DNA of 29,849 nt, taken from Paraspadella gotoi (taxonomy: Eukaryota > Animalia > Chaetognatha). The position numbers and the translations under genes are program-made. A model generated the notes under the pieces. The model had not been told where the DNA came from, ran no database searches, and saw only the letters and a program-made list of their open reading frames with translations. The stretch covers positions 1 through 29,849 of the forward strand of contig JBJCIZ010000322.1 of assembly GCA_051294375.1 (NCBI GenBank), in the 5' to 3' direction. Below, piece after piece: positions 1 to 29,849 of this stretch (the first letter of the stretch is position 1; every line of letters begins with the position of its first letter).

Positions 1-1339
1 CAAGAGAGAAGAGATAAGATGAAAGCACGAAAGAGAGGAAGAGGAAGAAGCATGAATCATAATGTCCTAAAGAAATGAAAGAAAGAGTTGAAATTTCTGA
101 AAAAGTTGAAAGCTTACAAAAGGTGATAGAAGAGTTGAGGATTAAAGAATAAGGAAAAAGGGAATAAGTAGAAGAAAACATCGTCTTTTTTCCTGGTGCT
201 CGATTTCGATAAATTTGGTACTGATCGACGTGGAATGTACGTCTAGTAATAACTCGAGGACAACAATTTCATTAAAATCGGTCCACGCGTTCAAAAGTAT
301 GGCCAAGAAAAAACGACGAAAAAATAGCCTTCTCCCGAGGGATCAAACTTTCGGCCGCTCAACGGAGCGAAAAAGTGGTTACATAAGATTTGAACTACGT
401 AAGTACTAATTCATTAGTCCGACGGAATCGACGGTTAAAGCGAATATCCTCGTTCTCGGGCTAGATAGAAAATAAACGGAAAATTACGGAGCTGAACACG
501 GAGAGAAAATTTGATATGAAGAAACGAATTTCATAAAGGATAAGAGGTGATATGATCACTGAATATAAACTTAAATAAGTTGATTAATGATAATTTAAAA
601 CCAGTTGGGGTTAATTATACTTCCTCGACCGCGGTAAACCAAATTGGTTTTACAAGTTACAATTGGATGACGACGACCCCGTGGCACCCCTTTGATATTT
701 GTCGCTGTCATGCACCACCGTTAGCTCTCTCAGCCTAAGCCACGTCCTCTTCGGACTGCCTCTTTTAGCTCGGCCGCCACCCGCCCCGCCGGTTGCTAAC
801 GGCGCGCTTGAGCAACTCGGGAGACTTCTGCCGCTTAAAGAGGTAAAAGCCGCTTAATGAAGAGGGGTTCCTTTGATACGAAAGCCACAAAAGCGCCGAA
901 AGAAAGAAAAAAAGGTCCGCCGCAAAATCCCCGAAAAGGCGTTTTCCCCTTCTCCTTTCTCACGGCCCGATTACCTGCCCGCGATAGCTTCTGAGACTCG
1001 GTTTGAGCAAAATGATTTCGAACCTAGGCAGAAAACCTTCCTTGCCAAATAAATTTGATTGGTAACTTTGCTAATGTTTCTGAACAATATGTAATTGTAA
1101 TTAAAATGTATAAATGTTATCATTAACCATCAAAGATATTTAAATTACTTAGTAACTTACTATTTATGCTCAGTAACTGGGAATAAAGTAGCACTATTAA
1201 TAAACAAAAAGACGGTGAATCTATTGCAAACAGTTATATTAAATGACAAAAAAAAAATAAAACTCTTATCAAATAATATAAAACAATTTACATGACCAAT
1301 TCATAACGGAATGCAGAACAAGCATTTATCTCCCAAATA

Positions 1340-1545
1340 GATCATTCCCGCGTATTTTATCTGCAAATTATCCCCGCGACTTTTTGCTGCAAATTATCCC
1401 CGCGACTTTTTGTTGCGAATCATCCCCGCGTCTTTTTGCTGCGAATCATCCCCGCGTCTTTTTTTGCTGCGAATCATCCCGGCATCTTTTTTTGCTGCGA
1501 ATTATCCCCGTGTCTTTTGCGAATCATCTTTCTTTTATCTGCATC
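1340..1545. repeat. Minisatellite, about 25-27 bp unit
   Basis: About 7-8 copies of TTTTTGCTGCGAATCATCCCCGCGTC. Confidence 0.9.
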
Positions 1546-1554
1546 TTTTCGGTT

Positions 1555-1886
1555 TATTACTCGCAATGAAAGTCAAAGAGTACCCTGCTCATAAGCAAAA
1601 TACCGTAACTCGTGACCTGGTTGCCTAAATCATGACCGTCAGGTACCTGGATCAATGCACAATGTAACGGGATGCAGAAGGCCATAAACACCGCCTTTGG
1701 GGTGAGGTAAACCCCCAAGTATTGTTCCATTGCTGGAGAGGGGGTTAAAAAAGTTAAACAGATTATCCTCTTCAGGCCATCTAGCCGCTTAAGCTTAAAT
1801 TTAGCCTTATACAGCCTTACCTCCAACCTTCTGCAGCCAATGTCAATGGCTAAGCCCCATCCCAAACAAGCGTTCTATGTACACTA
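1555..1886 (+). mobile_element. Family C-related remnant, apparently interrupted by the 1887-2243 LTR
   Basis: TAA acacc GCC tttGGGG..aaacCCCCaa then GTTCCATTGCTG..GGGGG..aagtta, matching 16900-16990. P4/L4 is missing. Confidence 0.45.
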
Positions 1887-2243
1887 TGTAGTACATAATG
1901 TATGTACAGTATGTAGTCATGACAACTTTACACGGCATAAGCGTGACGTCGAAGCGTGACGGAATTTTGGTAAACTCAAGTGGCAAAGGCTCCAAAGCCC
2001 TTAACGCTAACAGGTGAGTGGTGAGACGTCCATCCTAGCTGGGCAATGGGCAACATTAGCAACCCAGTTTTTGCTATAACTTTCAATACAATATATTTTA
2101 AAGGTATCCCTTATTTTTACATATAAAAAATCATGTCTTGGACCATTTACCCATTATGCAAATGAAAACTCATAATTAGTTATTAAATCGTTCTTTATTT
2201 TGTAGTTCCTGATCCTTAGACCAAGATGAAGCAATAAGCTACA
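1887..2243 (+). mobile_element. Solo LTR (357 bp) with decayed twister-like core at 1940-2008
   Basis: TGTAG...CTACA termini; near-TSD ACTA/ACTG. Core: AGCGT..GA CGG aattttgg TAA..AAGG CT CCA AAGC CCTT a ACGCT. Confidence 0.6.
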
Positions 2244-2425
2244 ACTGGGTTAACCAGGCCAGTTTTTGATTAATATATGTGAGGTTTGGACCAAAAATGG
2301 ACTAAACTTTTACCGGTTTAGACACGATCGTCCAGTAAAAACCCTAATGGGCTGTTCAAATAAACTTTAATTTTATTTAACAAATATGTTTTTAACAATT
2401 TTGTTATTTATTTCTTAACCGGGTT

Positions 2426-2602
2426 ACTTTAACTTTCGCCGACCGGGGTTAGGGTTAAGGGTGGTTTAGGGTTAGGGGTAGTTAGGGTTAAATGGGTTTA
2501 GGGTAATTAGGGAATATTTTTTTAAATTTCTTTTTTTTTAAATAAATATTTTTAAATGGTTTTTCAAAAGCCGTCAAAACCGCGGTTGGCGAAAGTAAAA
2601 TT
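2426..2602. mobile_element. Short TIR element carrying degenerate TTAGGG-like repeats
   Basis: ACTTTCGCCGACC ... GGTTGGCGAAAGT inverted ends around GGGTTAGGGTTAAGGGTGGTTTAGGGTT. Confidence 0.65.
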
Positions 2603-2736
2603 TAGCCTCTTAACCTATAATTACAATTGCTGGATGACAGTAAATAAAAATTTTTACACTTTTTTAATAATTGTTAGTTTAAGAGGCAAACGGTTACAGC
2701 GGAGTAAAAAAAATACTAAGAAAATGACATTTAATG

Positions 2737-3346
2737 TCAAAGGTTTTCACAAAAACTATGAAAAACAGCATTTACTAAATGATCTAGCCCCAATGGGTTT
2801 AGATGTAACCCATCCATTCCAACAAAATCCATATTTTTATAAAATAAATCTGGGGCGATTTTAAATATCGAATTTCGATGACAATCACAAGAAATATCAT
2901 AAGAATTAAAAATTCTAATTACATTATTAACGTCCTGAATATAACAACTATTCTTTGATTCTGGAAATTGGCTGCTCTGATACAAATTAACTCTTCGTGG
3001 GCAAAGAGGAACAATAAATATTTTTAAATTTGCATTTTGGTTTAAAACATTGCAAACCAACATTTTCATTTTAAATATAAGATTTGCAGCCAATTGTGAT
3101 GGGACTTCATCAGATGATTTTATTAAGCTGACTTATGTCATTTTGGCCCATACTTAAAATCAATACAGAATGTTTAGAAGACAAATGATAATTTAAATAT
3201 GCATTTGGGCCAATCAGGTCTTCGGTGAGGGCTCCCGAGAAAGAATGTAACTCGATTTCATCAATGGGAGAATATAAGGTTAGTTTTTTAAAATGCTCAT
3301 CAGTCAATTTCTTCAAAATACTGTCAGAAAAGATGAGGGCACTCAT
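2737..3346 (-). pseudogene. SGNH/GDSL hydrolase (esterase-like), intronless, 1-nt frameshift near 3117-3122
   Basis: ORF 3110-3346 holds block I (LIFSDS), block II (FSGA) and block III (SMGQND). ORF 2737-3093 holds block V (DGLHLN). Removing one A from AATAAAATC joins them as LNKSSDEVPSQLAANL. This could be a sequencing error rather than a true pseudogene. Confidence 0.8.
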
Positions 3347-3494
3347 CTTCTTGTAAGTATTTATACAATTATCAATTAAAATACAATCTCAATTTAAAAA
3401 AGGTGAAATAAAAATTTTTAAAAATTAAAAAATAATGACGATACAATGATGGACAGTGATGAGGATTTACGGAGGACAGTGATAACATGAAGAA

Positions 3495-3600
3495 ATGAAT
3501 GCGTGGAGGACGGATTAGATAGACGCACGGAGGACGGATCGGATGCACTGAGGACTGATTGGACGCATGGAGGACCGATTGGACGCGCGGAGAATGGAGT
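3495..3600. repeat. Minisatellite, about 21 bp unit
   Basis: Repeats of GCACGGAGGACGGATTGGAC variants. Confidence 0.75.
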
Positions 3601-3685
3601 GGAGATGGATGTTGACAATTAGCATAGTTAATAAAAAAAAAAAATTAACTCTATTCTTTTTTAAATTATTAAACTATTTTTATTC

Positions 3686-3728
3686 TAGCTGATGAAGACT
3701 CGAACCAGCAGAGTCGAAACATGTACTA
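3686..3728 (+). ncRNA. Minimal type I hammerhead ribozyme (Penelope/retrozyme-type)
   Basis: TAG CTGATGA A GACTC-gaaccagca-GAGTC GAA ACATGT A CTA. Intact core, palindromic stem III, 3-bp stem I, followed by AATAAA. Confidence 0.8.
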
Positions 3729-3809
3729 CTAACAATAAAAATCGTTGTATTGGCAAATCAATAAACATTTCCTAATATTCTATCTGATAAAAAACTATAT
3801 TGATAAAAT

Positions 3810-4028
3810 GATGGTGCACTAAAATCCATCAACCGTTCATCAGCGGCCATTGGTGCCGGAGTCAAGTCATTTGCCTCCCAACCCAAAGGTCCGGGGTTCT
3901 AGCCTAGCAATTAAGAGGGACGGGGCGCTTAACCTGCCTGTAACATGGTGTTACAGACTGATCCGAAGCTCAGGGACTGCTTATATTGAACGGTTCGGTC
4001 ACCAACAACAATAATTTCTGTCTCTTCA
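3810..4028 (+). mobile_element. Family A solo-LTR-like element (tRNA-like head + twister), copy 1
   Basis: Homologous to 5907-6140 and 17813-18046. TSD AAAT (3806-3809 / 4029-4032). Ends CTCTTCA; short deletion at the 3' end of the tRNA-like part. Confidence 0.85.
3906..3981 (+). ncRNA. Twister ribozyme, type-P5 (family A)
   Basis: Same core; P2 is CCT/AGG (fully paired); single mismatches in P4 and P5. Confidence 0.7.
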
Positions 4029-4106
4029 AAATATCATTAAAATAATGGAATTTAAATCAATTTATAAATTTTTAAAAAAAGCCATCAATAAATTATTTAT
4101 TTAATA

Positions 4107-4384
4107 TATAGTTGGGCATTGCGGCTAGATCACCCTGCCTATAAGCATGACATCTTTGATTTTAACCCGGAAGCTTATTGAGTAAACTGAGCTCGATTAT
4201 TAGATATTACCCTTTGTGAAGTGTGAGGACGGCTTAGGGGTGTGGAAAACCCCTAAAACCGGTTTCCGAGTTCAGGGTCTGTTCCATTGCTGGTCATGGG
4301 ACAAAGGAGTTAGAACATATACACAATCTCATGTTTGATATATGTATGGTTTGGTTTAACTTTATGACTGTATAATACACTACA
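4107..4384 (+). mobile_element. Family C-related LTR-like remnant
   Basis: Shares GAAGYGTGAGGACGG, TTAGGGG..GGAAAACCCCTAA and GTTCCATTGCTG with 16880-16970. TATAG...CTACA ends, but no clean TSD. Confidence 0.5.
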
Positions 4385-5906
4385 TTTAATTTTCTGATAT
4401 CTTACTCTTCCCACGGAGTTTGCCATAAATTAAATAATTAGTACTTTATAATTGTCTAAAATAGTAATAATTCATTCTTTTTCAATACGTTTTTAAAAAA
4501 AAATCAATGGTACATTTTTTACACAATTAAGAAAAATATGGTAAATACAAAAGTCAAAAAGTTCCTTTAAAGCTTAGCTAGCTTTGCTTGGTCGAAATAG
4601 GAAAGGCCGGTAGATTAAGCATGCGCGAAAGAAAAATGGACACTATCACTAGAGCAACAATAGCAGGGATTGCAGGAACGGAATGTCGCAACCTTTTCTG
4701 TAACCAAGTCCATAAAGCCACTTTTCCCGAAGAGGACGAGCCGTTTCCTGAAAACCAATAGATAAACATGATAAACATATGAAATATTTTAGTATATTTT
4801 TTTAACAGTTTCTGTAAAAAAAATACTATGACCTAAAACTAATTTTCCATATAGAACCCACCCCAATCGGGTTTGGGGTGGGTTTAGGGTTAAGCAAATA
4901 AATATACAATTGTCAAATCAAAATACATTAAAAATAAATCCTATGAGACCGTACAAAAGATAGCTGCCCTTAAGCGTACCTTTGGCGTAAATTTGAACGA
5001 ATTTTTTCATTTTTGTTAGTTCGCTAAATGGTTTTGATACATTTGACAATATCAAACTAAGGAAAAAACTTGTAATTTTTGTAATAGGAAGACCACATGC
5101 GACTGAAAGGCCGCGAAGCATTACCTCTTGGTTGTTGACAAAAATAATGCCCTTTATATATCATGCCAAAAAAGAGAAGCTATAAGGTTTAGATTGCATA
5201 ATCCACAGACGAAAACGTCATAAGCACCTCAATATAAAAGAGCGTTATCCACTATTCCCGGCAAAAAAATGAGTTATTAAAGTCAGAATAAGAATAATTG
5301 ATAATTAAAACTTACCTTTTCCACAAATATCTTCCAGAATATATTAATATTCAGATAAATAGATGTAGACCATGTCAATGATCCCCAATTTCAACGATAG
5401 CATTCGTTACTGACTTACAGATAAATGATGAATAAAATAACTTAAGCGAAGCGGAGAGAGTGTTCCCGAAACACTCAGACATTACTTGCTTAAATGTCAA
5501 GTTCAAGAAGTGAATTTAATGTTTTTAAAAATGACCTGTTTTGAAAAAAATTTTTTTAAAAAATAAAATAAAGTTGAAAGGATATAAAAATTTCAAAGCT
5601 AGATTTTAAACCATATGAAAAAAGTTATCACTCATATAATTAATATTTCAAAAAATATAATTTATAGCACACTCCCTGGGAAGGATAACATTTTTTAAAA
5701 AAAATTATTTTTACTGTTTCAGAAAAACTTTTGGTTCATTTCAAATCACTTCAATCTCATTTACATATTGTAGCAGTTTAGTTCATTACAGTTTTCATAG
5801 TAGTCTTAAATACTACTCTTATCTTAGGTTTTTAGCTCTAATTTCAATAAGGTTCAATAATAATTTTGTTTCCTAATTATTATTTGAATATTTCATTGTA
5901 GTATTA

Positions 5907-6140
5907 TGAAGAGACAGTAATTATTGTTATATGTTAGTGACAGAACCGTTCAATATAAGCAGTCCCTGAGCTTCGGATCAGGCTGTAACACCAAGTTACA
6001 GGCGGGTTAAGCGCCCCGTCCCTCTTAACTGCTAGGCGACCACCGAGCTCGAACCCCGGACCTTTGGGTTGGGAGGCGAATGACTTTCCTCCGGCACCAC
6101 TGGCCGCTGATGAACGGTTGGTGGATTTTAGTCCATCATA
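5907..6140 (-). mobile_element. Family A solo-LTR-like element, copy 2 (234 bp)
   Basis: TSD ATTA (5903-5906 / 6141-6144). Termini TAT...TCA on the - strand. tRNA-like 6036-6107, twister 5958-6033. Confidence 0.9.
5958..6033 (-). ncRNA. Twister ribozyme, type-P5 permutation (family A, best copy)
   Basis: - strand: AGCAGTT(P5) aag AGG(P2') GA CGG GGCGCT(P1) TAA CCC GCC TGTAAC-ttggt-GTTACA(P3) G CCTG AT CCG AAGC T CAGG(P4/L4) GACTGCT(P5'). L4 CCG is complementary to the CGG after GA. Confidence 0.8.
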
Positions 6141-6443
6141 ATTATAGCTTTACAAATGGAAGTATATTTCTTATTTCGGCTCATGTTTGATAGAAGATTG
6201 TTATTGTCAAAGGTCGGGCTATTAGTATTAGCTCGGATTTCAGGGTCGGTATTAACCACTATGGCCCTATTATAAAATAAATATTTTTATCATTATATTA
6301 TTATTATTAAAAAAAATTATATACAATTATGAAAAAAATTTTTCAAGCAAATCGGAATCAATTAGAACATTAAAAAAGTTAAAAGTGCCCGACTACAAAA
6401 GATTCTTAACATGAACATGGTGTCTTTAATTCTTAGCACTTAA

Positions 6444-6985
6444 ACAATTTTAATCAGAATATCACTTAGACAGTCTGTTTTATAAATCATAACAACAAAA
6501 TAAATTACAAACCTTTTATAGAAAACGTTGCACTCAAAAAAGTGCTTATCACTGAAACAATTTAAATCAAAATGTCTAGTTAAAATCAGAATGAAGTAAA
6601 AATAATTTTTTCCATTGTCAGTCACACAGACCTATTATGGATAATGTTGCAAAAAGGTGATTGTCACATAGACAATTTTAATCAGAATGTCACTTAGACA
6701 GTCTGTTTTATAAATCATAATGACAAAATAAATTAATTTCATAAGGTCACCTTTTACAGAAAACGTTGCACTCAAAAAGGTGCTTGTCACTGAGACAATT
6801 CAAATCAAAATGTCACTTAGACATGTCTTGTTAAAATCAGAATGAAGTAAAAACAATTTTTTCCATTGTCAGTCACACAGACCTATTATGGATAATGTTG
6901 CAAAAGGTGATTGTCACATAGACAATTTTAAATCAGAATGTCACTTAGACATTTTTAGTTAAAATTAGAATAAAGTGAAAACAAG
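6444..6985. repeat. Tandem repeat, about 230-250 bp unit (2.2 copies) built from TGTCACTTAGACA subrepeats
   Basis: ACAATTTTAATCAGAAT restarts at about 6444, 6672 and 6922. Confidence 0.9.
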
Positions 6986-7633
6986 TAATAATAAATAATG
7001 ATAAAGTAAGTAAAACAATAATTTTTTTTACTTTTTCATCAAAATGAACACCATTAATAACAATACCATCATAAGGATAAAGAGGAATTAAAGCATGTTT
7101 AATGGCAGGAAAATTTTAAGAAGAGAGACGAACGGGAACAGGAGTTAAATATTTCGCTTTAAGGACTATGGGCAGGGGCGAATAAAAAAAATAGATTTAA
7201 GATCTACATTTCAGACTCCGTCATCGGGCATTTTAACCCGATCCCGAAGTTCGAATTTCTCACAAAGGTTAATTTTTTTATCAAAAATGTGTAACAAATG
7301 ATTACAATAATCCATTATACATTTATTCTTTTTTCGACCCAAACCGTCACTTCCTAAAAGCATGGGAAAATCTCCTTTAACAACATGTACAAAATCAGAA
7401 AAATATGTTAGCAATGCAAATTTTAATAATAACAATGTTTACAAAGAATTTTACCACCGCACACCTTTTATCTATTATCTTGTATTCAAAAACTTTCAAA
7501 AACAAAAATAATTGAACTTGTACTTGGACAATTTTGATAACAACTGCAAAAAAATATTTTTAAAAATTTAACTACATTCATAAAACTACATTGATTATTT
7601 ATACATACAGGAATAAGAGAATGATGAAATAAC

Positions 7634-10600
7634 TTAAAACTGATTTAATACAATGAGGTTTCCTTTTTTGATATGTTGAAGCAGCATTTCGTGCTTAATT
7701 TCGCCATTAATTTCGGTTTTAAAACAAATAGACTTTTTAATCGGTTTGACAATATCATGTACTATTCCTTGAAGCCACTCACCGTTGACCTTTATTTCAA
7801 ATTGACAATTTATCAATTTTTCAGGCTCTTGAAAAAACATACTGTAAAGCTTTTGAGTATGTTTTACAGATTGCTTCTGTACAGCATTTGACCTCTTTTG
7901 TTGCAATGCAGTGATAACAACTTCAGCCGCATCAGTAACATCAATAACAGCAGGAGGCGTCTCTTCACAAAAATCCAGTCGCTTCAAATGTGGATTTTCT
8001 TGATAAATTTTCTCCAAGTGAACCAGTTTTTCAGCCAAAGAGTATTCTTTTTTGTTCAAGGTTTTGTTAAAAACATTTTTGTTCAAACAAGTAGCATCAC
8101 CAATTTTATGCAAAAATTCTATTAATAAATTTAACGCATGTAGTTTTTCTTTGTCATCATCTATCAAATCAAGCTTGGCTTGCACTTCATGTTGCAACCA
8201 TGGTGGACCATAAGTTTCAGTAAACTTTCTTACTATTTCCAACTTTTTTCTTCCTTTAGAATTTTCATTTTCGATTTTAGTGTCTATAATTTTTTGGCGT
8301 TTCTTCAACAAATCTGCTTTATAATTTTTATCAATAGTTATTTCTTCTGATTTACGTTTTTGATAAGATTTTCGAGCAGATTTAATTATTTCTTCTCTTT
8401 CAGAATCATTTTTGCTATCTATGTATTCTACAGGACGGTTAGTCCTTAACATACAATGTGCTTGCAAAGTAGTTGATTTTGCATTTGGTTTAGCATCTTT
8501 AATAAACCGCGCTAGTCCAAAAAGTGATTCCCCACGTTGGTTTGTTGTTGGAACGCTAAGCGTTCCATTTACAAAATTTGGATCATCTTGAAGCTCATCC
8601 AGCCTTCCACCATTTAGGAAATCGGCTGCTTGGGTTGTCAAAGTAAGAAGCATTGCTTCGGCAATAACTTGAACTACTTCAATTATTTGTGTCCTGTTTA
8701 AATCATTTGTTGCAATTGCTTCCATAACCTTATTGACTTTGTCTTTTTCCAGAAATGCTTCAGAGAAAGGCGATTTTCCTTCTAACATTTGGCTTCCATC
8801 ATGACTAACATCCAGTAAAAAATTCTGAAGACTCTGCAAATGAGGAATTAATTCAAGGATGTGAACCTTAGTTTTTCCATATTCATTGTAGTGATCCTTT
8901 CCATACAAAATCCTCCAGAAAGGAGCAATAACGAGTACATCAAAAACGCTCATCGCTCCTACTTGATTTAGAGCGAATTGGTCATTCATGTCGTAGTTAA
9001 TAGAACGATATATTTGTGATGTATCTTCATGTTCAAAAAATTCTTTAAGATGTGCCAGTAAAATAAGTATTCTGGTTGCTGCTGGAAATTCTATTCCAGC
9101 TCTGTTATGCTCATAATGCACAACATTTGGATCTGCAATTTTTTTGCTTTGTCGAAAAGCCTTCCATAGCTCCACAAGCCGCCAAGTTTGTTCCTTCTGG
9201 TGTGGATGCAACACTAATGAAATATTTCGATTCAATCGCTGAACTGCGGGTGATTCTCCCGTGTAAGCATAAGGGTTCCTCTCTTGAGGAACTGAAAGAG
9301 ATTCTAATTGTTTTAATGCATTTATTGTCGAGGTAGACATATTCGATAATAAATGCATTTTACAATAAAATGTATTTACTTTTTCCAAATTACTACGTTG
9401 GGCGGGAGTAAAGTCATTATTAGCCAGGATCATAGGCAACAATGTTTTTTTAAAATCTTCAAGTTGATTCGCAAATGCGCCATTCACAGGTGCCTGATCA
9501 GTCATTACGTTACTGATTTTTGTTATTAATTCTGCAAGTTTGCTTAACTCATCTTCATCAGGTTTTAATCCTTCTCGAGCAATCTCAGAAAACTTTTCAT
9601 GAACATAGCCCAATAATGACTTGGCATCTTCTTGACATATGGCTCGTAATCCTAGCGTATAGGTAGATCCATCAGCGAAATGAATTTGAGAACCAAGAAA
9701 ACTAATTGATTTATGGGTCGCAGAATCTATCGATAATGTTACATCTTTTTCTGACTCTAACTTTTCAGAAAGCTGTTTCATTAATAAGCAATGACTCTCT
9801 GTCACAAGTCTAGAAACAAAACTTCTAGATGGACATCTTTTCAAATCTGTCCCAGATAATCGCTGCAATACAGTTTTCATTGCCTGAGGTATTTGTCTGG
9901 CTGGTATTCCGAGCTGTAACAGGTCCCAGGCACAAACACGGAGCTCGTCACTGTACATACCATTTTCAAACAAATTAATTTCATTATTTTTTAAAGCCTC
10001 ATTCATTTGTTCCAAAATTCCTATTTCTTTTGATTTTTCTTGGTATTTTTTACGCATTTGTTCCATAACACCTTTTTTATACTCATCCTCTTGTATCTTT
10101 CTTTCCATAAACAGTTTGCTTTTGTACCGAATACGTGCGAGTTGTAATTGTGAAACGCGATTTTTATTTTTTTCTTCTTTCAACTGCGTTGAAAGATCAA
10201 GAATTCTTCGGTCTTTTTTCTCAATTAGCTTCTGTCGTTCTGAAGCGATTTTCATGGCGCGTTTCAAATCTGCTTTGACTTTAGCAAGTCGTATCAAATT
10301 TTTCATTTTCATCAATTTTTTACTTTTCTTCAACCTTTTGATTTTGCTGTTAGAATTATAATTTTTGTTTTCATCCCCACAAATATCACGAGAAGATACA
10401 TTAACATTCTGGATTTCCAAATCCAAAGCTGAAACAATTCCTGGATTTGACGCATTTTCTTCCGCATCAGTCGCAAAAAACGATAAAACGGGTTCATGAT
10501 CTGTCGTTAGGGGGGAATTGCTAACATTTTCAAAACTTGATACATTGATTTCTTGTATATCTAAATCTGATGAAGGAACAACATTTGGGACGGGCTCATC

Positions 10601-11589
10601 ATCTTCAACTTCAGTGGAAAAAATTGAAATATGCTGTAAATTTGGGACAGATTCATTGTCTGCTAAAAAGTTTTCATTTCTCTCAGAATGAGATTCAGGA
10701 GATCCAATATCTAAAAAAAAATTATTTTAAAAAAGATTTGATTCTTTTATTCCAAATTAATAAATTTTATAAAATAGTTTAAAACTATATAATACAGTCA
10801 TGAGCAAAAATCAAGCCACTTTATATCAGCACTTAAAAATCTCCCTGAATATTTGAATTTTAAAAGTAAATTAATATTTAAAAAAATTTTATGGAATCTC
10901 CAGTTTTTAAAGTTATACAGTGGCTTTTTTTTTTTCACTTGAGCGCAAATATATTTTTCTTAACATAAAATTGTTATGGCTATAACAATTGAACTGAAAT
11001 ATAATTTACTAGTATCAGCATTTAAGCTAACAAAATAATAATTTGAGTCAAACAACGCCGGATCTGCACCCGGTAAGCAGCGAATCAGATGATAATTTAT
11101 GATTAATCTTACAATTTTTTTATTTATTACAACGGACGGACAGACACCGATTTTTTTGCATAATTTATTTTAATTCAATGATCCGACAAAATTGTGGGGT
11201 GGGACCGACAAAGTGAATTGTAGAGCTGGAATCTGCTGTAAGTAGATGCGGCTAAAGACCATTTATGCTTTTAATTACCTAATGCGATAATTTATATAAA
11301 CAATGCTTAATTTTATCTATATTACTCATGAAAAATATATGTTTACTATCCAAAACTAACCTCTAAAATCTTCTTCTGAAAAAAACGGTGCCGATGAATA
11401 AGCTTCTGTCCCTTCAGCTCTTCTTCTTAATTTGCTACGAAATTTCCAACGAAGTTTTCTTAGTTTTGATCCAAAGCTCTTCTTGGATATACAAATGGTT
11501 GGATAGCGAGCTTTAACTAATTGCCAACACATATTTTCGCTGAGCCCGTCCGTGAGTTTTAACATTTCTAAATTTGTAATTAGTTCCAT
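7634..11589 (-). CDS. DDE DNA transposase, hAT-related (CxxH) group; two exons 11589..11361 and 10710..7634, about 1101 aa
   Basis: The 930-aa ORF has candidate catalytic residues D (VTLSID), D (NVMTDQAPVN), CxxH (FYCKMHLL) and E (PTTNQRGESLFG), plus an N-terminal coiled coil. The frame stays open upstream to an acceptor ttttttttAG at 10711-10720. The 77-aa ORF at 11356-11589 ends at a donor AG|GTTAG (exon end 11361). Both junctions are phase 1 (G+AT=Asp), total 3306 nt. Confidence 0.85.
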
Positions 11590-11903
11590 TTTTAAAAAAT
11601 GTTAGAGATGTCAACAAATAAAGCTGAAAAAAAAACACAAAATATTTCATTGATGTAAATCATTCAATTGAAAAATATAATAATAAATTTGGATTTAAAT
11701 AATTTCATGAAAAACCATTATGATAGAAAGCCATATCATTTCATACAATTTTACATAATTATTCATATTTAAATATGTGTATATCCTTTCTTTTTCGTTG
11801 TGTTTGTAGATTATAAGACAGTTTAATTATTTGCAACAATTTATTTTCAAAAGATGAACATGTTTCGGCTCAGGATTCGAGCCTTCATCAGCGCTGATGA
11901 AGG

Positions 11904-12163
11904 TGTGGCGGTATATTCACACCGCCTCACGTCCACCATCCTTCAGCCAAATCCATTGGCTCAGATGGGGAACACACCATCCCAGGCGTAGTGTTCCATC
12001 CACAAGCCAGTCCTAATGACTTCTCTCTGCGTTGGCAAAGCGAGACCGTCCTAGGGTAACCGCGCCAGTGACAGGATGCGTCAATGAGGGTCGGAAGCCC
12101 CCAAAGCCAACAGTGAGATGACCCATCCCAATGGACATCACAGGCAACCCGGCTGTTGCCATA
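11904..12163 (+). mobile_element. Family B solo-LTR-like element (260 bp) with tRNA-like boxes and twister, inserted into a hammerhead
   Basis: TSD AAGG (11900-11903 / 12164-12167). Termini TGTGGC...GCCATA. A-box-like TGGCTCAGATGG and degenerate B-box GTGTTCCATCC. Confidence 0.85.
12031..12111 (+). ncRNA. Twister ribozyme, type-P5 (family B)
   Basis: GTTGGC(P5) aaa GCGA GA CCG TCCTAGGG(P1) TAA CCGC GCC agTGAC..GTCAat(P3) G AGG GT CGG AAGC CCCC aaa GCCAAC(P5'). L4 CGG pairs with CCG. Confidence 0.78.
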
Positions 12164-12638
12164 AAGGCTTGAATCCTGAGCCAAAACATGTTCGTCTTTT
12201 AAAAATAAATTGTCGCCCATACAGAAACCAGCGCGAAACTTTCATAACGACGCCGATCTGATGACGCTGAATAAGTGAATATCCTCGCCAAAGTCTCATA
12301 TCCGAAGGCGTCAACGCGCGTGGTGAAGCCGATTCGCGATGTCAATGTCAGCACTTTATAATGTTTATTCGCTACACATGTAGGACAGAACGACCGACAA
12401 ACCAAAAAGAAGTTTCAATGTAATCCAATTTTTCGTTTCTAGGAAATATTTAACCACCCTAAAAACAACAAAAGTTTGATAATCACATACAATCATAACG
12501 CTACATTGTAGAAGCATTATTCTTTATGAAAAAAATTAATTAAGTATTCTATATATGAGCAGTGAGACAACATGGTAAAAATCAAGAAAAATGTTATCCC
12601 AAGTTTGATCGAAAAAATTCGAAAAAAAAGGATGAATA

Positions 12639-13837
12639 GGGTATTGCGGGGGAATTCGGAACAATTTCTGGTAATATAACTAGGAAAGTGACCCCGCTAC
12701 AGATTGATGCAGTTTTTTTTTATTCTGCGGCCCCTAGGGGTCGCATTTTTTTCAAAATTGAAAAGTGTTCCCTTTTACACCACTCTGGGGTGGTAAAACG
12801 GAACACTTAATATATTATGTATAATTTTTTATAATATTACAAAAAATAATAACTAAAGCACTATTATTTGGAGCATAGTGCCTCTCATTGATGTTTTATG
12901 TATAAAAAAATTTTAAATCTAACATTCTTAAGTGGGTAAAATAATTTTTAATACTACGTTCTCAATTTTGAAAAATTATTGAATGACAATAGATAACAAA
13001 GTTATATATATTTTTTGATTTATAGTATTTTTGATGAAGTTTTATATTTCTTTTCATTCCTGAATATCGTTCCCATCTTTCTTTTCAATTAATATTGGTT
13101 TTTTCCCCCCATTTTTAATTTCCAATGTTACTTTTTCTTATTCTTTTTATTTATCATTTTAATTTGTCTTATTAAATTGTATTTTATTTTTTATTTCCTT
13201 TTATAAATTTTTATATTTATATTAATTTTATATTAATTTCATTTTAATTTTGTCTCAAACTAATTTTTTAACCATATTTAGGCGTTAAATTCCATTCCAA
13301 ACTTTTGTATATTTTTTATTGCTAAAAATTGATTTTTTACTGTAACATTAATAGTATAATAATTTTTTCGAATAATTATTTAACAAATATTGCCAACTGT
13401 TATCGATACTAGGTAAATTATTATTAACATTATAAAAAGCATACAAGGTAACACAGAATACTTAGTTTACAGGTGTTCCGTTTTACCCCAATTTAATTGT
13501 AGCTATGTAAAAAAGAATTATTTTTTAAAAATAATCTATTCAATAACTACAAAATAGCAGTCTCGTCTATCATATCTTCCATAATCATATTACGTCAAAT
13601 ATGACTGACAGAGGCTGGAAAACGACTACTCAAAGACAAAATTTGACTAGCAGCTTTGAAATTGCTGCTGCAGTTGATGCAGCAGCAGCGGAATGCTGTA
13701 AAGTTTAATAATGGAAAGTCAAGTTGGTGAAATATTTAATGCACCAAAAAAAATTTTAAAATATCTTTAAACAATTTATTTCATTTTAGATGTCAGTATT
13801 CCGAATTACCCCTGTTCCGAATTACCCCGCACTACCC
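12639..13837. mobile_element. Non-autonomous TA-targeting DNA transposon (pogo/Tc1-mariner-like)
   Basis: About 25-bp TIR GGGTAKTGCGGGGKAATTCGGAACA / TGTTCCGAATTACCCCGCACTACCC, with TA on both sides. Internal related motifs at about 12765-12806, 13473-13490 and 13797-13812. Confidence 0.8.
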
Positions 13838-14013
13838 TATAATTTAAGACAATGTAAACTAAAATAAACAGAATCACCACACGTACGAGATACTCCGAGG
13901 ACAGAAAAAAAGGAACATGGAACAAAGAAATTAAATAAAGAATTATTAAAGCTACCTTAACCTCTCATATTACAAATTCAATCGCAGATTAATTAAGCCT
14001 TCTTATGTGGCAT

Positions 14014-14159
14014 AATTTTACTTTCGCCGCCGGGGTTAGGGAGCGGGTTAAGGGTGGTTTAGGGTTAATTATTTAAAAGTAATAATTTTATTTAATTTAA
14101 AAAAAAAAAAAAATATTTTAAAGTAGTTTTTCAAAACACAGGTTGGCGAAAGTAAAATT
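14014..14159. mobile_element. Second copy of the TTAGGG-like short TIR element
   Basis: AATTTTACTTTCGCC ... GGCGAAAGTAAAATT; same internal G-rich tract. Confidence 0.65.
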
Positions 14160-14169
14160 TGACTTCTTA

Positions 14170-14622
14170 TGTTTATAATAACGCTCAAAATTACTACTCT
14201 GCATGATAATGACGGATGAGAGTAATCCCAATGGACAAAATAAATATGCTGTAGTGACTTAATATCACTACCCATTAGATACGACCGTTCCTTGAACAGC
14301 GCCATTTTAACCATAATAGCGCACTGGGCTAACGCTCCATCTCCGAACTCAACGAGTCTTGGGGTCTAGCCTGGTCGGAACGGTCGTTGCAAAAGAGTGA
14401 CGGGCTGGTTAAAACCACCTGTTACAAGCCTACCGCCAGATCCAAAGTTTTGGAAAGCAAGTCGAACTGACGGTAAAATCTCCCAGAACTACTGGGCACA
14501 CTAAGTGTGGGGGCTATTCACAACCTCAGAGGCACGGCGACCCTTTCTTCTCTCGGTCATTTCAATACAAATTTTATATTTGGGAAAATATTTTTCCTTA
14601 CAAAAATACTATGAAAGTAACA
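14170..14622 (+). mobile_element. LTR-like element with degenerate tRNA-like module and decayed twister (14387-14460)
   Basis: TGTT...AACA ends; TTATGT repeated at both boundaries, so the TSD is ambiguous. TAGCGCACTGG / GGGTCTAGCC boxes. Core: TTGC..GA CGG GCTGGT TAA..G CCAG AT CCA AAGT TTTGG aaa GCAA. Confidence 0.6.
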
Positions 14623-14696
14623 TTATGTAATAATAGAAACTGTCAGAACTTATTAAGAAGTTTTAATCACAAAAAAATAACTGCTCTTGCACAATG

Positions 14697-16256
14697 CAGA
14701 AGGCTTCATATTAGAAAATGATACGCCGTTTGGGAATGCAAATAGAACTATCAATATCAATTCAATATTTGACCCCTGAACAGAGATATGGGGTGAAAAT
14801 ATTTCAATTTTGAATAGTTGCATAGACGTTTATCCTAAAAAACGTATTTATTACTACCAACAAACTAACCTTAATTTTTAAGTTCATGAACATCAGCGGT
14901 TCATGACAGTTTTGAAATTAGAGAAAATTTGAAGTAAAATGATAAACCATGCTTCTTCAAACTGTCAATTTAACAAAAATACATAAATTTTATAGGTAAA
15001 ATGTTTGTTTACGTAGTTAACACATTACAACTTGTGCCGCAAATAAATTCATAAAAATTCTTTTAGGAAAATTTTGATTTTTTCGCCCCCTAGGGGTACA
15101 ACCCCTAGCCCCTGTATTTCCACTCAGGCGTTTAATCTTAAAATACCCTCGTTAGTTAGAAAAATAGTTAAAATTTAAAACAGGAAGACGAGCTTTTCAG
15201 CTCTCAGAAAAGGAAAAAAAACTTCGAGAAAGGCTAGAGTCCCATCGTGAAAAGTAAAAAAGGGCCTACTCTTTCAGCCTGTTAAATTTTAGAGAAAAAT
15301 CCCAAAAATGAGCCAAGACTGGCTCGCGCTCTAGACGAAGTCATTATATGAACAAAAAAATAATATATATAAAAATTAAACGATTTCATTTAAATCAAAA
15401 CCCGTTTAAAAAACGCTGTTTATTCAAAAAATTTAAAATTTACTTTCAACGGTCACAAGCGTTTCTATGAAAGACGTTTAAAAAAAATTATTTTACGGTA
15501 ACCGGGACGGTGCCAAAAAATTGTCCGGCCGTAGAGACGGTCGCGGACAGAAAAAACGAAAAATGCTCGGCCGTAGCACGGACGCGAGCTCAAGAAATAA
15601 AAAACGAAAAACTTAGTCTGGCCGTAGTACGCAGACTCACGACAAAAACGAAAAAAAAAAGTGTCTGGCCGTATACACGGACTCAAGACGCACGTGTCCA
15701 CAGATAACTACAGAAAAACGTTCACTGAGACACCGTCAGATGAAATTTCCAATGGAAACCACTGACCTTACTGGTGAATCAGAGCCGGACCCATTGAGTT
15801 CGTAAACTAAATTAAATGTGGCACTGGCATGAAAAATCAAAAAACAGAAAAACAAACGTATATACAAATTATCATAGGCACATTTAATAATTGTTTCGGA
15901 TGCCATTTCTGACACAATGCGCGTAATATTACCCACTTATCGTGCCTCATAAGTGTAACCATAGAAAAACAGGTAAGTAAATTACGAAACATTAACCACC
16001 CATATTTAAACAGCTCAGTGGTTTTAACAGAGGGAGAGCTAGCGACCATCCTCAAACCTCTAACAATGATTCTATGTGCCATAATAAGATCTTAGCCCCG
16101 TTTCCAATTAAGCGGGGATAGGGCTGTATCCTAACCCGTCCCGGCAACTATTGAGCTGAAAATGAAAATGTTAAAAAACAATGCTCAAAACTAATCAGAA
16201 GTTTTCCCCGCCGGGACGAAAAAACGGCGTATCATTTTCTAATATGAAGCCTTCTG
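14697..16256. mobile_element. Non-autonomous DNA transposon with perfect 35-bp TIR
   Basis: CAGAAGGCTTCATATTAGAAAATGATACGCCGTTT and its exact reverse complement; flanks TG / TA. No long ORF inside. Confidence 0.8.
15505..15700. repeat. Minisatellite, about 42-52 bp unit, inside the 14697-16256 element
   Basis: Four GGCCGTA..CGGAC..AAAAACGAAAAA units. Confidence 0.8.
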
Positions 16257-16875
16257 TATTCTTCACAAAGGTCGACTCCGCGAGAGTTCAATTGAAGGAA
16301 GTGGAACGGTGGTTGGATTCACTCCTAAATTTAAATACAAATTAACATCTTAGAACATTGTGTTTTATAGATGATCTCTCTATTTCGCGAAGATAAAACT
16401 GTCTCCATCCAAAAAATATTTAAATGATATTAGATTTAAATAATTTAACATAAAAAAAATCATTGAAAATAAATAACATCATAAATGTTAAAAATGTTAA
16501 AATTTAAAATAGTGAAAATAGTAATTTTGAATTTTTTATAGACAAAAGCACTTGTCACAAGTTACCATTTATCATTAAAGCAAAATATATAGTTTTAATC
16601 CAAGGTTTTTTTCTGCATTACCTCTTGTAGCAGTGGTTTGCGATGTGCCCAGGTTTCCCGCAGGTGTAACAGCGTCTCTTTTTCGATTGACTAAAAGTGA
16701 AATACAGAAAATCTTAAGTTTTTAAGGAATCGATTAAATGTTTTGCTTGCATCAGACGAAATAACATTTTATTCTTTTTAAAGCAAATGATAAAAAAGCG
16801 AGATTCTAATGATCAGACGAAATATTTCATATTTTTATTTGCGCCGCGAGTACTCGCATAGTAACTCTATAAGTC

Positions 16876-16956
16876 ACGCGCGAAGCGTGAGGACGGCCGT
16901 AAATCTCCTTAGGGGCCTGGAAAACCCCCAAGCCTGGTTCCAAGCCCAGGACACGT
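16876..16956 (+). ncRNA. Twister-like motif (family C), partly decayed
   Basis: GA GGA CGGCCG(palindromic P1) TAA atctcc, GGGG/CCCC P3, G CCTG GT TCC AAGC C CAGG. L4 TCC pairs with GGA; P2 and the GCC linker are damaged. Confidence 0.65.
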
Positions 16957-17244
16957 TCCATGGCTGCCAAGGGGGCATAGAAGTTACGGACACTTGGACA
17001 GTAGACTTCACTCTTCAGCCCACTATCCTCAAATAGAAAGAAATAAAACTGTTTAAAAAATTATTTTATTGAATTAGTCTAAAATTTGAAAAACCTAAGC
17101 TGAAAATTAAATTTTTATATATTAAATAGATTTTTTTACTTTTTACCCTCCTTAAAGAATTTGTTTTATCAACTTTGGACGAGGAATTCAAATCTGCCAT
17201 CAAAATTAAAAAAAGCCTATTTGGAAACATTAATATTTAATAAG

Positions 17245-17310
17245 GATGAAGACTCAAAATTACTAGAGTCGAAACATGTCCGTTACTGATATCAAATAAA
17301 TTGTTGTAAA
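17245..17310 (+). ncRNA. Truncated hammerhead remnant
   Basis: GATGA A GACTC-aaaattacta-GAGTC GAAACATGTC..AATAAA; the leading CT of the core is absent. Confidence 0.6.
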
Positions 17311-17845
17311 ATTTAATAAAAATTTTCGTTTTTTGCTAAATAATTTTTATCTAAAAATTAATTTTTACTGGTGGTAAGTTGTTCATAATTGACCTTTAGA
17401 ATTTTCATAACTACGCTCTCATAATACTCATTCAATCTTAAGCATTTGCGTGCTAGAATTTCATTTTCACTCACCAAAATACTAGTTTCATCACCCCGAA
17501 AATTCCGCGTGAGCTGGAAAAAAAAATTACGTTTAGAGTTCATATTTTATCACGAGTCGAAAGTATTTGTTGAATATAATAAAACAAACATCACAAAATT
17601 AATCTTGCTACCATATAATTGTGGCGACGAATGTTTCGTCACCACGGGGTCAACCCCAGTTGGCCACTATGTTTAGCCATTGCGAGAGAAGCAGGTTACT
17701 GACTCTCTCTACTTGATCAGTGCCTCGCTCTTTCTGTTTAGTCTCATCTCAAAATCATGTACTTTGAACGTCTCTCTGTTCCTGTTATTTAACATGCTAA
17801 TAAAACATGTATTATGGTGGACTAAAATCCACCAACCGTTCATCA

Positions 17846-17917
17846 GCGGCCATTGGTGTCGGAGGCAAGTCATTCACCTCCCAACCCAAAGGTCCGGGGT
17901 TCTAGCCCGGTGGTCGC
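17846..17917 (+). ncRNA. tRNA-derived (Gly-CCC-like) Pol III promoter module, not a functional tRNA
   Basis: 72 nt with acceptor stem GCGGCCA/TGGTCGC, A-box-like TGGTGTCGGAGG, loop CTCCCAA and B-box GGTTCTAGCC. The anticodon stem is poorly paired. Confidence 0.7.
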
Positions 17918-17919
17918 CT

Positions 17920-17995
17920 GGCAGTTAAGAGGGACGGGGCGCTTAACCCGCCTGTAACTCGGTGTTACAGCCTGATCCGAAGCTCAGGGACCGCT
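17920..17995 (+). ncRNA. Twister ribozyme, type-P5 (family A); predicted cleavage between 17944 and 17945
   Basis: Same core as 5958-6033, with one A-C mismatch in P5. Confidence 0.75.
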
Positions 17996-18334
17996 TATAT
18001 TGAACGGTTCTGTCATTAACATATATCAATAATCACTGTCTCTTCAGTATTATGTGCCTCTAAATATCATTTAATTTTTTTAAGTAACTGCTCAGTTTGA
18101 TTTTTATTAATGTAGTATGTATGATTGTATAAAAGATTGCTGATTGTTTTAAAGTTTTCCTAAAAAAAGTGTTTGCTTACATAACAAATTCATTTTCTTC
18201 CTGGCCGCCTTTTCCTCCGTCCTCACTTCTCCGTCCTTTCGGTTGACTTTTGGTCCACTCACTTTTCTTGACAAATTTTTTTTGGCCGCTGTTATAAAGA
18301 AAAATAAAAATATACGGGTAAATTATATTGAGTA

Positions 18335-18670
18335 CCGAGGGGGCTTCATATTAGAAAATGCGCTCTCAATTTTTTAAGTCCAGAATCGGTTCCGACCAAA
18401 CAACTGAACCGATTTTGATTATTATTTGTATACAAAATCCTTTTAGCAATACAAATAGAACTGCTGTTCAAGAGGCAATGATGTCTTTATTATGGGTAAA
18501 AGGGCATTTTTGAAACAATTTTGATAAATTTTAGTCAATTTTATAGTATTCGAACTTGCATGTTTCGTCATTTTATTTCGAGTTTTATTTTGAAATATTT
18601 GTAAACCTTCCTTGGAACAGATTCTGGGCTCGAAAAATCAAAAGCTCATTTTATAATATGAAGCTCTCTG
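18335..18670. mobile_element. MITE related to 14697-16256
   Basis: TIR core GCTTCATATTAGAAAATG / CATTTTATAATATGAAGC; TA at both ends; shares the internal motif CAAATAGAACT. Confidence 0.7.
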
Positions 18671-18717
18671 TAGACAAACGATATATCATTGCAAGGAATT
18701 GTAAGTATTGAAAATGC

Positions 18718-19557
18718 AAATGCAAATGTGCGAAGATTTTTTTAATCTGAAAATTTTTTTTGTAGTAAAACCCAAATTATTTAATATTTATATATCCAAA
18801 TTTTATATTGATTGGTTATGATTTGACTTGGCAATGAGCGGAGAAAAGTTGCCTTAAAAATCGTCTTTCATTTTAAAACTCAAACTTTTTTTTTCAATCT
18901 TTTTGTTTTAACTTTTGAATATTTTTTAAAGAACTTTTAGATAAAAAGTTATCATTGTTAATTCTTTTGAAAGCTTTTGGAAATTTGAAGAGAATAGATA
19001 TATATAACATAAAAATCAAGCCTAACCAGCTTTAATTTAATCAAGGTAATCAAAATTAAAATCCTATAAATAAATTATTTCAAAACAAATAACCTATTGA
19101 AACTATAATGATTTAACCAACTATTGTTTATATAAGTATCATAAAAATATTTAAAAAAAAATAAAATGGCTAATATAATTTAATAATTATTCAAACATGC
19201 TCTTTAGCAATCTTTAATTTTATCTTTAATTTTATCTTAATTTTGATTACCTTTGATTTAAATCTGTATTGACTAATTTTTATATTACAATATTTTTAAT
19301 TATGCCAATCTCTGCATATTTTTAAGAGCTTTCAGAAGATATTAATATTGATACTTTTTATCTAAAAAGTATTTTTAAAAATGTTCAGAAAGTTAGAAAA
19401 AAGATTGAAAAAAAAGATTAGTTTTAAAATGAAAGACAATTTTTAAGATATTTTCTTTGCTCATAGCCAAGTCAAAGCATAAGCAATCAATATGAAATTT
19501 GGATATATAAATGGTTTAGTCTTTACTTCAGATTAAAAAATATTGCACGTTTGCAAA
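18718..19557. repeat. Foldback-like long inverted repeat (about 330-bp diverged arms, AT-rich spacer)
   Basis: For example TTTGACTTGGCAATGAGC (about 18822) vs GCTCATAGCCAAGTCAAA (about 19459), and TTTTAGATAAAAAGT vs ACTTTTTATCTAAAA. Confidence 0.8.
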
Positions 19558-19734
19558 TGACGATTTTTTTTTAGCGGCGGGCTGTCGTGTGTCACCTTGT
19601 AAGTACCTTTTAAATTCGTTTTGAAAAATGTTCGTGATGATACAATCGCCTGTCCCATTTCTTTGCATTCCTGGATGTTTGGGGATTTGGAGCCATATTG
19701 GGAGGAAGAGAATAAAGATTTGGAGGAAATAATT

Positions 19735-20080
19735 GGGAAGGGGGAGGTAGATGAGGAGGAGGGAGATGAAAAGTGGGAGGGAGATGAGGAGGGAGATTAG
19801 GAGGAGGGAGATGAGAAGGGGGAGGGAGATGAGAAGGGGGAGGGAGATGAGAAGGGGGAGGGAGATGAGAAGAGGGAGGAGGATGAGAAGGGGGGGGGAT
19901 GAGAAGGGGGGGTGGAGGTGGAGGATGAGAAGGGGGAGGGGGATGAGAAGGGGGAGGAGGGAGGGGAAGAGGGAGGGGGATGAGAGAGAGAGGAGAGGGA
20001 GAGAGGGGAGGGAGATGAGAAGGGGGAGGGAGATGAGAAGGGGAGGTTGATGAGAAGGGGAGGGAGATAAGAAGGGGGTG
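19735..20080. repeat. Polypurine 18-bp minisatellite (ATGAGAAGGGGGAGGGAG)
   Basis: Direct tandem copies; translates as PPPSHL repeats on the - strand. Confidence 0.9.
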
Positions 20081-20946
20081 GTGGAAAAGATCGAGGAGTA
20101 ATGACAGGAATTGGAGAGCCAAAGGCGGGAGGCGGCGGGATTATGATTTGGGGCGGCGAAGTAAGGCCGGGAGGGGGAGGCAAGTCCGTCTCCATCGTTT
20201 CGTTTCTGTAAAATTATTTATGTTTGAGATAAGTAATGCGTGAAAAATATCAAATATATTAAATGCCGGATCTTCATTACCACTGACGATTCCATGAAAA
20301 TCTCAAATCAATCAACTGATCTGCTAATGAGTAATAGACGTTGAAAGCTGAAGGGGCTAGTTTTTTTTTGATAAATTTTATGTTCTGAGATGATTTAAGT
20401 GGCGGTTGACCGACGGACCGACGAAGTGAATCATAACCCTGTGTCTATGTTAAAGATACTTAATAATATCTTATTATTTGTTAGGAATATTGGATCAGAA
20501 TAAATCTTGGTTTGAAAACAATTTTTACCGTTTCATTTAATAAAAATAATTAGATCGTCTATAATTACAATAAAATCATATTTGAAAAAACCGACAGTTG
20601 CTATTTGCCATTTCATCAATGATTATTAGCGTTTTATTAAATTATTATCAGATTGGTTTGAATTTTTAATATTCGAATATAATTCAAAATAATTTAACCT
20701 GGATGCCGCATCCTCCACTTCCTGGGCCCAATCGGAAACGGTTGGGACCCAGCCATCCCCGAAAGATTCAGCTTTAGAAAATAAAGGTATTATTTGTTAA
20801 ATATAATGCACAAAAATGATAATGTTGTAAGAAAATAAAAATGGAAAAAAACAACAAAGTGATGTAATCAATTCGAAGTATAAAAATATAACTTACAATT
20901 TGAACTACTGGTGTAACTCATGTCTGAAAAAGTTTGAAAATAGGAC

Positions 20947-21069
20947 GTTTTTCTACAACGACTTTATTTGTAATAAAACGTACATGTTTCGGCTTGCATA
21001 CAAGAAGAAGGCTTGTATGCAAACCGAAACATGTACGTTTTAATACAAATAAAGTCATTGTAGAAAAAC
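20947..21069. mobile_element. Inverted repeat of 5'-truncated hammerhead/pLTR fragments
   Basis: About 58-bp arms around AAGAAGG. The right arm reads (aa)GAAGA AGGCTTG-tatg-CAAACC GAAACATGTA..AATAAA. Confidence 0.7.
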
Positions 21070-21869
21070 ATTAAAAACGTCTTCCAAGACTTTTGAATGA
21101 TAAAGAAATTAAAAATAATAACAGTATAGTGATCTAAAAAAATCTTAAAATCACAATGATTCATTGCTCAATATTTATAAAAAAAAAAGATAGTAAAATC
21201 TGACGAGATAAAAATAATGGCAATGTGCTCTTTACTAAAACCTGCTGCACTATATTGTTCCCTTAGCCCCCCCAGCAAGCCTACCTTTGTGCCCGTCTCG
21301 CCACTGAGAAAACGAGTCCCGTAACGTCGTCCTTGAGCGGATGACTTCGGTAAACAGATTCCTCTCCGGAGACGAGATTCAGTGGGTCCGGAGAAGAGCG
21401 GGAGTTTCGCAGTGCGGCGTCGTTGTGGTCGGAGGCGGCGACTTGACTAAGAGACATTCGTCGTTAGAGCAAATTCTAAATTTAAACGGACAGTCAATAA
21501 ATACTACTACTAATTAATAAAAGTAATAATCACAATTAAAAACAAACAATCACGAAATCAAATACGTAAGAAATACGGGAGACGATGGAGACGTATAAAC
21601 AATTATGATTCCAAAGAACCAAGAAGCAAAAAGAAATAAAACTAAAACAAAATGAGGTACAAATCATAAGTAAGGCATATATTAAAAGTAAACGTAAAAG
21701 TAAGAAAACCAAATATAAAAAGTCAAATACGAATCCATCAATCGCAGATGAACGGAGGCAGACGATCCCGAAAGTACCATGATGGAAAAAAAATTGTCAA
21801 ATATATTTTTTAGCCAATAAATAAATTTAATAATCACTTTTAAATCAATTGTAACCATTTGTAAGGAGT

Positions 21870-21916
21870 TTTATTAAAAAATATATTTCGGTTTAAATGT
21901 AAGCTTTCATCAGTAT
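21870..21916 (-). ncRNA. Degenerate hammerhead remnant (re-copied near 26036-26052 and 27640-27683)
   Basis: - strand: CTGATGA A agctta-catt-taaacc GAA ATATAT..AATAAA; stem II is mismatched. Confidence 0.45.
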
Positions 21917-22771
21917 AAAAATAAATTATTTAATAAAACAATTATTTTTACAAATTTTAAAAGAAAAAAATTGTAAAAGTATTTATTTTATAAATGCATT
22001 TGTTTTTGCGCTGATAAAAATTAGTATTTTTAAATAAAACTAATTGTATATAAACAAACAATTTATTTTTTATCTCAAAATAAAAATAATAATTAATATT
22101 AATTAAAAATTATTATTTTTAAATATAAAATTATAAAATTTATATTACTACGCAAAAAAATGTATATTATTATACAAACTGAAATAACGCTAAAACTAAT
22201 AAAAAGAAAATAAAATTAAATAGATTAAGAACCTACCGACTGGTAGTACGCTTAGTTACGGTCGTTAAATAAAAATTAAATTAAAATTACATAATTATTT
22301 AATATATAAAAATATTTTTAAAAAAAGTTACCTTCAACTGTTTTTACTTTTTTTGATCAAAAGGATTACTTACATTATTATTAATATTATATTTTAATCA
22401 GATTTTTTTGACAGTTTTAATAATACATCCAAAAATAAATAAATAATAATTTTATTTACAAAAAATTTACCTGAAGGTTTATAAATTTTATTGATACTTA
22501 ATAATTAAAAAAGATTCTGAAGCAACTACAAAATTAATATAATTTTAATACTATTTTTTTAAATATGAATTTAAATTCATCCTTAAATTTATCTTAATAA
22601 AAATGATACAATAACCATTTGACATAAAACTGAGAAAAAGCAAAGATTTTTAATAATAATAGTTTAATTCAAAAAATAATAAAAAATAATTAGAAATTAA
22701 TATAAATAAAAATTATAAATATTAAAAAAATAAAAACATTTTTAAAATAACTATTTTTTTTTGCATAGAAC

Positions 22772-25700
22772 NNNNNNNNNNNNNNNNNNNNNNNNNNNNN
22801 NNNNNNNNNNNNNNNNNNNNNNNNNNNNNNNNNNNNNNNNNNNNNNNNNNNNNNNNNNNNNNNNNNNNNNNATATAACTTAAATAAGTGATTTAATGATA
22901 ATTTAAAACCAATTGGGGGTTAATTTTACTTCCTCCGAACGCGGTAAACCCAAATTTGGTTACAATTGGATGACNNNNNNNNNNGTGGCACCCCTTTGAT
23001 TAGCTCTTTAGTCAGTGGAGGATGGTATTTTTAGTAGAAAATAATTCCAATCTTCACTAGTCCTTACCTTCTTACTATTTTGATCATTACTTGTCTTTTT
23101 TAAAAAAANNNNNNNNNNNNNNNNNNNNNNNNNNNNNNNNNNNNNNNNNNNNNNNNNNNNNNNNNNNNNNNNNNNNNNNNNNNNNNNNNNNNNNNNNNNN
23201 NNNNNNNNNNNNNNNNNNNNNNNNNNNNNNNNNNNNNNNNNNNNNNNNNNNNNNNNNNNNNNNNNNNNNNNNNNNNNNNNNNNNNNNNNNNNNNNNNNNN
23301 NNNNNNNNNNNNNNNNNNNNNNNNNNNNNNNNNNNNNNNNNNNNNNNNNNNNNNNNNNNNNNNNNNNNNNNNNNNNNNNNNNNNNNNNNNNNNNNNNNNN
23401 NNNNNNNNNNNNNNNNNNNNNNNNNNNNNNGGCGCCTGAGGACTCGGGAGCTTCTGCGCCAAAGAGGAGGCGCCATGAAGGTTCTGATGAAGCAAAAGCG
23501 CCGAAGAGGCGCCGCAAATGCCCGAAGGCGTTTCCCTTCTCCTTTCTCCGGCCGGATTACNNNNNNNNNNNNNNNNNNNNNNNNNNNNNNNNNNNNNNNN
23601 NNNNNNNNNNNNNNNNNNNNNNNNNNNNNNNNNNNNNNNNNNNNNNNNNNNNNNNNNNNNNNNNNNNNNNNNNNNNNNNNNNNNNNNNNNNNNNNNNNNN
23701 NNNNNNNNNNNNNNNNNNNNNNNNNNNNNNNNNNNNNNNNNNNNNNNNNNNNNNNNNNNNNNNNNNNNNNNNNNNNNNNNNNNNNNNNNNNNNNNNNNNN
23801 NNNNNNNNNNNNNNNNNNNNNNNNNNNNNNNNNNNNNNNNNNNNNNNNNNNNNNNNNNNNNNNNNNNNNNNNNNNNNNNNNNNNNNNNNNNNNNNNNNNN
23901 NNNNNNNNNNNNNNNNNNNNNNNNNNNNNNNNNNNNNNNNNNNNNNNNNNNNNNNNNNNNNNNNNNNNNNNNNNNNNNNNNNNNNNNNNNNNNNNNNNNN
24001 NNNNNNNNNNNNNNNNNNNNNNNNNNNNNNNNNNNNNNNNNNNNNNNNNNNNNNNNNNNNNNNNNNNNNNNNNNNNNNNNNNNNNNNNNNNNNNNNNNNN
24101 NNNNNNNNNNNNNNNNNNNNNNNNNNNNNNNNNNNNNNNNNNNNNNNNNNNNNNNNNNNNNNNNNNNNNNNNNNNNNNNNNNNNNNNNNNNNNNNNNNNN
24201 NNNNNNNNNNNNNNNNNNNNNNNNNNNNNNNNNNNNNNNNNNNNNNNNNNNNNNNNNNNNNNNNNNNNNNNNNNNNNNNNNNNNNNNNNNNNNNNNNNNN
24301 NNNNNNNNNNNNNNNNNNNNNNNNNNNNNNNNNNNNNNNNNNNNNNNNNNNNNNNNNNNNNNNNNNNNNNNNNNNNNNNNNNNNNNNNNNNNNNNNNNNN
24401 NNNNNNNNNNNNNNNNNNNNNNNNNNNNNNNNNNNNNNNTCTTGGACCATTTACCCATTATGCAAATGAAAACTCATAAATAGTTATTAAATCGTTCTTC
24501 ATTTGGTAGTTCCTGATCCTTAGACCAAGATGAAGCAATANNNNNNNNNNNNNNNNNNNNNNNNNNNNNNNNNNNNNNNNNNNNNNNNNNNNNNNNNNNN
24601 NNNNNNNNNNNNNNNNNNNNNNNNNNNNNNNNNNNNNNNNNNNNNNNNNNNNNNNNNNNNNNNNNNNNNNNNNNNNNNNNNNNNNNNNNNNNNNNNNNNN
24701 NNNNNNNNNNNNNNNNNNNNNNNNNNNNNNNNNNNNNNNNNNNNNNNNNNNNNNNNNCCGGGGTTAGGGTTAAGGGTGGTTTAGGGTTAGGGGTAGTGAG
24801 AATTAAATGGGTTTAGGGTAATTAGGGATTATTTTTTGGCGAAAGTAAAATTTAGCCTCTTAATCTATAATTACAATTGCTGGATGGCAGTAAATAAAAA
24901 TTTTNNNNNNNNNNNNNNNNNNNNNNNNNNNNNNNNNNNNNNNNNNNNNNNNNNNNNNNNNNNNNNNNNNNNNNNNNNNNNNNNNNNNNNNNNNNNNNNN
25001 NNNNNNNNNNNNNNNNNNNNNNNNNNNNNNNNNNNNNNNNNNNNNNNNNNNNNNNNNNNNNNNNNNNNNNNNNNNNNNNNNNNNNNNNNNNNNNNNNNNN
25101 NNNNATATCGAATTTCGATGACAATCACAAGAAATATCATAAGAGAAAACGAGTCCCGTCACGTNNNNNNNNNNCGGATGACTTCGGTAAACAGATTCCC
25201 TCTCTCCGGAGACGAGATTCAGCGCGATTGGTGGGTCCGGAGAAGAGCGGGAGTTTAACCTTTCGCAGTGCGGCGTCNNNNNNNNNNGAGGCGGCGACTT
25301 GACTGAGAGACACTCGTCGTTAGAGCAAATTCTAAATTTAAACGGACNNNNNNNNNNTACTACTACTAATTAATAAAAGTAATAATCACAATGAAACACA
25401 AACAATTAATCACGAANNNNNNNNNNCAAGAAATACGGGAGATGGAGACGTATAAACAATTATGATTCCAAAGATCGTGTAAAATGTAATCAAAGAACCA
25501 AGAAGAAATAAAACTAAAACAAAATGAGGCACAAATCATAAGGCATTGAAGAGACAGTAATTATTGATAAGTGTTAATGACANNNNNNNNNNNNNNNNNN
25601 NNNNNNNNNNNNNNNNNNNNNNNNNNNNNNNNNNNNNNNNNNNNNNNNNNNNNNNNNNNNNNNNNNNNNNNNNNNNNNNNNNNNNNNNNNNNNNNNNNNN

Positions 25701-28630
25701 NNNNNNNNNNNNNNNNNNNNNNNNNNNNNNNNGGCACCAATGGCCGCTGATGAACGGATGGTGGATTTTAGTTTAGTCCACCATAGCATATATTAAAAGT
25801 AAACGTAAAAGTAAGAAAACCAAATNNNNNNNNNNNNNNNNNNNNNNNNNNNNNNNNNNNNNNNNNNNNNNNNNNNNNNNNNNNNNNNNNNNNNNNNNNN
25901 NNNNNNNNNNNNNNNNNNNNNNNNNNNNNNNNNNNNNNNNNNNNNNNNNNNNNNNNNNNNNNNNNNNNNNNNNNNNNNNNNNNNNNNNNNNNNNNNNNNN
26001 NNNNNNNNNNNNNNNNNNNNNNNNNNNNNNNNNNNGTAAGCTTTCATCAGTATAAAAATAAATTATTTAATAAAAAAATTATTTTCACAAATTTTAAGAG
26101 AAAAAATTTTTAAAAATATTTATTTCATAAATGCATTTGTTTTTACGCTGATAAAAACTTATATTAAAACCGAAATTGATATTTTCTAATAAAACTTATA
26201 GTATATAAACAAACAATTTATTTTTATCTAAAAATAAAAATAATAATTAATATTAATTTAAAACTATTATNNNNNNNNNNNNNNNNNNNNNNNNNNNNNN
26301 NNNNNNNNNNNNNNNNNNNNNNNNNNNNNNNNNNNNNNNNNNNNNNNNNNNNNNNNNNNNNNNNNNNNNNNNNNNNNNNNNNNNNNNNNNNNNNNNNNNN
26401 NNNNNNNNNNNNNNNNNNNNNNNNNNNNNNNNNNNNNNNNNNNNNNNNNNNNNNNNNNNNNNAGTTACCTTCAACTGTTTTTACTTTTTTTGATCAAAAG
26501 GACTAGTTACATTATTATTAATATTATATTTTAATCAGATTTTTTTNNNNNNNNNNNNNNNNNNNNNNNNNNNNNNNNNNNNNNNNNNNNNNNNNNNNNN
26601 NNNNNNNNNNNNNNNNNNNNNNNNNNNNNNNNNNNNNNNNNNNNNNNNNNNNNNNNNNNNNNNNNNNNNNNNNNNNNNNNNNNNNNNNNNNNNNNNNNNN
26701 NNNNNNNNNNNNNNNNNNNNNNNNNNNNNNNNNNNNNNNNNNNNNNNNNNNNNNNNNNNNNNNNNNNNNNNNNNNNNNNNNNNNNNNNNNNNNNNNNNNN
26801 NNNNNNNNNNNNNNNNNNNNNNNNNNNNNNNNNNNNNNNNNNNNNNNNNNNNNNNNNNNNNNNNNTATTTTTTTTGCATAGAACTCTTATATTTTTTGTT
26901 GGATAAAAATAAAATACAGCTTATATGAATTATAAAAAAACAAATTTTTTTATATTTAAATTTTATTTTTCGATTCTTACATTAACAGAGAAGAGATTGT
27001 GTAGAGTGATCTAGGATCTGTTGCGAGGGATCAATGAGGAGTGCAATTGCGCGATGATGTTTCGGGATATGGCACCAGTTATATTTCATGCATCTCTTTT
27101 TATATTTACTCACACTTATTCCACTATGTTTTTTAATATCCACACTTATGATATAGACATTGCCAGATGTTCCTAGGACTTTAGTGAGGTCAGGGTTCAA
27201 GCGCCTCGCGTGTGCTCGCTCTGTACTGCCCAGATATTTGGTAATCGAGCCGACCCCGGCCCTTGGAAACACCGACTTTTTAGCTTCTAAGTTTCCTCTT
27301 CCTCCGGGCTCTTATGCATACCCTAGGCCACCTCTTTCTTTGAGGCTTTGGACAGACGAATGAACTTTTCCTCCGGCGACCAATGGCCGCTGATGAACGG
27401 ATGGTGGGAGTTTAGTTTATCCGCATCCTAGCATATTATGTCAAAAGTAATACGTAAAAGTAAAGAACAACCCAAATTATAAAAAGTCAATACGAAATCA
27501 TCAATCGCAGATGAACGGAGGCAGACGATCCTGAAAGTACCATGAACTGGAAAAAATGTACAAAATACTTATTTTTTAGCCAATAAATAAATTTAATAAT
27601 CACGGTTTTAAATCATTTGTTACCATTTGTAATGAGTTTTATTAAAAATATATTGTCGGTTTAAATGTAAGCTTTCATCAGTATAAAAATAAATTATTTA
27701 ATAAAAAAAAATTATATTTTTTATTTTCACAAATTTAAAAGAAAAATGTTTTAAAAAATATTTATTTCCATAAATGCATTTGTTTTTTACTGCTGAATAA
27801 AACTTTATAATTAAAACCGAAATTGATATTATCTAATAAACTTATAGTATAATAACAAACAACCACTATCATTTTTATCTAAAAATAAAAATAATAATTA
27901 ATATTAATTTAAAACTATTATTTTTAAAATACTAAAATTTTAGTTACTACATTCAAAATAAATATATATATTATAACAAACTGAAATACATTGCTAAAAC
28001 TAGTAAAAGAAAACGAAAATTAAATAGATTAAGAAACTAGCCGACCGGTAAGTACGCTTAGTTACGGTTCGTTGAATATGTTTATAAATTAACCCAATCT
28101 AAATTTAATATATACGTATCCATATTTTACCCAGAAAAAAGTTAACCTTCAACTGTTTGTTTACTCATTTTTTGATCAAAAGGAACTAGTTTACATTATT
28201 TATGGTAATATTATATTTTAATCATGATTTTTTTTGACAGTCATCATCTCTAATCTAGTCCAAAAATAAATAAATAATAATTTTATCTGTACAAAAAATT
28301 TACGCTGAAGGTTTATAACTTTTATTGATACTTAATAATTAAAAAAGAATTCTGAAGCATCACTACAATATTAATATAATTTTTAATAAGCATTTTTTAC
28401 ATATGAATTTAAATTCCACCTTGGAAATTTATCTTAATGAAAAATGATGACATATAACCATTTGACATAGAAAACTGAGAAAAAGCAAAGATTTTTTAAT
28501 AATAATAGTTCTAACACTCAAAATATAAATAAAAAATAATTAGAAATTGATGATAAATAGAAAAGTATAAATATAAAAAAAATAAAAAACATTTTTATAA
28601 AATAAACTATCTTTTTTTTGCATAGACTCT
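22772..28630 (+). other. Gapped/noisy duplicate of earlier sequence (haplotype, segmental duplication or assembly artefact)
   Basis: 22872-25144 matches 566-2904 at an offset of about 22.3 kb. 25143-26884 matches 21307-22771. 27360-28630 is an indel-rich third copy of about 21675-22771. Confidence 0.85.
25547..25785 (-). mobile_element. Family A solo-LTR-like element, copy 4 (interior masked by N)
   Basis: Both termini visible. TSD GCAT (25543-25546 / 25786-25789). The paralogous site at about 21672-21690 (aaggcatatattaaaag) is empty. Confidence 0.85.
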
Positions 28631-28762
28631 ATATTTTTTGCTTGGAGTAAAAATAAATACAGCCTTATATGAACTTATAAAAAAACAAAATTTTTTTTAT
28701 ATTTAAATTTTATTTTTCGGATTCTTACATTAAAAATCTAAAAATATCTGGAAAGTAACCAT

Positions 28763-29033
28763 TGTGACACGACTTGTAATTCCTACCGAGAGTCCGTCCT
28801 CACCCTTGTCTCAATGGCTGAGCAGGTCTAAATCAATCTTCATTCCATCGTGCGTTCCCGGGTTTCAATCCCTGGTATTCCCCGGTCTCTGGCTTAAATG
28901 TGACGGTGCCCTGGTATAGAAAGCATGCCAGTGACAGGAGGCGGTCACCTGAGGGTCCGCAGCCCCTACGCCAGTTGGTGAGATACCCCACCGCGCGCCC
29001 GGTATCACAGCATACTCCTCCCGTGCCTATACA
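28763..29033 (+). mobile_element. Family B-related solo-LTR-like element (271 bp) with tRNA-like boxes and twister at 28889-28974
   Basis: TGT...ACA termini; TSD CCAT (28759-28762 / 29034-29037). A-box TGGCTGAGCAGG, B-box GGTTTCAATCC. Core: CTGGC ttaa ATGT GA CGG tgccctggta TAGaaa GCAT GCC GTGAC/GTCAC stem G AGG GT CCG CAGC CCCT ac GCCAG. Confidence 0.8.
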
Positions 29034-29849
29034 CCATGACAATTTTTTTTTCCATCATCGGTATGNNNNNNNNNNNNNNNNNNNNNNNNNGGTATGAACG
29101 TCATAACCGTAACAGTGTCCTCGAATGGCAATCCGCAAAACAATTTCCACTAATAGAGTCGCTATGTAAAAAAATATTACNNNNNNNNNNTTTCTTTTTG
29201 TAGGCCATTAAAATCATAGATTTAAAAAATTATTTTTATAACTTCCATAAAATTAACAGCAATAATAANNNNNNNNNNAGTTCGAAAATGACAATATTAT
29301 AGTAATCGTATTACGAAGCCTGTTAACTTGTGGGCATAGATTCTTGCAAACTTTTGTAACTTAATCGTGACTCAAAACGCCGAAGTTTTACGAAATCTTT
29401 TTTTTNNNNNNNNNNNNNNNNNNNNNNNNNNNNNNNNNNNNNNNNNNNNNNNNNNNNNNNNNNNNNNNNNNNNNNNNNNNNNNNNNNNNNNNNNNNNNNN
29501 NNNNNNNNNNNNNNNNNNNNNNNNNNNNNNNNNNNNNNNNNNNNNNNNNNNNNNNNNNNNNNNNNNNNNNNNNNNNNNNNNNNNNNNNNNNNNNNNNNNN
29601 NNNNNNNNNNNNNNNNNNNNNNNNNNNNNNNNNNNNNNNNNNNNNNNNNNNNNNNNNNNNNNNNNNNNNNNNNNNNNNNNNNNNNNNNNNNNNNNNNNNN
29701 NNNNNNNNNNNNNNNNNNNNNNNNNNNNNNNNNNNNNNNNNNNNNNNNNNNNNNNNNNNNNNNNACTAATTGATCTCTCGATCAGTTAAAAAGAAATAGT
29801 TAAGTCCGTCGATACGTGGAAAATAAAGCCCGAAAAACCAGTTAATTGG

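Follow-up and report, generated by a model that had tools for sequence, protein, structure and literature searches.

Permuted twister-like motifs behind tRNA-like heads in solo-LTR-like elements of Paraspadella gotoi

Introduction

What would a self-cleaving RNA fold be doing in short, dispersed repeats of an animal genome? The question is raised by a contig of the chaetognath Paraspadella gotoi (GenBank assembly GCA_051294375.1, contig JBJCIZ010000322.1), from which the stretch analyzed here, hereafter the window, spans 29,849 nucleotides. The window is AT-rich (33% GC) eukaryotic DNA that is dense in repeats, with many N gaps beyond 22.7 kb. A sequence-only reading had proposed that twister pseudoknots co-vary between several of these repeats. 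Our explanation, to which we assign a probability of about 0.6, is that a permuted twister-like motif lies behind a tRNA-like head in solo LTRs of the Helenus type.

Results

The motifs follow a twister template opened at P5

Seven motif copies have the same order of parts, namely P5, P2 strand, GA, triplet, short linker, NAA, P2 strand, NC, P3, P4, U-triplet-NA-GY, P4, and P5. This is the order of the twister template (PMC8501958, Table 1; PMC5408937) when it is opened at P5. The catalytic GA, the cleavage-site AA (N^AA), and the U and A of L4 are present in 7/7 aligned copies; in the 28889 motif, N is A instead of U. The likeness to type-P5 twisters further includes P2, P3, P4, P5, both pseudoknots, the (U)AA of L1, and termini that lie in P5. 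The type-P5 class reportedly comes from Roth et al. 2014. Judged by these parts, the motifs are very probably permuted (type-P5) twister-like RNAs, and they are likely to self-cleave. Hairpin, pistol, and HDV folds were rejected by inspection. The coordinates of the motifs and of the elements that hold them are collected in Table 1.

Table 1. Twister-like motifs, tRNA-like head, and host elements in the window. T1 pairs L4 with the bases after GA; T2 pairs the NC of L2 with L4.
Feature	Position	Strand	Details
Family C solo-LTR-like element	11904..12163	+	260 bp; TG...TA ends; TSD AAGG (4 bp)
Family C type-P5 twister-like motif	12031..12111	+	P5 GTTGGC/GCCAAC (12031-36/12106-11); GA 12044-45; T1 CGG/CCG (12046-48 with 12092-94); palindromic P1 linker 12049-56; predicted cut 12057^12058; P2 3/4 pairs; T2 12064-65 with 12097-98; P3 present; P4 12088-90/12099-101
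Family C relative, decayed, headless	1929..2078	+	150 bp; TA...TA ends; TSD ACTT
Family A solo-LTR-like element	17813..18046	+	234 bp; TA...CA ends; TSD GTAT
Family A tRNA-like head	17846..17917	+	7-bp acceptor-like stem; T-arm; box A-box B spacing 44 nt; degenerate
Family A twister-like motif	17920..17996	+	T1 CCG/CGG; P2 3 bp with bulge or mismatch; A-U closes P4; predicted cut 17944^17945
Family A copy	5907..6140	-	234 bp; TSD ATTA; twister-like motif 6033-5958; predicted cut 6009^6008
Family A copy	3810..4028	+	219 bp (15-nt deletion); TSD AAAT; twister-like motif 3906-3981
Family A copy, interior N-gapped	25547..25785	-	TSD GCAT
271-bp element	28763..29033	+	TG...CA ends; TSD CCAT; holds motif 28889-28974; gap-rich assembly zone
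Twister-like motif in 271-bp element	28889-28974	+	P5 CTGGC/GCCAG; P2 4/4; P1/L1 long, irregular
Family D twister-like copy	14387..14460	+	P5 TTGC/GCAA; T2 AC/GT (double change); T1 2/3 pairs
Family B twister-like copy	16876..16956	+	T1 TCC/GGA intact; T2 1/2 pairs; weak P5; no tRNA-like head
Deleted relative of the 16876 motif (4225 copy)	4215..4285	+	Cleavage-site segment missing

The motifs also differ from known type-P5 twisters. Their T1 triplets fall outside the GRG pattern of one recent search (bioRxiv 10.1101/2024.07.11.603121), and P1 is reduced to a 6-8-nt palindrome with no workable loop. In family A, P2 has 3 bp and an A-U pair closes P4. Rfam 15 recognizes none of the motifs. The pair that closes P4 is G-C in families B and C and A-U in A and D; in twisters, a G-C at this place has been described as essentially invariant. 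The Rfam twister model gave no match in the window at E up to 1, nor in four local stretches scanned at E up to 10. We take this silence as a limit of the database and not as a defining feature. Plausible causes are that the T1 triplets are odd, that a P1 hairpin is absent and, for family A, that P2 is short and an A-U pair closes P4. A pattern scan for relatives returned 0, 3, and 0 matches in viral contigs and 2 in metagenomes; all 5 were without stems and were dropped as chance.

The missing Rfam match, the P2 and P4 departures of family A, and the visible decay of several copies (16876, 14387, 4225, and 1929) would also fit a structural relic that derives from a twister and is catalytically dead. 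We regard such a relic as improbable, given that 7/7 copies retain both the catalytic GA and the AA of the cleavage site and that family A contigs, surveyed below, show no variant of at least 3% at GA or TAA. In addition, a high-throughput test of natural twisters found that imperfections in P1, P2, and mostly also in P4 are tolerated, whereas pseudoknot mismatches are harmful (bioRxiv 10.1101/2024.07.11.603121). By this yardstick, family A, 12031, and 28889 look competent, and 16876 and 14387 look impaired; the 16876 copy is likely decayed.

Pseudoknot pairing is kept by compensatory change

The triplet in L4 and the triplet after GA had been said to co-vary, and all of the triplets read as claimed: CCG/CGG in the three readable family A copies and in 28889-28974, CGG/CCG in 12031-12111, and TCC/GGA in 16876-16956. 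The companion statement, that P5 changes while remaining paired, holds in part. GTTGGC/GCCAAC and CTGGC/GCCAG are present. Of the three readable family A copies, 6033-5958 alone has a faultless AGCAGTT/GACTGCT, and each of the two others has one A.C mismatch. TTGC/GCAA is not found at 16876-16956; it closes the 14387-14460 copy, which the sequence-only reading had not listed. The P5 stems of different families cannot be brought into register, and thus represent separate stems rather than column-wise covariation.

Covariation was counted on a MAFFT alignment of the seven motif copies. Taken together, T1 and T2 are paired in 33/35 cells, and 4/5 pairs differ on both sides, a result matched by 0/500 shuffles; in slid registers, 20-46% of cells are paired. 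For T1, 20/21 cells are paired with a double change at all 3 pairs. For T2, 13/14 cells are paired with one double change, and the broken pair belongs to the 16876 copy. It should be noted that the copies were found by structure search and that one sequence stands behind each double change, so the covariation is supportive and not of R-scape grade.

A strict descriptor matched 5 motifs (the three in family A, 12031, and 28889) from 3 lineages, and the 16876 and 14387 copies fail it. Its background was 177 matches in 8,637 and 151 in 8,316 shuffled windows, or ∼0.02 per window. A looser score and descriptor separated real from shuffled sequence poorly, with too high a background. Single-strand folding gave z values of -0.1 to -1.9 for six ribozyme motifs, which are not diagnostic, -2.7 for the 234-nt family A element, and -1.8 for the 260-nt family C element. 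The shuffle, register, and descriptor controls bear out the proposal that selection on ribozyme structure, and not a chance motif, lies behind the pattern: a twister-like structure is kept by compensatory change. The covariation is good evidence for the fold, and the pseudoknot pairing itself has already been described for twisters (PMC5408937).

The ribozymes belong to a few homologous lineages

The sequence-only reading had treated the element families as unrelated, with flanks that do not align, and had placed the ribozymes in several independent LTR families of a diversified superfamily. Relatedness was assessed by local alignments against 300 shuffles. The ribozymes of 12031 and 28889 align with a z of 11.6, those of A and 14387 with a z of 9.4-12, and those of 16876 and 4225 with a z of 16.3. 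Outside of the ribozyme, the heads of A and 14387 align (z 3.4-6.5), as do the 3' parts of 12031 and 1929 (z 10.7), whereas local alignment found none between the flanks of 12031 and 28889. GA lies 120-140 nt from the 5' end in the A, 12031, and 28889 elements, which is a common layout. What survives of the earlier view is a diversified group in LTR-like elements and the unalignable 12031/28889 flanks. Unrelatedness and independence do not survive, since the ribozymes of 12031/28889 and of A/14387 are homologous, the A/14387 heads align, and one layout is used. By these alignments, the ribozymes form about three homologous lineages with one layout and are not independent inventions, so the double changes arose as descendants of one ancestor diverged. 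Because it separates homologues, the swap of CCG for CGG counts as a genuine compensatory change.

The host elements resemble solo LTRs

A 4-bp TSD flanks 7/7 elements with assignable ends, a count that leaves out the 14387, 16876, and 4225 elements, whose ends are not assignable. The termini follow the pattern TR...YA; in family A, three copies start with TA and one with GA, and all end with CA. The ends of the four family A copies were set by alignment, plus loose contig ends at 17813 and 18046. The 11904 element interrupts a hammerhead-like palindrome, and its ends are thereby fixed independently of its TSD, whereas for the 28763 and 1929 elements the choice of ends was guided in part by a TSD search. 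For the family A copy at 25547-25785, an empty site is present in a duplicated block near 21676. No element has a poly(A) or microsatellite tail. The tRNA-like start is preceded by 30-50 nt within the elements; in family A, 33 constant bases lie upstream of the head. The 4-bp TSDs, the TR...YA ends, the constant sequence ahead of the tRNA-like start, and the missing tail together point to LTR ends made by an integrase.

The same features bear on a SINE origin, in which ordinary tRNA-SINEs would have captured the 5'-terminal twister of an RTE-type LINE and moved by target-primed reverse transcription. That the elements are short, numerous, and headed by a tRNA-like sequence would suit such SINEs; twisters do occur at RTE/Perere-3 5' ends (PMC8501958, PMC7761336), and hammerheads have been described in schistosome SINEs. 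RTE twisters, however, are type P1 and start at the cut site, while the motifs here are permuted at P5 with half of the core upstream of the cut. A Pol III SINE would presumably also be unable to carry the 30-50 nt ahead of its tRNA-like start. With the TSD fixed at 4 bp and no tail, the data on TSDs and ends largely refute this origin, and we consider it very unlikely. The Perere-3/RTE twister variants of Schistosoma share with the motifs here a place in a retroelement and a tolerated poor P1; they belong to type P1 and lie at the 5' terminus of a LINE that is autonomous and whose TSD adjoins the cut, whereas here the cut is internal (PMC8501958). A MITE or DNA transposon was rejected, as no terminal inverted repeats beyond ∼6 bp are present.

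Animal Helenus elements (TRIMp3; Kojima 2024, PMC10886601) are described as Gypsy-dependent TRIMs with tRNA-like LTRs of up to 323 bp, 4-bp TSDs, and solo LTRs, and several LTRs in that supplement start or end with TA. The elements in the window share with them box A/B-like sequences, of varying quality and not in every element, in an LTR-sized unit, the 4-bp TSD, TG/TA...CA/TA ends, solo copies, and several families per genome. They differ in that a twister-like motif follows the head, in that the head lies in the 5' half without a T-run behind it, and in that only single units are found. In the published Helenus LTRs that were compared, the tRNA-like part lies mostly near the 3' end and is often followed by a T-run, as judged by eye and uncounted (PMC10886601). 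On our reading, the twister here occupies the place where other Helenus LTRs have their terminator. The text of PMC10886601 does not contain "twister", and six L4 strings were unmatched in its supplement, where line breaks can mask matches. The window contains no two-LTR element, PBS, or PPT, and we infer the "LTR" label from the solo-type anatomy. Judged by this anatomy, the elements are quite probably solo LTRs left by non-autonomous LTR retrotransposons of the Helenus type, for whose insertion a Gypsy integrase would be used.

A weaker reading than the Helenus-type one would assign them to Naiad/Penelope-like elements, either as non-autonomous partners with a tRNA head or as pseudo-LTR pieces, and would give the twister the role of the hammerhead in other PLEs. 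Naiads have no canonical hammerheads and can reach very high abundance (PMC8557442), remnants of PLE hammerheads are common in the window, and a few contigs contain head-to-tail family A joins. Against this, PLEs are described with TSDs of varying length, 5' truncation, tandem or inverted arms, and 30-40-bp tails (PMC8557442, PMC11167929), while here the TSD is 4 bp in 7/7 elements, family A has two sharp ends, and tandem joins are rare. No Naiad ORF is adjacent. Such a partnership is therefore rather improbable, and we retain the Helenus-type reading.

Several other features of the window were recorded. Palindromic or single remnants with hammerhead-like cores lie at 11821-11903 plus 12164-12228 (a pair split by the 11904 element), 20947-21069, 3688-3730, and 17245-17285, and by eye they resemble Penelope pLTR pieces. 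An AT-rich block occurs three times (21250-22770, 25110-26980, and 27330-28740); its later copies are N-gapped or indel-rich, which suggests haplotype or assembly redundancy, and the 28889 motif adjoins this zone. At 27333-27420 (minus strand), in the same block position as the 25547 copy, a noisy 5' part of a family A element gives way to unrelated sequence that is not ribozyme. A 1030-aa stop-to-stop ORF at 7634-10726 (minus strand) has no notable Pfam or PDB match. Its look-alikes in the Atlas are eukaryotic clusters without names (0.91-0.95), and the nearest named ones are hAT-like (0.77-0.78), a lead only; the ORF probably encodes a DDE transposase. As a helper of the elements it was rejected, as it is not adjacent and nothing speaks in its favor. 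A proline-rich frame across an 18-bp purine repeat at 19528-20217 (minus strand) could be the start of a retroelement ORF. Tandem repeats comprise a 26-28-bp minisatellite at 1341-1519 and units of ∼125/250 bp at 6437-6984.

Box A/B-like sequences precede the motif in three lineages

Box A/B-like sequences are found in three lineages. They are good in the 28763 element, with box A at 28815 (0 mismatches) and box B at 28862 (1 mismatch) 47 nt apart, and degenerate in A and D, where the D head lies upstream of the 14387 motif. At 12031, no two boxes of the head are properly spaced, and the 16876 and 1929 elements are without a head. The box scan gave 20 matches across the window, mostly outside of the heads. 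ARAGORN called tRNA-Gly(CCC) on the head of the 5907-6140 copy, at a relaxed threshold that gives 11 chance calls per shuffled window. Rfam gave no tRNA match in the scanned stretches at E up to 10, a sister family A copy included, and when the head was compared with phage sequences by blastn, no tRNA matched significantly. Taken together, the evidence for a tRNA-like head is moderate, and the head is predicted to be a Pol III promoter. At approximate coordinates, the inverted repeats 17826-17833/17998-18005 would close the family A head and ribozyme into one domain, and 14282-14291/14377-14386 would close the family D head alone.

Family A is abundant and conserved at the catalytic bases

Family A was surveyed in contigs from four public sequencing runs, which are not independent, as the tables of X5 and X6 are near-identical and X1 is possibly the source sample. 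In X1, the family appears in 12,025 pieces with a summed depth of ∼2 million inside the element versus ∼50 on its unique right flank, a ratio that is not a copy number. Family A is clearly very abundant. Loose contig ends pile up at 17813 and 18046 and define sharp ends, and the sequences beyond them are mutually unlike (agreement 0.39-0.51). Beyond 18046, agreement is 0.39-0.45, which is expected for solos but gives no positive sign of an internal region. A possible PBS past the 3' end (one base plus TGG, the plurality in one run) was left unused, because agreement there is 0.39 and the three other runs differ. Within T1, the variants are CpG-type transitions only (3% at 17935 and 8% at 17979 in X1). 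These family-wide data cover family A; the P2 mismatch in 12031, the T2 break in 16876, and the irregular P1/L1 in 28889 are single-copy readings that may reflect family traits, decay, or errors of assembly.

Palindromic P1 linkers suggest cleavage as a dimer

In 4/5 lineages (A, B, C, and D), the P1 linker is a 6-8-mer that is complementary to itself over its full length; the 28889 linker is not palindromic. The hairpin energies of the linkers are +2.7 to +5.7 kcal/mol, and a two-copy duplex would have -8.3 to -10.7 kcal/mol (A, B, and C). P1 thus forms no stable intramolecular hairpin, and a 6-8-bp intermolecular duplex is possible. For the inner pairs, which are out of reach of a hairpin, the probability of chance complementarity is ∼0.002, and the linkers of A and D show a double change at positions 2 and 5. 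The palindromic linkers suggest that cleavage takes place in a dimer, for which the palindromic helix III of dimeric hammerheads is a precedent (PMC4209133). Dimer-gated release of a unit-length or circular RNA can be proposed from these linkers, at somewhat less than even odds.

P1 is dispensable in tested twisters (PMC5408937; bioRxiv 10.1101/2024.07.11.603121), and so monomers may cleave and a dimer step may be unnecessary. A serious alternative to dimer gating is thus that monomer cleavage merely ends the transcript: the same LTRs would carry a real twister that makes the 3' end in place of a Pol III terminator, followed by ordinary tRNA-primed LTR reverse transcription with no circle. In agreement with this, no T4 run is present in the five best-preserved elements, and the motif stands at the place of the T-run in many published Helenus LTRs, judged by eye and uncounted (PMC10886601). 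However, the copy in the 5' LTR would also cut, which would remove the repeat needed for strand transfer unless cleavage were blocked, and the palindromic linkers are left unexplained. We consider this alternative unlikely, though it must be taken seriously.

Discussion

The motifs, the palindromic linkers, and the element ends can be joined in a model of an animal LTR retrozyme. Helenus-type LTRs would combine a captured tRNA Pol III promoter with a P1-gated permuted twister that cuts only when both LTRs are on one transcript, and the resulting circle would be copied to very many sites by a Gypsy reverse transcriptase and integrase. In a two-LTR parent, so far unseen, transcription by Pol III would begin in the 5' LTR, at its tRNA-like head, and, since no T-run terminator is present, would read through to the 3' LTR. 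Pairing between the palindromic P1 linkers would join the two ribozyme copies, which would then cleave at N^AA. The unit-length RNA would then circularize and be reverse transcribed and integrated with a Gypsy helper, as modeled for plant retrozymes (PMC4918200, PMC7761336). Solo LTRs would arise by LTR-LTR recombination or from short cDNAs and would mostly be dead ends. We offer this complete cycle as tentative, with the odds against it, and hold it to be less probable than dimer-gated release by itself.

Plant LTR retrozymes (Cervera et al. 2016, PMC4918200) share with this model a ribozyme in the LTR, a 4-bp TSD, solo LTRs, and a proposed Gypsy helper and circular RNA. Their ribozyme is a type III hammerhead, and a tRNA-like promoter is not among their described features, whereas the animal elements here combine a twister-like motif with a tRNA-like head. 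The dimeric minimal hammerheads of PLEs and metazoan non-LTR retrozymes (PMC4209133; bioRxiv 10.64898/2026.07.22.740005) likewise have a short palindromic helix that needs a second copy. They belong to another ribozyme class and lie in tandem or pLTR arrays, in contrast to the dispersed units with a fixed 4-bp TSD described here.

In the searchable full texts, which include few subscription papers, no twister in an LTR element was found; plant hammerhead retrozymes, LINE twisters, and PLE hammerheads were. The retroelement-ribozyme literature compared includes PMC10085705, PMC6765202, PMC13565253, and bioRxiv 10.64898/2026.07.22.740005, and the P5 twister lists of Roth 2014 and of the bioRxiv supplements, which lie outside this comparison, could hold relatives. 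In that searchable literature, ribozymes in true LTRs are plant hammerhead retrozymes only, and retroelement twisters are at LINE 5' ends only. What looks new is therefore the host element, a tRNA-bearing, Helenus-like LTR, together with the palindromic P1; the covariation is not new in itself.

An abundant, very probable twister subtype escapes Rfam. If the solo-LTR reading is true, twisters would have a second concrete genomic job, in tRNA-bearing animal LTRs. If the retrozyme model is true as well, the searchable literature would contain no earlier twister in an LTR element and no earlier one that is dimer-gated in nature. Animals would then have a retrozyme life cycle too, one that uses another ribozyme together with a Pol III promoter, and the elements would offer a natural case of dimer-controlled cleavage.

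Follow-up and report, generated by a model that had tools for sequence, protein, structure and literature searches.

A probable Helenus-type TRIM from Paraspadella gotoi whose LTR combines a tRNA-like module with a predicted twister ribozyme

Can a twister ribozyme take part in the life cycle of an LTR element? This question is raised by a short repeat, with its reference copy at 17813-18046 on the plus strand of the Paraspadella gotoi DNA analyzed here (29,849 nucleotides in all, hereafter the window), in which a preliminary description placed a tRNA-type promoter and a twister ribozyme within one solo-LTR-like mobile unit. The window is AT-rich, gene-poor, and repeat-laden, contains many N gaps, and appears to be a eukaryote draft assembly. 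On its minus strand, an intact single-exon open reading frame of 1030 amino acids (7634-10726) is transposase-like by eye; no Pfam family scored above the cut-off, and none of 7993 candidates was a homolog at E 1e-20. Inverted-repeat elements resembling MITEs or small DNA transposons were found at 18786-19512, 11821-12228, 18338-18669, 14688-16265, and 20947-21069. Tandem repeats were also observed, namely a TTAGGG-like run (2449-2504), a 26-bp minisatellite (1341-1528), a degenerate array with a ~125-bp unit (6437-6984), and a GA-rich array with an 18-bp unit (19705-20104).

Four copies of the repeat with fixed ends were confirmed, as had been proposed, and the intact ones share 91-94% mutual identity. 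The length of 234 bp given for the unit holds for the reference copy and for that on the minus strand at 5907-6140, but the copy at 3810-4028 (plus strand) has lost 11 nt and 4 nt in two deletions and is 219 bp long, and the copy at 25547-25785 (minus strand) is 239 bp long. The 11-nt deletion lies in the 3' part of the tRNA-like module described below; the middle 150 bases of the 25547 copy are N, which hides its tRNA-like part and ribozyme. To the four copies, a fifth was added at 27354-27416 (minus strand), a partial and error-rich copy of the 5' end. All four copies are flanked by exact 4-bp duplications, each different from the others (GTAT, ATTA, AAAT, and GCAT, read on the plus strand), in agreement with the preliminary description. 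The GTAT repeats of the reference copy lie at 17809-17812 and 18047-18050, and those of the other copies lie at 5903-06 and 6141-44 (5907 copy), 3806-09 and 4029-32 (3810 copy), and 25543-46 and 25786-89 (25547 copy). A duplicated segment at ~21306-21714 carries the empty target site of the 25547 insertion as a single GCAT (21675-21678, plus strand), and this site therefore fixes both the length of the duplication and the start of the element at TA. The notion that all copies begin with TG, and hence the TG...CA termini first assigned, was rejected on this basis: every 3' end is CA, and the 5' end is TA in three of four copies and GA in the other. Three versions of the segment (21306-22769, 25143-26546, and 27379-28626) are 77-92% alike, one being empty, one filled, and one noisy, and the last of these holds the partial fifth copy; they are possibly uncollapsed haplotypes or a local duplication.

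No poly-A tail was present on the element, again as described, and neither a T4 run inside it nor a terminal inverted repeat was found. Just inside the 5' end, a terminal 6-bp hairpin (17816-17833) has 6/6 pairs in the reference copy and 5/6 in the 5907 copy. A 9-bp outer stem (17834-17842 with 18001-18009) encloses the tRNA-like module and the ribozyme; it is paired at 9/9 positions in both copies tested, and eight of its pairs are present in the MFE and centroid folds. The folding energy of the whole element was not better than that of shuffled sequences (z -0.55).

The family was then examined in public contigs of the same organism, where nine listed runs contained at least half of the sampled words of the element. 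Of these, X1 and X3 are two samples from a single study, and X5 belongs to a different one; X8 is presumed to be RNA by guess only and was not counted as evidence of expression. In X1, 15,491 of 7,042,937 contigs aligned to a 355-base stretch around the 17813 copy, and the summed depth on the element, which is not a copy number, exceeded that of the unique flank by about four orders of magnitude. The family is very abundant. Contig depth fell steeply at both ends of the element without a 3' bias, and loose ends were concentrated at the termini in 3 of 4 runs on the 17813 stretch, the fourth yielding a single contig, and in 4 of 4 runs on the 5907 copy. Among the best-supported rows listed, terminal loose ends agreed poorly with one another, as expected from many independent insertions. 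In X10, a run from a different organism, a single contig aligned, over the 3' end of the LTR only. Among the minor variants, C>T and G>A changes predominated (22 of the 38 listed in X1, some of them in the flank), an excess that may reflect CpG methylation of the family.

The sequence that adjoins the 3' end was analyzed with the 5907 copy, whose 3' end is nearer to the common form of the family. One base past this end, a class of loose ends consisted of contigs with a GC-rich string in common (19 contigs in X1, with an agreement of 0.61 and a median length of 17; 15 in X3; and 10 in X5, where 13/16 letters were alike). No such class was among the best-supported rows listed for X8. Beside it was a class of ordinary flanks beginning with ATA, comprising 112, 120, and 88 contigs in X1, X3, and X5, respectively; identical junctions collapse in contigs, so that these counts do not give a ratio of solo to full elements. 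In the sense of the element, the GC-rich string reads T followed by TGGTGAGCCCGAC, and the latter is identical at 13 of 14 bases to the tRNA-Trp PBS of Gypsy-32_NVi and Helenus-2_SyJa. The motif had no real match inside the window. As it follows the 3' end of the family LTR in other contigs, the copies in the window are solo LTRs. Ahead of the LTR start, G was the plurality letter in 7/7 run rows and the X1 consensus was purine-rich, with an agreement of only ~0.4, a weak signal that hints at a polypurine tract. Both a PBS and a polypurine tract had been named as features to look for; the PBS was thus found past the 3' end, while the tract is at most suggested. The contig tables reach 30 loose letters past the LTR, short of the whole internal region, and no contig joining the 3' end to the 5' start was among the 15 of 57 joints listed, for either copy.

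The fixed ends, the exact 4-bp duplications, and the PBS directly after the 3' end together identify the unit as an LTR and not a SINE, upholding the LTR-type insertion first proposed, with the PBS class present in X1 and X3 and partly in X5. Also considered were a non-autonomous DNA transposon and a SINE or Sm-alpha-like non-LTR repeat spread by target-primed reverse transcription. In favor of these, our element does not begin with TG, and Schistosoma Sm-alpha, according to the available parts of PMC6765202 and PMC4918200, likewise places a self-cleaving ribozyme after a Pol III promoter derived from a tRNA. Sm-alpha differs in that its ribozyme is a hammerhead and it consists of tandem non-LTR repeats with neither a PBS nor a fixed 4-bp duplication. 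Moreover, the tRNA-like module of our element is preceded by 33 bases of LTR, and neither a tail nor inverted termini are present. An ordinary SINE had been expected to show duplications of variable length and 5'-truncated copies throughout the genome; in the window, the duplications were 4 bp long in 4/4 copies, and genome-wide the evidence consists of contig depth lacking a 3' bias. The PBS class largely refutes an origin of this kind, which we consider very improbable.

The tRNA-like module is 72 nt long (17846-17917, plus strand), has a 7/7-bp acceptor-like stem, and is a putative internal Pol III promoter. It contains A-box-like (17854-17865) and B-box-like (17898-17908) sequences at a tRNA-like spacing, with the GGTTC core kept. 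The A-box-like sequence lacks the conserved A of the A-box consensus, and in the usual B box of the family GGTTC is followed by T at a position that is normally a purine. The usual form of the family thus has one departure from the consensus in each box (consensus as given in the available part of PMC10886601, section 3.5). No tRNA was called in the window by ARAGORN or by Rfam. Of the proposed tRNA-plus-twister arrangement, the module and the ribozyme fold 2 nt downstream of it were recovered, but the tRNA identity was not endorsed by either program. A T-run after the tRNA-like part is absent from this LTR, in contrast to most of the Helenus LTRs examined. Transcription by Pol III from the module is plausible.

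We next considered the ribozyme. A type-P5 twister fold spans 17920-17995 on the plus strand, with helices P5 (17920-26/17989-95), P4 (17971-75/17984-88), P3 (17952-58/17964-70), and P2 (17930-32/17947-49) and pseudoknots T1 (17935-37/17977-79) and T2 (17950-51/17982-83). Self-cleavage is predicted between U and A of the UAA loop (17944-17945) by homology to twisters (alignment; PMC8501958 Table 1, in the part of that paper available). The UAA loop, the general-acid A, the general-base G with the A that follows it, and the U...AAGC of L4 are found in all three visible copies. Both pseudoknots are Watson-Crick (T1, 3/3 pairs; T2, 2/2 pairs), and T1 is formed by a covarying CCG/CGG pair. P3 has 7 bp, P4 is paired at 5/5 positions, and P5 at 7/7 in the 5907 copy, in which P3-P5 are fully paired, and at 6/7 in the 17813 copy; the common family letters at 17920 and 17992 also give a fully paired P5. 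In sequence, P3 is very close to Schistosoma twisters and to the P1-type consensus of Rfam. The commonest variants of the family, at 17959-60, fall in the P3 loop, and in contigs of the 17813 stretch no variant at 3% or above was listed at U17944, A17945, A17946, G17933, A17934, or the T2 bases. The remaining helices are imperfect. P2 has only 3 bp, with a C.A mismatch in two of the three visible copies, including the common form, and full pairing (3/3) in the 3810 copy. P1 is essentially absent, its place being taken by a 6-nt linker with at most one pair in the monomer.

The Rfam twister models, which had been suggested as a check, gave no match in the window and none even at E values up to 10 on 291 bases; the Rfam P5 model expects an 8-bp P1. 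The element was also compared with twisters taken from viral (phage) and metagenome contigs. Among these loci, 5 of 20 passed the Rfam gathering score, and in another scan 7 of 7 matched at E 0.01 or better. A P1-free descriptor, loosened after the element sequence was known, recovered exactly the three intact copies in the window and found nothing in 40,000 dinucleotide-shuffled versions of the element. To reduce circularity, a covariance model (R1) was built from seven rows, none from the window, chosen to include the CCG/CGG variant. Seven loci excluded from it (L002, L003, L004, L045, L055, L247, and L266) were all scored as held-out positives, and these positives gave 24.4-73.3 bits. In the window, the three intact copies ranked first at 19.8-21.5 bits, with the next match at 14.1. 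These scores are modest, and the corresponding E-values of 0.009-0.019 are of rough calibration. The copies nevertheless scored above all 78 decoys, the best of which reached 15.6 bits; the decoys were viral loci picked only for the same short motifs, including L140, a weak descriptor match. A further 120 viral loci were subjected to the descriptor scan only, and almost all were chance matches, as were the 78. The scores of the three copies are near those of true held-out twisters such as L006 (20.1) and L055 (24.4). A 3-bp P2 is also found in the Rfam-passing twisters L045, L055, and L060, and a CCG/CGG pseudoknot in the twisters L247, L266, and L335. In a study of ~2,600 natural twisters, flaws in P1 and P2 were reported to be tolerated, P1 being dispensable, and flaws in the pseudoknots or catalytic bases to be harmful (PMC11662667, section 32, in the available text).

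These results indicate that a twister fold in the LTR is well supported by modeling. The type-P5 assignment made at the outset is borne out by the catalytic bases, the pseudoknots, P3-P5, the descriptor, and, at modest scores, R1, but not by P1, which is missing; P2 is present with 2/3 or 3/3 pairs. The window contained no match to a hammerhead. Relatives of the element numbered zero in metagenome contigs, in viral contigs, and in prokaryote genomes. A relaxed metagenome scan gave one match, L335, which was rejected as a relative since it is an unrelated prokaryote-type twister. At this locus (L335:351-1577), P5-type twisters with the CCG/CGG pseudoknot occur in three near-identical copies at spacings of 434 and 709 bases, and a partial fourth copy is also present. 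In the viral contigs L046 and L062, two short P1-type twisters lie head to tail, and in the second of these the 6-nt linker is palindromic when the U of the cleavage site is counted.

The linker that replaces P1 in our element (17938-17943, plus strand) is a self-complementary hexamer, and its duplex is worth -8.3 kcal/mol. In the pseudoknot-free ensemble of the monomer, a competing helix ties up T1, P2, and T2; its probability is 0.99 for the 5907 copy and ~0.8 for the 3810 copy. The loop of the resulting hairpin exposes most of the palindrome. To open the monomer would cost ~7.7 kcal/mol (-29.2 blocked versus -21.5 open). A strand-swapped dimer in which two LTRs share a P1 helix was predicted at -54.7, compared with -43.0 for two open monomers; with pseudoknots uncounted, it lies higher in energy than a pair of blocked monomers (2 x -29.2 = -58.4), a cost of ~1.9 kcal/mol per ribozyme. 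These energies suggest that the two LTRs act as a dimer with a P1 formed from the hexamers, and such a dimer would be the likeliest route to cleavage because the monomer is predicted to fold into the blocking hairpin. Against the dimer, a self-complementary hexamer has a chance frequency of 2-5%, P1 is reported to be dispensable, and the searches described above gave no relative with covariation in the hexamer. The same energies also fit a dead ribozyme; given the probability of the blocking helix, the ribozyme could be inactive.

In the latter case, the element would be a Helenus-like TRIM of the ordinary kind. Its LTR would have acquired a twister from elsewhere, such as the 5' end of a non-LTR element, and an inactive hairpin would now keep that ribozyme locked. 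The palindrome might then serve only the dimerization of RNA for packaging, with replication through normal terminal redundancy. The blocking helix, the missing P1, the mismatch in P2 of the common form, and the lack of an Rfam match all favor this explanation, and in a family so young, intact catalytic bases prove little. Against it stand the intactness of every catalytic and pseudoknot position, the covarying T1 pair, and the freedom of the core positions from listed variants. The monomers of plant retrozymes likewise fold their ribozyme into a blocked state, as stated in the available part of PMC4918200, and the LTR is without the T-run seen after the tRNA in most of the Helenus LTRs examined. 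On balance, we regard a locked twister as rather unlikely.

An active ribozyme could go further and be gated by dimerization. The element would then be an animal LTR retrozyme in which the monomer conceals the active site in a hairpin, with the palindromic loop exposed, and only paired LTRs form P1 and fire both sites, while solo LTRs and the finished circle stay silent. We put this forward tentatively, as a possibility suggested by the folding model. A precedent is provided by the minimal type I hammerheads of amphibian retrozymes and Penelope-like elements, which act as dimers; as in our element, a single copy has too short a helix beside its cleavage site (PMC7761336 and PMC7229834, available parts). 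In those systems the helix predicted to form between two copies is hammerhead helix III, whereas here it would be twister P1. No dimer-acting twister was described in the literature searched, most subscription papers being outside its scope.

What was observed directly is the DNA anatomy of the element, that is, its ends, duplications, PBS, tRNA-like module, twister fold, and abundance. From this we infer Pol III transcription, cleavage, circularization, and non-autonomy. Our main reading, to which we assign a probability of roughly 0.6, is that the unit is the LTR of a likely non-autonomous, Gypsy-mobilized TRIM of the Helenus type, in which a twister cuts once per LTR and the unit-length RNA, likely circularized, is primed by tRNA-Trp. 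It corresponds to the retrozyme cycle outlined in the available text of PMC4918200, extended by a Pol III promoter and with a twister as the ribozyme. Pol III would initiate within the 5' LTR, at its tRNA-like module; as the LTR has no T-run, the transcript would extend through the internal region and the 3' LTR. The twister would then cut at 17944/17945 in both LTRs, most likely as a dimer, although cleavage as a monomer is also possible. The product would lack terminal redundancy, and because P5 and P2 hold its ends together, a host enzyme, for instance the ligase RtcB, would close it into a circle. Starting from the primer at the PBS, a Gypsy reverse transcriptase would copy over the junction and so rebuild whole LTRs, promoter included, and a Gypsy integrase would insert the rebuilt element with 4-bp duplications.

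The Trp PBS and the 4-bp duplications would fit equally well if the LTR belonged to an autonomous (gag-pol) Gypsy element in which the twister trims the 5' end, as in Perere-3 and RTE non-LTR elements. However, cuts in both LTRs would strip the mRNA of its cap and terminal redundancy. The tRNA-bearing LTRs described to date in the available sections of PMC10886601 are those of short non-coding TRIMs, and no gag-pol-sized open reading frame adjoins any copy in the window, though these copies are solo LTRs. An autonomous element is accordingly judged to be quite unlikely. In the Perere-3 twister variants of Schistosoma mansoni (PMC8501958, available part), P1 is also weak or missing, the host is also a retroelement, and the P3 sequence is very similar. 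Those twisters are of type P1, occupy the 5' terminus of an autonomous non-LTR element, and obtain P1 from the target site, whereas the present one is of type P5 and lies in the middle of an LTR.

The non-autonomous TRIM that we favor was further compared with known systems. Helenus TRIMs and TRIMp3 (Kojima 2024, PMC10886601, in its available sections) likewise carry a tRNA-like sequence in an LTR of 100-320 bp, generate 4-bp duplications in animals, and use Gypsy-type PBSs, including Trp. Wasp Helenus families also include LTRs that start with TA, so that a start other than TG is no bar to membership. The A box of Helenus TRIMs is more canonical than that of our LTR. The word "twister" does not occur in the available text of PMC10886601, where no ribozyme is named in any LTR, nor did its sequence file yield a twister core in motif searches. 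In two gall-wasp LTRs of that file (DataS1), Helenus-2_SyJa-LTR and Helenus-2_SyUm-LTR, inspection by eye pointed to a complete type III hammerhead downstream of the tRNA-like part; its stems measure 6, 7, and 4 bp, and loops I and II are complementary over 12 bases. Both LTRs have no T-run after the tRNA and have a Trp PBS, and the hammerhead is unmentioned in the available portion of the paper. If real, it would be an unrecognized animal LTR retrozyme.

Plant LTR retrozymes, as presented in the available part of PMC4918200, share with our element a ribozyme in the LTR, 4-bp duplications, a PBS, Gypsy-type mobilization, many solo LTRs, and a ribozyme blocked in the monomer fold. They differ in having a type III hammerhead and a tRNA-Met PBS where ours has a twister, a tRNA-Trp-like PBS, and a tRNA-like internal promoter. 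Plant retrozymes form circles, whereas a circle is predicted here, and the present host is an animal. Animal retrozymes are stated in reviews (PMC7761336 and PMC7229834, available parts) to be without an LTR, a PBS, or a polypurine tract. The element may therefore work like an LTR retrozyme without being a member of that group as defined, that is, by a hammerhead. By its anatomy, it likely sits between Helenus TRIMs and plant LTR retrozymes, as a counterpart of the latter with a twister and a tRNA promoter. What the model adds as new is the self-complementary hexamer in place of P1 and a monomer predicted to fold shut.

The view that this combination had gone undescribed held in the literature searched, in which neither such an element nor any twister in an LTR was reported; most subscription papers, Repbase, and Dfam lay outside this search, and the LTR family itself may already be catalogued with its ribozyme unnoted. 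Eukaryotic twisters are mostly without a known job and have been reported only at the 5' ends of non-LTR elements, as far as the available sources go. The presence of one in an LTR that has a PBS would imply a second biological role for the class. If the proposed cycle is true, the LTR-retrozyme strategy extends beyond plants and hammerheads, and it would explain how a Pol III TRIM keeps its promoter without terminal redundancy. A twister that depends on a partner would, if true, be a natural RNA switch. Should both the dimer gate and the wasp hammerheads prove true, Pol III TRIMs would have recruited different ribozymes repeatedly for circular intermediates.
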